Source: Nitrospinota bacterium (GTDB taxonomy: Bacteria > Nitrospinota_A > UBA7883). Taken from it: 64,000 nucleotides of DNA. Positions 1 through 64,000 of this stretch are shown here, in pieces. The translations under genes and the position numbers were made by a program. The notes beneath the pieces are model-generated. The model saw only the letters and a list, made by a program, of their open reading frames with translations, made no database searches and was not told where the DNA came from. The stretch covers positions 254,546-318,545 of the forward strand of contig CBDCXE010000002.1 of NCBI GenBank assembly GCA_965223725.1, given 5' to 3'. Position 1 is the stretch's first letter. Each line of letters begins with the position of its first letter.

Positions 1-1
1 T

Positions 2-484
2 ATGATGAAAGTTTTGACAAAGCTGATTATCGCAATATCCATTTCATCCGCCGGGTTGGCCCATGCGGGCGAGATCGAGATCAAGGACGCCTGGGCCAGG
101 GCGACCATACCCAGCGCCAAAACCGCGGCGGTGTATATGGTGATCGTCAACAACGGATCGGCCGATGGAAAGCTGACCGGCGCCAAAACACCCATAGCCA
201 AAAAGGCGCAGATCCATTCCACCGAGGTTAAGGATGGAATGATGATGATGAGCAAGCTTGATCATCTGGTGGCGCCTGCGGGCGGGCAGGTCGAGCTGGC
301 GCCGGGCGGGAAGCATCTGATGTTGATCGGCCTTGAACATGGGCTGAAGGCGGGTGAGATGATACATCTGATGTTGAGCTTTGAAAGCAGGGACGATGTG
401 ATGGTGATGGTCCCGGTCAAGGAGAGTGGCGAGGAAGGGATGTACCACGGGGAACATACGCATGAACATCACGACATGGAATAA
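2..484 (+). CDS. Periplasmic copper chaperone PCu(A)C-like (DUF461/YcnI-like)
   Basis: N-terminal signal peptide (MMKVLTKLIIAISISSAGLAHA); Met/His-rich motifs (HSTEVKDGMMMM, HLMLIGLEHG, MIHLMLSFESRDDVMVMV) typical of PCuAC copper-binding proteins; acidic His-rich tail. Confidence 0.55.
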   Translation: MMKVLTKLIIAISISSAGLAHAGEIEIKDAWARATIPSAKTAAVYMVIVNNGSADGKLTGAKTPIAKKAQIHSTEVKDGMMMMSKLDHLVAPAGGQVELAPGGKHLMLIGLEHGLKAGEMIHLMLSFESRDDVMVMVPVKESGEEGMYHGEHTHEHHDME

Positions 485-528
485 GAAGCGGCATGACAAG
501 GATATGCGGCCACTGCCATGCTCACCAA

Positions 529-2112
529 TCAGAAATCTTTAAAGCCATCCTCATCAAAAGGTATAGCGCTCTGTTCGACAGACCCGGTTTTTGAGGTATT
601 TTCCGCATAAACAGGTGTCGGTTTGGCCCGAGGTTTGTGACCGTTCGAGCTGCTATTTTTCTCATCATCAACCGGCTCTGCAGTTATGTTTTCCATGGTT
701 GAGCCTTCATAAAAAGCGCTCAGCTTTTTCACCACATTCCGGAGGACCAGGGTCTGCGCGCTCAGATCCTCGCTGAAATAGGCGGACTCCGCCGCGCTGG
801 CGGCGTTGCGCTGGGTTAGATGGTCCAATTGATATACGGCCTGGCTCACTTGCGATATTGCGTCCGCCTGCTGGTTGGAGGCGGCGGCTATGGAGCTGAT
901 TAACTCGCTCACTTTTTCGGCGCCGATGGAGATCTGCTCCAGAGCTTGGGCGGATTTATCTACTATTTCCGAACCAGCGTTAGCTTTTTCCACTGCATTC
1001 GCGATCAGCAGGGAAGTATCCCGTGAAGCGGTGGCCGACCGCTGGGCCAGGTTGCGCACTTCTTCGGCCACCACGGCAAAGCCTTTGCCATGCTCCCCGG
1101 CGCGCGCCGCTTCCACCGCTGCGTTGAGGGCCAGCAGGTTGGTCTGAAACGCTATCTCTTCTATCACCTTTATTATTTTCGATATCTCGCTGGAGGACTC
1201 TTTGATCGATTCCATCCCGGTGACCATGTTGCGCATGGAGTCCACTCCGTCGCTGACCATTTTCATGCTGTTGCCCATCAAAACGTCCGCTTCGTTGGAG
1301 TTTTCCGCGTTCTGTCTGGTCATGGATGATATCTCCTCCAGTGACGCAGAGGTCTCTTCCAGGGATGAGGCTTGTTCGGTGGCGTCTTCCGCCAGCGACT
1401 GGCTGTAATCGGCTATTTTGGCGGAGGCCAGGTTTACATTGGAGCTGGTTCCGATCAGCTCTCCCACTATCCTGGATATTGGGTCTGTTATGGAGCGGAC
1501 AAGGAAATATCCGGAAACTATCATGATGATCACCGCGATAATGGCAGTGATGGTGAGTAATGTAATTACACTGTTAACCGTCCGGGTCAGTAATGCGGTT
1601 TCCTCCACAGTGGCGTTGTCCAGCTCGTCGGACAGGTTAGCCAGGGCATCCAGAAATGGCTTGTCATTTATTTCTGTAAAACCATCGATCTGTGTGGCTG
1701 ATTTGCCTTCGTCGAAAAGACTTTTGGCTTTGCTTGCCGCCTCTTGATATATGCGCACTTTTTCACTTATCTTTGTGAGCGCAATTCTCTCTGTGTCGCT
1801 TATGGACCCGGACGCCCGATAGTTATTGACGTCAGCCTCTATCTGGCTCGTTTTGTCCAGAAACCTATTGAAATGCTGGATATCATTGCGCAGAATATAG
1901 TTTTTAAATTCATGGATGGCCCCGCCATAACCCATGGACGCATGGATATCCAGCAGATAATGCCGCTTCTCCTGAACTACGTCCACATAACTGTTCCAGC
2001 CGTTCTTTACATCATTAAAGTTCATGACAGCGACAGCGATGGTTACTGTCAAAATAATAACCCCGAACGCCACCAGTAATATCAGCTTCTGGCTCAGCCT
2101 CATTGCGGACAT
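529..2112 (-). CDS. Methyl-accepting chemotaxis protein (TM1-sensor-TM2-HAMP-signalling domain)
   Basis: Two TM segments flanking a ~150 aa periplasmic domain; canonical MCP signalling motif [39 protein letters not shown]; methylation-helix heptads. Confidence 0.9.
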
Positions 2113-2349
2113 TTTACCGTCTCCTAAAAAGCCTTCTCATTTCGGATCGTGCGGCGCCGTCAGACACACCACACATCTGCTTTATATCTACAGAATTTAT
2201 CGGCAGGATGCCCGATTTTCTTAAGGATAGCGCGCGCTGCCTAAAAAAAAAGGCACATTTCCAGAATCATGATACAAACTGATTTGCATACTTAATACGC
2301 ATGGTTTAACATGGTTGATTAAGTTAATTCATGAAGGAATCGATTAACC

Positions 2350-3213
2350 ATGTCAAACAGTTCTGGGCGTTATGCGGATTTGCAGCGTTATGCGGATTTG
2401 CATATGCATACTGTATGCTCCGATGGCAGATACACGCCGATAGAGGTGGTTGACAAGGCGCACAGCCTCGGTTTTTCGGCCATTTCCATCACAGACCACG
2501 ACACCTGCGAAGGCTACAGGCGGGCGAAAGAGCATGCGGAGGGCCTTGGTGTAGAGCTGATCCCTGGCATAGAAATTTCATCCGCCATCGGCCGCAAGAC
2601 CGTGCATATCCTGGGGTATTTCATTGATATTAATAGCGAACCTATCCAGAAGATCATTGCCGAGACCCAGGTCAGACGGCTGAGCAGGATGGAGCGGATG
2701 GTGGAGAAGCTGAACCGGCAGGGCCTCGACATTGCCATGGATGGTGTCACAAAGTTTACCGCAGGCGGGACCGTCGGACGGGCGAACCTGGCCAAGTATA
2801 TGGTGTCGCTTGGATACGCAAAAAATGTGGAGGACGTCTTCCAGCGCTACCTGGGCGACGGCAAATCGGCCTATGAGCCGGTGGGGCTGTATACACCGGA
2901 GGAGGTCATCGAAATGATCCATGAGGCTGGCGGTCTATCATCGCTGGCCCATCCTGGCTGTTCCAAAATTGATGATAAAGTCATTCGGCTGGCCGACGCA
3001 GGGCTGGACGGTATAGAAGTGTTCACCCCGTACCATAATCAGGGCGCGCGCAGCCGGTACAGCCAGATCGCTAGCCAACTGAAGCTGCTGGTGACCGGTG
3101 GCTCTGACAGCCATGGCGATATTCCGGGGCGCCAGGATATTGGCGCAGTGAAGCTTGAGTATAAGTATGTTAACAATTTGAAAGATAAAGCGGCCGTGGC
3201 CGCCACACTCTGA
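2350..3213 (+). CDS. PHP-domain metal-dependent phosphoesterase (TrpH/YciV-like)
   Basis: HMHTVCSDG and SITDHDT motifs; C-terminal GGSDSHG; RBS GAAGGAA upstream. Confidence 0.8.
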   Translation: MSNSSGRYADLQRYADLHMHTVCSDGRYTPIEVVDKAHSLGFSAISITDHDTCEGYRRAKEHAEGLGVELIPGIEISSAIGRKTVHILGYFIDINSEPIQKIIAETQVRRLSRMERMVEKLNRQGLDIAMDGVTKFTAGGTVGRANLAKYMVSLGYAKNVEDVFQRYLGDGKSAYEPVGLYTPEEVIEMIHEAGGLSSLAHPGCSKIDDKVIRLADAGLDGIEVFTPYHNQGARSRYSQIASQLKLLVTGGSDSHGDIPGRQDIGAVKLEYKYVNNLKDKAAVAATL

Positions 3214-3235
3214 TGGTATATGGAGATACGGAGAG

Positions 3236-3517
3236 ATGAAACTACGCAAGGAAATGATCGACTACCTGGCAAAACGCATCATATCCATCCTGGAGGAGAA
3301 AGAGCTGTTGGATTCGGATGACGAAAAAGAAGGTGTCTGCGAATCGGTTTCAGGAATTATCACCAGAGATTTGCAAGTGGAAGATGAATTAAACGACGAG
3401 GTGAAATCGCTCCTGGAAAAAATGGGCGACGAGATCGACGAGGCGAATATTAATTATAGAAAAATGTTCCAGATGGTCAAGCAAAAGCTGGCCCGGGAGC
3501 GTGGACTGATCCTTTGA
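3236..3517 (+). CDS. Small acidic protein, paralog A (DUF507-like?)
   Basis: 93 aa; paralogous to the next ORF (MKLRKEMIDYLAKRII vs MKLSREKINHLSKLIL; DLQVEDELNDEVKSLLE vs ELSIEDEVDTSVRRTIE); sits immediately after the PHP gene. Confidence 0.45.
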   Translation: MKLRKEMIDYLAKRIISILEEKELLDSDDEKEGVCESVSGIITRDLQVEDELNDEVKSLLEKMGDEIDEANINYRKMFQMVKQKLARERGLIL

Positions 3518-3530
3518 GAATGGAGTTCCA

Positions 3531-3809
3531 GTGAAACTTAGCAGAGAGAAAATAAACCATCTGTCGAAGCTGATCCTGAAAGGCTTTCTGGAAGATGACA
3601 GGGTGGAGTTTTATTGTGACGAGAACGACCTTCGGCTGGAGATTGTGGATATCCTCAACTCGGAGCTGTCCATAGAAGACGAGGTGGACACCTCTGTGCG
3701 TCGAACCATCGAATCATACTCCAAGGATATCCGCGAAGGCACCGACGAGTGGGAAATCCTCTACCACAAACACTATAACGAAGAGACGAAAAAACGGCGG
3801 GGTATATAG
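3531..3809 (+). CDS. Small acidic protein, paralog B (DUF507-like?)
   Basis: 92 aa tandem paralog of 3236-3517; 13-bp spacing suggests co-transcription. Confidence 0.45.
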   Translation: MKLSREKINHLSKLILKGFLEDDRVEFYCDENDLRLEIVDILNSELSIEDEVDTSVRRTIESYSKDIREGTDEWEILYHKHYNEETKKRRGI

Positions 3810-3820
3810 CTGGCCGCGTA

Positions 3821-5584
3821 TTACTTGGTGGCCACCCCCTCCGGCGTCAGGTTTTCCTCAACCAGCCAGGCGTTCACCACCTCGGCCAGGATGCGGTTGC
3901 CGATCTCGTTAAAATGTGTGTCCCGGCAATAGAACAGCCGCTCGTCGCCCGCCTTCTCCATCATCTGCGGCAGGGCGTTTAGCATATACCAGTCCTTTTC
4001 GTAGGCGTATTCCATCAACGCTTTCTGCGGATATTCCCACTGGTTCGTATCGGCGAACCGCTGCCGCAGCTCCTGCGCCTCGGCGGTGTTCTGCTGGACC
4101 GCGTCCGGGATCAGCACAATGGCTATCGGCACGTTGTTCCGCCCGGCCAGCTCGGTTATTTTATCCAGATAGCCTTTGGTTTTTTCCCACGACTCCCGGA
4201 TCACCCCTTCATACCGGTCCGGGCTCATATGGATCTTCCTGCCCAGGTCCTTGATGCATCCCCCATGCTCCACATTCATTTTTTTCCGGACGTTCACCGC
4301 GTCTTCCTGCAGGTTCTTGAACAGCGCGCTATAGTTCCGGGCGTAGAGCAGCCGATAGAGATGCGATTTGTTCAGCCAGAGCTTTTTCCTTTTCTCCCAG
4401 GTGATCTCTTTGCGGGTCAGCTTTTTGGCCGTATCCTGCCGCACCAGTATGCCGTCGATGGCGGTGTGGGCGGGGTGGATGGAGTTGTCGGTGATGTCGT
4501 TACCCACGAAAAACCCAAGGACCACCAGGTCCGGCTCGAACCCCAGCCCGAACTTTTTCAGATAATGATACTCCTCGTCGGTGCCATAGCTGGGCACGCC
4601 AGAGTTTAGCACCTCCACCGGCATGGCGCTGCCCGCGAACATCCGCTCCATATATTTCGGGTAGGAGTCCTCCATGGTGGTCAGCGAAAAGGTGAACGAG
4701 TCGCCCAGGACAAGGATGCGGAACGTGCCGTCCGGTTTATGCTTTGTATACCGGTCATAGTCGCGCATCCCGAACCGGTTGGTGTCGTTGCCCAGGCGCG
4801 CCTTCACGTTCGGCTTCAGCATGAACCCCACGTCATCATCCGCCATATAGACCGGCCGGAAGCTGCTGATAAACTCCTGCTGCGGGAAAAAGTTGCGCAT
4901 TACCAGCTCTATAAAAATGATGGTTATCAAAATGGAAAAAAGCGTCAGCGCCAGGTTGCCGGCATAGCGCCCCCAGAGCCGTTTCGAAGTGGCGCGCCAT
5001 ATGAACATCGCCAGCAGCGCGATCACGCCCAACAGTGTCAATATCTTTACCCAGCCGGGGATATATCGCTGCAGGGTGATCTGCTTTATCGCCGCCCAGG
5101 AGCCCTCCACGGTCCGAATGGTAATGCCCGCGCCATCATCGTCCAGCAACTCCGCCGGTATCGCCACCGAAAATTCGGAGCGAACACCACTCGCCGCCCA
5201 ATGGGCGTGAGCCTTGCCGCTGCCCGCTTTTACCCGGAACCGGCCCAGTTCCTTACCCCGTGCGGTGACCTGTATCACCGGGGGCGCGGCTTCATGACTG
5301 TCAAGAAACGTGATGGTCAGCCGTTGTTTGCCCGTTTGCTTTGTGCCGAGGACGATCTCTTTCTGCTCACCACCGCCCCATCCGTCCAACGGGCCGGGGA
5401 GCTGGACAGGGATCACATTAGTCTTCGGATCGACGCGGAAGGTTTGCCTGCCGTTCCAGAACCGCCCCTCCTTCATGCTCTGGTCGCTGTGGTAGGTGAT
5501 GGTAGACAGCCTGGCCAGCGTGAGGCCGATGGCGCCCGCCAACGTCGTCAGCGCCAACACCCAAACGAAAATCTTCTTCATCAA
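3821..5584 (-). CDS. Membrane-associated SGNH/GDSL hydrolase family protein with N-terminal beta-rich domain
   Basis: Signal/TM at N-terminus and mid-protein TM helices; GDSF block (ILVLGDSFT); C-terminal catalytic D-x-x-H (CRDTHFN). Resembles AlgX/AlgJ-like polysaccharide O-acyl esterases/transferases. Confidence 0.55.
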   Translation of the reverse strand: MMKKIFVWVLALTTLAGAIGLTLARLSTITYHSDQSMKEGRFWNGRQTFRVDPKTNVIPVQLPGPLDGWGGGEQKEIVLGTKQTGKQRLTITFLDSHEAAPPVIQVTARGKELGRFRVKAGSGKAHAHWAASGVRSEFSVAIPAELLDDDGAGITIRTVEGSWAAIKQITLQRYIPGWVKILTLLGVIALLAMFIWRATSKRLWGRYAGNLALTLFSILITIIFIELVMRNFFPQQEFISSFRPVYMADDDVGFMLKPNVKARLGNDTNRFGMRDYDRYTKHKPDGTFRILVLGDSFTFSLTTMEDSYPKYMERMFAGSAMPVEVLNSGVPSYGTDEEYHYLKKFGLGFEPDLVVLGFFVGNDITDNSIHPAHTAIDGILVRQDTAKKLTRKEITWEKRKKLWLNKSHLYRLLYARNYSALFKNLQEDAVNVRKKMNVEHGGCIKDLGRKIHMSPDRYEGVIRESWEKTKGYLDKITELAGRNNVPIAIVLIPDAVQQNTAEAQELRQRFADTNQWEYPQKALMEYAYEKDWYMLNALPQMMEKAGDERLFYCRDTHFNEIGNRILAEVVNAWLVEENLTPEGVATK

Positions 5585-5687
5585 AATCAGTATTGCAAAA
5601 ATGTTTTCTGGTTCATATTACAATGGACTTTACCACGATTTGAGGCATATTGTAGCTATAGTATAAGCAAATGACGCGGAGGATAAA

Positions 5688-6548
5688 ATGAGCAAACCAA
5701 GCGCCGACGATATAGTGGAGGGCCAACGGCAAGGCTGGAACCTGGTGGCCCAGGCATGGGAGAAATGGGACCCCTGGATGGAACGGAACCTGGGGGTATG
5801 CAACGACGCGCTGATCGAATCGGCCAACATCACCACCGGCCACAATGTCCTCGACCTGGGCAGCGGCACCGGCCACCCGGCGATCCGTATCGCCAGTGTG
5901 GTGGGCGGCGATGGCCGTGTGACCGGGCTGGATGTGGCGGAGGATATGTTACAAGCGGCCCGGAGAAAGGCGGATAAAGCTGGTCTGCAAAATATCGAGT
6001 TCAAGGCCGGCGACATCACGGCCTTGCCCTTCGACGACCACACCTTCGACGCGGCCACGTCCCGGTTCTGCCTGATGTTTCTGCCCGACCCGGCGTCGGC
6101 TGTGAAAGAGATCCACCGCACCCTGAAAAACGGAGCCAACCTGGCGGCGGCGGTATGGAGCGATGCGGAGAAGAACCCGGCGTTCACCATGGCCATGGAA
6201 ATATTGAAAGAGTTCATCGATGTGGAGCCGCCCGACCCGGCCATACCGGGCGTCTTCAGCATGGCGGATAAAGATAACCTCCACGGCCTGCTGGCCACCG
6301 CCGGTTTTACTGAGATAGGTGTAAAAGAATTTCCATTCCATTGGGGCTATGAATCGGGCGAGGAGTTCCTGGAAGGGTTCGAGCTGGCCGCGCCATTGCA
6401 GGACCTCTACAGAAAGCTGTCGGCTGACGACCGGAAACAGGTGGACGCGAAGATAATCGAATCGGCGGAAAATTTCCGCAGCGAAGGCAAGATCATGATC
6501 CCCACCGAGGCGTTGATAGTCTCTGGGGTGAAGGGCGGCGCAGCATAA
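5688..6548 (+). CDS. Class I SAM-dependent methyltransferase
   Basis: Motif I VLDLGSGTGHPAIRIA; motif post-I GLDVAEDML; type-11 methyltransferase architecture. Confidence 0.75.
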   Translation: MSKPSADDIVEGQRQGWNLVAQAWEKWDPWMERNLGVCNDALIESANITTGHNVLDLGSGTGHPAIRIASVVGGDGRVTGLDVAEDMLQAARRKADKAGLQNIEFKAGDITALPFDDHTFDAATSRFCLMFLPDPASAVKEIHRTLKNGANLAAAVWSDAEKNPAFTMAMEILKEFIDVEPPDPAIPGVFSMADKDNLHGLLATAGFTEIGVKEFPFHWGYESGEEFLEGFELAAPLQDLYRKLSADDRKQVDAKIIESAENFRSEGKIMIPTEALIVSGVKGGAA

Positions 6549-6561
6549 GCGCCATGGGTCG

Positions 6562-7728
6562 TTACAGGACCGACCGGAATATCTCCACCAGGTCGTCCCG
6601 GGTCAGACCGCCGAGGTTTTCCACGCCCTTCTGCGCCACGACCGCGTCCGCCATCTCCTCCAGCCGCGCGTCGTCGATCTCGTAGTCGGACAAGGTTACG
6701 CCAACGCCCATCCCCCGGTAAAACTGCATTGTTTTATCGACCCCCTCCCGGGCCATATCGATATCGCCCCTGGCGTCGTTGGGATGGACGCCCCACACCT
6801 TGCGGGCATATTGAGCAAACCGTTTCGCTTTTCTATCGACCACCTTGTTCATCCAGCCGTTGTAGACCACGGCCAGCGCGGCGCCATGGGCGAGGCCATA
6901 TTTGGCGGTCAGCTCGTGCGACATGATGTGGCAGGTCCAGTCGCCCTTAACGCCGGAGCCCACAATACCGTTGAGCGCCATGGTGGACGCCCACATCAGG
7001 TTCGCGCGGGCGTCATAGTCGTCCGGTTTCTCCATGGCGACGGGGGCATAGCGTATTACAGTCCGCATGATGGTCTCTGCAATGCCGTCCGGGATGTCGC
7101 TGTTTTCTATATCGTGGAAGTATTGCTCCAGCACATGCGACATGATATCCACAGAACCATAAGCGGTCTGGTCCGCGGGGACGCCGTAGGTAAGCTCCGG
7201 GTCGAGGATGGCGAATTTCGGATAAAGCTGCGGGTAATACACTGCCCTCTTCTCGCCCAGCTCCGGGTTGGATATGACCGTGTTGCCGTTCGCTTCGGAG
7301 CCGGTGGCGGCCAGGGTTAATACAACACCCAAGGGTAAGAAGCGGGTGGCTTTTTCCTTTTTTGTAATGATGTCCCACAGGTCACCGTCATAACCGGCGG
7401 CGGCGCTGATTGCTTTCGACGCGTCGATAACGCTGCCGCCACCCAGCGCCACGATCCCGTCAATATCGTTCTCCCTGCACAACCGGCCGCCCAACCGCAC
7501 CGACCCGATCTGCGGGTTGGCCTCTATGCCATTAAGCTGGACAACTTCCAGCCCTTGCTCGTTCAGTTTTGCCAGCGCTCTATCCAGCAAGCCGCTTTTT
7601 TTGACGCTGCCCTGCCCTGTCACCAACAGTATCCGGCCGCCCAGTGTGGCCGCCTGTTCCGCTATCTGCCCGAACTGGCCTTTGCCAAACAATATTTTTG
7701 TGCTGTTCTGAAAAACAAAATTTTCCAT
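6562..7728 (-). CDS. Iron-containing (group III) alcohol dehydrogenase
   Basis: ILLVTGQGSVKKSG...GGGSVIDASKAI NAD(P)-binding block; His-rich metal site (HIMSHELTAKYGLAHGAALA). Confidence 0.85.
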   Translation of the reverse strand: MENFVFQNSTKILFGKGQFGQIAEQAATLGGRILLVTGQGSVKKSGLLDRALAKLNEQGLEVVQLNGIEANPQIGSVRLGGRLCRENDIDGIVALGGGSVIDASKAISAAAGYDGDLWDIITKKEKATRFLPLGVVLTLAATGSEANGNTVISNPELGEKRAVYYPQLYPKFAILDPELTYGVPADQTAYGSVDIMSHVLEQYFHDIENSDIPDGIAETIMRTVIRYAPVAMEKPDDYDARANLMWASTMALNGIVGSGVKGDWTCHIMSHELTAKYGLAHGAALAVVYNGWMNKVVDRKAKRFAQYARKVWGVHPNDARGDIDMAREGVDKTMQFYRGMGVGVTLSDYEIDDARLEEMADAVVAQKGVENLGGLTRDDLVEIFRSVL

Positions 7729-7774
7729 TCTATCTCCAATACTCGGCTACTGAAGGACAGCGCAAGCAGTCAGG

Positions 7775-8929
7775 TTAGATAGCTGATACAGATTTGGCGC
7801 CGGCAAGGCTTTCGTACAGGCGACGAGCTTTTTCGCGCAGTTTCTCAAAGACTGCCTTATAGCTGCTGTCCGATTCGTGCAAGGTCAATACAGGCGCGCC
7901 TTTTTTAAACAGGTTGCCATCAAACGGTATGTCCCGCGCGCCTTCACTGTGCCACTTTTCCGCCCCAAAAAACTGACAGTCTTTTATGGCATGCACCCTG
8001 GCGGACGAGTAATAAAGCTCGTGCGATCCGGGGTCTATTATCCTATCGGAATCAACACCGGTGACGCTGTCTATATGCATTCCAAACAGGTCGTTCATGG
8101 TGGCCATACCCAAAACCCCAAGCCCGGCGGATGGTCTTGGGTTGACTTCTATCAGCGTCACTTCACCATCATAGATAAAATCGAACCCCCAGAGCCCCTT
8201 AAGGCCAAATTCCAATGTTAACGCGTCAGCAATTTCTGTTACGGCGGGCCTTATATTCTCTGAAAATGGATGTGGATATACATTGCCGACATACCGAAAA
8301 CCGCTGGCGCCAAATGATTTATCACCGACTGTCTGTGTCATCATCCCCAGCAACTGGGCGTCTGATCCGTTGGATACAACAACAGCGGATGACGACATAC
8401 CTTCGATATATTCCTGGCAATATGCAGAATCATCCGAATTGTAGCCTGCCCTATCCATAAACTCTATGCTAGCACCTCCCATGGAGCCTATCGGTTTGCG
8501 GAGCCATCTACCGCTGTCGGGGCTACGGCCGCTACCGATAAAATATCTGGGATATTTAAAAGACCAGGCAGACGCCGCCCGGACCAGGTTGTCTGGCGAG
8601 CGGACCGCCCGGATGGATTCGATACCGGTCCCTAATACTGGTCCTGCCTTATGCAGCCTCAACAGCGACTTTATATCATTCTCGAAACCGGGCCCGTAAA
8701 TAAAGCCACGGCATTGCACGCCTTCAGCGATGTTTACCAATGATTTGATTTCGGAAGGTTCATCGACATCGCGCAGTGTGGATATGTTATCACTCAGCCG
8801 TTTGGTATCCCAGTCGCCATAATAATCAACTGTGCATATGTTATGGCCGTGACGGACGGCGATCTCGGCCAGATACCTGATGTTAGCTCCTGTTATCAGG
8901 TACGGCTTTTCATTTATGTTGTCATTCAT
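7775..8929 (-). CDS. ATP-grasp superfamily protein (COG2232-like predicted carboligase)
   Basis: ATP-grasp motif EVNPRPSAG near the C-terminus; glycine-rich loops; no closer assignment possible. Confidence 0.55.
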   Translation of the reverse strand: MNDNINEKPYLITGANIRYLAEIAVRHGHNICTVDYYGDWDTKRLSDNISTLRDVDEPSEIKSLVNIAEGVQCRGFIYGPGFENDIKSLLRLHKAGPVLGTGIESIRAVRSPDNLVRAASAWSFKYPRYFIGSGRSPDSGRWLRKPIGSMGGASIEFMDRAGYNSDDSAYCQEYIEGMSSSAVVVSNGSDAQLLGMMTQTVGDKSFGASGFRYVGNVYPHPFSENIRPAVTEIADALTLEFGLKGLWGFDFIYDGEVTLIEVNPRPSAGLGVLGMATMNDLFGMHIDSVTGVDSDRIIDPGSHELYYSSARVHAIKDCQFFGAEKWHSEGARDIPFDGNLFKKGAPVLTLHESDSSYKAVFEKLREKARRLYESLAGAKSVSAI

Positions 8930-8945
8930 TTCAATATACAGTTTA

Positions 8946-9833
8946 TCAGATTTCCGGCCCCGGTTCCGGTGTAACGATCTCCATGATTAACTCTAGCACA
9001 ACCCGGGCCACCGATCGTTCATAGAAAAAACCGGTGTGCCCGCATGTGTCGATCTCTATATTTTTACGCGCTGAAGGATGTTCGGAATTCGTATAGGGCA
9101 TAATCAACTGATCATATTTCGAATAAATCGAATATAGCTTTGCGCCCGGCTGGGAGTTGACGATTTCGGAGATGAGCGGTGATGTGGGATGAAGCGCCCG
9201 GGCGGTCTGTGTCAGGCCCATGGCGGAGAGCCGGGAGCCTCTGAAAGGCGCTCCCATGGTTATGACCGCTTTCACTTCACCCGACTGTTCAAACTGCTTT
9301 GCATATTCATACGATAGCAGCCCACCCAGGCTGTGGCCTACCAGGATTACTTCTGTCATTCCTGTTTTCGACCGTACCCTCAGCAGAAAATCCCTCAACT
9401 CCAGCGCCAGATCTGGCAAGGGCGCGGAAAACGCTTCATATTCGAAGGTCAAAACGTTTGGCGCCGCCCTTGACAAGCGCCGACGCATAAACCAGAAGTG
9501 GGCAGACCTGCCGATAAGTCCATGGGTAAGTATAATCAGCGGTTTTCCTTTCACCAGCTCGCCCGGCTCGAACCTGTTGACATTATCTCTGCGGATAAAA
9601 CTGCTGATAGAGCCGCCTATATAGAACGCTATATATAACAGAATGAACCAGCATTCCTTGATGAACACGCGCGCTGGCTTGTAACCTTTTTCGCTTATCG
9701 CCTTTGCCCAGGTCATCGCCGGGTCGAATATCCTGTTCGACAGTTCGTACCATCGTATGGCGTATAGCAGCGTTTCCAGCAGGACAACGCCGATTACCAG
9801 CGCTATCAGTATGGTTATTAGAAATATCACCAT
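8946..9833 (-). CDS. Membrane-anchored alpha/beta-hydrolase (lipase/esterase-like)
   Basis: N-terminal TM helices; nucleophile elbow GHSLGG; downstream Asp/His candidates. Confidence 0.65.
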   Translation of the reverse strand: MVIFLITILIALVIGVVLLETLLYAIRWYELSNRIFDPAMTWAKAISEKGYKPARVFIKECWFILLYIAFYIGGSISSFIRRDNVNRFEPGELVKGKPLIILTHGLIGRSAHFWFMRRRLSRAAPNVLTFEYEAFSAPLPDLALELRDFLLRVRSKTGMTEVILVGHSLGGLLSYEYAKQFEQSGEVKAVITMGAPFRGSRLSAMGLTQTARALHPTSPLISEIVNSQPGAKLYSIYSKYDQLIMPYTNSEHPSARKNIEIDTCGHTGFFYERSVARVVLELIMEIVTPEPGPEI

Positions 9834-10018
9834 TGGACGCGCATTAGGGCGACGGCGCCCAGACCCACAGCCATCAGCGCAAAGCCGATCAGCCTTAATG
9901 TTTTATTGTCGCTGTCGATGATCTGTTCGGCCACTATCTTCACTTTGTCTGGCATGGTGAAGTATGGAATCCCTTCCAGTATCATAACCAGTCCTATTAC
10001 TGTCACTAATGTTTTCAT
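9827..10018 (-). CDS. Small two-TM membrane protein (DUF2065/YjeT-like)
   Basis: 63 aa, two hydrophobic helices; overlaps the stop of the hydrolase gene by 7 bp, suggesting translational coupling. Confidence 0.4.
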   Translation of the reverse strand: MKTLVTVIGLVMILEGIPYFTMPDKVKIVAEQIIDSDNKTLRLIGFALMAVGLGAVALMRVQW

Positions 10019-10153
10019 TTCTTCCTGGTAATATCAGATATAAATTCGATTATTATACAACCCGCCCGGCCTAATGGCTGGCAAATTAATAATTGTGTCA
10101 TAAAGCTGTTGAAAGCATGAAGCAATCTAGGCTACCATTATCTTTCCCTCACA

Positions 10154-10231
10154 GCGCCCGTAGCTCAGCCCGGATAGAGCGTTTGATTGCGGTTCAAGAG
10201 GTCACAGGTTCGAATCCTGTCGGGCGCGCCA
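10154..10231 (+). tRNA. tRNA, probable tRNA-Arg (anticodon GCG), CCA encoded
   Basis: Cloverleaf read by eye: acceptor GCGCCCG/CGGGCGC, D-arm GCTC..GAGC, anticodon stem TTTGA/TCAAG with loop TTGCGGT (anticodon GCG), T-arm ACAGG-TTCGAAT-CCTGT, discriminator G, CCA. The isotype assignment is less certain than the tRNA call itself. Confidence 0.75.
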
Positions 10232-10403
10232 CTCCTGCGTAGGGCAAGTTAAACATAGTTCATTAGCCAATCGACAAACCGTTGCAGAATCAAACGTGAA
10301 TCTTGTCGGGCGCGCCACTACTGCGTAGAGCAGGTTAAACATAGTTCATTGGCCAAGCGGCAAATCGTTGCAGAATCAAAGGTGGATTCTGTCGGGCGCG
10401 CCA
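10232..10403 (+). repeat. Two tandem 86-bp direct repeats, each ending in a copy of the tRNA 3' end (att-site-like remnants)
   Basis: Unit 1 ends ...gtgaatcttgtcgggcgcgcca (10317) and unit 2 ends ...gtggattctgtcgggcgcgcca (10403); both mimic the tRNA T-arm/acceptor 3' end (..ggttcgaatcctgtcgggcgcgcca, 10231). A further partial copy, cctgtcggg, follows at about 10427. Confidence 0.7.
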
Positions 10404-10419
10404 CTGCCATGGGCAGTGC

Positions 10420-10905
10420 AATTACCCTGTCGGGATAAATGGAACTGCCATTCAATTTACGTATTTATATTAACCGGCCCTTTGATGCATTCAAAAAAGA
10501 TCGCAGGCAAGCGTATAAGCGCCGCTTCCTGCTCAGATCGAATGGTACATCGCAGACACGACAGTGTGCATAAGTGTTATGATGACACAAAACGCTGTTC
10601 CGGCGCATTTCTTAACACAAGATTAACAGGAATTTTACTTCAAGTTTATTTAATAAAACAGGACCTGGTTTATAATGCTTATCCGTAATAATGCATTATA
10701 ATACGTTGTGCAAATCAAGCCGGCTAAGTACAAGTAAGTATACGAAGTAAGCACCTCTATGTATTTGTAAACAAAGGGGTTGACCAATGCAATAGCGTAT
10801 GATAGCATGTGTTCAGATATACACAATTGGTATATCAAAAGCATATTAAAGTTTATTAACAAGTACGACAAATAACAGACAACATTACTAAGGAGAAACT
10901 TAAAA
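10420..10905 (+). promoter_or_regulatory. AT-rich (about 35% GC by eye) non-coding region upstream of the fimbrial-like cluster; probable promoter/regulatory region
   Basis: Sharp compositional drop relative to flanks; no credible ORF; precedes the RBS (AAGGAGAAACTTAAAA ATG) of the first secreted-protein gene. Confidence 0.3.
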
Positions 10906-11487
10906 ATGTCATTCAAAAGAAAGTCAATGCTTTTGGTTGCGGGGATTTTGGCTGTAACATTGATGATCCCGGTTCAAGAGGCCAAAGCGCAGGCGACAGG
11001 CTCCACAGCGGTCTCTTTCAATTTTCCAGACATCATTGTGCTGCATTACCTGAACAGCCTGACACAAACTTTTACTGGTGGATCCCTGACCGGTGTCAAT
11101 GAGGGCTCAGGCACAGACAGCCAGGCGTTGGCCACCACGGCGATCTTTACCACGACCATTACACCAAGCGCGCCCACAGGATATCCACAAACCATTGCGG
11201 TAATAGATGACGATGTCTGGGCCGTTCGTGGTATCACAAGCACCGGAATCATCAAAGTAGCGGCCACCCTGGACATACCGGCCGCGGTCAATGGCGGTTC
11301 AACAGCTACCATGAAAAACCTGGTTGTGAGAAGCGGCGGATCATCCGGCCAGAATATAAATGTGGCGGCGCCCGGGTTCACACCCACCTTGGGTGGCATC
11401 GGGTATAACCTGGACATCTCTGCTGTAACAACGTCCGGCGCACATACCGGCGCGCAATACACCATCACTGCGACGGTAGGGCCGTAA
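10906..11487 (+). CDS. Secreted beta-rich fimbrial subunit-like protein (SCPU/Csu-type archaic pilin-like)
   Basis: Cleavable signal peptide ending EAKAQA; Thr/Ser/Gly-rich beta-strand composition; C-terminal ...GAQYTITATVGP strand typical of donor-strand-complemented pilins. Confidence 0.4.
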   Translation: MSFKRKSMLLVAGILAVTLMIPVQEAKAQATGSTAVSFNFPDIIVLHYLNSLTQTFTGGSLTGVNEGSGTDSQALATTAIFTTTITPSAPTGYPQTIAVIDDDVWAVRGITSTGIIKVAATLDIPAAVNGGSTATMKNLVVRSGGSSGQNINVAAPGFTPTLGGIGYNLDISAVTTSGAHTGAQYTITATVGP

Positions 11488-11516
11488 CGCACAATTGTGA
11501 TCCGCATAAAAAAAAG

Positions 11517-12092
11517 GTGAGCTCTGTTGTTTTAGGGCGTCACTCTTTTTTGCCTTTGGCGTTGGCCGCAGTTGTTCTGCTGGCATGCGCGGGGGAATCT
11601 TTTGCGGTGTGCCCGCCCGGGTCACGGTTCCGGTTCCATAGACCCATCAGCGAGAATGTTTCTGTATCCAACAGGATCAAGGCGATAAATGAAGGCGGGC
11701 CGTATGTGGTCACGACCCCGTTGACCCTTCCGGCCGGTTCCATATCATTCACCCCGTCACCCCATGGCATCGCCACCACGGCGACAATACCGATCACCGG
11801 TTTCATGTGGAGGCTGCGGGTTAATCGGCCTGTGCCCCCCGGTTTTGGCGTGGGCAGCATTTTGGTGACCTATCAGGTAACCGGGGCCAATGGGGCGCCC
11901 GGTGTGGTATCATCCGTCTCGAACCCGGCCTCGCAGGCCAGTGTGACCGTGCAACCGAAGCCGATAAGGGTCCGTGTCCGCAGGAACAGGATCATATACC
12001 GAGGTTTTGTCGACCTGTTTGTGGACTATAGCGCGGCCACGGTGAGCGGACAATATAGAGGCACAATAACAACAACCATAGACTGCCAGTAA
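11517..12092 (+). CDS. Secreted fimbrial subunit-like protein 2 (possible minor/tip subunit)
   Basis: Signal peptide; two Cys (N-proximal CPPG and C-terminal IDCQ); C-terminal alternating beta-strand SGQYRGTITTTIDCQ resembling SCPU-domain termini. Confidence 0.35.
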   Translation: MSSVVLGRHSFLPLALAAVVLLACAGESFAVCPPGSRFRFHRPISENVSVSNRIKAINEGGPYVVTTPLTLPAGSISFTPSPHGIATTATIPITGFMWRLRVNRPVPPGFGVGSILVTYQVTGANGAPGVVSSVSNPASQASVTVQPKPIRVRVRRNRIIYRGFVDLFVDYSAATVSGQYRGTITTTIDCQ

Positions 12093-12095
12093 ACC

Positions 12096-12974
12096 ATGAG
12101 TATGAAGCGCGTTTTTTTTGCTGTATCGACCTTCTTGATGATACTGGGCGCCACGCAGGCCAAGGCGCAACCTGCAGAAAGCTCAACAAACAAAGATGAG
12201 GGTCCACCACCGGTTATCGCGGCCTCTCCCGCCAAGCTGACGGTAAAAATCGGTTCCCGGTCCAGTGATAACGCCATCAAGCTGATAAACCTTAGCGACA
12301 AGCCTATCACGGTGCGTACCACTGTCAATAACTGGGACCTGGATGAAAGCAATGACTTGCGGGTTGTGGCGCCAACGCCGCAATCGCTGGATCAGTGGAT
12401 GATAATAAATCCTGTCAATTTCACGATAGAGCCGAAAAAAACGCAGACAGTTCGCTTCTCTATCAGACCACGCGCGAAACCGGAACCGGGAGAGCATCGC
12501 GGGATAATATTTTTCAACCAGCAGCTAACAGAAAAATCGACGGCAACCATCCAGTTCAAATTCCGGCTGGGCGTAATAGTATATGGGCTGGCAGGTGACG
12601 TGGTCCGGGATGGCGTGATGAACAAAATAAGCGTGGAGAGAGACGAAGAATCAGCCACCATGTTGTTTGATATCAGCAGCGTCGGCAACGCAAATGCCCG
12701 GATGGATGGGCAGTATAGCCTGTGGCGTAAGGCTGATTTTCCCAGCTCCGGTGAGCCGTCCCTGTATACCCTTGATGGGGAAGACAGAAACGTTCCAATA
12801 TCTGTGGTAAGTGTGGGCAAGCTGCCGAACACACCGGTGCTGGCCGGGACCAGACGAACGATCAAAAGGATTATAAAATTACCGAATGAAAAAGGAAACT
12901 ACATACTCTTTGCCAGGGGCGCGCTGGAGGGTAAATCCTTTAGCAAAAAATTTCCGGTTTCGATTACGAAATAG
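12096..12974 (+). CDS. Periplasmic pilus-assembly chaperone-like protein (PapD-like, two Ig-like domains)
   Basis: Signal peptide; N-domain pattern PAKLTVKIGS..IKLINLSDKPITVRTTV...QSLDQWMIINPVNFTIEPKKTQTVRFSI and second beta-sandwich half; position between subunit genes and a large OM protein. Confidence 0.45.
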   Translation: MSMKRVFFAVSTFLMILGATQAKAQPAESSTNKDEGPPPVIAASPAKLTVKIGSRSSDNAIKLINLSDKPITVRTTVNNWDLDESNDLRVVAPTPQSLDQWMIINPVNFTIEPKKTQTVRFSIRPRAKPEPGEHRGIIFFNQQLTEKSTATIQFKFRLGVIVYGLAGDVVRDGVMNKISVERDEESATMLFDISSVGNANARMDGQYSLWRKADFPSSGEPSLYTLDGEDRNVPISVVSVGKLPNTPVLAGTRRTIKRIIKLPNEKGNYILFARGALEGKSFSKKFPVSITK

Positions 12975-13018
12975 ACTTTATATTGAACTGACATTCCAGT
13001 AAACTTTCGGGCATTGTT

Positions 13019-15646
13019 GTGAATATACTGCATATCAATGATAAACCCATCATGAACAATGCTTTCATGATAGCTCAACTTTGTGGAGTATTGATCTTCC
13101 TGGCCCCCTACCTGGCAAACGCGGAAAAACTGAACAACCCTGTCCCGATACTGGTGGGCGCCTATGTTAATCAAAATTTGATCCGGAATATCGATATTGT
13201 AAAAGAAAGGGATGAGCATTGGATATTACTGGATGACCTGGCTGGTCTCACCGGTATCAAAGTAGCAGATAAAAATGATGAAAGTGAAGAAGACATTTTT
13301 GAGTTTGCGACACCCATCGGCAAAGCCAACTTGCCCGTTGACAAGCTCGCGATGCATCAGGGCCGATATTACGTATCAGCCCCGATGTTGAAAGATGCTT
13401 TTAACATCGGTATGTTGTTCAGCTCCCTCGATTTCGCGCTCTACCTGGATGTGCCTTGGCGGCCGGGCGCGCCAATGTATGATGAGCCGGGCGATGGTCA
13501 AAAGCCTGCGATAACGCCTGATATTCCCGCGCCCGACGGCTCATGGAGCTTTATTCGGTCGGCGAACGAGTATAACAAAGAGTCAAACGCGGTTCAGGAT
13601 TCGCAATACAATACGTTGGACACAGGCGGACGGGTAGCCTCTGGCGCATGGGTGCTGGGCCTTGAACGCCAGAATGGCAGAGATAACGATACTCGCCTGA
13701 GAAACTATTCATGGAGCCGGACCTTCGACCGCGCCGCCATCAGGGCAGGCTCCAACTACATAGACCTGAACCCGTTACTGCAAAACTACAGGTTTACTGG
13801 CGGGCAATACGCCTTTGACAACCGGGGTATCGAGCGATTCACAGATTTCGACACCAACCTGAACCTGGAAAGCTTCCTGTCTGATGATATAAGGAACCAG
13901 GAAAACATAATCCGGGATGATGGGCCACCCGGCGGTATCGCGGAATTGCGTATTAACGATGTGCAAGTGGCGCTGGTCCGCATAGGGCTCAACGGTCATT
14001 ACGAGTTTCGTGACATCCCGCGGATTCAAGGCGTATTTCAGACAATCAAAGTGTTTCTTTATGAGCGCAGTTTGGGCGAAGTGCCGTTGGCCACGCTCGA
14101 TTTCACCAGCACAATTTCCCTGGAAACATTGCCCGCCGGCGAGCTGTATATCCGAGCTGGCGCAGGAGATAAAGGAAACAGCCTGTACAGCGACGAGATT
14201 GGCATGGATAAAGGAACCGCCAGTTTTTTTAGAGGTCGTCACGGAGTCACAGACGGAATTACATTGCTGGGCATTGCTCAAAACGGAGTGGATGACCGGA
14301 CGGAAGGGCTTGCGGGCGCACGTATCGGCATCGGGCATAACTGGAACCTTGCGTTCGACGCCGCCGCCAATTCGGAAAACACCCGGGCATACGCCACGGA
14401 GTTGAGGGGTTTGGCTAAGAAATGGGATGTGAACTTGCGCGGCCGTTATTTCGATCGTGGATATCGCTCCAACATGAACAATGAAGAATATGACTATTAT
14501 TTGCGCTCCTTTTATCAGGTTGCGCCATCCTTTCGACTCGGCCTGTTCGGGCGCAAGGTGAAGGAAAATGATCTGGACGAGCTGAACTATTTGAAACCCG
14601 GGTTCAACTGGAGACCGGGCCCCAGCTTTCTGGCCAGCGCAATCCCCAATATTGACGGAGAGTACAGGATTTCCGCATACTACTATTTAAGCCCTTCCAA
14701 TTATCTTTCTATATTTTATGAACAGGAATACTATACAGCCCTGTTCGATATGGGGTTATCTGAATACCTGAATTTCCGGCTGGGCTACGAAAATGATCGG
14801 GAAATAAAAAAAGACTTTTTTCTGGGGCAAATATACTGGTATCCATTTGAAAGCCAGAACGACTACTTTCAGGCAGGGGTCACTAACAACCTTGAAGATA
14901 CTGGATTTCTGGTCTCCTGGAACAAAATTGTGACGCCCGGTATCGAATTTTCGGTGGAATATGATGAGAAATACCGGATATTCGCCGGGGATGAAAAAAG
15001 AAGCCATTTTTTCGCAAGGTTAAGGGTCGATTTTGCTAATACCGGAAAGCGGCTGGCGCCGGTCGACAACCGGTATGTTAATTTTACCCGGGGTGGGATA
15101 TCAGGCGCCATCTATGATGAACAAGGCAATAAACTGAACATTGATGATTTGTCTGTGCGTGTCAATGGCTTTACCCTGGCCCAACGGGGCGCTTCCGCAG
15201 GGAACTTTTATGTTGGTATGCTCCGCCCAGGGGTTTATACAGTGGAACTGGATGAAGAAAAACTGCCGATCGAGCTTGTGCCGGCGCAACGAAGCTATGC
15301 TGTGGAAGTCGCCGGGCTGGCGGTGACAGAGGTAAATTTCACTGTCCGGGCAGAGTATGGGTTTGCCGGTCAAGTGACTTCATCTAATCAGGAGCCGGTG
15401 GCAAACGCGTTTATCCAGGTTCGGGACGCATCTGGTCAGCCTGTAACCAGCGGTATTACAGATCAATTCGGTTATTACCGGGTGGATGGACTTGTCGCTG
15501 GCGAATATACCGCCACATGCGCCCATGTAAATGGCGAAGCATTGCCGGAACCGCATCCCGTGATCCAGGTTCAAGTCACAGATGACTACCTTTTCGATCA
15601 GGACCTCTCCATCACTCTGCCCGACGCCCCGCCTCCGGCGGAATAG
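13019..15646 (+). CDS. Large outer-membrane usher-like protein with C-terminal beta-sandwich (carboxypeptidase-regulatory-like) domains
   Basis: 875 aa; N-terminal signal/TM; long alternating-hydrophobic beta-barrel region; C-terminal Ig/transthyretin-like modules (FIQVRDASGQPVTSGITDQFGYYRVDGLVAGEYTATC); gene order subunit-subunit-chaperone-usher. Confidence 0.4.
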   Translation: MNILHINDKPIMNNAFMIAQLCGVLIFLAPYLANAEKLNNPVPILVGAYVNQNLIRNIDIVKERDEHWILLDDLAGLTGIKVADKNDESEEDIFEFATPIGKANLPVDKLAMHQGRYYVSAPMLKDAFNIGMLFSSLDFALYLDVPWRPGAPMYDEPGDGQKPAITPDIPAPDGSWSFIRSANEYNKESNAVQDSQYNTLDTGGRVASGAWVLGLERQNGRDNDTRLRNYSWSRTFDRAAIRAGSNYIDLNPLLQNYRFTGGQYAFDNRGIERFTDFDTNLNLESFLSDDIRNQENIIRDDGPPGGIAELRINDVQVALVRIGLNGHYEFRDIPRIQGVFQTIKVFLYERSLGEVPLATLDFTSTISLETLPAGELYIRAGAGDKGNSLYSDEIGMDKGTASFFRGRHGVTDGITLLGIAQNGVDDRTEGLAGARIGIGHNWNLAFDAAANSENTRAYATELRGLAKKWDVNLRGRYFDRGYRSNMNNEEYDYYLRSFYQVAPSFRLGLFGRKVKENDLDELNYLKPGFNWRPGPSFLASAIPNIDGEYRISAYYYLSPSNYLSIFYEQEYYTALFDMGLSEYLNFRLGYENDREIKKDFFLGQIYWYPFESQNDYFQAGVTNNLEDTGFLVSWNKIVTPGIEFSVEYDEKYRIFAGDEKRSHFFARLRVDFANTGKRLAPVDNRYVNFTRGGISGAIYDEQGNKLNIDDLSVRVNGFTLAQRGASAGNFYVGMLRPGVYTVELDEEKLPIELVPAQRSYAVEVAGLAVTEVNFTVRAEYGFAGQVTSSNQEPVANAFIQVRDASGQPVTSGITDQFGYYRVDGLVAGEYTATCAHVNGEALPEPHPVIQVQVTDDYLFDQDLSITLPDAPPPAE

Positions 15647-15768
15647 GCCGGCCCTGGCGCCTAATCAAAGTTTTTTATAAATCTGGCGTCGGGATAACAT
15701 AAAATAATAGATTGTCGAAAACCGTATACAGGAATGATGATATTGATTTTAATAAAAGTGATTGACCC

Positions 15769-17043
15769 ATGATCGCCATATCGGTGGAAAACGTCGAAAA
15801 GAAGTTTCGCCGCGTCGCCGTGGGCGGCAACTATACCACTATCAAGAGCCTTTTTCTGGGCAAGGGCCACAAGAATAAAGAGCAGGTGACGGATGACAAG
15901 GCGTTCTATGCGCTGAATGATATTTCGTTTGAAATACCGAAGGGCGAGACCTGGGGCATCATCGGCCGCAACGGCTCTGGCAAGTCCACACTGCTGAAGC
16001 TGATGGCGGGGATATACAAACCAGACGCGGGCAAACTGAACGTGGATGGCAAGGTATCGGCGCTGATAGAGCTGGGCGCCGGGTTCCATCCGGAGTTTTC
16101 CGGCCGCGAGAACATATATATCAACGCCTCGATACTCGGCATGTACAAATCGCAGATCAGGGATAAGTTCGACGAGATCGTCGCCTTCGCGGAGCTGGAG
16201 GATTTCATCGACAACCCGGTGCGCACCTATTCATCCGGCATGTTCGCCCGGCTCGGGTTTTCCGTGGCGATCCACGCCGACCCGGACATATTGCTGGTGG
16301 ACGAAGTGCTGGCGGTGGGGGACGAGTCGTTCAGCCATAAATGCAAGGACAAGATCAACAACTTCCGGAAAGAGGGAAAGACCATCGTGGTGGTCACCCA
16401 TAACCTGGGCGATGTGGATATCCTTTGCGACCATGTGGTCTGGCTGGAAAAAGGGGTGATAGAAGACGCAGGGTCGCCCAAACGGGTGACGGACAAATAT
16501 ATGATGACGGTGGCGGAGTCTGACAACAAGGTGTTGTTGCATGACCATGAAGCTGAAACTGAGCCTGACAGTGAAGAGCAGACCAACCGGTGGGGCACCC
16601 GGGAAGCGGAGATAACAAAGGTGACCATGCTGGATGCCGAAGGGAACGAGCGCTACCTGTTCAAATCGGGGGACCCGGTGCAGATCAGGATCGATTACAA
16701 CGCCCATGTGCCGCTGGTGGAGCCTGTGTTCGGCGTTGGTATACATAAGCAGGATGGCTCGCACTGTTACGGCACCAACACCCATATCGACAATGTGACC
16801 ATCGATTCCATCGAGGGCGCGGGTAAAATCACCATGAAATTCGACCGGCTGGAGTTGATAGAGGACAGCTACACGCTATCTGTGGCGATCCACGCCAAGG
16901 ACGGCCACCCCTACGACTATCATAACGAAAAATACAAGTTTTCCATCCGCTCTACCATCAAGGATGTCGGCGTGTTCCGGCCGCCCCATAAATGGAGCGT
17001 GAACGGCGCGGCGCAACCGGAGACGGAAAGGATAGAAAGTTGA
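15769..17043 (+). CDS. Polysaccharide/O-antigen ABC exporter ATP-binding protein (Wzt/TagH/KpsT family) with C-terminal extension
   Basis: Walker A GRNGSGKST; ABC signature YSSGMFARLGFS; Walker B ILLVDEVLAVGD; H-loop VTHN; about 170 aa C-terminal beta-rich domain like the Wzt carbohydrate-binding domain; no adjacent Wzm permease. Confidence 0.85.
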   Translation: MIAISVENVEKKFRRVAVGGNYTTIKSLFLGKGHKNKEQVTDDKAFYALNDISFEIPKGETWGIIGRNGSGKSTLLKLMAGIYKPDAGKLNVDGKVSALIELGAGFHPEFSGRENIYINASILGMYKSQIRDKFDEIVAFAELEDFIDNPVRTYSSGMFARLGFSVAIHADPDILLVDEVLAVGDESFSHKCKDKINNFRKEGKTIVVVTHNLGDVDILCDHVVWLEKGVIEDAGSPKRVTDKYMMTVAESDNKVLLHDHEAETEPDSEEQTNRWGTREAEITKVTMLDAEGNERYLFKSGDPVQIRIDYNAHVPLVEPVFGVGIHKQDGSHCYGTNTHIDNVTIDSIEGAGKITMKFDRLELIEDSYTLSVAIHAKDGHPYDYHNEKYKFSIRSTIKDVGVFRPPHKWSVNGAAQPETERIES

Positions 17044-18239
17044 AACCGGCGTTTATAATCCCCTTCTATGGCGCCGATATAGGCGGCGGGGCGGAGACGC
17101 TCTGCCGACGGCTGGCGGAGAATCTGGCGCAGAGGGGCATGGATGTGGAGGTGTTCACCACCACCATCCGCAGCCTGGCCCACGACTGGAGCGTGAACTA
17201 TTACGACCCGGGCATGTATCTGATCAACGGGGTGACGGTGCGCCGCTTCATGGTCCGGACCGTCGACACCGACGCGTTCGTGCCGGTGAACACAAGAATC
17301 ATGCGCCGGGAGGAGATATCGCTGGAGGAGGAGATCGACTATATGACCAACGCGGTTAATTCCGACGCGATGTACACCTATATAGGCGACAACCAGAAAA
17401 ACTACATCTACTTTTTCATCCCATACTTGTTCGGCACATCGCTGATCGGCTCGTCGATTTCGCCTTTTAAATCTTTCCTGATCCCCTGCCTGCACAACGA
17501 AGGCTATGCGGATATGAGCGTCACCGCCCGGATGTTCGACCGGGTGAACGGCGCGCTGTTCCTCTCCAGGGCGGAGATGCGCCTGGCCAGTAGTATGTAT
17601 AACGACATGCCGAACACGGAGAAGATTCTGATGGGCTGTGGTGTGGACGATATTCTGGACGCCAGCGGCGATCGATTCAGGAAAAAGTTTGGATTGGGAA
17701 ACAGCCCATTCATCCTCTATGTCGGGCGGATGGACGCGACGAAGAACACACCGCTGCTGGTCGATTATTTCCGGAAATATAAAAAGCTGAGCCCTGGCTC
17801 GCCACTCAAGCTGGTGTTGGCCGGCAGTGGCAAGCTGGATATACCAGACGACATCGCCGCCGATGTTATCGACCTGGGGTTCCTCTCCATCGCGGATAAG
17901 AACGACGCCTACGCTGCAGCCACCATGCTATGTCAGCCATCGTTGATGGAGAGTTTTTCGATCGTGATCATGGAATCATGGCTCTGCGGGCGGCCGGTGC
18001 TGGTCCATTCCGATTGCGACGTGACGACGGAACATGCGCTGGAGTCGGGCGGCGGGTTCGCCATCGGGTCGTTCCCGGAGTTTTACGAGTCGGTCAAGCT
18101 GCTGGTGGAGAACCCGGATATAGCGGACAGGATGGGCCAGAACGGCAAGGCTTATGTCGAGAAAAACTATACGTGGGACATAATTTGTGAAAGGTTTATA
18201 AACCTGATGGACTCATTCAGCGAGATTGAAATTGACTAA
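17040..18239 (+). CDS. Glycosyltransferase family 4 (GT-B fold)
   Basis: N-terminal LKPAFIIPFYGADIGGGAE; E-x7-E motif region ESFSIVIMESWLCGRPVLV. A TTG start at 17040 overlaps the wzt stop (AAGGA 9 nt upstream); the ORF-track alternative is ATG 16992. Confidence 0.8.
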   Translation: MKPAFIIPFYGADIGGGAETLCRRLAENLAQRGMDVEVFTTTIRSLAHDWSVNYYDPGMYLINGVTVRRFMVRTVDTDAFVPVNTRIMRREEISLEEEIDYMTNAVNSDAMYTYIGDNQKNYIYFFIPYLFGTSLIGSSISPFKSFLIPCLHNEGYADMSVTARMFDRVNGALFLSRAEMRLASSMYNDMPNTEKILMGCGVDDILDASGDRFRKKFGLGNSPFILYVGRMDATKNTPLLVDYFRKYKKLSPGSPLKLVLAGSGKLDIPDDIAADVIDLGFLSIADKNDAYAAATMLCQPSLMESFSIVIMESWLCGRPVLVHSDCDVTTEHALESGGGFAIGSFPEFYESVKLLVENPDIADRMGQNGKAYVEKNYTWDIICERFINLMDSFSEIEID

Positions 18240-19290
18240 TATCCACCAGATGCTGCCCAGCTATTCCCATGGCGACGCCATCGGCAACTGCGTCAAGGAG
18301 ATGCAGATACTGCTGCGCCAGTGGGGGTATGGGTCGGAGGTGTTCTGCAACCATGTGCTGGGTGATATGGAATGCCGCAACTATCACGACTATGTGTACG
18401 AGGACCCCGACTCCTGGGTGATCTACCACTACTCCACCGGCTCGCCGGTGAATATGTTCGCGCTGGAAAAGGCGAAAAACATAATAATCATGTATCACAA
18501 CGTCACCCCCGCCCATTTTTTCGAAGGGTACGACAGCCGGGCGGAGCGGGACTGCCGGGCAGGGCGCGAATTCCTGAAAAATTTCAGCGGCAGGGTTCGG
18601 CATGCCATGGCCGTCTCGCCCTATAACGCGGAGGAGCTGGAGTCGCTGGACATAGGGCCGATCGACATCGTCCCATGCATCACCGACCCGGCCAAGCTGA
18701 AGCCGACCGGCGCCGTCGTCACAAAGCTGTTCGACGACGATAAAAAGAATATCCTGTTCGTTGGCCGCATCTCGCCAAATAAAAGCTATGAGGAGATGCT
18801 CAAGGTCTTTTACTTCTATAGAAAATATGTGGAGACCAAATCGCGGCTGATCTTCGTCGGCGGCTATAAACCGGACGGGCTATACTACAGCCACCTCGTT
18901 TCCATAGTGAAAGAGCTGAAGATACCCGATGTCCGGTTCGCCGGGTTTGTGCCGGACGAGCAGATGGGTGATTACTATAGCAACGCATCCGCATTTCTGT
19001 GCATGAGCCGTCATGAGGGATTTTGCATTCCGCTGTTGGAGGCGATGCATTTCCAGGTCCCGATCGTGGCCCGGGCCGGCACTGCTATCACCCACACCAT
19101 GGGCGACTCCGGCCTGCTGTTCAACGGCGACACAGGCCCGCATGAAGTGGCGGAGCTGCTGGGCGCCGTCACGTCTGATAAGGCGCTGCGAACCTCGATG
19201 ATAGAGTCGCAAAGTCGCCAGTTAACCCGGTTTACGAAGGAAAACATGGCCAAACAATTCAAGCAGGTAATCGACAGCCTTGGGATATAA
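18226..19290 (+). CDS. Glycosyltransferase family 4 (GT-B fold)
   Basis: HEGFCIPLLEAMHFQVPIVA (E-x7-E), RISPNKSY acceptor/donor block. Start uncertain: TTG 18226 or ATG 18250. Confidence 0.8.
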   Translation: MKLTNIHQMLPSYSHGDAIGNCVKEMQILLRQWGYGSEVFCNHVLGDMECRNYHDYVYEDPDSWVIYHYSTGSPVNMFALEKAKNIIIMYHNVTPAHFFEGYDSRAERDCRAGREFLKNFSGRVRHAMAVSPYNAEELESLDIGPIDIVPCITDPAKLKPTGAVVTKLFDDDKKNILFVGRISPNKSYEEMLKVFYFYRKYVETKSRLIFVGGYKPDGLYYSHLVSIVKELKIPDVRFAGFVPDEQMGDYYSNASAFLCMSRHEGFCIPLLEAMHFQVPIVARAGTAITHTMGDSGLLFNGDTGPHEVAELLGAVTSDKALRTSMIESQSRQLTRFTKENMAKQFKQVIDSLGI

Positions 19291-19344
19291 GCCTGCAATC
19301 AAATAGTATCCTGTCATAAAAGTTATTCCATCCGAACAGAATAA

Positions 19345-22158
19345 ATGAAAGATCAAATAGTAATCAAAGGCGCCAGCGAGCATAACCTGAAACATCTCGA
19401 CCTGGTGATGCCGCGCAACAAGCTGATAGTCATCACCGGTGTATCCGGCTCCGGCAAATCGTCCCTGGCGTTCGACACCATCTACGCCGAGGGGCAGCGC
19501 CGCTATGTGGAGAGCCTTTCCGCCTACGCCCGGCAGTTTCTGGAACAGATGGAGAAACCGGAGGTGGAGCATATCGAAGGCCTCTCCCCCGCCATCTCTA
19601 TAGAACAGAAAACCACCAGCAAAAACCCACGCTCGACCGTGGGCACAGTGACCGAGATATATGACTATCTGCGCCTGCTGTTCGCCCGGGTGGGCGATGT
19701 CTATTGCTATAACTGCGGACGCGGGATCAGCTCGCAGACGGTGTCGCAGATGGTGGACAGGGTGATGGAGCTGGATGAGGGGACGAAGATACAGGTATTG
19801 TCGCCGATTGTTCGGGACCGGAAGGGTGAGTACAGAAAAGAGCTGGACCAGTTTCGCGCAAAGGGTTTTATACGGGCGCGGATAGATGGGACAATGCGCG
19901 ACCTGGGCGAGGAGATCACGCTCGATAAAAAGAAAAAGCATACCATCGAGCTGGTGATCGACCGGCTGGTCATGAAAAAAGGATTGGAGAAACGCCTGGC
20001 CGACTCGCTGGAGCTTAGCCTATCCATGAGCGATGGCATCGCGCTGGTGAACATCGACTCCGGCGAAGAGTTGCTCTTCTCCGAGCGGTTTGCCTGCGTC
20101 CATTGCGATATCAGCTATCCGGAGATGACACCGCGGATGTTCTCGTTCAACAACCCGCATGGGGCGTGCCACGATTGCGCCGGGCTGGGTGTGCGCAAGA
20201 TTATATCGCCGGAGCTGATAGTACCCAACGATAAATTGAGCCTGGCCGATGGCGCCGTCCACCCATGGAGCAGATCGACGGCGGTTTATTACAAACAGAT
20301 GATCGAATCTGTGTCGAAACATTATAAATTCTCCACCAAAAAACCGTTCAAGTCGCTGGCCAAAAAATGGCGGGAGATTATCCTCTACGGCTCCGGCAAA
20401 GATGAGGTCCGGTTCAACTATGAAAAGGAGAACCGCAAACATTATTTTAAAGGCGCCTATGAGGGCGTCATCCCGAATCTCAATCGCAGATATAAAGAGA
20501 CCGACTCGTTCGCCATCCGCGAGGAGATCGAACGCTATATGCGGCTGGAGCCGTGTGACCGATGCGGCGGCCAGCGGCTGCGGCCGGAGGCTTTGGCGGT
20601 GAAAGTGGGCGACCGGTCCATCACCGAGGTGTCGGCGCTCTCTGTCCGGGGCGCGTTCGATTATTTCACGAAGCTGAAGCTCGATAAAAAACGGAAAATG
20701 ATCGGCCGCAGGATTCTGAAAGAAGTCACCGAGCGGCTGGGGTTCCTGAAGGATGTGGGCCTTGAATATTTGACGCTCGACCGATCGGCGGCTTCGTTAT
20801 CCGGCGGCGAGGGCCAGCGAATCCGGCTGGCCACCCAGATCGGGTCATCGCTGGTGGGTGTTCTGTACATTCTCGACGAGCCATCCATTGGCCTGCATCA
20901 TCGTGATAACCGGCGCCTTATCGACACATTGCAACGGCTGAAAGAGTTGGGCAACACAGTGATCGTGGTGGAGCATGACAGCGACATGATTACCCAGGCG
21001 GACCATGTGATCGACCTGGGCCCCGGCGCTGGAGTGCATGGGGGCCGTGTGATCGCAGAGGGCTCTCCAAAGGAGATTATGGCGAATAAAAAGTCACTCA
21101 CTGGACAATACCTGACCGGGACCAAAAGCATAGCAATCCCGGACAAGCGACGGAACGGCAATGGCAAAAATATAATCATCGAAGGCGCCAGCGAGCATAA
21201 CCTGAAAAATATCGATGTGAAAATACCGTTGGGCGTTTTTACATGCGTCACCGGCGTCTCCGGCTCCGGCAAAAGCACGCTGGTGATTGATGTTTTGTAC
21301 AAATCGCTGGCCAAACACTTCTGGCAAAGCAGAGAGCGGGAGGGGGCTTGCAAAAAGATCAGCGGGCTGGAGCATATCGACAAGGTGATCGATATCGACC
21401 AGAACCCCATCGGCAGGACCCCCCGGTCGAACCCGGCCACCTATACCGGTGTGTTCAACCTGATCCGCGATTTTTATGCCATGCTGCCGGAATCGCGCAA
21501 GCGGGGCTATCGGCCCGGCCGGTTCTCGTTCAACGTCAAGGGCGGGCGGTGCGAAGCGTGTCAGGGCGACGGGATTATCAGGATCGAGATGCATTTTCTG
21601 CCGGACGTTTATGTCGCCTGCGATGTGTGCGGCGGGAGCCGGTTCAATAGGGAGACGCTGGATATCGATTACAAAGGGAAGTCGATCTCCGATGTGCTCG
21701 ATATGACCATCGAGGAGGGATACGAATTTTTCAAGGGCCAGCCGAAAATCGCCCGGATATTGAAAACCCTCAACGACGTGGGGATGGAGTATATCAAGCT
21801 GGGCCAATCCGCCACCACCCTCTCCGGCGGCGAGGCGCAGAGGATAAAGCTGTCGAAGGAGCTTTCGAAACGTTCGACCGGTAAGACATTGTATATACTG
21901 GACGAACCGACCACTGGACTCCATTTTGACGATATCAGCAGGCTGTTGGGTGTGCTGAATATCCTGACCAATAATGGCAATACCTTGATCGTCATAGAGC
22001 ACAATATGGACGTTATTAAAACAGCCGACCATATCATCGACCTTGGCCCGGAGGGGGGCGACGGTGGCGGCGAGGTCGTGGCGCAAGGCTCGCCTGAGCA
22101 GATTATGAAGGCAAAAAGGTCGCACACCGGCAAGATATTGAAATCGATGTTATCCTAG
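19345..22158 (+). CDS. uvrA: Excinuclease ABC subunit A
   Basis: Two ABC modules ([23 protein letters not shown]; [11 protein letters not shown]); zinc-finger cysteines ([28 protein letters not shown]...CDVCGG); 937 aa. Confidence 0.97.
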
Positions 22159-22210
22159 CGGCGGATTATGATTGATTTTGCAAGCATAAGTTGTTATAAT
22201 ACTTAGGTTT

Positions 22211-23176
22211 ATGAAAAGTATTAAACCTTTTTTCAACAGGCTGGCGTTGCTGGCAGTCATGATTACTATGGCCGCCTGTGGCCAAATGGACAACCGGGCG
22301 GAGAGCTCTATTGGCAGCACTGATAATTCTGTCGCCAGTAAAACAGAAATGTTTGGCGGCTCCATAACGGAAAAGGCCGAACTGTCGGAGGCGGAGCTGG
22401 CGTTGCGCTCTGACCATATGTGCAGCCAGGTTCACCCGCAGTTTGGCGCAGTTATAGAGCAGGTTACCAGCGCATACAATAGTAACGTGGCGATGAAAGC
22501 GGGGGACAATTCCATGCTGGCGCTCTACCCCGCCGGTCATCCGGACGCGCCGCAGTTTGGTGATGATGGAGCGGGTGTGGCGGTGCTGGTCTGTCAGGAC
22601 CCGCGGTTATCCGCTTACTCATATATCAGGACCGTGATACTGCATGAGGGTTTGATCATCGCCCTGAAGGAAGCTTCCGCTGCTGTGACCCTGTACGCCA
22701 ATGACCCGGAAAATATAGACAACGCGCTGGATAAGCTGGCGGCGTTGGCGCAAGTGGGTCGGTTTGGGGAGACAGTCAGCGATGCTGATATGACCAGCCT
22801 GGAGCAGGACGCCGCCCGTTACGCCAAATTTTCCAGAACTTTCGACTCGACCCTGGCATTTGTGATATATCACGAACTGGGCCACTCTTCCATGGGCCAT
22901 GCCATGCAAACAATAACAGGCGCTTCCGGGCTGAACAGGACCGTTGACGCGTCGAACGAGATACAGGCCGACCTGTTCGCAGGCTCCGCCATGACAGCGT
23001 CCGGGTACAGCATCAGCGGCTCCGGCGTGGTTTTTTCCATACTGGAGCGGATCAGCCCCGACGGATCGGTGAACCACCCGGCCTCGCAGGAACGAGAATC
23101 GATGATAGAACGGATGAACCTCCACGGCGCCAAAAAACTGCTGGCGCCTTACGCATATTTCCACCGGGATAGATAA
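22211..23176 (+). CDS. Lipoprotein with HExxH zinc-metallopeptidase-like motif
   Basis: Lipobox (ITMAACG); VIYHELGHSSMGH motif; no closer family recognised. Confidence 0.45.
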   Translation: MKSIKPFFNRLALLAVMITMAACGQMDNRAESSIGSTDNSVASKTEMFGGSITEKAELSEAELALRSDHMCSQVHPQFGAVIEQVTSAYNSNVAMKAGDNSMLALYPAGHPDAPQFGDDGAGVAVLVCQDPRLSAYSYIRTVILHEGLIIALKEASAAVTLYANDPENIDNALDKLAALAQVGRFGETVSDADMTSLEQDAARYAKFSRTFDSTLAFVIYHELGHSSMGHAMQTITGASGLNRTVDASNEIQADLFAGSAMTASGYSISGSGVVFSILERISPDGSVNHPASQERESMIERMNLHGAKKLLAPYAYFHRDR

Positions 23177-23185
23177 GAATAGTGT

Positions 23186-24058
23186 GTGAAAATCCCATCG
23201 GTTGAGTTTCGCTTACAATCATTACCTGCCATCGAAATTGAATTAACGCAGCTTGATTCCATCTACAGAAAGGCGTCCAGGCAGGACTTCGATCTATTTG
23301 CCCCTCATCGTCAAGAGTTTTATAGCGTGATTCATATTACAAAGGGCGCTGGGAAACATTTTATAGACTTTAAGCGTCATCCATACCGGCCAGGCAGCTT
23401 CATATTTGTTAACCGGCATCAGGTCCACGCATTTGATCAGGAGAACCGTCCAGAAGGCCATGTTGTGCTGTATACCCAAAAGTTTATTGATTCAATACGC
23501 ATCAACATGCGGGCGCCCATATTTGCCTCCAGCAACCTGGCGATGTTCGATTCTCCTGTTTTGAATGTTGACAAAGCGCTCAAAAAAAGTTGCGAGGTTT
23601 TATTGCAAGAGCTTCTCAATGTGACCGGTCACCAGAAGTATGATGCGCTCATATCCCAGCTTCTGTTTACCTCCTTGTTGCTGAAGCTCCATCATGAACG
23701 GCCCAACCGGTATGGCAACGAACTAAGCGAAGAGCGGGTTGTAAAATTTTCCCGGTTCCTGGCCCTGGTTGAAAAACACTTTGCAACTGTAAAAGACGCC
23801 AATAAATATGCTGACATGATCGGCATGACATACAAATCGCTTAATCAGCTTTGCAAGCTGGCGGCCAACCAGACGCCAAAACAGCTTATCGACGCGCATA
23901 TCATCCTCGAGGCGAAGCGGAGGCTGGCCATTGAAAATATACAGGTCATGCAGTTGGCCTATCAGTTCGGCTTCGAAGACCCCAGCAATTTTATAAAATA
24001 TTTTAAAAAAGAGACCCGGCTCACACCGCATCAGTTCAAAAAAAGCCTAAAAGGTTAG
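23186..24058 (+). CDS. AraC/XylS-family transcriptional regulator
   Basis: N-terminal cupin-like sensing domain; C-terminal double HTH (KYADMIGMTYKSLNQLCK...QLAYQFGFEDPSNFIKYFKKETRLTPHQF). Confidence 0.8.
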   Translation: MKIPSVEFRLQSLPAIEIELTQLDSIYRKASRQDFDLFAPHRQEFYSVIHITKGAGKHFIDFKRHPYRPGSFIFVNRHQVHAFDQENRPEGHVVLYTQKFIDSIRINMRAPIFASSNLAMFDSPVLNVDKALKKSCEVLLQELLNVTGHQKYDALISQLLFTSLLLKLHHERPNRYGNELSEERVVKFSRFLALVEKHFATVKDANKYADMIGMTYKSLNQLCKLAANQTPKQLIDAHIILEAKRRLAIENIQVMQLAYQFGFEDPSNFIKYFKKETRLTPHQFKKSLKG

Positions 24059-24149
24059 TTATCTACCATTTTTGGGCAGTGATTGATCTGCTCTTCTTTC
24101 TTTCCGGCTGCTACTCTGGATGCAACTTATACAAGAAAGGATATTACTG

Positions 24150-25019
24150 ATGAAAAAATTAATTTATTCAGCATTGATCCTGGCTGTCTCGTTTGCCACA
24201 GCCTATGCCACCAACCCAGCGACACAGGAGAATAAAATGAGCATTTCTAACAAAGAAAAAGCCATAGCCCTTTTAAACAGCATCGAAACCGGCGCCCAGG
24301 AGCCTGCCGGTTATATCAATCCACAGAGTTATACACAGCACAATTTGTCTGCTGCTGATGGACTCGCCGGGTTTGGCGCCTTACTGGAAGCATTGCCCGA
24401 AAATAGCGCCAAAGTAAATATTATACGCGCTTTTCAGGATGGTGATTTTGTGTTTACACACACAGATTACAACTTCTTCGGCCCCAAGGTTGGGTTCGAC
24501 CTGTTCAGGTTTGAAGGTGGATTAATAGTAGAACATTGGGATAACCTTGCTGAAAAATCAGACCAGCCAAATCCTTCAGGTCACACCCAGCTAGATGGCC
24601 CGACAGAAGCAACTGACATCGAAAAGACCGAACAGAACAAAAAACTTGTTGCCGATTTTGTGGAAACGATCCTGGTGGAAGGTCAGATGGACAAGCTAGG
24701 TCAATACTTCGATGGCGACAACTATATACAGCATAACACCGCCATTGGCGACGGATTGTCCGGGCTCGGCCAGGCTTTGGAGGCAATGGCTGAACAAGGA
24801 ATTCAAATGGTCTATACCAAAATCCATAAAGTGCTGGGTGAAGGAAATTTTGTTTTAGTAATAAGTGAAGGTACATTTGCAGACAATCCAACGTCATATT
24901 ATGACCTTTTTCGCGTAGCTGATAGAAAAATAGCAGAACATTGGGACGTTATGGAAACAATTGCCCCAAAGGACCAGTGGAAAAATAGCAATGGCAAATT
25001 TGGCAATCTAAAGTATTGA
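24150..25019 (+). CDS. Secreted protein with tandem SnoaL-like/NTF2-like domains
   Basis: Signal peptide (MKKLIYSALILAVSFATAYA); two homologous halves each containing the xEHWD motif (LIVEHWDNL; IAEHWDVM). ATG 24150 is preferred over 24120 (AAAGGA 8 nt upstream). Confidence 0.55.
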   Translation: MKKLIYSALILAVSFATAYATNPATQENKMSISNKEKAIALLNSIETGAQEPAGYINPQSYTQHNLSAADGLAGFGALLEALPENSAKVNIIRAFQDGDFVFTHTDYNFFGPKVGFDLFRFEGGLIVEHWDNLAEKSDQPNPSGHTQLDGPTEATDIEKTEQNKKLVADFVETILVEGQMDKLGQYFDGDNYIQHNTAIGDGLSGLGQALEAMAEQGIQMVYTKIHKVLGEGNFVLVISEGTFADNPTSYYDLFRVADRKIAEHWDVMETIAPKDQWKNSNGKFGNLKY

Positions 25020-25225
25020 TAAATTGCTTGCTATCGCCTGCCCATGGGGCGTGTCAACACACCACTTTTCACCGGGCAGTCTCAAAACCAGCGTCAGCTA
25101 TTTTAGACTGCCCAAAATACTGTTTTCCCTGCAGCAGTTTTTTTGACTGAATATGTTGAATTATGTTATAAATTTAGTTTCGCGAATTTTTATTAAAGGG
25201 TGCGGGAGCTTAAAAAGACAAAAAC

Positions 25226-26395
25226 ATGAAGATACACGAATACCAAGCTAAAGAAATACTGAAATCATTCGGTGTGCCGGTTCCCAGGGGACAGGTCGCC
25301 CAGGAAGATGTCCATGCTGTTAAAACCGCTGTCGATGAACTGGGGCTGCCCATTGTGGTGAAGGCCCAGATCCACGCTGGCGGCAGGGGCAAAGGCGGCG
25401 GCGTGAAAGTCGTCAAAACATTGGAAGAAGCGGAAGCGGCTTTTAAATCGATCCTCGGGATGAATCTGGTGACGCACCAGACCGGCCCGGAAGGGATGGA
25501 GGTCAAGACCGTTCTGCTGGAAGAAGGGATGGACATCGCCAAAGAGTTATACATGGGCGTGGTCCTGGATAGAGAGAAATCGAGCGTGGCCGTGATGGTC
25601 TCGGAAGAAGGCGGGATGGAGATCGAAGAGATCGCCGCGAAGTCGCCGGAAAAGATCATGACGGAATGGATCGACCCTGTGATGGGCATCATGCCGTCCC
25701 AGGCTCGCAAGCTTGCGTTTTTCCTCAATCTCCCACCGGAGGCAATGAAGGAGGCGACCAAGTTTATCGTTAATCTGGTGAACGCTTTCCAGTCGAAGGA
25801 CTGCTCCATGGCGGAGATCAATCCGCTGGTGCTCACCGGCGATAACAAGATGCTGGCGCTCGATTGCAAGATGGATTTTGACGATAACGCTCTGTTTCGG
25901 CAGAAGGACGTGGTGGAATGCCGCGACCTGAACGAAGAGGATGAGCTGGAGATCGAGGCGAGCAAGTATGACCTGAACTATATCAAGCTCGACGGTAATA
26001 TCGGATGCATGGTCAACGGCGCAGGGCTGGCCATGGCGACCATGGATATCATTAAGCTGTCTGGCGGCGAACCGGCCAACTTTCTGGATGTCGGCGGCGG
26101 AGCTTCGGAAGAGCAGATCGAAAACGCATTTCGCATCATCCTGGCCGATGACGCCGTGAAAGGCATTTTCATCAACATATTTGGTGGTATCTTGCGTTGC
26201 GACCGGCTGGCCAACGGTGTTGTTAACGCGGCGAAAAAGATCAATGTGACTGCCCCGGTTGTCATCCGTATGGAGGGCACAAACGTCGAAGAGGGCAAGC
26301 AGATATTAAAGGATAGTGGATTCAATTTTATCGTTGCTGATGATATGCGCGATGGAGCGGAGAAAATAGTCGAAGCTGTCAAGGCGTCGGGTTAA
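25226..26395 (+). CDS. sucC: Succinyl-CoA synthetase beta subunit (ADP-forming)
   Basis: [25 protein letters not shown]-grasp N-terminus; [10 protein letters not shown]; full-length 389 aa. Confidence 0.95.
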
Positions 26396-26409
26396 GGGAA
26401 TATATAGAT

Positions 26410-27282
26410 ATGAGTGTACTTGTTGATAACGATACGAAACTTATAGTCCAGGGCATCACCGGCAAGGAAGGCTCCTTCCACGCCTTGGGCTGCGCTGAAT
26501 ATGGAACCAATGTGGTGGGCGGCGTCACCCCTGGCAAAGAGGGCCAGGAGGTGGAAGGCATCCCGGTGTTCAACACCGTGGCCAACGCCCGGGCGGCCAC
26601 CGGCGCCAACGCCACAATGATATTCGTCCCGCCCCCCTTTGCGGCGGACGCAGTATTCGAGGCCTCCAGCGCCGGGATAGAGCTGATAATCTGCATCACA
26701 GAGGGCATCCCGGTCTATGACATGGTGAAGATAAAGAAATATATGAAGGCCCATAACCGGGGCCGGCTGATCGGCCCGAACTGCCCTGGGGTCATCACAC
26801 CGGGCCAGGCGAAGATCGGCATCATGCCGGGTCATATCCATACTCCGGGCCCTGTGGGGATTGTCTCCCGGTCTGGCACCTTGACATATGAAGTGGTGGG
26901 GCAATTGACATCGCTGGGCATCGGCCAATCCACATGCGTGGGGATCGGCGGCGACCCTGTGAACGGCACCAACTTTATAGATGTGCTGACAATGTTCGAA
27001 GAGGACGATCAGACAGAGGCGATCTGCATGATCGGGGAGATAGGTGGAAGCGCCGAAGAGGACGCGTCCGCTTTTATACAAGAGAATGTGAAGAAACCGG
27101 TGGTCGGCTTTATTGCGGGCCAGACCGCGCCTCCGGGCCGACGGATGGGCCATGCGGGCGCGATAATCTCTGGTGGGCAAGGGACTGCCGAGGAGAAGAT
27201 GAAGACAATGGCCGAGTGTGGTGTTACGGTCTGCCAATCTCCGGCGGATCTGGGTGATACGATAAAAAGCGTTATGAATTAA
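26410..27282 (+). CDS. sucD: Succinyl-CoA synthetase alpha subunit
   Basis: CoA-binding Rossmann ([12 protein letters not shown]); catalytic His region SRSGTLTYE...GHAGAII. Confidence 0.95.
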
Positions 27283-27350
27283 GGGGCTACAGGACGTATC
27301 TGCCCGGGGGATAGCGTTTATGCAAGCGTTAATTATCATTAATCGGTTTT

Positions 27351-29120
27351 ATGCCGGAAACCAATTTGAAAGGTATTGAAAAGGTGGCAAAAGCAAACGA
27401 TTTAATAATACGTATAGGTGGAGAAGGTGGCGAAGGTGTTATCTCTTCCGGAGACATGATCGCGCAGGCGGCTGTCCGCTCCGGGTTGGAGATTTTGACT
27501 TTTAAAACATTTCCTGCTGAAATCAGGGGCGGATACGCCATGTATCAGACCCGTTTTTCACATGATAAAATATTGTCTGAAGGCAGCGGATTCGATGTCT
27601 GTTGTGTGTTCAACCAGGAGGCTCTGGACGCTAATAAAAAAGCGTTGATAGAAGGCACAGTGCTGATGTATGACTATCCAGGCGGCGATATCAAGGAAGA
27701 GCAAAGCTTCCCGGGCGTCACCTGTTATCCAGTGCCGATGAGCAAGATAGCAAAAGAGGACCTGGGCACCTACCGCTCCAAAAACATGGTCGCCCTGGGC
27801 GCCATTTCGGAGCTGTTTTCCATCTCCATGGATTCGTTGCGCGACACGGTCAAAAGCAAGTTTGGCAAAAAGGGCGACGAAGTTGTGGAAGTCAACTACA
27901 AGGCGCTGGACGCTGGCGCCAAACATGTGAAGGATAACCTGACCAAATCAGACCCATACAGCATGGACCCTGGCAAAGCGAAAGATGATGTCATCATCAT
28001 AGCCGGCAACGACGCCATCGGCCTGGGCGCCATGATGGCTGGTGTCGAGTTTTTCAGCTGCTACCCGATCACCCCTGCCACCGAGGTGGCGATATTCCTT
28101 TCCAAGCATCTGCCGAAGGCGAACGGCAACCTGGTGCAGGCGGAGGACGAGATCGCTTCACTGGCCAACGTTATCGGCGCCTCCTACGCAGGGGCAAAAT
28201 CGATGACCGCCACCAGCGGACCGGGGCTGGCGTTGATGCAGGAGCTTATCGGCATGGCCACCATGATGGAAGTGCCGGTGGTGATTGCTGATGTACAGCG
28301 GGGCGGCCCATCCACAGGCTTGCCGACCAAACATGAACAGTCCGACCTGTTCCTGGCGGCCCACGGCCTGCACGGGGACGGATCGAAGGTTGTCATCTCC
28401 CCTGAAGGTGTGGAAGATTGCGTCTATTTGACTGTGGAAGCGTTCAATATAGCGGAAAAATATCAGATTCCTGTGTTGATCCTTTCCGACGGTTCACTAG
28501 GGTTCAGGACAACATCGATCAAACGGCCCGACCCGTCCAAAGTCAGGGTGATCAACCGGGATAAGTATGATCCGGACAGCAACGGGGACAAAGAGTTTTT
28601 GCGGTACAAGATCACAGAATCTGGCGTATCGACCATGTCCACACCGGGTCAGGCGGGTGGTTCCTACATCTCCACTGGTCTGGAGCATGCGGAGTCTTCG
28701 GCGCCCAGGTATACACCGGAGAATCATACAGCCATGCTGGATAAACGATTTAGCAAACTGGACGACCTGGAAGATTTCTTCCCGGAAACCGAAGCCGACC
28801 TGCAGGATGGCGCAGAGCTGGGCGTTATCGCCTGGGGCTCCACCATCGGCACAGCGCGCGAAGCGATAAAGCTCGCGCGGGAGGAGGGCGTGAAGGTGTC
28901 GGGCCTGTTCCCGAAACTTGTATGGCCGCTACCGAAAAAGGCGCTGGCCAAATTTGCCGAAAAACATAGCAAGATCATGATCCCTGAAATCAACAAACAG
29001 GGTCAGCTGGCGAAGATAATTGCATCTGAAACAGATATCAAACCTATCAGCGAGACAATATATGGCGGTCTGCCATATACACCGAAGCTGGTGGCGGAAA
29101 AAATAAAGGAGGCGGTATAA
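27351..29120 (+). CDS. korA: 2-oxoglutarate/2-oxoacid:ferredoxin oxidoreductase alpha subunit (fused alpha/gamma, two-subunit KorAB type)
   Basis: 589 aa; pyruvate-flavodoxin/ferredoxin oxidoreductase domain blocks; immediately followed by the TPP-binding beta subunit and preceded by sucCD. Confidence 0.8.
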   Translation: MPETNLKGIEKVAKANDLIIRIGGEGGEGVISSGDMIAQAAVRSGLEILTFKTFPAEIRGGYAMYQTRFSHDKILSEGSGFDVCCVFNQEALDANKKALIEGTVLMYDYPGGDIKEEQSFPGVTCYPVPMSKIAKEDLGTYRSKNMVALGAISELFSISMDSLRDTVKSKFGKKGDEVVEVNYKALDAGAKHVKDNLTKSDPYSMDPGKAKDDVIIIAGNDAIGLGAMMAGVEFFSCYPITPATEVAIFLSKHLPKANGNLVQAEDEIASLANVIGASYAGAKSMTATSGPGLALMQELIGMATMMEVPVVIADVQRGGPSTGLPTKHEQSDLFLAAHGLHGDGSKVVISPEGVEDCVYLTVEAFNIAEKYQIPVLILSDGSLGFRTTSIKRPDPSKVRVINRDKYDPDSNGDKEFLRYKITESGVSTMSTPGQAGGSYISTGLEHAESSAPRYTPENHTAMLDKRFSKLDDLEDFFPETEADLQDGAELGVIAWGSTIGTAREAIKLAREEGVKVSGLFPKLVWPLPKKALAKFAEKHSKIMIPEINKQGQLAKIIASETDIKPISETIYGGLPYTPKLVAEKIKEAV

Positions 29121-29999
29121 ATGGCAACTGCAACTAAAGACGCTCCAATGAAAGCGAAAGATTACAAAAGCGTCGTGCCACCCACCTGGTGCGCCGGGTG
29201 TGGTGATTATGGTGTTTTGAACGCTGTATTGAAAGTGTTCGCCGAGCGGCAGGTCGATATCAACAACACCGCTCTGGTTTCCGGTATCGGATGTTCATCC
29301 CGGTTTCCTTATTTTTTGAAAACTTACGGTATGCACACCGCCCACGGCAGGGCGCTGCCTGTGGCGGCGGGCGTGAAAATGGCCAACCCGGACCTGGAAG
29401 TGATCGTGTTCGGCGGCGACGGCGACGGGTTCTCCATCGGCGGCGGCCATGTGCCGCATGTTGTTCGGAAAAACACCGACCTGACTTATATCCTTATGGA
29501 CAACTCGATATACGGCCTGACCAAAGGCCAGGTATCGCCCACCAGCGCCGTCGGCATGGTCACGACCACCACCCCGTACGGCGCGCCGGATATGCCGGTC
29601 AACCCGCTGTTGTATACTCTGGCCTATGGCGCAACGTTTGTCGCCCAGGGCTACAGCTCCAAGGGCAAGCAGGTGCAGGAGCTGGTCTCGAAGGCCCTCG
29701 ACCATAAAGGGTTCTCGTTTATCAACATCATCAGCCCGTGCCCTACGTTTAACAAGATTAATACGTTCGACACGTACAAGGAGCTGGTCGAGGAAATCCC
29801 GGAGGATCATGACACTTCGGATATAAACAAAGCCATTTCAATCGCGGTCGCCGCGAAACAGGGTGGCAAGGTGCCGGTCGGGTTGTTGTATCAGACCCAG
29901 TCTCCGACGCTGGTCGATCGTTTGACTGATATTCGTGAGAAAGCCAACGGAACTAGTGATTTTGATGTCAACAAGGTCATAGATCTGTATAAGGCATAA
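29121..29999 (+). CDS. korB: 2-oxoacid:ferredoxin oxidoreductase beta subunit (TPP-binding)
   Basis: WCAGCGDYGVLNAV and GIGCSSRFPYF, TPP-binding GDGDGFSIGGGH; ATG directly follows the korA TAA. Confidence 0.85.
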   Translation: MATATKDAPMKAKDYKSVVPPTWCAGCGDYGVLNAVLKVFAERQVDINNTALVSGIGCSSRFPYFLKTYGMHTAHGRALPVAAGVKMANPDLEVIVFGGDGDGFSIGGGHVPHVVRKNTDLTYILMDNSIYGLTKGQVSPTSAVGMVTTTTPYGAPDMPVNPLLYTLAYGATFVAQGYSSKGKQVQELVSKALDHKGFSFINIISPCPTFNKINTFDTYKELVEEIPEDHDTSDINKAISIAVAAKQGGKVPVGLLYQTQSPTLVDRLTDIREKANGTSDFDVNKVIDLYKA

Positions 30000-30025
30000 T
30001 AGACCATTTAATTGATCAAACATTT

Positions 30026-30070
30026 GCGCCGGGAGTGTGCTGAATAGCTCCCGGCGTTTTTTTATTTTTT
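30026..30070 (+). terminator. Rho-independent terminator after korB
   Basis: GC stem gcgccgggag...ctcccggcg followed by T-run tttttttatttttt. Confidence 0.6.
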
Positions 30071-30089
30071 AAGGAAAGTGAGTAGTAAC

Positions 30090-30503
30090 ATGTCACAAAC
30101 ATTCGCCATCATTAAACCAGACGCAGTGGAGCGTGGGCTGACCGGCAAGATCATCAGCAGAATCGAATCGGAAAACCTGAAAGTTGTGGCCCTGAAGCGT
30201 ATACAAATGTCCAGGGCGGTCGCGGAAGGGTTCTATGCGGAACATAACGAGCGGCCCTTTTTTCAATCATTGACTGATTATATGTGCTCTGGGCCATGTT
30301 GTGTGTTGGTGTTGCAAGGGGATGACGCACAGCCGCGATGGCGCGAGATTATGGGCGCCACCAACCCGGCCGACGCAGCAGAGGGCACCATCCGCAAGGA
30401 GATGGCGGTTGATCTGGAGAAAAACTCGGTCCACGGCTCCGATTCCGAAGCCTCCGCCAGCAGGGAGATCGGCTATTTCTTCGCAGAGACGGAGATCAAT
30501 TAA
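30090..30503 (+). CDS. ndk: Nucleoside diphosphate kinase
   Basis: [26 protein letters not shown]; active-site NSVHGSDS; SD AAGGAAAG 11 nt upstream of ATG 30090 (ORF-track start 30078 is a GTG extension). Confidence 0.95.
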
Positions 30504-30507
30504 CCTG

Positions 30508-31554
30508 TCAGAACTGGTAAAACAGTTCGAAAGCTATCTCTGATTTGTTTCCTTGCAAGACGCCATCCCTGTCTGGGAAAACTTTCTCGTCAGAAGATGT
30601 ATACTTAAATTCCGCCCGCGCTGTCAGCTCTTCTGTCAACAGGTAGGTTGGGCTGATGGTAAACGCGGTTCGGTTTTCTGTGAAGAAAGAGCCGAGCCTG
30701 GCGCCATCCTTGTCATCAAAGTTTTCCAGCCGCGCCGTGAAAGAAAGCTGATCATCCCAAAAATATTTTGCCATCAGCAACCACGCGGTCCATGTCGCGT
30801 CGTCCCCTGTGACTATGTTCGATTGCCCTGTGAAGCTGCCCATGTTGAACTCGCCGCCGATCAAAAGGCTGTCAAAATACTTGGACGATAAATCAACATC
30901 AAATACTGTCAGGTCGTCGGTAGGCTCTTCACCCTCCGCGCCGGTGATGAACGATAGGCCCACATCCACAGCGTCTACTATATTAAACGCCACGCGGGCG
31001 CCGAAGGTTTTGGCGGTGTTGTCATCCTCGATCTTGTCCCAACCGTTGACAATATAAACGCTGTAATCGAACCACTTGGTATAACCAGACGCCATGGCGC
31101 CTGTAAGGTTTTTTGGAACGCCATAGTCGAACAGCATAGAGTGTGAGACCTGGTGCATATCCACCGGGTCCTGCGCTTCTAAACCGATAGGCGCGTTGAA
31201 CTTGCCAAAGGTGAACTTAACGTCGTACCTTTTCAATCCATACCAAATATATCCTTGCTCGACTATATTATCGGTCGTCTGCTTTTGCCCGTTAAGATGG
31301 TTCAGGTCAACACGGAATCCCGCGCGATCATTGATACCTTTTTCCAGGTCCAGCTCAACTTCATCCATCGCAAAACTGTTTTCTCCATTGGAGAAATCGT
31401 ATTTGTACGATGTGTCCAGAAATCCAAAAAACTTTAATCCTTCCGTTATATCAGCTGCGTTGGCAATGGGCGCCGTCCCTAAAATGGCGAGCCCCAGGGC
31501 GAGAGCCGATGTCCAGGCTCTGATCATGCGCAATTCCTTTCTCAAAATTTCCAT
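30508..31554 (-). CDS. Outer-membrane beta-barrel porin-like protein
   Basis: Signal peptide (ALALGLAILGTAPIANA); alternating amphipathic strands; C-terminal aromatic (..FELFYQF). Confidence 0.45.
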   Translation of the reverse strand: MEILRKELRMIRAWTSALALGLAILGTAPIANAADITEGLKFFGFLDTSYKYDFSNGENSFAMDEVELDLEKGINDRAGFRVDLNHLNGQKQTTDNIVEQGYIWYGLKRYDVKFTFGKFNAPIGLEAQDPVDMHQVSHSMLFDYGVPKNLTGAMASGYTKWFDYSVYIVNGWDKIEDDNTAKTFGARVAFNIVDAVDVGLSFITGAEGEEPTDDLTVFDVDLSSKYFDSLLIGGEFNMGSFTGQSNIVTGDDATWTAWLLMAKYFWDDQLSFTARLENFDDKDGARLGSFFTENRTAFTISPTYLLTEELTARAEFKYTSSDEKVFPDRDGVLQGNKSEIAFELFYQF

Positions 31555-31622
31555 TCGATTTTATACAAGTCCCCCACAAATAAGCAGAGGACATTGTACA
31601 CGGAATCGGCGTGATTTTTCAG

Positions 31623-32378
31623 TTATTTTGAGCTTCTGGTGATACTATTCAAGAACGGCTCAATAAAGTCCATAGGCAGCGGCACGATGTTGTTGGTGGT
31701 GCCTTCGGAAGATATCTCGCGGATCGTTTGTAAATATCGCAGTGTGATGGCGGCCGGTCTCTTCTCGATTATCAGCGCCGCCTCGGCCAGCTTCTCCGCC
31801 GCCTGATACTCACCCTGGGCATTGATGATTTTCGCGCGCCGTTCCCGCTCGGCTTCCGCCTGCTTGGCCATGGCCCGTTGCATCTCGCTGGGCAGATCGA
31901 CATGCTTGATCTCGACGTTGGAGACTTTGATGCCCCACGGGTCGGTCCGCTTGTCGAGCAGCTCCTGCAGCTCGTGATTTATTTTCTCCCGTTCGGAGAG
32001 CAGCTCATCGAGCTCCACCCCGCCAAGGACGGATCGGAGGCTGGTCTGCGACAACTGGCCTGTGGCGTAGTAGTAATCCTCCACCTGGATGACAGCGTTC
32101 TCCGCGTCGAGCACTTTGAAATAGACGACGGCGTTGACTTTGACCGAGACGTTATCGCGGGTGATGATATCCTGGGAGGGAACATCGAGGGCGATCAGTC
32201 GGAGGTCGACCTTTGTCATCTTATCGATCACCGGCCAGAGTATGATCAACCCCGGCCCTTTGACTTTGTGAAACCTGCCAAGCCGGAAAATGACACCGCG
32301 TTCATACTCCTTGAGGACGCGGAAGATCGACATTAATACCGCCAGGGCAAATATGAGGGCTAGTAAAGTTCCAGGCAT
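31623..32378 (-). CDS. SPFH/Band-7 (stomatin/prohibitin-like) membrane protein
   Basis: N-terminal TM; [49 protein letters not shown] core; C-terminal coiled coil. Confidence 0.85.
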
Positions 32379-32742
32379 GGCTCGCTCCTTAGTTTAATTT
32401 GGTATACACGACAGGCCCAATAAACTGCAAAAATCAAACGGTTAAAATCGATCACCTGTCATATTAAAATTCTACACGATTTGGCCAAAAATAGGGAGCC
32501 CAGAGTAACAACACCCAAAACCACAACAATGTATAACTGAATCTAAGTCCAGGTCATCATTCAATCTCCTATATTATAAATAATACTATAGTCATGTATA
32601 AGTATAGATCATTAATGATTAATGTCAAGAATAATATGTTATAAATTTTATGCTATTCGAGCAGATTTTTATTCTATAATAATAGCCGGGCACTTTTGCG
32701 ATGGTGGATCATGCCGGACCCTATCGTTTTTGAGGAAAGATT

Positions 32743-32952
32743 ATGCGATATATTGTCGTCCTTGTCTGCTCTCTGTTTATGTTTTCCCTGCTCGCGCATG
32801 CGCATGGTGGAGGCCTGGATCAGCAAGGTGGGCACCATAACCGGAAACAGGGCGAATACCATTTCCACCGCGGTCCGTTGGCAGGCAAGAAGTTCAATTC
32901 GAAAAAAGAGGCCACCGAGGCGCTGGTAAAAGCAATAAAGAAAAGTAAATAA
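32743..32952 (+). CDS. Small secreted YHYH-motif protein
   Basis: Signal peptide; His-rich HAHGGGLDQQGGHHNRKQGEYHFH; strong RBS GAGGAAAG; low-GC gene. Confidence 0.5.
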   Translation: MRYIVVLVCSLFMFSLLAHAHGGGLDQQGGHHNRKQGEYHFHRGPLAGKKFNSKKEATEALVKAIKKSK

Positions 32953-33429
32953 ATGCTATCAGATATTGTTTCATTGATAAAGGAGATCGACTGGTACGCT
33001 ACAATTTCATTGGTTACAGCTATCATTGCTCTTTTGGTAAGTATCATCGCAAATCGAAAAGCAAATGATATAAATATACGTCAGCTTGAAATTGAGGAAC
33101 AGAGGGAGAAAGAGAAGCAAGCTTTAAATTTGTCGGCAAAGCTGAGCGCAAAATTGATTAGGAGCAATAATCGCGAACGATTGGTACTTATTAATTCTGG
33201 AAATTCTGAAGCTAGAAACTTGCGTATGGCCTTAGATGGAAGGCCCTACTCTGAACATAATGTGGTTGTTGACTCTTTGCCCGAAATGGTCGGTCCAAAC
33301 TCAAAAATTGGCTGTGCAATGAGTTTTACCTATGCTGATAGACCACAACTTGACATTAAAGTAGTTTGGGATGATGATCTTCAAAATGATAGAGTGTATC
33401 GAACAATACTCAGAATTGAAGAGATGTAG
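32953..33429 (+). CDS. Hypothetical single-pass membrane protein (N-terminal TM, coiled-coil, C-terminal domain)
   Basis: ATG abuts the stop of the preceding gene (TAAATG); TM YATISLVTAIIALLVSIIA; stop lies 2 bp before the HigA-like start; low GC. Confidence 0.5.
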   Translation: MLSDIVSLIKEIDWYATISLVTAIIALLVSIIANRKANDINIRQLEIEEQREKEKQALNLSAKLSAKLIRSNNRERLVLINSGNSEARNLRMALDGRPYSEHNVVVDSLPEMVGPNSKIGCAMSFTYADRPQLDIKVVWDDDLQNDRVYRTILRIEEM

Positions 33430-33431
33430 CA

Positions 33432-33722
33432 ATGTTACCAAAAAAACGTCCGCCGACCCATCCGGGCGAGATGTTGCTCAAGGAGTTCCTGGAGCCGACC
33501 AATACCACGCAGACGAAGTTCGCCCGTCATCTCGGCTGGTCGTTCGCCCGGTTGAACGAGATCATAAACGGCAAACGTGGCGTCACTGCGGATTCGGCCA
33601 TCGCTTTTGGAGAGGCGTTGCGGACCGGACCGGAGTTCTGGCTGAACCTCCAGCGCGACTGGGACCTTTGGCACGCCCGCAAGAAGCATAAGCCTGTGGG
33701 CCCGTTACTGAAAACAGGTTAA
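33432..33722 (+). CDS. higA: HigA-family antitoxin-like HTH (XRE) protein
   Basis: HPGEMLLKEFLEP...TQTKFARHLGWSFARLNEIINGKRGVTADSAIAFGEALRTGPEFWLNLQRDWDLW matches the HigA/VapI consensus (HPGE..L.E.FL..., GKR.iT...A..L...fG....fWlnLQ..yDL). Confidence 0.8.
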   Translation: MLPKKRPPTHPGEMLLKEFLEPTNTTQTKFARHLGWSFARLNEIINGKRGVTADSAIAFGEALRTGPEFWLNLQRDWDLWHARKKHKPVGPLLKTG

Positions 33723-33728
33723 AAAACC

Positions 33729-35006
33729 CTAATACAACAACCCTACCAAAAACAGACTCAACCACGGTATATACGTAATAATAATCAGCGCGACGATGAG
33801 TACCATCATCCAGGGGATGGCGGCGCGTGTCACTTCGCCGAGGCTCATGTTGCACAGCCCGGCGGCGACGTAGAGGTTCAGCCCCACCGGCGGGGTGATC
33901 ATCCCCACCTCCATGTTCGTGGTCATCACCACGCCGAGGTGGATCGGGTCGATGCCGAGGCTGATGGCGATCGGGTGGAACAGCGGCGCCAGGATCAGCA
34001 GTATGGCCGACGGCTCCATGAAATCGCCCGCGAACCAGAGGATCACGTTGACCATCAACAGGAACGACCAGGGGCTCGGGTCGGTGTCGAGCACGGCCTC
34101 GGCCAGGTGCTGCGGTATCCGCTCCTCGGTCAGGGTGTGGGCGAAGATCATGGCGCAGGCGATTATAAATAATAATACCGATGTCATCTTCGCCGACTCC
34201 AGCAGCACCGTCGGGATGTCCCGCACGCCCATATCGTTATAGACAAACAGCGCGATGATGGCCGAATAGACCGCCGCCACCGCCGCCGCCTCGGTGGGGG
34301 TGAAGGCGCCCGCATAGATGCCGCCGACCACGATGAATATCAGCAACAGCCCCCAGAACGCGCTGCGGAACGTTGACCAGAGATGCCCGAACCCTTGCCA
34401 ATCCTCCTTCGGCATGTTGAGCCGTTTGGCTGTGATCCAGGTGGCGGTCATCAGGCAGAGCCCCATCACCATGCCGGGCAGGATGCCGGCGATGAACATC
34501 TTGCCCACCGACTCCTCCACCGCGTCGGCATATACGATCATCGGGATGGAGGGCGGGATCAGGATGCCCATGCTGCCCGATGTGGCGATCACCCCCACGG
34601 CGAACCGTTTGTCATAGCCCGCGGCGATCATGCCGGGGATCATGATCGAGCCGATGGCCACCACCGTCGCCGGTGACGACCCGGAGATGGCCGCGAACAA
34701 CATGCAGGCCACCACCCCCGCCATGGCCAACCCGCCGGTCATCCAGCCGACCAGCGCCCGGGCGAAGTTGATTATCCGGTGCGACACGCCGCCGGTGGTC
34801 AGAAAGTGCGACGACAATATGAAAAACGGTATCGCCAGCAGGGTCGAATGCTCCATGGTGTCGAACAGTTTCTGCGCCACGATCACCGTCGCATCCTCCG
34901 TGGCCAGCGCTGTGAACAGCAGGCTCGACAGGCCAAGGCTGATAGCGATCGGGACCCCTATGAGCAGTAGCGCCAGCAGCCCAATGAACAACAGCGTCAC
35001 GCTCAT
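33729..35006 (-). CDS. dctM: TRAP transporter large permease subunit
   Basis: About 12 TM; start refined to MSVTLLFIG (ATG at 35006); ATGA overlap with dctQ stop. Confidence 0.9.
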   Translation of the reverse strand: MSVTLLFIGLLALLLIGVPIAISLGLSSLLFTALATEDATVIVAQKLFDTMEHSTLLAIPFFILSSHFLTTGGVSHRIINFARALVGWMTGGLAMAGVVACMLFAAISGSSPATVVAIGSIMIPGMIAAGYDKRFAVGVIATSGSMGILIPPSIPMIVYADAVEESVGKMFIAGILPGMVMGLCLMTATWITAKRLNMPKEDWQGFGHLWSTFRSAFWGLLLIFIVVGGIYAGAFTPTEAAAVAAVYSAIIALFVYNDMGVRDIPTVLLESAKMTSVLLFIIACAMIFAHTLTEERIPQHLAEAVLDTDPSPWSFLLMVNVILWFAGDFMEPSAILLILAPLFHPIAISLGIDPIHLGVVMTTNMEVGMITPPVGLNLYVAAGLCNMSLGEVTRAAIPWMMVLIVALIIITYIPWLSLFLVGLLY

Positions 35007-35539
35007 TGCTGATCCCCATCGGTTGTGACCTGCTGGTGGGCGTATCCTTCCGCCTCGCTGCCGGCGACCCTCCGCAACTCGCCTTTCCAGATGGCCACGC
35101 CCACCTGTAAAAAGTGGATTATCATCAGGCCGAGGCCCACCGGGATGGCCAGGTATGGTATCCATTGCGGGATCTGCAGGTCGAGGGTCAGGTCGCCCCA
35201 CTGATATATTTTACGGATGTAATAGATCGACAGATAAAAAACCCAGCCGGTGAACAGCAGGCAAAGGCTCAGCCCCAGCAAGGCGATCCGGCGCTGGTTC
35301 GCTATGGAAAACCGGTCGATCAGGATATCGATGCCCAGATGCGCGCCCTTTTTCACGCCATAGGCCGCGCCCACCAGCACAACCCAGGCGAACAGATACT
35401 GCACCGCCTCCAGCGCCCAGGTGAACCCGGTGTCGAACAGATAGCGGGCCACAACATTGGCGAACAGCAGCAACGTGGCCGACGCCAGCCCGAGGGTTAT
35501 GATTGTCTGCTCCAGCCTGACGATGACCCGGTCGAGCAT
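35003..35539 (-). CDS. dctQ: TRAP transporter small permease subunit
   Basis: 4 TM, 178 aa, immediately upstream of dctM with 4-bp overlap. Confidence 0.8.
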   Translation of the reverse strand: MLDRVIVRLEQTIITLGLASATLLLFANVVARYLFDTGFTWALEAVQYLFAWVVLVGAAYGVKKGAHLGIDILIDRFSIANQRRIALLGLSLCLLFTGWVFYLSIYYIRKIYQWGDLTLDLQIPQWIPYLAIPVGLGLMIIHFLQVGVAIWKGELRRVAGSEAEGYAHQQVTTDGDQQ

Positions 35540-35551
35540 GGGATGCGCTTC

Positions 35552-36574
35552 CTAATGGGGCGCCTGGTTACCCAGCACGCCATGAACCTGCTCCAGCAGA
35601 TCGGCCCCGATCTGCCGGGCGAATTTGCCTTCCACCCCGGCCACCGCCGCCTTCCATTGGGCGCGTTCCTCTTCGGTCAGTTCGACCACTTTTGCCTTGC
35701 CGGCCTGCTCGATCTTCGCTCTGTCACTGTCGCTGGCCGCAGCGGCGAATTTGGCGGATTCGCTGGTGACATCCTTGATGATCGCCTCCAGTTCCGCCCG
35801 GATATCGTCCGGCAATCCGTCCCAGAACTGGGCGCTGACCACCAGCAGATAGCCGAGGTAGGAATGATTGGAGACAGAGATATAATCCTGCACCTCGAAA
35901 AACTTTTTCGAATATATATTGGACCATGCATTCTCCTGTCCATCCACGACACCTTGCCCCAGGGATGAATAAACTTCCTTGAACGGCAGTTTCTGCGGCA
36001 CTCCACCCAGCGCTTTAATCATCTCCTCATGCACATCGGAGGTCTGGATCCGGAATTTTTTGCCTTTGAAATCGTCCGGCGCGACCCGCAGCGGTTTATC
36101 ACCGCGGATAGAGAACACCTTCATCCCGTTATCCCAAAACCCGAGCGCCTTCAGGCCCTTCCGCTGCAACGGATCGGTCATCAATTTGGCCACCGGCGAG
36201 CGGGTCAGCTTATGCACATCGTCGAGGTTGTGGAACAGAAACGGAATATCGAACACCTGGATGGTTCTGGAAAACTTGACAAATTTAGAGAGGCTCGGCG
36301 CGCCCATTATACCGGTGGTTTTGCTGTCGGACAGGCGCATCGCCTCGATCACCTTGTTGTCGTTATACAACTGGGAGCTGGGGAACACCTCCATGCGCAC
36401 CCTTCCCTGCAGCTTTTCATTCACGGTTTTGGCCAGCAGGTCGGCGGCCTTGCCCTTCGGTGTGTTCGGGCTGACCACGTGTGAAAATTTGATCACATAC
36501 TCCGCGGCCTGTGCGGATGGTGCGGCGAAGAGGATGGTTATACAGATTATGATTGCACGGGTGAAGGTTTTCAT
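35552..36574 (-). CDS. dctP: TRAP transporter substrate-binding protein
   Basis: Signal peptide; DctP-family SBP blocks (KFSHVVSPNTPKGKAADLLAKTVNEKLQGRV...). Confidence 0.9.
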   Translation of the reverse strand: MKTFTRAIIICITILFAAPSAQAAEYVIKFSHVVSPNTPKGKAADLLAKTVNEKLQGRVRMEVFPSSQLYNDNKVIEAMRLSDSKTTGIMGAPSLSKFVKFSRTIQVFDIPFLFHNLDDVHKLTRSPVAKLMTDPLQRKGLKALGFWDNGMKVFSIRGDKPLRVAPDDFKGKKFRIQTSDVHEEMIKALGGVPQKLPFKEVYSSLGQGVVDGQENAWSNIYSKKFFEVQDYISVSNHSYLGYLLVVSAQFWDGLPDDIRAELEAIIKDVTSESAKFAAAASDSDRAKIEQAGKAKVVELTEEERAQWKAAVAGVEGKFARQIGADLLEQVHGVLGNQAPH

Positions 36575-36685
36575 TGCTTATGGCTCCTATTTTGTCTGCT
36601 TTAATACTGGCTAAACCGCATATTGGATTTTAGCCGACAATGGCGCATTATTGAAGCTTCTATTCACCACGGTGCGTATAATAGG

Positions 36686-36720
36686 GCAAAAAAATGGAGA
36701 CGCCGAAGCGCCTCCATTCG
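36686..36720 (-). terminator. Rho-independent terminator after the FadL-like gene (minus strand)
   Basis: Minus-strand hairpin ggaggcgcttcggcgtctcc followed by atttttttg. Confidence 0.55.
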
Positions 36721-36731
36721 GAGAGCCACAA

Positions 36732-38084
36732 TTACTTATTGCTGAAGTTATGAGTAATTGAGAGTAGTAAAGATGTCTGTTTCAAAGAGACCGTTGTCCC
36801 GGAGGATTGACCCGGCCCCAGGTCGTTCACACCGGTCAGCTTGTTCTCGGAAGCGATCATGCCGGCCAACCCGACCATCCAATGGTCACCCAGGCTGACA
36901 TCGACCCCGGCGGTGAAATGATCCTCTACTATGGCAGGGAACGCCGCGTTGTTGAACACGTCCTCTTCGCCGATGGGCGAGTCGCCATGGTTATACCCGA
37001 CCCGGGCGGTGACCATGGGGGTGAAAACATACTCCGCCGCGACAGCGAACACCCACATGTCATCCCAGCCGAACTGGAGCGGCATGCTGCCTGCCTGACC
37101 CACCGGCTGACCCGTGGCCATGCTGACCAGGGCGAAATTACCATCGAGGCTCTGCTGGTCGTCATGGGTGGCGCTGAAATTGATCCACTTCACATCGGCG
37201 GTGACTTTCAGCCTGTCGTTGGGCGTGATGGCCGCGCCCATGGCGAACTGCTGTGGAAAATTCATCTTCCATTTATACGTGCCGTCGGAGTTGACGAAGG
37301 CGTTGCCCCGGCCGTCCGGGAACACGATGTCACCCTGCGAAAGGCGATACTCCATGTTCTGGAACGCCTGCTCCGTGATATACGTGGCGCCCACCTGGAC
37401 CAGATCGTTGACCTTGTAGATCACGCCGAATGTCGCGCCGAACCCAAGGGCCCCCTCCGGTTTGGAAAGGTCCGCGCCCACATACTGGGCCGGGTTGCCC
37501 GGGTTGGTGTATTTCTGTTTGAAGCTAAGCTGCTGATAATCGATGTTCAACGAAACACCCACAGAGAGCCGGTCGTTGATTTTTTTTGCCAGCGTAGGAG
37601 CCAGCTTGGCGAACTGGTACTGCGTGAACAGGTTGGCCTTCCACGGCGTGAAATCGCCCATCTGCGCGTTGAAAGGTATTGAGTCAATAGTGTCATAATC
37701 GACACCCATACCAGCCAGCCAGAACATCCCGCCGCCGAAATAAAGGTCATCCCTGCCGTCGACCGGGCCGACCCAGCCCACGGCCGGCACCAGATACAGG
37801 TCCGATCCGCCTTCAGTTTTCTGGCCGCCGGATGCAGTGAAATCCACAGATCGAGTCGGCATAAAACCCTCGAACGAAAAATCAGCCTTGGTGCCGATCA
37901 GGGCCATGCCGGCCGGATTGGAAATCGCCGTGGCTGTGCTGCCGGGCGCCGCAGTGACCGCGCCTGCCATGCCCTTTTGATAAGCGCCCACACCGATCAT
38001 CTGGTGGCCATTGGTGGCCCAGGCCGCGCCGTTGAAGGACAATGTGAACGTGACTGCTATAAGAAATATTGCAAATTTCCACAT
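36732..38084 (-). CDS. FadL/TodX-family outer-membrane hydrophobic-compound transporter-like protein
   Basis: Start refined to MWKFAIFLIAVTFTLSF (SD GAGGAG 8 nt upstream); signal peptide; long beta-barrel with Gly/aromatic strands; C-terminal hatch-like N-terminus typical of the FadL family. Confidence 0.5.
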   Translation of the reverse strand: MWKFAIFLIAVTFTLSFNGAAWATNGHQMIGVGAYQKGMAGAVTAAPGSTATAISNPAGMALIGTKADFSFEGFMPTRSVDFTASGGQKTEGGSDLYLVPAVGWVGPVDGRDDLYFGGGMFWLAGMGVDYDTIDSIPFNAQMGDFTPWKANLFTQYQFAKLAPTLAKKINDRLSVGVSLNIDYQQLSFKQKYTNPGNPAQYVGADLSKPEGALGFGATFGVIYKVNDLVQVGATYITEQAFQNMEYRLSQGDIVFPDGRGNAFVNSDGTYKWKMNFPQQFAMGAAITPNDRLKVTADVKWINFSATHDDQQSLDGNFALVSMATGQPVGQAGSMPLQFGWDDMWVFAVAAEYVFTPMVTARVGYNHGDSPIGEEDVFNNAAFPAIVEDHFTAGVDVSLGDHWMVGLAGMIASENKLTGVNDLGPGQSSGTTVSLKQTSLLLSITHNFSNK

Positions 38085-38277
38085 GCTTACACTCCTCATA
38101 AAATTAGTATAACGACAGTACTTAAGATAACTTATGGTCAAATAACAGGCTCTGCCCCATGGGCGCCTGCCATATGTCAGCATGATTATTTAATGTTAGA
38201 TTCAATTGCTTTGGAATGGATTCTTTATATTGTCGTACAATGAGAGAATTTTAATGTGGACGTATAAAAAGTGATTT

Positions 38278-39168
38278 ATGAACGACAGTAACGCCAAATC
38301 ACACTCAATTGCATATATTGTGCTGATTCTATCCAGCGCCATGTTTGCGTCCGGATATATTCTGGCCAGGGCGATCAGCCCCGATGTGGCAATGGGAATG
38401 TTTGTGACATTGAGCATGTTTTTCAGCGCAGTGACGCTGTCGATATTCAAGGGAAAGCGGAAACGGGCCAATATTAGTCAGGGCGATATTGCCGCCATGG
38501 TCGCCAATGGTGTCGGTTCGCCGCTCATTGTATTTATGGGTATGGAGGGCGCCAAAACGGTCACCCCGGCCCTTGCTTCTGTTCTTGTGACGTCCAATGT
38601 GCTTATGATCGCGCTGGCGGCCTGGGCGCTGGGCAGAAAGCTTTTCCGCGCAAAGCATGTGGCGGCGCTGGTGTGCGGGTTTCTCGGCATTGTGTGGATC
38701 AGCCTGGAGCGGGGCGTCATGGGCGGCGAGCAGCGGGGCATCGCACTGCTGTTGGGCGCGGCGATTCTGATAGCGTTTGTCACCATCATAATCGAGAAGC
38801 CGGTGTTTGAAATCGGGTGGGCGCCGGTAACGCGATGGACCTTCTGGATGGGTTCGATATTTTCCGCCATATATACTTTGGTCATTGGCCAGTTCGGTTG
38901 GCTGTCGGTCGAACAGACGTTGCTTTGCGTTGTGGTGGGCGCCATCAGTATTGCCGGCCCTGTGGTGACGTTTAATCTGGGAATGAGTAAAATCGGTTCC
39001 GCCGACGCGGCCGCGATCAAGCTGTTGATCCCATTTTTCGCGCTGGTTTACGGCATATTGATATTGGATGAGTACCCGGCGTTTAAGTCGTTTTTGGCGG
39101 CAATAGTGGTGGTCGTATCGGTGGCGATGTATCAGCTGTCTAACGAGAACGTGAAAAAACGGAGTTGA
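38278..39168 (+). CDS. EamA/DMT-superfamily transporter
   Basis: 10 TM in two 5-TM repeats, 296 aa. Confidence 0.7.
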   Translation: MNDSNAKSHSIAYIVLILSSAMFASGYILARAISPDVAMGMFVTLSMFFSAVTLSIFKGKRKRANISQGDIAAMVANGVGSPLIVFMGMEGAKTVTPALASVLVTSNVLMIALAAWALGRKLFRAKHVAALVCGFLGIVWISLERGVMGGEQRGIALLLGAAILIAFVTIIIEKPVFEIGWAPVTRWTFWMGSIFSAIYTLVIGQFGWLSVEQTLLCVVVGAISIAGPVVTFNLGMSKIGSADAAAIKLLIPFFALVYGILILDEYPAFKSFLAAIVVVVSVAMYQLSNENVKKRS

Positions 39169-39169
39169 A

Positions 39170-40030
39170 ATGCCTGGCATGAAAAACGATGGGCTGTGGG
39201 GCGGCCCGAAATATCGAAAAGATACTCTGCCGAAAAACGACTGGGAGTCGAGCGTTTTTGAAAATGTGGATATCGCGCCCGGTTCGAAGATCATCCATAT
39301 CGGCGCCGATGATCTGGATATGACGGAGCGGCTGATGAAGGCGGTCGGCGATGGGTTTGTGCTGCGGGTGGAATATGATGACAACTTGTTCAAAACTGCA
39401 TTGGCAGACAGCCGGTTTCAGGATAAAAACCGTGCGTTGCTGTTCCGGGCCGACCCTTGCGCCATACCCAGCTCTGTTCCGCAGGCGCCGTTCGACCTGC
39501 TGTTTTCCCAAAGCGCGATGGAGCGATGCCCCAACCATACCAGGCTCTTCTCGCGGTTGATCCGTCTGGTCAAGCCGGGCGGCCAGGTCTATGCGGAGCT
39601 GGCGGGCGCCGGTGATTGCAAAGAGCTGACGCAGGTGGTGAACAAGGTTGCCGGCAGTGATGAATTCAGCCGTTATTTCAAAGCGTTTCATTACCCTTAC
39701 CGGCTGTTTGCAGAGCGGGAGCTGAACGAAATTCTGTTTACAACTGGATATGGAAAAGTAAAAGTGACCTCCGGTGAAGTGACTAGAGAGGTTGCGGATG
39801 AATCGTTCGCCGACTGGTTCAGCGAATACCACGGCTATCCATACCTGAAGCAGCTGCCCTCCGGCATGCGGGCTAAATTTGTCGATGCCGTCAAAGGCGC
39901 ATGCTTCGACCAGAAAGGCGTTTACAAAATCAGAAGGTCGATCCTCACATTTCACGGTTACAGGCTGTGGGGCGACCTGATGGGCGAGATGCGACCAGGC
40001 TCTGTCTCCGTCCGTGATGATATCGATTGA
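39170..40030 (+). CDS. Putative SAM-dependent methyltransferase-like protein
   Basis: Rossmann-like IIHIGADDLDMTERL...LLFSQSAMERCPNHTRLFSRLIRLVKPGGQVY (resembles trans-aconitate/Tam-type MT); start 1 bp after the EamA stop. Confidence 0.4.
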   Translation: MPGMKNDGLWGGPKYRKDTLPKNDWESSVFENVDIAPGSKIIHIGADDLDMTERLMKAVGDGFVLRVEYDDNLFKTALADSRFQDKNRALLFRADPCAIPSSVPQAPFDLLFSQSAMERCPNHTRLFSRLIRLVKPGGQVYAELAGAGDCKELTQVVNKVAGSDEFSRYFKAFHYPYRLFAERELNEILFTTGYGKVKVTSGEVTREVADESFADWFSEYHGYPYLKQLPSGMRAKFVDAVKGACFDQKGVYKIRRSILTFHGYRLWGDLMGEMRPGSVSVRDDID

Positions 40031-40047
40031 GATGAAAGGATGACCAA

Positions 40048-41409
40048 TTGACCTACCTGATAATCGCCATATATGTGATGGTGCTGCTGGGGACGGCGTA
40101 CCTGGGCTGGCGCAAAACGAAAACCTTGAACGACCACTTCGTCGCCGGGCGGGGCATGCCGGTGTGGCTGGCGTCATTCACCATGGCGGCCACGGTGATC
40201 GGGTCCGGCATTGTGCTGGGTGTCAGCGAGCTGGCCTATAAGGTTGGGCTGTCGGCGATGCTCTATCCGGCGTTGCTGGGCGTGGCGCTGGCCGCGTCGG
40301 TCCTGGTGGCGTCGTACAAGTTCCGCGAGAGCGAGGCGATCACCGTGCCGGAGCTGCTGGGCAGGCATTACGGCCGCAACGCCCGCTCCTTCACCGCCGT
40401 CGCCTCCGCGCTGAAATGGATGGGGCCGACGGCGGCGCAATATCTGGCGGTGGGCGCCATCATCCAGAGCGCCACGGGGTTGCAGGCGGAGTATTCCATC
40501 ATCGTCGCGGCGGTTATCATCATCGGCTATGTGGTGATCGGCGGCGCCTGGGCCATCGCCTATACCGACACCACGCAACTGGTCATCGTGTACCTGGGGC
40601 TGATCATCCTTTCGGTCATCGGGTATATGGAGCATGGCGGAATCTTCGCGCTGGCGGAGCAGCTCGGGCCGGCCCATCAAAGCTGGGGCGGGGTGGGGAC
40701 CATGCGGCTGACCACATGGATAGGCGCCATCGTAGCCCTGCTGTTCGCCGATCAGGTCTGGCTCCAGCGTTCGGCGTCGCTGAAAACACCTGGCGATGCC
40801 GTCAAGGCGGGGCTGTATGGCGCGCTGCTGGTGTTCCCGATCGGCCTGTTGACCGTGTTTGCGGGGCTGGCAGCGGCGAAGACCATGCCAGGGATCGACC
40901 CGAGGACCGCCGTGCCGGCATTGATATTCGACCAGTTCCCGCAGGCGGTGGCGGTGCTGTTTGTCTCCGCCATAGTCGCCGCGTCGATGAGCTCCACCGA
41001 TTCGTGGCTCCACTCATCCGCCACGCTGCTGGTGAACGATATCTATGTGGACCGGATCAACCCGGACGCGGAGGAGAGGCAGATCCGAAAGATAATGAAT
41101 ATTATAACTGTGCTGCTGGGCGCCGGAGCGGTGGTCCTGGCGCTCAGCTGGAAAGGCGGGATCATATCGCTGGTCTTCCTGACGATGGTGTGGGGGTCGT
41201 GCATATATATCGGGCCGCTGCTGCTGATATGGTATTCGCAGACGAAGATTTCATCAACGTCAGCTTTGGCAATTATGGTATCCACCCTTGTACTGGGCGT
41301 TCTGTTGTCGCGCAATCCGCCGTATGGGTTAAGCCCGCTGTTGATATCGGCGCTGTTTGCATATGCGATGACCTTTGGGGCGTGGCTGCTGGCCCGGAGA
41401 AGCGGATAA
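40048..41409 (+). CDS. Sodium:solute symporter family (SSS) transporter
   Basis: 13 TM; N-terminal YLIIAIYVMVLLGTAYLGWRKTKTLNDHFVAGRGMPVWL typical of PutP/PanF-like SSS proteins. Confidence 0.85.
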   Translation: MTYLIIAIYVMVLLGTAYLGWRKTKTLNDHFVAGRGMPVWLASFTMAATVIGSGIVLGVSELAYKVGLSAMLYPALLGVALAASVLVASYKFRESEAITVPELLGRHYGRNARSFTAVASALKWMGPTAAQYLAVGAIIQSATGLQAEYSIIVAAVIIIGYVVIGGAWAIAYTDTTQLVIVYLGLIILSVIGYMEHGGIFALAEQLGPAHQSWGGVGTMRLTTWIGAIVALLFADQVWLQRSASLKTPGDAVKAGLYGALLVFPIGLLTVFAGLAAAKTMPGIDPRTAVPALIFDQFPQAVAVLFVSAIVAASMSSTDSWLHSSATLLVNDIYVDRINPDAEERQIRKIMNIITVLLGAGAVVLALSWKGGIISLVFLTMVWGSCIYIGPLLLIWYSQTKISSTSALAIMVSTLVLGVLLSRNPPYGLSPLLISALFAYAMTFGAWLLARRSG

Positions 41410-41418
41410 GGAAGTAAG

Positions 41419-42156
41419 CTATTCCTCGCCATCGCCCTCGGTAAGCTCCAGGAATATCGATTCCAGGTCGTTGTTGCTTGCTTTTGCCTGAGCGCGTAAC
41501 TGCTCCATGGCGCCCATGGCGATGATTTTCCCTTTACGCAGGATCGCGATCCTGTCGCAGATTTCCTCCGCGATGGCCATGGTATGGGTCGAGACCAAAA
41601 CCGTGGAGCCCTCCGCGGCCAGCTCGCGAAACAATCCTTTCACCTGGCTCATCCCCTTGGCGTCCAGCCCCACCATCGGCTCGTCGATGATCAGCGCTTT
41701 TGGGTTGTGTATCAGCGCGGATATGATGATTAATTTCTGGCGCATGCCGTGGGAAAAGCTCTCCACCAGCTCGTTGAGGCGACCGTTCAGTGAGAACATT
41801 TCGATCAGGCGGTTTTGCTTTTCAATCACTGCCGGATCGCCGTTGACCTGATAGATATCCCGGATGAACTCCAGAAATTCCTCGCCGGTCAGCTTCTCGT
41901 AGATGAATGGTTTGTCGGGCACGAAGCCGATGATTTTTTTCGCTTCCATCGGTTGTTTCTGCACATCGAACCCGCCGATGGAGAGGGCGCCGCTGGTGGG
42001 GACCAACAGCCCGGCCAGCATTTTCATGGTGGTGGTTTTGCCGGCGCCGTTCGGGCCGAGCAGCCCGAAGCATTCGCCGCTGTTAACATGCAGGTCCAGG
42101 CCGTCCACGGCGAGGGTCTCGCCATACAGCTTGGTTACGTTTTCAATTTGTATCAT
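41419..42156 (-). CDS. ABC transporter ATP-binding protein (ABC-2/DrrA-like), no adjacent permease
   Basis: Walker A GPNGAGKTT; signature SHGMRQKL; Walker B LIIDEPMVGLD; H-loop STHTM. Start taken as ATG 42156 (MIQIENVTKLYG); the ORF track extends to TTG 42171. Confidence 0.85.
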   Translation of the reverse strand: MIQIENVTKLYGETLAVDGLDLHVNSGECFGLLGPNGAGKTTTMKMLAGLLVPTSGALSIGGFDVQKQPMEAKKIIGFVPDKPFIYEKLTGEEFLEFIRDIYQVNGDPAVIEKQNRLIEMFSLNGRLNELVESFSHGMRQKLIIISALIHNPKALIIDEPMVGLDAKGMSQVKGLFRELAAEGSTVLVSTHTMAIAEEICDRIAILRKGKIIAMGAMEQLRAQAKASNNDLESIFLELTEGDGEE

Positions 42157-42164
42157 GGCCCATT

Positions 42165-42246
42165 TTACCAATAAAAAAGCGAGTAAGTAGAGGCCAAGCC
42201 CAATAGAGGGGGAAGGTGGGGTGGGCCTGACCTCTACTTACTCGCT
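42165..42246 (-). terminator. Long-stem intrinsic terminator downstream of hsp20 (minus strand)
   Basis: 16-bp perfect inverted repeat agcgagtaagtagagg (42178-42193) / cctctacttactcgct (42229-42246), followed on the minus strand by gcttttttattgg. Confidence 0.55.
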
Positions 42247-42269
42247 ATAACTTCTGGCGATCGTGTTAC

Positions 42270-42704
42270 TTACTTGACTTCGATCTGCCTCGGCTTAACG
42301 GCTTCAAGTTTCGATATTGTAATATCGAGAACACCATCTTTATACTGGGCTGTTACCTTGTCATTGTCGATGCCGTCGAAGCGCAATCGCCGGGCGAAGC
42401 TTCCATAGCTTCTCTCCACATGGTACATTTTCTCGTCTTCTTTCACTTCCTCGCGCTTTTTCTCGCCCGTGACGCTCAGGACGTTGTCCTCCAGCTCTAC
42501 CTTAATATCATCCTTGGCGATGCCGGCGACTTCCAGGTGGACTTTGTATTCGGTTTCGGTCTCGCTCACATCCATCGGTGGGGACCATGGGGTGGAGCCC
42601 CAAAGCGATTTGGGAGCGACTGACTCGCCGAAAAACGACCCGAACCCGAAAGGATCATAGTCATGCAACGGTTTTACCCTTCTGTCATGTTTTGTCAATG
42701 TCAT
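42270..42704 (-). CDS. Hsp20/alpha-crystallin small heat-shock protein
   Basis: Start refined to MTLTKHDRR (SD GGAGG 8 nt upstream); alpha-crystallin domain (WSPPMDVSETETEYKVHLEVAGIAKDDIKVELEDNVLSVTGEKK...); C-terminal I-x-I-like IEV. Confidence 0.85.
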   Translation of the reverse strand: MTLTKHDRRVKPLHDYDPFGFGSFFGESVAPKSLWGSTPWSPPMDVSETETEYKVHLEVAGIAKDDIKVELEDNVLSVTGEKKREEVKEDEKMYHVERSYGSFARRLRFDGIDNDKVTAQYKDGVLDITISKLEAVKPRQIEVK

Positions 42705-42869
42705 CTTTATATCCTCCATCAATATTCGATTGAATGTTCTGTTATCTCTGACCTTGCTAGAGATATAAAATCGAATATACCGCTTGTCAAGCTGCTCCAG
42801 CCCACAATCTACCCGTTTATATATTAGTGGTTTAGCAGATTGAGACGGACATAACCACACGATTCGAAT

Positions 42870-43163
42870 TTAAAGGTTGCCAGCTTTATTATCGGTGGAG
42901 GGCAGGGGGGCGCCTTCCTCTTTTTCGTACTGTTTGGCCCGGGTGACAAAGTCGAGGGCCCATGCGTTTCCCGCCTCTCTCAGCCCTTCCACACCGCGGA
43001 ACAGGGCACCGCCAAGGGTTAACGTTTTGATGAACGTCAGCGCTGGGAAAAGTGTCAGCGATATAAAGCTGGAGATGGTGGATACTCTGCCGCCACCTGC
43101 CGCCTGGGCGATATGATCGGTCTGCTCATCTAACCGCCGTATGATCTCGCCCTGGCTCTCCAA
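42870..43163 (-). CDS. Small hypothetical membrane protein downstream of the multiheme cytochrome
   Basis: 97 aa, one hydrophobic helix (ISSFISLTLFPALTFIKTLTLGGALF); 3-bp gap to the cytochrome stop. Confidence 0.3.
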   Translation of the reverse strand: MESQGEIIRRLDEQTDHIAQAAGGGRVSTISSFISLTLFPALTFIKTLTLGGALFRGVEGLREAGNAWALDFVTRAKQYEKEEGAPLPSTDNKAGNL

Positions 43164-43166
43164 CGG

Positions 43167-44492
43167 TTAATCCCTATGTTCATACTGCTTTGATTTAAAC
43201 CATAAAGAGCCTGCAAACCCGAGGAACACGATCCATGCGAGGAATAGACCGACCTTGCGGGTTTTGATTTCGCTCCACATGCTGGCAACTTCCTTTTCGA
43301 CCTCATTGGCGGACACTATCAGGCCTTCTGTCTGTTTTTTCACCGCTTCTACATCCAGCTTGTGGGTCAGCGCGGTGAGCTCCTTCAGGCCTTCTTCTGT
43401 CTTTTCCATATTGGCCAGCAGTTCGGTCACTTCAAATCCGCCATGGGCGTTCTCTTCGAAATTGCTCAAATCGGTGGAAGCCTTGGTTACCGCGTCCACA
43501 GTGGAGCGCATGGCAGACTGCATCTCCACCCCTAGCTGATACGCTGGCTCGGATGAATCATGACAACCTATACAATCGTTATCATTATCCCCAGTAAATT
43601 TGTCCACCGTCGGATGCTCCACATCATGGTTGTTATGGCAATGCAGGCAGACTGGCTCGCCCTCTTTCTTATAAACCGCCCAATGCGGGCTCTCCTTATA
43701 ATACTCCGCCTGAGAGCTATGACATTTGAAGCAGACTGTCTGAACACGGTCGGAAGACGGGGGAACTATTCCATGGTTTCCATGACAATCGACACAGGTC
43801 GGCGCCAAAGCGTCACCCTCTGACACCAGCTTGTAATGTTTGCTCTCTTGATATAACGCCAGTTGATCGAATGGTTTTCTTCGCTTTTTAAATATAGCTT
43901 CCTGGCTGTGGCACTCTCCACACATATTAGGGATATTGGTTCGGAACACAGCCGAGTTTGGATCCTTGACACGCAATATTTTATGTTTGCCATGGCAACT
44001 AACACATGTAGGGGCCTCTTCATCCCCGCCTTTCACCTTGCGGCCATGCACAGACCCGGAATACAGGTCGAATTGATCCGCGCGCTGGTTATACGCCCTC
44101 ATCATTTTGGAGTCGGAATGACATTTTGCGCATAAGGCGGGTATATCAGCAACCGCTGGTTTCCCGATGAATCCAATGTCCGGATCCATAGCCATATCTT
44201 CATCCACAGGATCACCGCCATGGCAATCGTGGCACTTTATACCAACCTCGGCATGGACAGACTCTTTCCACTCATTAACAGGTGGGGTAAGCGTCTCATC
44301 CTCCATATCAGTATGGCAGTTGACGCAGTTATAGTTCTCTGGAATATCTATTTTTGAGTGAGCCGCCTCCTCCACACCGACAGCGTCAGCGCCGCTGCCA
44401 TCCTCAGCGGAAACCCTAGAACCAATTGAAAACAATAGAATTATCAGGCAAATAAAAACATGTATGGCCAGGCGCCGCGCATAGAATATCAT
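43167..44492 (-). CDS. Nine-heme c-type cytochrome, membrane-anchored by a C-terminal TM helix
   Basis: Nine CxxCH motifs (CVNCH, CHDCH, CAKCH, CVSCH, CGECH, CVDCH, CFKCH, CLHCH, CIGCH); N-terminal signal; C-terminal VGLFLAWIVFLGFAGSLWF. Confidence 0.85.
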   Translation of the reverse strand: MIFYARRLAIHVFICLIILLFSIGSRVSAEDGSGADAVGVEEAAHSKIDIPENYNCVNCHTDMEDETLTPPVNEWKESVHAEVGIKCHDCHGGDPVDEDMAMDPDIGFIGKPAVADIPALCAKCHSDSKMMRAYNQRADQFDLYSGSVHGRKVKGGDEEAPTCVSCHGKHKILRVKDPNSAVFRTNIPNMCGECHSQEAIFKKRRKPFDQLALYQESKHYKLVSEGDALAPTCVDCHGNHGIVPPSSDRVQTVCFKCHSSQAEYYKESPHWAVYKKEGEPVCLHCHNNHDVEHPTVDKFTGDNDNDCIGCHDSSEPAYQLGVEMQSAMRSTVDAVTKASTDLSNFEENAHGGFEVTELLANMEKTEEGLKELTALTHKLDVEAVKKQTEGLIVSANEVEKEVASMWSEIKTRKVGLFLAWIVFLGFAGSLWFKSKQYEHRD

Positions 44493-44551
44493 CTAAAAAT
44501 CACACTCCGCTATCAAATTTGTCATCCTAAATCCCCTTCGATACTTTTTTG

Positions 44552-45850
44552 CTATCTGACTTCGATGACAAAATCGACGCGGCGATTCAAACTTCTTCCC
44601 TTCGTTGTTTTGTTTGTATACTTTGGCTGTTTTTCGCCATAGCTCTTTATAAACATTCTATCCGGGTCGATGCCCAGCTCTTTAGCCAGAAAGCCTTTGG
44701 CCGCTTTCGCTCTGTGCAGTCCAAGCTTGTAATTATATCCATCTGCGCCGATGGAGCAAGTATTCCCTTCGATCAGCATGGAACCGCCAGGGTTCTCCTT
44801 CATCCTCTGGGCGTTGATTGCCAGTATACCCTTAGCTTTTTCTGTCAGGTCAGATTTATCGAACTTGAAATGAACGCTTTGCAGCACGATTTTGGTAACT
44901 TCGCCATCACCAGCGGCGGCGGCTCCGTCGTCGCCATCTTTATCACCAGCGCCATCATCCACGGCACCCGCGCCTGCCTTTGCGCCATCACCGTCATCCA
45001 CTTTCGTCCTCGCTGCCATAGCGCCATCATCCACGCCCAGCTTCGGTTTGCCAAGGCCCAAGCCCACTGTGATACCAGCGATCAGCATCTGGTTCGGGCT
45101 TCTGTCGCCGCTGCCGCCGCCCCAGGAAGCGTAACCGATCTGCGCGCTGCCCCAGTCGCCCATGTAATATCGGGCGCCGCCCAATACCATAGTGTTGTCG
45201 TCGCGCCGCGCGATCTGGTTCGACCAGCTGTGCCCGCTGACTTCGGCGATCAGGCTGGCGTTTTCAAACGCAAACCACTCCACACCGGCGCCATACAACG
45301 TCTGCGGATCCAGTAAATCGCCCGACCGGTTCATGTAGCCAATGTTAAAATGCCAGGAGACCTCTTCATACTCTTTATCTATAGCAAGCTTTGCGCCCAC
45401 ATCTGTATTGCCCGTGCCCAGCCCTTTATCCTCATCGCCAAAGGGTAATGAGGCGAGGCCAATAACAGCAAACCGTATATTATGTTTCGCGGAATTCCAA
45501 AAGTTCCATTTACCGCTTAACAGCCCATCGCTAAAACCGCTCAGGCTGTCTGCATTTTTCGGGTCTATATTCTGGTTGAGGAACTGAACGGCCAGCTCAA
45601 ATTGATCACCCAGACCAATGGTAGCAGGAACAGATATCGCGTCCAGATCATGTTCCTGAAACGCCCTGTCCCAGTTAGAGTCCCATCCAAACAGGCCGAC
45701 GGCCATACTTCCATTGCCCAGGGTCCTGGCTTTGTTGACAAAAAACAGGCCGCTTCCACCCTCTGCCCCAACCTGGGCTAATGCCGGTGTGGACACAACA
45801 GCGCAGAACAACAAAGCAACTATTGATAAAGCGTTAATCCTATTTCTCAT
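44552..45850 (-). CDS. OmpA-family outer-membrane protein (N-terminal beta-barrel, Gly/Asp/Ala-rich linker, C-terminal OmpA peptidoglycan-binding domain)
   Basis: Signal peptide; low-complexity linker DGDGAKAGAGAVDDGAGDKDGDDGAAAAGDGE; OmpA_C blocks (VHFKFDKSDL...LIEGNTCSIGADGYNYKLGLHRAKA...NRRVDFVI). Confidence 0.8.
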   Translation of the reverse strand: MRNRINALSIVALLFCAVVSTPALAQVGAEGGSGLFFVNKARTLGNGSMAVGLFGWDSNWDRAFQEHDLDAISVPATIGLGDQFELAVQFLNQNIDPKNADSLSGFSDGLLSGKWNFWNSAKHNIRFAVIGLASLPFGDEDKGLGTGNTDVGAKLAIDKEYEEVSWHFNIGYMNRSGDLLDPQTLYGAGVEWFAFENASLIAEVSGHSWSNQIARRDDNTMVLGGARYYMGDWGSAQIGYASWGGGSGDRSPNQMLIAGITVGLGLGKPKLGVDDGAMAARTKVDDGDGAKAGAGAVDDGAGDKDGDDGAAAAGDGEVTKIVLQSVHFKFDKSDLTEKAKGILAINAQRMKENPGGSMLIEGNTCSIGADGYNYKLGLHRAKAAKGFLAKELGIDPDRMFIKSYGEKQPKYTNKTTKGRSLNRRVDFVIEVR

Positions 45851-46078
45851 TGGTGGTCTCCATTATTAACGATAGCTCAAAAACTTCTATAAACTAAATT
45901 ACCGGTTAATCATATCAACAGAGGCGATATACGGCAACAGGTAAGTTTACTATTTTTATTTTTGCATGGGTGGCATGTTAATTCAGGACAGGAGGTGGAA
46001 AGATTTGTTATTTATCGCGCAGTTATGATCAAATTTATTTACATAATACTTGATGCTATCCCCCAGGGAAGGTAAATC

Positions 46079-46936
46079 TTATTTGTCAAGCGCCCATTGG
46101 GTGAATCTGCTTTTCAGCTTACGTCCGGGGCCATAATTTGGCAGGATATTTCTGTTCAGGCGCGCTAACCTCTCGCCGGTGGACGGATGGGTCTGGAAAA
46201 AGATCGATTTTCCGCGTCCTTCCGTCGCTTTGAGCGTAAACAGAAAGTCGCTCAACCCTTCGGCGTCATATCCGGATTTGGCGGCAATATCTGTCCCCAC
46301 TTCGTCCGCCTGGTACTCAAGGTTTTTATCCAACCCTTTGGTGAACAGAATATCATTGGCAATGTCCACGACCTCCAGATATTTTGCGGATGTTTTATCG
46401 ATAGCCACCGCCAGGCCAGCCAAACCGGCCAGTTGACGGCTTCTCGATAGCGTCTTAAGCATATGTTTTTCAGATATATGGGCAATCTCATGGCCTAAAA
46501 CACCCGCCAATTGAGCTTCATTGTCGAGCTTCGATAACAATCCACTGGTTATGAATATATAGCCCCCGGGCGCGGCGAAAGCGTTGGCTTCATTGTTGTT
46601 AATGATGGCAAACCGGTAATCCATATTTGGCCGCACGGACCGTTTGGCCACAGTCCTGCCCACCAGGTTGACATATTTATTCAGAATCGGGTCGTCTATC
46701 CGCGGTCCATACCGTTTAAAAACTTCTTTGGCCACGCCATGGCCGATGGCAACCTCTTCTTTATATGTTATTTCGCGGGTGGTTTTTAATACTTTATTGG
46801 TTGATTTGAATATTTCCAGCCCTTTTTCCACATCCTTTGGCAGTTTGAATTCGTCCAGACCGCCGGCGACAGAGATACTGCCCAAAATAATGGTAAAAAC
46901 AGCTATCATGATGATGGTTGTATATCTACTTTGCAT
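46079..46936 (-). CDS. M48-family zinc metallopeptidase (BepA/YfgC/HtpX-like), membrane-anchored
   Basis: Start refined to MQSRYTTIIMIAVF (TM); HEIAH zinc motif (LGHEIAHISEKH); downstream glutamate ligand region. Confidence 0.8.
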   Translation of the reverse strand: MQSRYTTIIMIAVFTIILGSISVAGGLDEFKLPKDVEKGLEIFKSTNKVLKTTREITYKEEVAIGHGVAKEVFKRYGPRIDDPILNKYVNLVGRTVAKRSVRPNMDYRFAIINNNEANAFAAPGGYIFITSGLLSKLDNEAQLAGVLGHEIAHISEKHMLKTLSRSRQLAGLAGLAVAIDKTSAKYLEVVDIANDILFTKGLDKNLEYQADEVGTDIAAKSGYDAEGLSDFLFTLKATEGRGKSIFFQTHPSTGERLARLNRNILPNYGPGRKLKSRFTQWALDK

Positions 46937-47453
46937 AATCACCCACCGCTCCTGATTGCTGGAATTTTTGAAGCTCGCCACTGGAAACTGAAAATTTTTC
47001 CATACTCGACACCGCGCTCTCCGCCTGCTCCTCTGATAAACCTGCATTGGCGCCAGCGGAATTTTTCAGCCCCCGGATGGAATGGCTCGATGTATCTTCA
47101 TCCATATGGGCGGTCCTGCCCCGGATGGAATGGCTCGACGAGTCCTCCGGCACAGAGGCGGTCCGGTCGCCATCCTCCAAAAGATCCATCAGCCCGCCAA
47201 AATCGTCATCGGGCGGATTAACCGATACATCGCCGTGATATATATACCCTTCGCCTTTATCGGCGGTTCCAACAAGATAGAAATCGCCCACTTCGTCGAT
47301 CACGGACAGCTCTTCATCCTCGCCCACGGTGGTCAACACTTTAGAGGATCGGGATGCGTCTGTATAGATTTTTACATCATCAAAGTTTACGAATACAGCC
47401 TCTGGCGCCGCCGCCAGTACCGCGGCCAGTATCAAAGATGTGAGTATATTCAT
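46926..47453 (-). CDS. Secreted SH3b-like domain protein with internal 16-aa tandem duplication
   Basis: Signal peptide; N-terminal SH3b-like beta domain (VFVNFDDVKIYTDASRSSKVLTTVGEDEELSVIDEVGDFYLVGTADKGEGYIYHGDV); repeated ..SSHSIRG.. encoded by a 48-bp tandem DNA repeat. Confidence 0.45.
   Translation of the reverse strand: MNILTSLILAAVLAAAPEAVFVNFDDVKIYTDASRSSKVLTTVGEDEELSVIDEVGDFYLVGTADKGEGYIYHGDVSVNPPDDDFGGLMDLLEDGDRTASVPEDSSSHSIRGRTAHMDEDTSSHSIRGLKNSAGANAGLSEEQAESAVSSMEKFSVSSGELQKFQQSGAVGDYAK
47071..47140 (-). repeat. 48-bp-period in-frame tandem duplication inside the SH3b-like gene
   Basis: ccccggatggaatggctcgatg (47071-47092) and ccccggatggaatggctcgacg (47119-47140). Confidence 0.7.
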
Positions 47454-47584
47454 CCGTTTATTTTACCAAACAATTATAGATTAGGTAACTGCAACTCCAA
47501 ATACCTGCAAGTTCTTTATCCATAATAAGACGGACATGGCAGGCTGGTTATCAGGGGCGGTCGGTCCCGCAACCATATGTCGAC

Positions 47585-49171
47585 TCACATTTTTTCAGCG
47601 TATACCCGATAGTCCATGTTTTTGAACAGGTTGTCTCTATCCTCGATTTCTCTTAGGTAAGTTTCGTTGACGGAGTCGGCGATGATTTCTTCGTATAGCT
47701 GGTGGAACCGGTGGATATGCTGCTTTGCCCGCTTCTGGGCGTAATGGCTGGAAGCGCCGGAGGTCATGATAAACGCCCAGTCGCTGCTTTGCGCCAGCAG
47801 CAGCTCCCGCGCCGCCTGATTCAGCGCGCGCAACAGTGTCCCACCCGCCACCGGATATCTGTCGGCCAGCTCGGCCATCCGTTCCGACGCTTTATGTACA
47901 TGCCGGTGCAGCCAGTCATTTTTCTCGTCGATCCACATTTCCGAATAGCCGCGCCGACCCCAGGATGACGCCGACGGCTCCGCTGTTTCGTTGTCGGGAT
48001 GACGATCCAGATAGTTCAAGGGGGTGATCAGCTCCAGCTCATCACATTCATCCACCGCGCGTATCAGATAGTTCAAAAACTCTGGACCCTCGCTCCACCA
48101 ATGGCCGAACAGCTCTGCGTCGAAGGGCGACACGATGAGAGGGACGCGATCCATATCCAGGCCATCAACCTGCGCCAGCCTGCGCCGGACGAAGTCGTCG
48201 GCATGCTCCGCCGCTTTATCCATGGCGGCCGGGTGGTCATAGATATCTTTCTCGTCGTCGCCGCTGGTGATCTTGTGATATTTGATCCCTGTCATTTTAC
48301 GATGACCGTTCGGCTGGATGTAGGGGCGGATATAGTCGAGCTCCCGATCGAACCCAATATCGCGATAGAAATCACGATAGCAAGGGTCGCCCGGATAACC
48401 GGTTTTCGAGCTCCAGACTTCCTTGCTCGACTCCATCTCCCTGCCGAAAACAGAGAGTCCGTTGCGGCATTGCGCCGGCGCGTATACTCCACGTTTCGGC
48501 GGTGGGTCGGCGAACAGCAGGCCATGGGCGTCCGCAATAAAGTATCTCAACCCCTCGTCATGATAGAACTGTTCCAGCCCCTCGAAATACCCCAGCTCCG
48601 GCGGCCAGATGCCGGTGGGGTCCCGGTCGAACACGGCCCTGTACTGGTCGCACGCGATTTTTATCTGGGCGCGGATGGCCCGCCTGTCTATCGCCAGCAG
48701 CGGCAGATAGGCGTGGGTGGCGGCGCAGGTGATGATCTCCACCAACCCGCGGTCCTGCAACGCTTTGAACGCAGAGACCAGATCGCCATCGTATCGCCCT
48801 TCATACAACTGCATGGCGGACCTATAGCGCCGGTTATACATGACGGCCAGTTCGTTTATCTGCGGCGATTTGTCTGTCCGGTCGATCTCTTTTTCCGACA
48901 GCTCTATCAGCTTGCCCATGTGCCGGATATAGCGAGCCTGCAATAACGGATCGTTGAGCATTTCGATCAGCGTGGGGGAGAGGGAGAGGGTCAGTCCGCT
49001 GGCGATGCCCTCATCGGCCAGGTTCTCGATCAGGCTGATTACCGGCAGATAGGTCTCTGTTATAGCTTCATACAGCCAATCCTCCTCCAGCGAGTATTCA
49101 TGCTCCGGGTGGCGCACGAAGGGCAGATGGGCGTGCAGGATGAGGGAGATGTAACCTTTGGCAACAGGCAT
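47585..49171 (-). CDS. GH57-family 1,4-alpha-glucan branching enzyme-like protein
   Basis: GH57 N-terminal signature GYISLILHAHLPFVRHPEHEYSLEEDWLYEAITETYLPV; catalytic Glu/Asp regions; C-terminal DUF1957-like helical domain. Confidence 0.85.
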   Translation of the reverse strand: MPVAKGYISLILHAHLPFVRHPEHEYSLEEDWLYEAITETYLPVISLIENLADEGIASGLTLSLSPTLIEMLNDPLLQARYIRHMGKLIELSEKEIDRTDKSPQINELAVMYNRRYRSAMQLYEGRYDGDLVSAFKALQDRGLVEIITCAATHAYLPLLAIDRRAIRAQIKIACDQYRAVFDRDPTGIWPPELGYFEGLEQFYHDEGLRYFIADAHGLLFADPPPKRGVYAPAQCRNGLSVFGREMESSKEVWSSKTGYPGDPCYRDFYRDIGFDRELDYIRPYIQPNGHRKMTGIKYHKITSGDDEKDIYDHPAAMDKAAEHADDFVRRRLAQVDGLDMDRVPLIVSPFDAELFGHWWSEGPEFLNYLIRAVDECDELELITPLNYLDRHPDNETAEPSASSWGRRGYSEMWIDEKNDWLHRHVHKASERMAELADRYPVAGGTLLRALNQAARELLLAQSSDWAFIMTSGASSHYAQKRAKQHIHRFHQLYEEIIADSVNETYLREIEDRDNLFKNMDYRVYAEKM

Positions 49172-49201
49172 AACGCGCGCCTTTATAGTTGCAAGCTCAA
49201 G

Positions 49202-50221
49202 CTATCGGCGCGAAACCCTGCCGGCGCCGCTCTGGTTCCTTTCATGCCACGGCAGGTCATGTTCCGACGCGCCCTTCGCCCGCTCCGACAATGCTTGCGC
49301 CACGGCCCGTTTTTCATACAGCGATCCATCCTGCCGCTCCGGGCCGGTGGGTGGCGCGGCCGTTTGCACGGGCGCCTCACCGCCGGTGGTGGTGGCGACG
49401 CTGGCCCTTGGGGCGCGGACACGGTTCGATACGGCCACCTGGCCGAACGCTCCGCTGTCATTGGTGAATCCGATGGCGACCATATACTCGCGGTCATCAT
49501 GCTCTATGGCCAGGTAATGGCTGTCGGCGGATCGATCTACCGTCGTATCGGTATAACCGCGCGCATCGTCACTATACTCCCGGTCGGTCACATCGTAGGC
49601 GCGCAATGTCCAGTCGGCGCTGGCGGCGTCCACACCCAGTTCGTCAGCCGTCTCCCGGACTCGGCGCTCCATCAGCTCCCAATACAGATATATGCAGTAT
49701 GGGTCCCTGGCGATGGCGACGATTTTATGGTCCCCATAAGACTCCGGAAGTTTTTGCTCCGCTTCAGGTGATATGGTTGATTCAGTCGCAACGGTTTGTT
49801 CATCCGCGGTGAAAAACTTTTTCACACCGCTGGGCGTGATATCCCACTCCCGTTTTTTTCCGTTGGCTTTGTAGGTAACCACCGGCTCCTTGACCTGGGT
49901 CCGCGCGCTCTTTTTGACCGGTTTGACCACACTTTTCGTTTTCACTGGTTTTTTACTTTGCGCAGGCTTCGACTTGGCGGTTGATTTTTTCTTCGCCGTT
50001 GTTTTCGGCTTAGCTTTTTTGGCCGCTGGTTTGCCTTTGGCTTTCGGTTTTTGTATTGCCAAGGTTTTTTTCTTAGCTTTTTTGGCCGCTGGCTTCTTTG
50101 CCGTCAAGGCTTCTATTATCTGCGCCTTGGTCATGGCGGTTTTTACTGCGATTTTCTTCTTTTTGGCAATGCCGAGCAGCTCCGCTTTTTTCAGCTTGGT
50201 ATAGTCGCTTTTTTTCATCAT
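49202..50221 (-). CDS. Rho_N-like N-terminal domain + Lys/Ala-rich histone-H1-like region + conserved C-terminal domain (DUF4912-like)
   Basis: LKKAELLGIAKKKKIA..KAQIIEALTA (Rho termination factor N-terminal-like); about 110 aa K/A/P low-complexity; C-terminal IVAIARDPYCIYLYWEL...WTLRAYDVTD...HYLAIEHDDREYMVAIGF block. Only 30 bp upstream of GH57, so probably co-transcribed. Confidence 0.5.
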   Translation of the reverse strand: MMKKSDYTKLKKAELLGIAKKKKIAVKTAMTKAQIIEALTAKKPAAKKAKKKTLAIQKPKAKGKPAAKKAKPKTTAKKKSTAKSKPAQSKKPVKTKSVVKPVKKSARTQVKEPVVTYKANGKKREWDITPSGVKKFFTADEQTVATESTISPEAEQKLPESYGDHKIVAIARDPYCIYLYWELMERRVRETADELGVDAASADWTLRAYDVTDREYSDDARGYTDTTVDRSADSHYLAIEHDDREYMVAIGFTNDSGAFGQVAVSNRVRAPRASVATTTGGEAPVQTAAPPTGPERQDGSLYEKRAVAQALSERAKGASEHDLPWHERNQSGAGRVSRR

Positions 50222-50239
50222 CTCCTCTTCGATATCAGC

Positions 50240-50833
50240 TTATATCACAGTATGCCACAGTTCGATCACCGCTGACCTGGTATCCTCCTGCGAGCCAGAG
50301 TTATCGATAATATAATCAGCCATTTGCGTCTTTTTCGACAACGGCCACTGGGCGGCGATCCGCTCCTCTATCTCGTTTTGCGCCAGGTCGCCACGCCCCA
50401 GCGCCCTCTCCATCTGGGTCTCCGGATCGCAATATACCACGATGGTTTTATCCATCCGCTTATGCAAGCCAGACTCGAACAGCACCGCCGCGTCCACTAT
50501 CACTATGGCCCCAGGGTCGGTCGAGAAGATTTTATTCGCCCGATCCATCACAACATCTTCGATTATCGGGTGCAGTATACCCTCCAGCGTCACACGCTTT
50601 TCTGGCGACGCGAACACGATTTTGGCCAGCGCCTTCCGGTCCAGGGTTCCATCGCTGTCCAGTATTTTCCGTCCAAATTTAGCGGCCACCTTCTTTAGCC
50701 CCGCCTCACCCGGCTCCACCACTTCGCGGGCAACGATGTCGCAATCGATTATATGCGCCCCCAGCTCCGCCAATATTGACGATACCAGGCTTTTGCCCGT
50801 GCCCAGCCCTCCGGTGAGTCCAATTATCGGCAT
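50240..50833 (-). CDS. coaE: Dephospho-CoA kinase
   Basis: MPIIGLTGGLGTGKSLVS P-loop; CoaE fold blocks. Confidence 0.9.
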   Translation of the reverse strand: MPIIGLTGGLGTGKSLVSSILAELGAHIIDCDIVAREVVEPGEAGLKKVAAKFGRKILDSDGTLDRKALAKIVFASPEKRVTLEGILHPIIEDVVMDRANKIFSTDPGAIVIVDAAVLFESGLHKRMDKTIVVYCDPETQMERALGRGDLAQNEIEERIAAQWPLSKKTQMADYIIDNSGSQEDTRSAVIELWHTVI

Positions 50834-51420
50834 GAATGTAAAAAACCTTTCGGCAGTTCATACCCCAGGTTGGTCAGCGCCGCGGTCAACGCCTCCATCG
50901 GCAGGCCTATTATGTTCGTTTTGCTGCCGGAATAGCCCTCCACCCAGACCCCGGCGGCGCCTTGTATGGCATACCCGCCCGCCTTGTCCATCGGCTCTTC
51001 GGTCTGTATATAATCCTCTATCCAATCATCCGGGATATTATTTAGGCGTACGGTGGATATGCCCGCTTCTGTATAGCGAACCCCCTTGTCCAGATGAGCG
51101 ACCGCGAACCCGGTGATGACCATATGCCGCCGCCCCGACAACCGGCCCAGCATATCGCGCGCCTGCCCTCGGTCGGCTGGTTTGCCGATCACTTCATCAT
51201 CCAGTATAACTATGGTATCCGCGCCGATCACCAGCTGATCTGGATAGATTTCCGCCACCGCCGAGGCTTTGCGCAGGGCCACCGCTTTTGCGTTATCTTC
51301 ATGTGTCAACGAGCTGTCGAACGTCTCGTCCACATGGGATGGGTGTACCAGAAAATCGATCCCTGTCGCCGACAGCAATTCAGCCCGGCGGGGGGATGAT
51401 GAGGCCAGGATCAAACGCAT
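50824..51420 (-). CDS. maf: Maf-family nucleoside triphosphate pyrophosphatase (septum formation protein)
   Basis: MRLILASSSPRRAELL...; GADTIV; overlaps the coaE start by 10 bp. Confidence 0.9.
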   Translation of the reverse strand: MRLILASSSPRRAELLSATGIDFLVHPSHVDETFDSSLTHEDNAKAVALRKASAVAEIYPDQLVIGADTIVILDDEVIGKPADRGQARDMLGRLSGRRHMVITGFAVAHLDKGVRYTEAGISTVRLNNIPDDWIEDYIQTEEPMDKAGGYAIQGAAGVWVEGYSGSKTNIIGLPMEALTAALTNLGYELPKGFLHSCR

Positions 51421-51462
51421 TGTCCCCTGGCCGTTTTATGGAGAGACATACCGGTGGCTATT

Positions 51463-52011
51463 TCAATAAGCAGAAGATTTGGGGTTGTAGAAAGTGACCT
51501 CGGAGCGGCCCAGCAGTCCATCTTTGCCATAGGTCTCGAACATGCTGACTATGGAATCGGAGCTTATAAACCATTTGATAGAAATTTTTCCGTTCTCTTC
51601 CTCCTGCGTGAACTGCACACTGGAGCCAGACACAGTACCCTTCGGAAATTCTGCCAGCGGCCTGTCGTTGCTGTCATATATGCCCAGCCCGGCGGTGGAG
51701 CCGGATATGGCCAGGACCACGATCACACCTGGTTCTTTATCATCCTTATCCAGATAATTGCTGAACCGATAGCTGTTCAGCTCCTTGCGCGAGCGGATAT
51801 CCACCACGCTGCGGAACTTTTTTTCCCAAACTTTTGGTGTGGGCGCCCTGGTGTAAAACACCGAGTGGGCATTAAAAGTTTTTGTATAGCTGGCGCCTTG
51901 TTTGGGTGAATTATCTTTATTCACCGACTTTGTAGATGCGCAACCTGCCATCAGCACCAGCGTCAGCGCCAGGGCCAACGACTTATAAACAGTCATATCC
52001 AAATCAACCAT
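51463..52011 (-). CDS. Hypothetical lipoprotein
   Basis: Lipobox LMAGCAS; 182 aa; no recognisable domain. Confidence 0.4.
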   Translation of the reverse strand: MVDLDMTVYKSLALALTLVLMAGCASTKSVNKDNSPKQGASYTKTFNAHSVFYTRAPTPKVWEKKFRSVVDIRSRKELNSYRFSNYLDKDDKEPGVIVVLAISGSTAGLGIYDSNDRPLAEFPKGTVSGSSVQFTQEEENGKISIKWFISSDSIVSMFETYGKDGLLGRSEVTFYNPKSSAY

Positions 52012-52059
52012 CCGTATAAAAATTCAAGCGGCATTTTAGCACAGAATACAGCGCAAGGC

Positions 52060-54261
52060 TCACATCACATCCACCGGGTCCACATCCACAGATATCCGGA
52101 CCGCGCCGCCCCCGCCGCCCTGGATCAGCTCCGCCCGCGATAAAAACTGCCTGATGCCCTTCGAAAGGCTTACCGGGTCGGGCGCTTTTATCAATATCCG
52201 CCAGCGGTACCGGTTGCGCGCCTTGAACACCACCGCCTCCACCGGGCCGAAAACTTCTACCCTTTTGTTGTTGGCCTGCACATGTTTAATGGCCTGCGCC
52301 ACCTTTTCAACAAAGCGCTCCCCTCCGGTTTTCGAACCAGAGTCTATCCGGATCAAGGCCAGCCGTTTAAAGGGCGGATAACCGGCCAGCTCCCTGACCT
52401 TTATCTCTGTATTGTAAAACGATTTATAGTCATGCTGTATCGCTGTCTCAACACTGTGGTGGTTGCTGCTGTGGGTCTGGACCATTACCAGCCCACCCTT
52501 GTCGCCCCGGCCGGCGCGCCCGGCGCTTTGCGTTATCTGCTGAAAGGTCCTCTCGCCTGCGCGGAAATCGGGTATGTGCAAGGCGTCATCGGCGCTGATC
52601 ACGCCGACGAAGGTGATGCCTGGGTAGTCGTGCCCTTTGGTGATCATCTGCGTGCCGACCAGGATATCGGTCCCGCCGGTCTCCATCCCATCCAGTATCC
52701 TTCTGGACGAGTCCCGCTTTGCCGTGGTGTCCCGGTCCATCCGGACAACCTTGGCCGATGGAAACAGCTGGGACAGCTCGCCGGCCACACTCTGTGTGCC
52801 TGTCCCGCCCTCATACAGCTCCCCCTCAGCGCATTCAGGGCATTTATCGGGGGCCGGCTCTCGATATCCGCAGGTATGGCATTTCAGCGCGGCGCTGTCG
52901 GAATGGTACACCAGGCTCAACGAGCAGTTCCTGCATTCATACACATGGCCGCATCGCTGGCACTGGATATAGCGCGCCGACCCCCGCCGGTTCAGGAATA
53001 TCAGCGACTGCTCTTTCTTTTCCAGCCGCGCCTCGATCTCCTCCATCAACCGCGCGCCCAGTTTGCTGTTCGGTTCCGGGGTTTCGATCTCCACCCTCGG
53101 CATCTCCCGCTTTTCGATCCGTTCGGTCAACTCTATCAGCCGGTATTTGCCGGTCACCGCGTTGTGATAGCTCTCCATCGCCGGGGTGGCGGAGCCGAGC
53201 AGAACCGGAACATTTTCCAGCGACCCCCTCATCACCGCCAGATCGCGGCCATGATACCTGGGCGCTTCCTCCTGCTTATAGGCCGGATCGTGCTCCTCAT
53301 CCACAATGATCAGCCCCAGGTCGTCCAACGGCGCGAACAGGGCCGACCGGGCGCCCACCACCACCCTCGCCTCGCCGCTGCGGATTTTCTCCCACCGGAT
53401 GGCCCGCTCCCGCGGTTTCAGGTCGGAATGGATGACTGTCACTTCGGCGTCCAGCCGCTTTTCGAGCCGCTCCGCCAGCAGGTTGCACAGCGCGATCTCC
53501 GGCGCCAGCGCCAGCACAGATTTGCCGTTGTCGAAAACTTTTCGGGCCAGGCTCGCGTATATCTCCGTTTTGCCGGAGCCGGTGACGCCATGGATCAGGC
53601 TCACCTGGAAGCTGTCCTTATCGATATCATCGGCGACCATACGCTCCGCCGCTTTCTGTTGATCGGTCAGTTTTACCCGGGCCGGTTTTGTGATCGCTTT
53701 CTCATCAGTATCGATCTTTCGTTTAGAAATCAGCCTCCACGCCTGTCGCCGGTTGGTGAAGTTTTTAACCGTTTGGCCCGCCAGGACCTGCTTTAGTTTC
53801 GTCACTGTGATTCCCAGATCCTTGGCCAGCAGGTCCAGCTTCCGCATTCCGCCTTTCCCTTGCAGCGCATCATAGATATCCTGCGCCATTTTCGACCTGG
53901 TGTTTGGTGGTTCGGCGCCGGTCAGCTCCACGATATTTTCCAGCTTGCCATCGTCCCGCGGCAGGATAAGGGCCGCCACCGCGCCGGGCGGGGCGAAGTA
54001 GTATTCGGCGGTCCATAACGCAAGTTTTATCATTTTGTCCGAAACCACCGGCTCCGGGTCTATGACTTGCAAGATTGGTTTTGTGTCGATATCGGAGGTT
54101 TCGGTTCGGGCGACGATCAAGCCGATCAGCTTTTTGGCGCCAAAGGGAACCAGCGCGCGCTTGCCCGGGGTTGCGTCCGCGCTCAAAAGATCCGGCGCGT
54201 GATAGGTGAACAGGGAGCGAACCGGCCTGGGGACGATAACCTGCGCGTACGGTTTGCTCAA
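52060..54261 (-). CDS. priA: Primosomal protein N' (replication restart helicase)
   Basis: Walker A GVTGSGKTE; DEAH-like VDEEHD; Cys-rich zinc-binding region CQRCGHVYECRNCSLSLVYH...CHTCGY...CPECAEG; 733 aa. Confidence 0.95.
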   Translation of the reverse strand: MSKPYAQVIVPRPVRSLFTYHAPDLLSADATPGKRALVPFGAKKLIGLIVARTETSDIDTKPILQVIDPEPVVSDKMIKLALWTAEYYFAPPGAVAALILPRDDGKLENIVELTGAEPPNTRSKMAQDIYDALQGKGGMRKLDLLAKDLGITVTKLKQVLAGQTVKNFTNRRQAWRLISKRKIDTDEKAITKPARVKLTDQQKAAERMVADDIDKDSFQVSLIHGVTGSGKTEIYASLARKVFDNGKSVLALAPEIALCNLLAERLEKRLDAEVTVIHSDLKPRERAIRWEKIRSGEARVVVGARSALFAPLDDLGLIIVDEEHDPAYKQEEAPRYHGRDLAVMRGSLENVPVLLGSATPAMESYHNAVTGKYRLIELTERIEKREMPRVEIETPEPNSKLGARLMEEIEARLEKKEQSLIFLNRRGSARYIQCQRCGHVYECRNCSLSLVYHSDSAALKCHTCGYREPAPDKCPECAEGELYEGGTGTQSVAGELSQLFPSAKVVRMDRDTTAKRDSSRRILDGMETGGTDILVGTQMITKGHDYPGITFVGVISADDALHIPDFRAGERTFQQITQSAGRAGRGDKGGLVMVQTHSSNHHSVETAIQHDYKSFYNTEIKVRELAGYPPFKRLALIRIDSGSKTGGERFVEKVAQAIKHVQANNKRVEVFGPVEAVVFKARNRYRWRILIKAPDPVSLSKGIRQFLSRAELIQGGGGGAVRISVDVDPVDVM

Positions 54262-54393
54262 TACTATGGCTCCAATTTATAGTGGCCCAAGGGCCGGGGC
54301 GCCCGGGGCGCAAATTGACAAGGCAACAATTTAATATATAATTCAATTGTTGTCAGAAGAAATTTTCGCATACCTATAATTCGAAGGTCCAAA

Positions 54394-55725
54394 GTGGCAT
54401 ATAACGCCTGGTTTGAGTGCTTTAATAGCGAATGTGGTGAACGGTACGACCTCACCGAGATAATCTATAACTGCCGTAAATGCGGGTCGCTGTTGCAGGT
54501 GGCCCACGATTATGACGAGTTTACCAAAACCTCCGCCGACGAATGGAAAACTATTTTCCGGGACCGGCAGCGGCGCAGCGTCTGGCCCTACGGCTCCGGC
54601 GTGTGGAAAATGAAAGAATGGGTGCTGCCGAACATCGAGGACGACAACATCGTCTCCATGTACGAGGGCGAATCGAACCTGTTCTGGGCCAGCCGGCTGG
54701 GACGGGAGGTGGGCGTCGAGGACCTATGGATAAAACTGTGCGGCAACAGCCATACCGGCTCGTTCAAGGACCTGGGGATGACGGTATTGGTCTCCATGGT
54801 CAAGCAGATGAAATCGCAAGGCAAAAACATCCGCGCCGTGGCGTGCGCCTCCACCGGCGACACTTCGGCGGCGCTGGCGGCCTATTGCGCGGCGGCGGAG
54901 ATCCAGTCGGTGGTGTTCCTGCCGAAGAACAAGGTCTCGCCGGAGCAGCTTATACAGCCGATAGCCAACGGCGCGCTGGTGCTGGCCATCGATTCTGATT
55001 TTGACGGGTGCATGAAAATCGTCCAGGAGGTAACCCAGGACGAGACCATATACCTGGCCAACTCCAAAAACTCGTTACGCATCGAAGGGCAGAAGACCGT
55101 GGCGGTGGAGATGGTCCAGCAGTTCGACTGGGAGGCGCCGGATGTGGTGGTGATCCCCGGCGGCAACCTGGGCAATGTGTCGGCGCTGGGCAAAGGGTTC
55201 TTGCTGATGGAGCGGGTGGGGATAATAAACAAGCGCCCCAGGATCGTCTGCGCCCAGGCAGAGAAGGCCAACCCGCTGTACCGCTATTACCAGGCGGGCT
55301 ATAAAGACTATGGCCCTATCCAGGCTGACCCCACATACGCCAGCGCCATACAGATCGGCGATCCGGTCTCTCTGGAAAAGGCGGTGAGCATACTGAAAAA
55401 ATTCAACGGAATAGTGGAGCAGGCGACCGAGCAGGAGCTGGCCGACGCGTGCGCCCGGGGTGACATGACCGGGATGTACACCTGCCCGCACACCGGTGTG
55501 GCATTGGCGGCGCTGTTCAAGCTGATCGACAAAGGTGAAATAAAATCGAGCGACAAGGTGGTGGTGGTCTCCACCGCGCATGGCTTGAAGTTTTCCAACT
55601 TCAAGCTCGACTACCATAAAGGCTCGTTGCAGGATATAAACAATAAATACGCAAACATGCCGATCGAGCTGCCAGCCGATACCGCCGCTGTGTTAAAAGC
55701 GATCGACCAACGTATCAGCGGCTAG
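54394..55725 (+). CDS. thrC: Threonine synthase (long form with N-terminal zinc-ribbon-like)
   Basis: N-terminal [10 protein letters not shown]...CRKCGS; PLP-lysine block [15 protein letters not shown]; PALP fold blocks. Confidence 0.95.
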
Positions 55726-55746
55726 ACCTGAATCGCAATTAAATTT

Positions 55747-56544
55747 ATGGAGTATCAAATGACCCTTTACAAAATAAGAACAGAATTTACATTAATCGCC
55801 ATTGCGGTTCTATTAATCGTGGCGGCTCCCTCATATGCGGGGGTGGAGATGGAGCGGAGTGATGGTGGGAAAATGTATTTCTCGAAAGGTTTGGTTAAGC
55901 ATGTCCAGCCCTCCATGGAGCAGGGGATATGGCACCTGATGGACGCTGACAAAGGCTTGTTTTATATGATCAGCGATGATAAGAAAGCTTATACCAGCAC
56001 CACCCCGCAAGAGTTTTGCGACCAGTTCACCGCGATGTTGGGCGGTATGATGGAGCAGATGATGAAAAACCTGCCGGAAGAACAGAGAAAGCAGATGGAA
56101 GAAGCGAGGAAAGCCAGCCCAAAAGTTGATGTAGAGGTGAAAAGCAAAGGCGCCGGCGGATCGGTCGCCGGGTATGATACGGAAAAGTTCGAGATATCAT
56201 CCAACGGCGCCATCTATGGAAACGCCTGGATAACCAGAGATGATTCTTTATTAGACGAGTTTGGTGACAGCAGGGTAAAACTTGCCGGCATGATCGACAA
56301 GGCCACCGGTTGCCTGAGCAAAATGACCCGGGGCAGGCTGGGTGAGCCGGACATAGCGGCGTCGAGGGCGTATACATCTTTGTTGGATGAAGGGTTGATC
56401 ATGAAAGAGGTTCATAAAGGGAAAACCCGGTATGAGGTAAAGAAGATCGAGAGAAAAGAACTCCCGGATTCTATGTTTCAGGTGCCTGATGGGTATAGAA
56501 AGGTGCCGTTTACCACGCTGCTGGGCATACCGGTTATGCAGTAA
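55747..56544 (+). CDS. Hypothetical secreted/periplasmic protein
   Basis: Signal/TM (FTLIAIAVLLIVAAPSYAGV); Met/Gln-rich middle (MLGGMMEQMMKNLPEEQRKQMEE); no recognised domain. Confidence 0.4.
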   Translation: MEYQMTLYKIRTEFTLIAIAVLLIVAAPSYAGVEMERSDGGKMYFSKGLVKHVQPSMEQGIWHLMDADKGLFYMISDDKKAYTSTTPQEFCDQFTAMLGGMMEQMMKNLPEEQRKQMEEARKASPKVDVEVKSKGAGGSVAGYDTEKFEISSNGAIYGNAWITRDDSLLDEFGDSRVKLAGMIDKATGCLSKMTRGRLGEPDIAASRAYTSLLDEGLIMKEVHKGKTRYEVKKIERKELPDSMFQVPDGYRKVPFTTLLGIPVMQ

Positions 56545-56574
56545 GGGGCCGTCGCCAGGCAATCCGGCCCCGGT

Positions 56575-57381
56575 CTATTTAAGGCTTTTCAACCTTTGGC
56601 TGGCGAATTTTTTGGCGGCCAGCGCATTGGTTTTTATAAAGTCGCTGACTTCCTGATGGTCCCGGGACGCGGCTATTATCGCATCGAGCGAGCGGATCGT
56701 CTCCTTCAGCGCGTCGCGGGACTGGATCTTGCCAAACTGCCCGGCGCCAGTGACCGGGTCATCCAGGTCCACCCCGGACAATTGCAGGACTTTCTGCTTT
56801 TCGTATGACAGGTCGAACCGGTCTCTGGATGGCACCTTTACCACTATCACCTTCGGCGGCGGCATTTTCGGGATATCGACTTTGATCTCCTGTACCGGCG
56901 CAGGCCCAGTCTCTTCACCTGTGGCTGCTTCCGGCTTCTTCTCGGCGATTTTCAATATTGCTTCGGTCTGCTTTTGCAGGGCGGTTACAAGCGATCGGTT
57001 GGTTTTGTTTATACTATCCAGCATGGCGACGATCTTCACGTTTTGATCATTGTTGGGCCTGGGTTGTTTCGCTACAACCGCTGGCTCTTTGTCCGGCAGT
57101 TTGACAGGCTCCGTTACCACAGTTTCCTGGTCACCGGCGCCTCCTGGATATAGCTCCATAACGGTAAGCGCAAGCAAGGTCGCAAATGGCGCAGCCAATA
57201 CAATCGCCAGAAACAGTTTTAAATAAGAGATGCTACCATTAACAGCAGGGCGTCTGCTTTCATCCGTTTTTTCACCATCATCGTTGTCGGTTTCGCGCCG
57301 TCCATAGATAATAGCGCGATCGTCGTCGTCCAGCGGCAGATTAACCCGAACCCGCGGGGAAGTTTCTTCACCATCCATCAA
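56575..57381 (-). CDS. Hypothetical single-pass membrane protein
   Basis: Acidic N-terminus, TM (YLKLFLAIVLAAPFATLLALTVM), Pro/Glu-rich linker, C-terminal domain. Confidence 0.35.
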   Translation of the reverse strand: MMDGEETSPRVRVNLPLDDDDRAIIYGRRETDNDDGEKTDESRRPAVNGSISYLKLFLAIVLAAPFATLLALTVMELYPGGAGDQETVVTEPVKLPDKEPAVVAKQPRPNNDQNVKIVAMLDSINKTNRSLVTALQKQTEAILKIAEKKPEAATGEETGPAPVQEIKVDIPKMPPPKVIVVKVPSRDRFDLSYEKQKVLQLSGVDLDDPVTGAGQFGKIQSRDALKETIRSLDAIIAASRDHQEVSDFIKTNALAAKKFASQRLKSLK

Positions 57382-57505
57382 TTGAATTAACCTCTAATAG
57401 AGTTGGAAATAATTTTATACTTAACGCAAGCTATAGGTGATAAAAGCATTGTAATACCTTAACCTGAATTGAAGCAAAAAGTAGTTTTATAGTATAACGT
57501 ACGCC

Positions 57506-58003
57506 ATGAATATAAAAAACATTTTAACATATACAATTATCGCCGCCGGGGTCGTGGCATTGTTGATGGGCTATGACGCCGGGCCGGAGGGCCCGTCCGG
57601 CGGGTATGTGGTGGATGTGTTCGACGGTGATACCATACTGGTGGATACCGGCGCCAAAAAAATGAAAGTGCGCCTGCTGGGGATAGACACACCAGAGAAA
57701 AAAGGACCATATACAAAAGCGGAAGCAGGCGGCGCAGAAGCCAGCCGCAGAGCCCGGGAGCTGGCGTTGGAGCAGGAGATTGATCTTCAGTATGGCTCCG
57801 ATTATATATGGGACAAATATGGCAGACTGCTGGCCTATGTGGTTCTGCCAGATGGGCGGGCAATGAACGAAATCCTGTTAAAGGAGGGCCTTGCAAAGGT
57901 CTATCGCAGGTCGGATCATGACGAGAGGGATCGCTATCTCCATCTGGAGGAAAAGGCGCGTCGTGCCTGCCTGGGGTTATGGAAGAAGAGCTGTAAACGG
58001 TAA
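57506..58003 (+). CDS. Thermonuclease (staphylococcal nuclease homologue)
   Basis: VVDVFDGDTILVDTGAKKMKVRLLGIDTPE...YGRLLAYV SNase catalytic blocks; N-terminal TM/signal. Confidence 0.8.
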   Translation: MNIKNILTYTIIAAGVVALLMGYDAGPEGPSGGYVVDVFDGDTILVDTGAKKMKVRLLGIDTPEKKGPYTKAEAGGAEASRRARELALEQEIDLQYGSDYIWDKYGRLLAYVVLPDGRAMNEILLKEGLAKVYRRSDHDERDRYLHLEEKARRACLGLWKKSCKR

Positions 58004-58004
58004 A

Positions 58005-59012
58005 CTATTCCAGCTGGCTCTGTTTCAGTTTCTCCAACCCCTCTTGCTCCGGGAAACCGAAGAGCATGTATATGATCCCGCCGAATACCACCAGCGCGAT
58101 ACCAATACCGAACACACACAACGACAGGCTGATTGCCTGATCCGCGCTCATGCCCACGTGCCCGAACAGCAGCACATAGCCGCCCTCGCGCACGCCGATG
58201 CCGGAGATCGATACCGGTATAAGGGTGATCGCCGTGATTATAGGCACGAACACACAAAGCGTGATCGGGTCCACATCGATCCGCAACGCCAATGACATCA
58301 CATAGACTATAAGTATCCGGTTGATCTGGACCAGCAGAGCGCCCAGCACAGCAGGGATCAGCGAGTCTATATTGCCTATATAATGTTTCAATGCTTCGTA
58401 CAACGATTCCAGCTTCGCATAGAAATTTTGATATCCAAACCTGTCTGTTATTCCTTTCGCCAGCCGCATCACCGATTTGGCGAACAGGATCGCGATCACA
58501 CCCGCCAGGAACCCGGTCACCAGCCCCTTTGTTATGGCCGACATCATCGGCGTGTCCGGCAACAGGTCAGAGAACATAACCGCAGAGAAAAACGCGATGG
58601 TGAACAGCACCACATAGCCAATGAGCCGGAATATGAACAGCGATGAGAGCGCCTCGGACTTGCTGCCGATATATTTCGACAGGCCCAGTATCTTCACGAA
58701 ATCCGGCCCGGCGGAGGAGGGAAAGATAAAGCCGATATAGTTCGACACGAACACGATCTGTAGCATTTTCATCAGCGGCGTCCTTTTGTCCCGGGTGGCG
58801 ATCATGCCGTTCCATGCGATGCAGACGACCACCTGCTCCAGAAATATCATGAGTATCCCCAGCAATAGCCAGCCCGGTTTGGCGGCCATGAGGGTGGCCG
58901 CGATCTTCTGTAGCTCTGCGTGGGTGACCAGGGCGGCGATGATCGTCAGGGAGATAGCCCAACGCATCCATTTGGGCAGGCCTTTGCTTTTCGGCGTATC
59001 ACTATCTGTCAA
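58005..59012 (-). CDS. UPF0104 / lysylphosphatidylglycerol-synthase-TM-like (flippase-like) membrane protein
   Basis: About 8 TM; N-terminal GLPKWMRWAISLTIIAALVTHAELQKIAATL typical of YbhN/UPF0104. Confidence 0.55.
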   Translation of the reverse strand: MTDSDTPKSKGLPKWMRWAISLTIIAALVTHAELQKIAATLMAAKPGWLLLGILMIFLEQVVVCIAWNGMIATRDKRTPLMKMLQIVFVSNYIGFIFPSSAGPDFVKILGLSKYIGSKSEALSSLFIFRLIGYVVLFTIAFFSAVMFSDLLPDTPMMSAITKGLVTGFLAGVIAILFAKSVMRLAKGITDRFGYQNFYAKLESLYEALKHYIGNIDSLIPAVLGALLVQINRILIVYVMSLALRIDVDPITLCVFVPIITAITLIPVSISGIGVREGGYVLLFGHVGMSADQAISLSLCVFGIGIALVVFGGIIYMLFGFPEQEGLEKLKQSQLE

Positions 59013-59045
59013 AGGTAATCCTCAATATATACTCTCTGATGTAAA

Positions 59046-59099
59046 CGGATAAGTATATATCAACTGCCATGGGCAGTCCAAACGCCATGGGCGGCCCAA
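59046..59099 (+). repeat. Three degenerate 18-bp tandem units in the intergenic region
   Basis: gccatgggcagtccaaac / gccatgggcggcccaaac / gctatgccagcccggaac. Confidence 0.5.
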
Positions 59100-59210
59100 A
59101 CGCTATGCCAGCCCGGAACGGACTGACGCGCTTGCAAAGTTCATTTCCTGTCACGCCGGGCGCTTTACGCACTAGCAGGATTGCTGGCGATGGCCGCGCC
59201 GTTTATCCGG

Positions 59211-60302
59211 TCACGGTTTTTGGTCCGTGAAAGCTGCTTTAATTCTTTTGGCAAGGTAATGAAACAGTCCTTTATCCTTCAGTTTGTCTAAATATATTTT
59301 TTTCCGCTCTGGCTTATGGAACAAACGGGCGATCACGCTGCTATAGTAATGAATCAGGTAGTAAACACCATACACAAAACGGTTCGACATACTTGCCTGA
59401 TGCAACTTAACAAAGTAGAAATTGCGGATTGCGGATCGGCTGACCTGCGCAGGGGTGGGTATATTAAACAGTTTTGCGGCGATGGCCAGATAAGCGTTCA
59501 TTGCGCCAGCTTCCCCTGCTCTTTCCAATCTGCTCCGTATAAACTCCCAATCGATTTTACTGCCATGGACTTCCTGGAACAAAACCATATCGTACATCTG
59601 TTGCATATAGTTCATATCAAGAAACCCATGATGCAACTGGGCATGGACGATATTATGGAGAACCCGGGAGTCGACAGAAGGTATGAGCATCGTCACCCCT
59701 TCGGTTTCATAAAGGGACGAGCTGTCCATTATCCCTTTGGCAGGAAGAATATCGCTGTATTGAACAGTGACTATGTCTCTGTGATGAACCTCCACCACAG
59801 CCTCATAATCATCATGATAAAAAGGGTCCAGGTGATGCTCCAGGTTGTCCTCCCGGTCGCATTTATAGCCAGCCGCCTTCATCGCTTCTACACAATCGGC
59901 GATCCTATCCATCGGAACCAGAACATCGATATCGCCCATCGTCCGCAGGCCCGGCTCTTCGTACAGTCCATCGAAAACATTGGCCATACCTTTAAGTAAT
60001 AACGGTTGAACATCCACAGCGTTGAGTATTCGGCACAAACCGATGGCCTGGCCGGCCAGGTTCCTGTTGCGCATGCTGTTCAGCTCGAAAATGCCTTCGA
60101 AATAGTCGCGGATATCCTCCGGCAGGCCGCCAAGGAGCCCACGCCGTTTCAATGACCAGTAAAACGCAGGGGCCAGCAGATAATGGGTGGAGCACTCGAT
60201 GACGCCGGGCCAATCGTCTATGCATTCCACCTTACGGCCCAGCCCTGCCCGATCTTCCTGAAACGAAAGAACGGAGCATATAAATCGGAGTGTTTTATAC
60301 AT
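59211..60302 (-). CDS. Uncharacterised nucleotidyltransferase (PF14907/NTP_transf_5-like)
   Basis: Pol-beta-type NTase motif RTMGDIDVLVPMDRIAD (G[SD]..D.D); start refined to MYKTLRF, 2 nt after the stop of the PqqD-HprK gene. Confidence 0.55.
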   Translation of the reverse strand: MYKTLRFICSVLSFQEDRAGLGRKVECIDDWPGVIECSTHYLLAPAFYWSLKRRGLLGGLPEDIRDYFEGIFELNSMRNRNLAGQAIGLCRILNAVDVQPLLLKGMANVFDGLYEEPGLRTMGDIDVLVPMDRIADCVEAMKAAGYKCDREDNLEHHLDPFYHDDYEAVVEVHHRDIVTVQYSDILPAKGIMDSSSLYETEGVTMLIPSVDSRVLHNIVHAQLHHGFLDMNYMQQMYDMVLFQEVHGSKIDWEFIRSRLERAGEAGAMNAYLAIAAKLFNIPTPAQVSRSAIRNFYFVKLHQASMSNRFVYGVYYLIHYYSSVIARLFHKPERKKIYLDKLKDKGLFHYLAKRIKAAFTDQKP

Positions 60303-60304
60303 GT

Positions 60305-61477
60305 TCAGTCGTTGAACATTTCTCGCACGATCCCAAGGGCGCCGTCGAGCGCGCCGAAATGGAGGATGTATGTTGGCGTGTTTTCGACCCATTCGACCAG
60401 CCTTTTCACCCTTGCCGGTTCCGAGGATATTATGCTGCTAGAATCGGAGATCAGCCGCAACGTTTCAAGCTTCGATATCGGCTCCAGCTTCGCTTCGGCG
60501 CCCTCTTCCCGGGCCGGGAAAACGATGGCCTTCACCGGGACCATGTTTTTGCCTTGCTGGAGGGTTGACGCCGGTATATACCGGGCCTCGTTGCCGTCGT
60601 AACGGTCCTGGATCGGCAACGAATATATATCCGGATAGTATGGTTTGATCACATCCCAGCTACCGCTTTTCAGGCAGATATTCAACGGGACAGAGATCAT
60701 ATCCAGCGTATCGAAGCTGACCGGTGTGATATCGTCGCTGAAGTAATCCAACCCCAGTGTCAATAACGCTGCGGTGAGGGTGCTTTTGCCCTGCTTGTAA
60801 TAACCCGGGAATATAATGCCCGACCCGCCGTCACTGACCGATGACGCGTGCAGATAGACCAGTATGCCCAGGCCTGGATACTGCAATGCGATGATCTCGG
60901 TGAACAACCGGTCAACAGCCCTGCTCAGGTCGCTATCTACGATCACTCCCTCGCCATCGCGCTCCACAACGTACCATCCTTCGCATTCAAAAACCTTTAT
61001 ACGATGGCTCAAAGCTATTTTATTTTCGGTCGCTCTGGCTAACCGGGAGTGAAGTATCGATTTGAACGCCTCACCATGATAGCTGATCCGAAACTTTTTG
61101 TTGTTCATCAGATAGTCGAACTCGTAATCCGCCGCGCCGGCGGGAGGGCTGATGGTTTTTTGGTCCACAGCGCTGGCAATGGACTGTTTCAAGTCCCCGT
61201 CCGGTTTTTTCAAAAAGCCTTCCCTGTGCCAGCTATCGATGGCCATTTTCACATCCCGCTCGGCGTCCTCCCTTTCAACCGGGTAAACCTTCGTCATATG
61301 GCGCGCGATCCGGTCGATATCTGCCTCTTCTGACAACAGCTCCCAAATCAACCGGGCCGTGGAGTTCAGGGTGAACACCTTCTCTGCCTTTATGTTGCTG
61401 ACCACCAGCCCGTCCTCCAGTGGGACAGAAAAATAGTCGGCGGGGTCGATCATGAATTTGTCCTGGGTCATATTCAC
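60305..61477 (-). CDS. PqqD-like RiPP-recognition-element domain fused to HPr kinase/phosphorylase C-terminal-like P-loop domain
   Basis: N-terminal LVVSNIKAEKVFTLNSTARLIWELLSEEADIDRIARHMTKVYPVEREDAERDVKMAIDSWHREGFL (PqqD consensus); C-terminal P-loop GYYKQGKSTLTAALL (HprK_C-like). Confidence 0.6.
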   Translation of the reverse strand: MNMTQDKFMIDPADYFSVPLEDGLVVSNIKAEKVFTLNSTARLIWELLSEEADIDRIARHMTKVYPVEREDAERDVKMAIDSWHREGFLKKPDGDLKQSIASAVDQKTISPPAGAADYEFDYLMNNKKFRISYHGEAFKSILHSRLARATENKIALSHRIKVFECEGWYVVERDGEGVIVDSDLSRAVDRLFTEIIALQYPGLGILVYLHASSVSDGGSGIIFPGYYKQGKSTLTAALLTLGLDYFSDDITPVSFDTLDMISVPLNICLKSGSWDVIKPYYPDIYSLPIQDRYDGNEARYIPASTLQQGKNMVPVKAIVFPAREEGAEAKLEPISKLETLRLISDSSSIISSEPARVKRLVEWVENTPTYILHFGALDGALGIVREMFND

Positions 61478-61507
61478 TTACTTCTTGTTATATACACCCA
61501 GTATACG

Positions 61508-62680
61508 CTATCCGCCTCTTCTTGACAGCGCAGAGCCGGTTATCAAAATGACCAGCGTGCCGACCACAACCGTCATGAATGGGTGCATCGGGTTGACGAT
61601 CGGCTGATTCGGCGCGATGTAGGTGTAAATCCCGGGCAGGATTATCAGCTCGAACATGGCGAACACGACGATCAGCATGGAGACCATAACCGGCAACACC
61701 GCCCGCGCCCTGATGGCCCCAGCCGTTGCAATGGCGGCGGACACACCGCAGATCGACACGCCGGACGAGAGTACAGCCGACGCCGCCCTGGGCAGATTGA
61801 AAAACCTTCGGCCGATCCAGTAGGTGATTGGCCAGAAAAACATGTAGGCGACAATCGTGGCGCACATGCCGGCGAACGCCAGCTCGAAGGTGAAGCCGGC
61901 CGCTTTCATTGACATCAGGCCGATTTTGATGCCCAGGTATACGATGGCGGTCTTGATGAACCATTCCGGCTTGGCCGCCTCTTTCAGAAACGCGGCGAAC
62001 CCTTTGAAGATGTTGCCGATGATCAGCCCCACAGCCAGCGCCAGCATGAAAGAAAACCCGCCGCCAAACTGCAGCCCGCCTTTCAGGCGTTTGGCATGCT
62101 TCGCCTCGTCCACAGCTTTGGCCGCGGTCTGCATGTCTGGCACATCGCCCTTTTTGACATCGACCCCCATGGCCAGCAGCGCCTTGTTAATCTCCTTGGT
62201 GCACTTGGTCACTTTGGAGGTGCAGTAGACATCGGGGCCGTATATCTCCGGCTGGTTTTGCGATTGCGAAGTTTTGAGCGCTTTAAAGTGCGCCTCGTGG
62301 CCGATGATCCAGCAGGCCCAGGTGATGAAGAATATAACGGTCCAGCCCATGAAGAATTTTTTCAGATCCAGCTTCATGAAAAAGGCGCCGATCATGGTCA
62401 GTACGGTAAACACGGCATAGGTCATAAACAACGAGCCGAGCGGGCCGATGCTTTTCCATCCCTTACCCGCCGGCGCCAGCACATTGGCCCAGGAGAATTC
62501 GCCCCAGACCCAGGTTTTGGTTTTTGCCATCCAGCCCACCATATCCAGTCCTACTATAGATGTGAGGCCAGCCAGAAAAAGGGCCAGCCCCAGCCAGACC
62601 GCCCACCAGTCCTCCGATGTGGTCATCCCCGAATACCATTTTCTGTTTGTCTCACTCATTGTTCCTCCTTGTTTATTCAA
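61508..62680 (-). CDS. YeiH/UPF0324-family inner-membrane protein with a central Cys-containing soluble insertion
   Basis: LSSGVSICGVSAAIATAGAIRA block typical of UPF0324; about 10 TM; about 80 aa hydrophilic insertion with three Cys (..VYCTSKVTKCTKE..). Confidence 0.55.
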   Translation of the reverse strand: MNKQGGTMSETNRKWYSGMTTSEDWWAVWLGLALFLAGLTSIVGLDMVGWMAKTKTWVWGEFSWANVLAPAGKGWKSIGPLGSLFMTYAVFTVLTMIGAFFMKLDLKKFFMGWTVIFFITWACWIIGHEAHFKALKTSQSQNQPEIYGPDVYCTSKVTKCTKEINKALLAMGVDVKKGDVPDMQTAAKAVDEAKHAKRLKGGLQFGGGFSFMLALAVGLIIGNIFKGFAAFLKEAAKPEWFIKTAIVYLGIKIGLMSMKAAGFTFELAFAGMCATIVAYMFFWPITYWIGRRFFNLPRAASAVLSSGVSICGVSAAIATAGAIRARAVLPVMVSMLIVVFAMFELIILPGIYTYIAPNQPIVNPMHPFMTVVVGTLVILITGSALSRRGG

Positions 62681-62959
62681 TGGCGGCTTCTTACAGCTCC
62701 AGAATCACAAGCCGGTTGAAATAGTGGTATGCGTATTGCCTGATCCAGGTCGGTATCGTCGAATAATCGAAAGCCATGAACACAGAGACCGTTGCGCCTT
62801 TCGGATAACGGCCGGAATCTATGAGCGCCTGTTTCAGGTCCGTGTCCAGTTGGGGTAAGGTCCTGCCCTTTGCTGTCACGTTGTTTTCACAAGTGGCGAT
62901 CCAGATTCGGCCATCGTCGATCAGGGTCGCCTGCAGGTCAGCCTTCACTGTATGCCGCC

Positions 62960-63157
62960 CTACTGGTTCAGAATAGTCATGTTTACTATCACGCCCAGGA
63001 TGACCAACGCAACAAAACCGATCCCCAGGCTGTAGAGCACCAGTTTGCTTTCCCATGGCTCCCACGGCTCCGGGTTGGACAACGACTCGTCAGAGTCGAT
63101 GATTTCCGTCGACAACCCGCCAGTCGACGCCGATTTGTTTTGTTCATTGCTTTCCAT
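62960..63157 (-). CDS. Small (65 aa) membrane protein with acidic N-terminal region and C-terminal TM helix
   Basis: Near-consensus SD AAAGGAG 7 nt upstream of ATG; MESNEQNKSASTGGLSTEIIDSDESLSNPEPWEPWES then TM LVLYSLGIGFVALVILGVIVNMTIL. Confidence 0.5.
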   Translation of the reverse strand: MESNEQNKSASTGGLSTEIIDSDESLSNPEPWEPWESKLVLYSLGIGFVALVILGVIVNMTILNQ

Positions 63158-63213
63158 ACGGTTTCTCCTTTTAAGTGTCAGATTGAGGTTTATTCGACAG
63201 CGCCCTGATTCTC

Positions 63214-63978
63214 CTATTTTTTCGCGCCTAGTTTTTTGAGCAGAGCCCGCGCCTTTTCTTTATACTTTTCATCCAGGTGATCGATAACCGACAACTCACC
63301 TACTTTTTCCAGTTCGGCAATACTTTTTTCCTTATCGCTCATCGCCTCGTAGGTTTTGGCCAGCTCGAAATGGGATCGAAGATAATCAGGGTTAAGTTCG
63401 ATCGCCCTTTTAAGATGTTTAACCGAGTCTTCGTTGCTACCCTCCGGCAGTCCGCCAAAAAATGCCTTGGCAAACTTTTTCAGGAACCAGTTCAGGTTGG
63501 CCACTTCCCGGTTATAAACGCCCAGCAGCAGATGCGCCCTGAATTGGTCCGGGTTCATCTTCAACGATTTTTTGGCGTTTTGCTCGATGTTTCTGGAAAG
63601 TTTCACCTTCTCCTTACCGCCGCGAAACTGCGCCAACCGCCCACTGGCCAGCGCTACGTAGTAAAACGACTCCGCCCGGTCCGGGAATTTTTCCGCCATG
63701 GTGTTGGCCAGCTCCACCGCTTGCTCATACAACTCTCCCGATTCTTTCGAGTCCATATCCTCGCCACTGTTCACATAAGCCGCAATGGTCTTCATCATAG
63801 CTTCGAAATTGTCCGGATCAGCTTCATGCGCCATTTTGTATTGCTTCAGCGCTTCGACGTTTTGGAAACTGGCATGGAACCGGTCACCCGCCTGGATCAG
63901 AGAAGCGGTGTCATCGGCATGGGATGCGGCGCTGTGAAGCAGCAACGCCGTAGCAATTGATGTGATAAAAATTCTCAT
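63214..63978 (-). CDS. Secreted tetratricopeptide-repeat (TPR) protein
   Basis: Signal peptide; several 34-aa TPR-like helix pairs (AEKFPDRAESFYYVALASGRLAQF..., NPDQFRAHLLLGVYN..., NPDYLRSHFELAKTYEAM...). Confidence 0.65.
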   Translation of the reverse strand: MRIFITSIATALLLHSAASHADDTASLIQAGDRFHASFQNVEALKQYKMAHEADPDNFEAMMKTIAAYVNSGEDMDSKESGELYEQAVELANTMAEKFPDRAESFYYVALASGRLAQFRGGKEKVKLSRNIEQNAKKSLKMNPDQFRAHLLLGVYNREVANLNWFLKKFAKAFFGGLPEGSNEDSVKHLKRAIELNPDYLRSHFELAKTYEAMSDKEKSIAELEKVGELSVIDHLDEKYKEKARALLKKLGAKK

Positions 63979-64000
63979 GACTAAAGCCCTCCAAATTTAC

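Follow-up and report, generated by a model that had tools for sequence, protein, structure and literature searches.

What does a peptide-recognition (RRE)-kinase fusion act on when it is coupled to a nucleotidyltransferase-fold protein in DNA that appears to encode neither a lasso cyclase nor a precursor peptide? The 64,000-nt stretch analysed here (the window) contains such a pair, and a sequence-only reading had proposed that it might be a stand-alone, previously undescribed system that modifies a 65-aa membrane protein encoded nearby. Our preferred reading, which we hold with modest confidence, is that positions 61471-59211 (minus strand) encode a peptide-tailoring module of two genes, of the LPP or phosphorylated-lasso type, whose precursor would lie elsewhere or have been lost. 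The genes named in the sequence-only reading are all present, on the minus strand and roughly where it placed them; it overlooked an 85-aa DUF5395 gene, and the YeiH-type gene that it named is truncated and chimeric. The features are:

63214..63978, minus strand: TPR protein, with TPR Pfam matches and a signal-peptide-like N-terminus
62960..63157, minus strand: 65-aa single-pass membrane protein, EPWEPWESKLVLYSLGIGFVALVILG..., a gene call in public data, with homologues
62691..62948, minus strand: DUF5395 protein, 85 aa, GTG start (PF17373, 1.9e-28)
61508..62659, minus strand: YeiH/UPF0324-family (Cons_hypoth698) gene, truncated and chimeric, 383 aa (PF03601, 8e-14)
61536..61604, minus strand: rearrangement junction at the 3' end of the YeiH-like ORF (final ~25 codons, PIVNPMHPFMTVVVGTLVILITG...)
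60305..61471, minus strand: fusion of an RRE (PqqD, lasso-B1 type) to an HprK-like kinase, 388 aa (PF05402, 2e-13)
59211..60302, minus strand: PF14907 (NTP_transf_5) nucleotidyltransferase-fold protein, 363 aa (PF14907, 5.7e-38)
58005..59012, minus strand: LPG_synthase_TM / flippase-like (UPF0104) membrane protein (PF03706, 4e-36; TIGR00374, 2e-15)

The kinase and PF14907 genes are coupled stop to start, as had been noticed (...gacTGAacATGtat..., with a gap of 2 nt, TGAacATG). The pair has no defence-system match in PADLOC, Rfam has no match across 57.4-64 kb, and a repeat search did not find flanking repeats marking a mobile element.

The RRE-kinase fusion and its PF14907 partner

The fusion protein consists of an RRE (residues ~10-90), a linker, and a P-loop kinase of the PEPCK/HPrK fold (residues ~110-388). 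The RRE reaches the PF05402 gathering score and has the winged-helix RRE fold; it is closest to lasso B1 proteins and retains both their fold and the peptide-binding residues. A profile of the fusion family matches LppB (9x8z) at 1.9e-7, with N36 and D73 of the window protein lining up with N33 and D70 of LppB, and a TIGR04353-type match is not listed for the RRE. The Walker A sequence is GYYKQGKST (G228, K229), and the protein keeps all of the family-invariant residues (W43, H208, G228, K229, G240) together with the near-invariant N36, W81 and D246. Likeness to HPr kinases is at the level of the fold and the P-loop region only. The domain assignments made from the sequence alone held for PF05402 (2e-13) and PF14907 (5.7e-38) and failed for Hpr_kinase_C (PF07475), to which the fusion has no match at E<=1. 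The fusion nonetheless supplies the HprK-like kinase expected of an LPP cluster. The best curated-model match to the kinase half is TIGR04352 (8.6e-20, 71 bits), the "HPr-rel-A system", which we take to comprise an HprK-related kinase A with a separate PqqD-family partner; the two share the PqqD and HprK-like theme and differ in the fused architecture seen here. Given that the window protein and four relatives (58-78 bits, 1e-15 to 6e-22) all fall short of the 200-bit cut-off for TIGR04352, we regard the fused family as a sister group outside it.

The partner protein matches PF14907 over the full profile (131 bits against a cut-off of 31.2 bits), and its exact 363-aa sequence is already a called gene product in public data. 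It has an intact signature of the pol-beta type (K104-G105, R120, D124-x-D126, E171-x-H173), in which D124, D126 and E171 are invariant across an eight-sequence alignment of PF14907 proteins from module-linked homologues. Its chemistry is uncertain, since LppN had no activity in the LPP study (PMC13381572). The closest related locus, L002, encodes a PF14907 protein that is 57% identical. For the fusion and PF14907 genes compared with those of L002, pN is 0.25 and pS is 0.70-0.78 (0.70 for PF14907), suggesting purifying selection that predates the rearrangement described below, which does not prove present-day activity.

The upstream junction and the neighbouring genes

The 65-aa protein, the DUF5395 protein and the YeiH-like protein form a conserved trio in sox/dsr loci (L012 and L013) that have no PqqD/HprK gene. 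The 65-aa protein matches the 67- and 61-aa genes that precede DUF5395 in these loci (phmmer, 1.1e-21 and 7.2e-14), and the DUF5395 homologues occupy the same position in both, indicating that the 65-aa protein is part of a separate, likewise uncharacterised module of sulfur-metabolism loci. The YeiH-like gene of the window encodes 383 aa, as against 487-566 aa in close homologues (~160-180 aa shorter), and its PF03601 match covers only profile positions 29-170 of 304, leaving the transporter domain incomplete. Nearly all of the 120 best homologues listed are 476-634 aa long, with alignments that cover 95% of the query; most of the few shorter ones carry a partial label or lie on contigs that are themselves very short. 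A search of the whole window for the missing ~180 aa found no remnant.

Homology to full-length YeiH-like proteins ends at residue 364 (nt 61568), and positions 61604-61536 of the window align at 75% with positions 528-596 of L002, in which the module follows, and overlaps the end of, an SSF symporter gene (PF00474, 1.9e-15). A three-way protein comparison puts the crossover at a shared P-[IV]-V-N, and together these alignments show that the tail of the YeiH-like ORF derives from the 3'-terminal part of a sodium:solute symporter gene. The upstream gene of L002 was itself considered as a YeiH-like gene, this being its first phmmer match, and was rejected as such; the likeness is confined to the transplanted tail. 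Since the YeiH-like gene has been cut and joined to an SSF tail, its juxtaposition with the module is a rearrangement scar rather than operon design; the gene has probably been inactivated, and it lies outside the kinase module. The clade formed by the window and L002 may use a different substrate.

On the downstream side, homology between L002 and the window stops at the PF14907 stop codon, and a promoter-like site lies at 59080-59052, between the PF14907 gene and the flippase-like gene. The latter lies 198 nt from the module; none of the other loci has a homologue of it close to the fusion, and it is at most a possible member of the module. The TPR gene is conserved with neither module and is absent from related loci. 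The proposed link between the pair and the YeiH-like, flippase-like, TPR and 65-aa proteins thus finds no support, none of these recurring beside the fusion in the other loci, and the outcome for this window is corrective: the setting among membrane proteins arose by chance, through rearrangement.

These observations bear directly on the possibility that the kinase and nucleotidyltransferase are a stand-alone system for modifying the 65-aa mini-protein or another flanking membrane protein. In its favour, the genes are co-directional and tightly spaced, and the N-terminus of the mini-protein is acidic and rich in Ser/Thr. Nonetheless, we consider this very improbable, given that the mini-protein belongs with DUF5395 and the YeiH-like protein in loci without PqqD/HprK, that the event that created the adjacency truncated the YeiH-like gene, and that homologues of the neighbours are not found beside the fusion in other loci. 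Moreover, the 65-aa protein lacks a [Y/W]xxP motif and does not match the precursor HMM described below, and on this comparison is not homologous to the candidate precursor peptides. The comparative evidence instead favours small peptides with Tat-signal-like segments as substrates, none of which is visible in the window.

Recurrence of the module and candidate precursor peptides

A word-indexed homologue search with the single fusion protein gave only three matches, and a metagenome locus scan with a three-sequence alignment gave only two loci; an exhaustive profile search revealed the family, which has 9028 cluster representatives (clustered at 50% identity) at E<=1e-3, 3310 at 1e-10 and 836 at 1e-30. 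For the 150 best matches, the alignment extends in nearly every case over almost the whole profile. The hosts are Gram-negative lineages (Nitrospinota, Alphaproteobacteria and Acidobacteriota MAGs), and a PF14907 gene is adjacent to the fusion or within 5 kb of it in L002, L004-L009 and L014-L017. The stand-alone nature of the unit is supported: the combination of a RiPP-type RRE, an HprK-like kinase and PF14907, with no cyclase, recurs as a self-contained set in very different neighbourhoods. In L006 a tyrosine recombinase gene adjoins the module, a sign of mobility in the family, and in L001 glycosyltransferase, epimerase and methyltransferase genes lie directly upstream of the fusion gene.

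The reported lack of a lasso cyclase held for the ten largest ORFs of the window, the cluster and the neighbours examined, none of which encodes an Asn-synthetase-like protein, and that of a transglutaminase-like (B2) protease held for the cluster genes and for the genes tabulated at related loci. Indeed, neither a lasso C gene nor a B2 gene is present in any annotated related locus (gene tables, +/-8-10 kb). An ordinary phosphorylated lasso cluster, with C, B2 and precursor genes just past the window edge, could account for an RRE that is nearest to lasso B1 proteins and for the pairing of an HprK-like kinase with a nucleotidyltransferase, both known lasso tailoring enzymes (PMC8498205). We find this extremely unlikely, because the trio and the TPR gene, which have independent histories, separate the module from the edge, because the block shared with L002 begins inside the SSF gene tail, so that the upstream context is not ancestral, and because Asn_synthase and transglutaminase-like genes are missing from both the annotated related loci (+/-8-10 kb) and the large ORFs of the window.

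In 14 of the 15 related loci, one to eight small ORFs are encoded on the same strand as the fusion and no more than 2.4 kb from it, with several copies in L004 and L005. A precursor HMM searched against 324 kb has 26 matches at E<1e-3, all on the fusion strand and within 2417 nt, and none in the control loci L012 and L013. The candidate peptides have an acidic N-terminus, a Tat-signal-like segment (RRxALxKMGKFAAYTAPxLLxLL) and a short, variable tail. Contained within the segment is the YxxPxL motif of lasso and LPP systems; YTAPxL has the same spacing as [Y/W]xxPx[L/V], the motif that lasso and LPP RREs bind. When the peptides were compared with Pfam and NCBIfam, Tat-signal models were the only curated families to match, with the L016 peptides exceeding the curated TAT_signal_seq cut-off. 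Many predicted cores have few or no Ser/Thr after the putative AxA cleavage site, and in most tails the final residue is Cys, His, Pro or Val rather than Ser. The fused RRE-kinase family with Tat-like precursors is not described in the literature searched, and it is for this family, not for the membrane-gene context, that the description of the arrangement as new holds.

These peptides argue against a further possibility, that the substrate of the module is not a peptide and that the pair works in envelope glycan or lipid biosynthesis, perhaps alongside the flippase-like protein, with the PqqD-like domain in some other role. The LPG_synthase_TM gene 198 nt downstream, the sugar-related genes just upstream of the fusion in L001, and the location of LPP and paeninodin clusters in capsule loci would all be consistent with such a role. 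However, the RRE retains its peptide-binding residues and lasso-B1 fold, precursor-like peptides accompany the fusion in 14/15 loci, the flippase-like gene does not accompany the module in the other loci and glycan genes are missing from most related loci; we consider an envelope role improbable.

Within the 64-kb window we found no ORF of the precursor family (best HMM E 0.32; four regex patterns gave noise), in agreement with the earlier impression that there was no obvious precursor, and no ORF with an LPP-type leader (YxxPxVLxHQxIxFETxxS; HMM and regex). Searching all frames of the 198-nt gap at 59013-59210 and of the L002 tail revealed no plausible precursor and no mutual similarity. L002 also has no precursor-family ORF, on a contig of just 3.1 kb, leaving the window as the sole fusion-bearing locus with ample flanks and no neighbouring precursor. 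This, the clear rearrangement scar immediately upstream, and signs of mobility in the family such as the L006 recombinase would fit a stranded remnant, cut off from its precursors by the rearrangement, functionless and awaiting decay. On the other hand, both ORFs are intact, with every family-invariant residue kept; the order SSF-fusion-PF14907 without an adjacent peptide also occurs in the 57%-identical relative, and hence is old and was kept under purifying selection; and there is a promoter-like site just upstream, although this is weak evidence. We consider a functionless remnant unlikely.

Proposed mechanism and relation to known systems

We propose that a peptide-tailoring module of this kind would work as follows. 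The lasso-B1-like RRE would dock a precursor through a YxxPxL-type leader motif, the kinase domain would phosphorylate Ser/Thr near that motif, and the coupled PF14907 enzyme may then decorate the phosphate or the peptide, by analogy with pseudomycoidin. In the relatives, the substrates would be the small peptides encoded beside the kinase; given their Tat-signal-like leader, export (presumably by Tat) and leader removal would fall to general machinery rather than to a dedicated SpI-like peptidase and ABC exporter. For the genome studied here, the precursor may be encoded beyond position 64000, may be supplied in trans or may have been lost, and the module would have arrived with the rearrangement in which the YeiH-like gene was destroyed by fusion to an SSF 3' end.

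Among characterised systems, the nearest is the linear polyphosphorylated peptide (LPP) pathway of Bacillota (LppA/K/B/S/D/N; Popov et al., Nat Commun 2026), for which a cyclase-less route through an RRE, an HprK and an NTP-transferase has been demonstrated experimentally (PMC13381572). Its core set comprises these three together with SpI and an exporter, and LppK polyphosphorylates Ser3 of LppA (PMC13381572). The two systems have in common the absence of a cyclase, an HprK-like kinase and a lasso-B1-type RRE, for which the leader motif would be YxxPx[V/L] in both. The LPP enzymes are accompanied by an uncharacterised NTP-transferase, LppN, to which the PF14907 protein may correspond. The systems differ in that RRE and kinase form a single protein here, whereas the RRE of LPP (LppB) is discrete; in that an SpI-like (SipW-type) peptidase and an MsbA-like exporter are absent here (genes at 57.5-64 kb, and gene tables of related loci); and in their hosts, which are Gram-negative for the fusion, whereas LPPs are reported to be restricted to Bacillota (PMC13381572). 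The relatives' motif also lies inside a Tat-signal-like segment, with no similarity to LppA or its leader beyond YxxPxL, and the window has no visible precursor.

The pathways of phosphorylated and phosphoglycosylated lasso peptides (paeninodin PadeK, ThcoK; pseudomycoidin PsmK/PsmN) resemble the module in kinase, nucleotidyltransferase fold and lasso-B1-type RRE. In these systems the precursor is phosphorylated by an HPr-kinase homologue ahead of further processing, and PsmN, an enzyme with a nucleotidyltransferase fold, attaches hexose(s) to the phosphate (PMC8498205). By contrast, the window and the annotated related loci have no macrolactam synthetase, B2 protease or lasso-type precursor, and lasso kinases target a C-terminal Ser, whereas the relatives' tails mostly lack one. 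A precedent for RiPP precursors that carry a general-export signal, with no dedicated exporter or peptidase, is provided by the bufferins, which are modified by MNIO and DUF2063 enzymes (PMC11626156); their signal is of the Sec type and dispensable for modification, whereas the presumed RRE motif of the fusion family lies inside a Tat-like signal.

A bolder proposal, which we offer tentatively and think somewhat doubtful, is that the fusion family defines a large, apparently undescribed class of Gram-negative RiPP-like pathways. The RRE-kinase would read YxxPxL, or a degenerate "AP..LL", in the hydrophobic core of a Tat signal, such that the signal peptide doubles as leader; like a Tat proofreading chaperone, the RRE-kinase would retain the peptide and modify it ahead of export, Tat and signal peptidase would replace the dedicated peptidase and exporter, and the copy in the window would have its precursor encoded in trans. 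If this is correct, cyclase-less "phospho-RiPP" pathways extend beyond Bacillota and, as a compact fusion that occupies hundreds of 50%-identity clusters, are widespread among Gram-negative phyla, and RRE-guided peptide modification is tied to Tat/Sec export, with the leader as the export signal. It would also provide a precursor signature for genome mining that is absent from Pfam and NCBIfam, and the candidate peptide substrates are easy to test.

Genes at the right end of the window

The kinase fusion, in which an RRE (a PqqD-like peptide-binding domain) is joined to an HprK-like kinase, lies among the following features:

63978-63214, minus strand: TPR protein (TPR Pfam matches)
63157-62960, minus strand: single-pass membrane protein of 65 aa, a called gene in public data for which homologues exist
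62948-62691, minus strand: DUF5395 protein of 85 aa with a GTG start (PF17373, 2e-28)
62659-61508, minus strand: YeiH/UPF0324-like protein (PF03601, 8e-14, matching only profile positions 29-170 of 304)
about 61536-61604, minus strand: recombination junction, where the 3'-truncated YeiH-like gene continues, at a shared P-[IV]-V-N, into the 3' end of a gene for a sodium:solute symporter
61471-60305, minus strand: PqqD-kinase fusion (PF05402, 2e-13)
60302-59211, minus strand: PF14907 nucleotidyltransferase (6e-38), 2 bases after the kinase gene (TGAacATG)
59012-58005, minus strand: LPG_synthase_TM/flippase-like protein (PF03706, 4e-36), preceded by a 198-nt gap
57506-58003, plus strand: SNase gene, convergent with the cluster (PF00565, 7e-23)

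Pfam and NCBIfam matches and public gene calls confirm, with corrections, the genes named in the sequence-only reading, which had overlooked the DUF5395 gene. Public data include the exact products of the PF14907, YeiH-like, 65-aa and flippase-like genes as called genes, as well as a 100% identical 382-aa call of the fusion that starts six codons later; all of these are singletons at 90% identity, from one 340-kb contig. The SNase homologue is of the secreted type and also matches the PADLOC candidate defence protein C3a212 'SNc+LTD' (1e-21). Two tandem, imperfect 18-nt repeats centred on CCATGG (CAACTGCCATGGGCAGTC and CAAACGCCATGGGCGGCC, 59061-59096) lie in the gap upstream of the flippase-like gene, adjoining a promoter-like site at 59080-59052; they have no Rfam match, and may be an operator.

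The PqqD-HprK assignment was correct, but not by way of the model originally proposed for it, PF07475, which finds nothing in the fusion protein at E ≤ 1. Instead, residues 207-386 are matched by TIGR04352 ('HprK-related kinase A', 8.6e-20), with a score of 71 bits against a 200-bit cut-off. A family profile built from 81 sequences matches the RREs of lasso B1 proteins (TbiB1, 2.6e-11; TfuB1, 2.6e-8; PbaB1, 4.5e-6) and LppB (1.9e-7), the RRE from the Bacillota pathway for linear polyphosphorylated peptides (LPPs; Popov et al., Nat Commun 2026, PMC13381572), with a far weaker match to PqqD itself (0.013); its P-loop region matches an Hpr(Ser) kinase of Coxiella (4e-5). The AlphaFold2 model from the 81-sequence alignment is very confident (pLDDT 92.9, pTM 0.91). 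Across the family W43, H208, G228, K229 and G240 are invariant and D246 nearly so, a pattern that fits a Walker-A kinase, and N36 and D73 of the window protein align with LppB N33 and D70, which fix the leader proline kink and tyrosine hydroxyl in the LppB-leader crystal structure. The PF14907 protein retains K104-G105, R120, D124-x-D126 and E171-x-H173, all invariant in eight module-linked homologues.

A rearrangement upstream of the fusion gene

The YeiH-like protein of the window is 383 aa long, whereas almost all of the best 120 homologues listed have 476-634 aa (487-566 aa for close ones), the few shorter ones coming mostly from very short contigs or being marked partial. Homology to full-length proteins ends at residue 364 (nt 61568), and the missing ~180 residues are found nowhere in the window. 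The last ~25 codons of the ORF (PIVNPMHPFMTVVVGTLVILITG) match instead the C-terminal tail of an SSF symporter (PF00474, 1.9e-15) whose gene lies upstream of the fusion in the closest relative, L002 (57% identity). At the DNA level, L002 and the window are homologous from window position 61604 as far as the PF14907 stop, not beyond. Together, the truncation, the SSF-derived tail and these homology limits indicate that a block comprising the SSF 3' end, the fusion and the PF14907 gene was joined to the YeiH-like gene. Judging from these sequences, the join, at the P-[IV]-V-N microhomology, would have destroyed the YeiH-like transporter. In L002, the symporter gene (1-645) shares 17 nt with the start of the fusion gene.

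Two control loci without the fusion, L012 and L013, encode full-length YeiH-like homologues (78% and 73% identity) preceded by genes for DUF5395 and for a protein of 61-67 aa, in sox and dsr sulfur-metabolism loci that lack PqqD and HprK genes. The window 65-aa protein is clearly homologous to their small proteins (1e-21 and 7e-14). This conserved trio of a 61-67-aa membrane protein (EPWEPWESKLV... plus a TM segment), DUF5395 and a YeiH-like protein of ~545 aa ('sulfate exporter family') lies at 9277-11447 in L012 and 9484-11632 in L013, its two small genes being at 62691-63157 (minus strand) in the window; neighbours include SoxYZ, SoxB-like, DsrEFH, DsrC and DsrAB-like genes. Its occurrence in sox and dsr loci suggests that the trio is a transporter for sulfur compounds, the two small proteins being accessory subunits.

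The module had been suggested to be functionally embedded among these membrane proteins, perhaps with the mini-protein as its substrate. Given that the trio occurs independently in sox and dsr loci, where homologues of the 65-aa protein have neither PqqD nor HprK beside them, neither idea is supported: that the module adjoins the mini-protein, DUF5395 and YeiH-like genes is a scar, not a functional design, and we regard the mini-protein as a highly improbable substrate. The flippase-like protein could point to a shared role with the module in glycan or lipid biosynthesis, but we consider this quite unlikely; in the related loci examined, neither the module nor the trio is accompanied by counterparts of the flippase-like or TPR gene.

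Fused RRE-kinases and Tat-signal-like peptides

An exhaustive profile search returned 9028, 3310 and 836 cluster representatives at E ≤ 1e-3, 1e-10 and 1e-30, respectively, and almost all of the best 150 matches cover nearly the full profile length, so the fused architecture is common. We gathered fifteen fusion-bearing loci from about ten independent lineages (Nitrospinota, Alphaproteobacteria and Acidobacteriota MAGs, and metagenomes). PF14907 is adjacent to the fusion or within 5 kb of it, in either gene order, in L002, L004-L009 and L014-L017, and absent from L010 and L011; L001 and L003 are outside the count because their contigs end there. Other neighbours vary by lineage (TctC, EPSP synthase, LexA, endonuclease V, purine genes, glycosyltransferases). 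No annotated gene table of these loci contains an Asn-synthetase-like cyclase or a transglutaminase-like protease, which supports the earlier view of a stand-alone, cyclase-less module. Despite the similarity to lasso RREs, it is thus exceedingly improbable that a lasso cluster extends past the window edge. In L006, the gene directly downstream of the fusion-PF14907 pair encodes a tyrosine recombinase/integrase (12946-14211, minus strand), a hint of module mobility.

When the small ORFs near fusion genes were compared all against all, a family of peptides emerged. Its members have an acidic N-terminus, then the conserved block 'ARRxALxKMGKFAAYTAPxLLxLLxA(K/T)', and end in a short tail that varies and frequently abounds in Cys, Pro or Gly (...GGGPGRDACRYNAATNSCYCSPGIGCCHGKIPPKC in an L010 peptide). 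The corresponding HMM has 26 matches (E<1e-3) in 324 kb, all of which share the strand of the fusion gene and lie at most 2417 nt from it, mostly within 830 nt. Fourteen of the 15 fusion-bearing loci have matches, the exception being the 3.1-kb L002 contig, and the two control loci have none. In L004 and L005 there are four to eight copies. In these Alphaproteobacterial MAGs (L004 6212-14850; L005 7800-14700), the leaders of the tandem precursor genes are almost the same and their tails diverge (...GATPH, ...HVVC, ...GPHPC), and a fused and a split PqqD+HprK-like pair are both present, plus a PF14907 gene.

The spacing of 'YTAPxL' is exactly that of the [Y/W]xxPx[L/V/I/F/A] motif that lasso and LPP RREs recognise; more distant members lose the Tyr and retain 'AP..LLL.AS'. 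The layout of RRx[FA]LKK, hydrophobic stretch and AxA is that of a Tat signal. The two L016 peptides exceed the curated TAT_signal_seq cut-off (24.4 and 22.7 bits against 16.7), and Pfam and NCBIfam scans matched only Tat-signal models. We found no paper joining twin-arginine signals, RiPPs and RREs, and could not find a description of fused RRE-kinases co-located with Tat-signal-like precursor peptides. This family-level association, which is directly testable, is the most interesting outcome of the analysis. In the Acidobacteriota loci L014 (1774-9449) and L015 (1613-9219), a Tat-like precursor whose tail is rich in Gly and Ser is clustered with an MNIO enzyme of the MbnB/TglH family, a PqqD-HprK-like protein of 482 aa, a fusion of YcaO and ThiF, a nitroreductase and PF14907; more elaborate RiPP pathways may have recruited the RRE-kinase.

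A possible phosphopeptide pathway and the copy in the window

The LPP gene set is cyclase-less and comprises the precursor LppA, the kinase LppK (HprK-like), LppB as a discrete RRE, LppS as an SpI-like peptidase for the leader, an MsbA-like exporter and the NTP-transferase LppN (PMC13381572). LppK adds up to four phosphates to core Ser3 of LppA, whose leader is YxxPxVLxHQxIxFETxxS; LppS removes the leader with assistance from the RRE, and no activity was seen for LppN (PMC13381572). In phosphorylated lasso peptides, the precursor is still linear when HPr-kinase homologues act on it, and in pseudomycoidin a nucleotidyltransferase puts hexoses on the phosphate (PMC8498205). By analogy, the window module appears akin to these tailoring systems, namely those of LPPs and phosphorylated lasso peptides. 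The fusion family shares the RRE-kinase-nucleotidyltransferase logic and YxxP motif of LPPs, but its RRE is fused to the kinase rather than discrete, it lacks a dedicated peptidase or exporter, its docking motif lies inside a Tat-like signal, and its hosts are Gram-negative, whereas LPPs are confined to Bacillota according to Popov et al. (PMC13381572). Bufferins, with a Sec signal, provide a precedent for signal-peptide-bearing RiPP precursors (PMC11626156).

We propose that the RRE would bind a YxxPxL-type leader, the kinase would phosphorylate a nearby Ser/Thr, and the PF14907 enzyme would extend or decorate the phosphate; in the relatives, the Tat-like leader would then direct export and be removed by signal peptidase. 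No precursor-family ORF was found in the 64-kb window (best HMM E-value 0.32; regex matches were noise) or in the 3.1-kb L002 contig, so the substrate of the window module would be encoded elsewhere or lost, and its location or identity may differ in the window/L002 clade from the rest of the family. There is a small though appreciable chance that the module is a stranded remnant with no current function. Against L002, however, both module genes have a pN of 0.25 and a pS of 0.70-0.78, which shows that purifying selection has acted on them since they split from L002.
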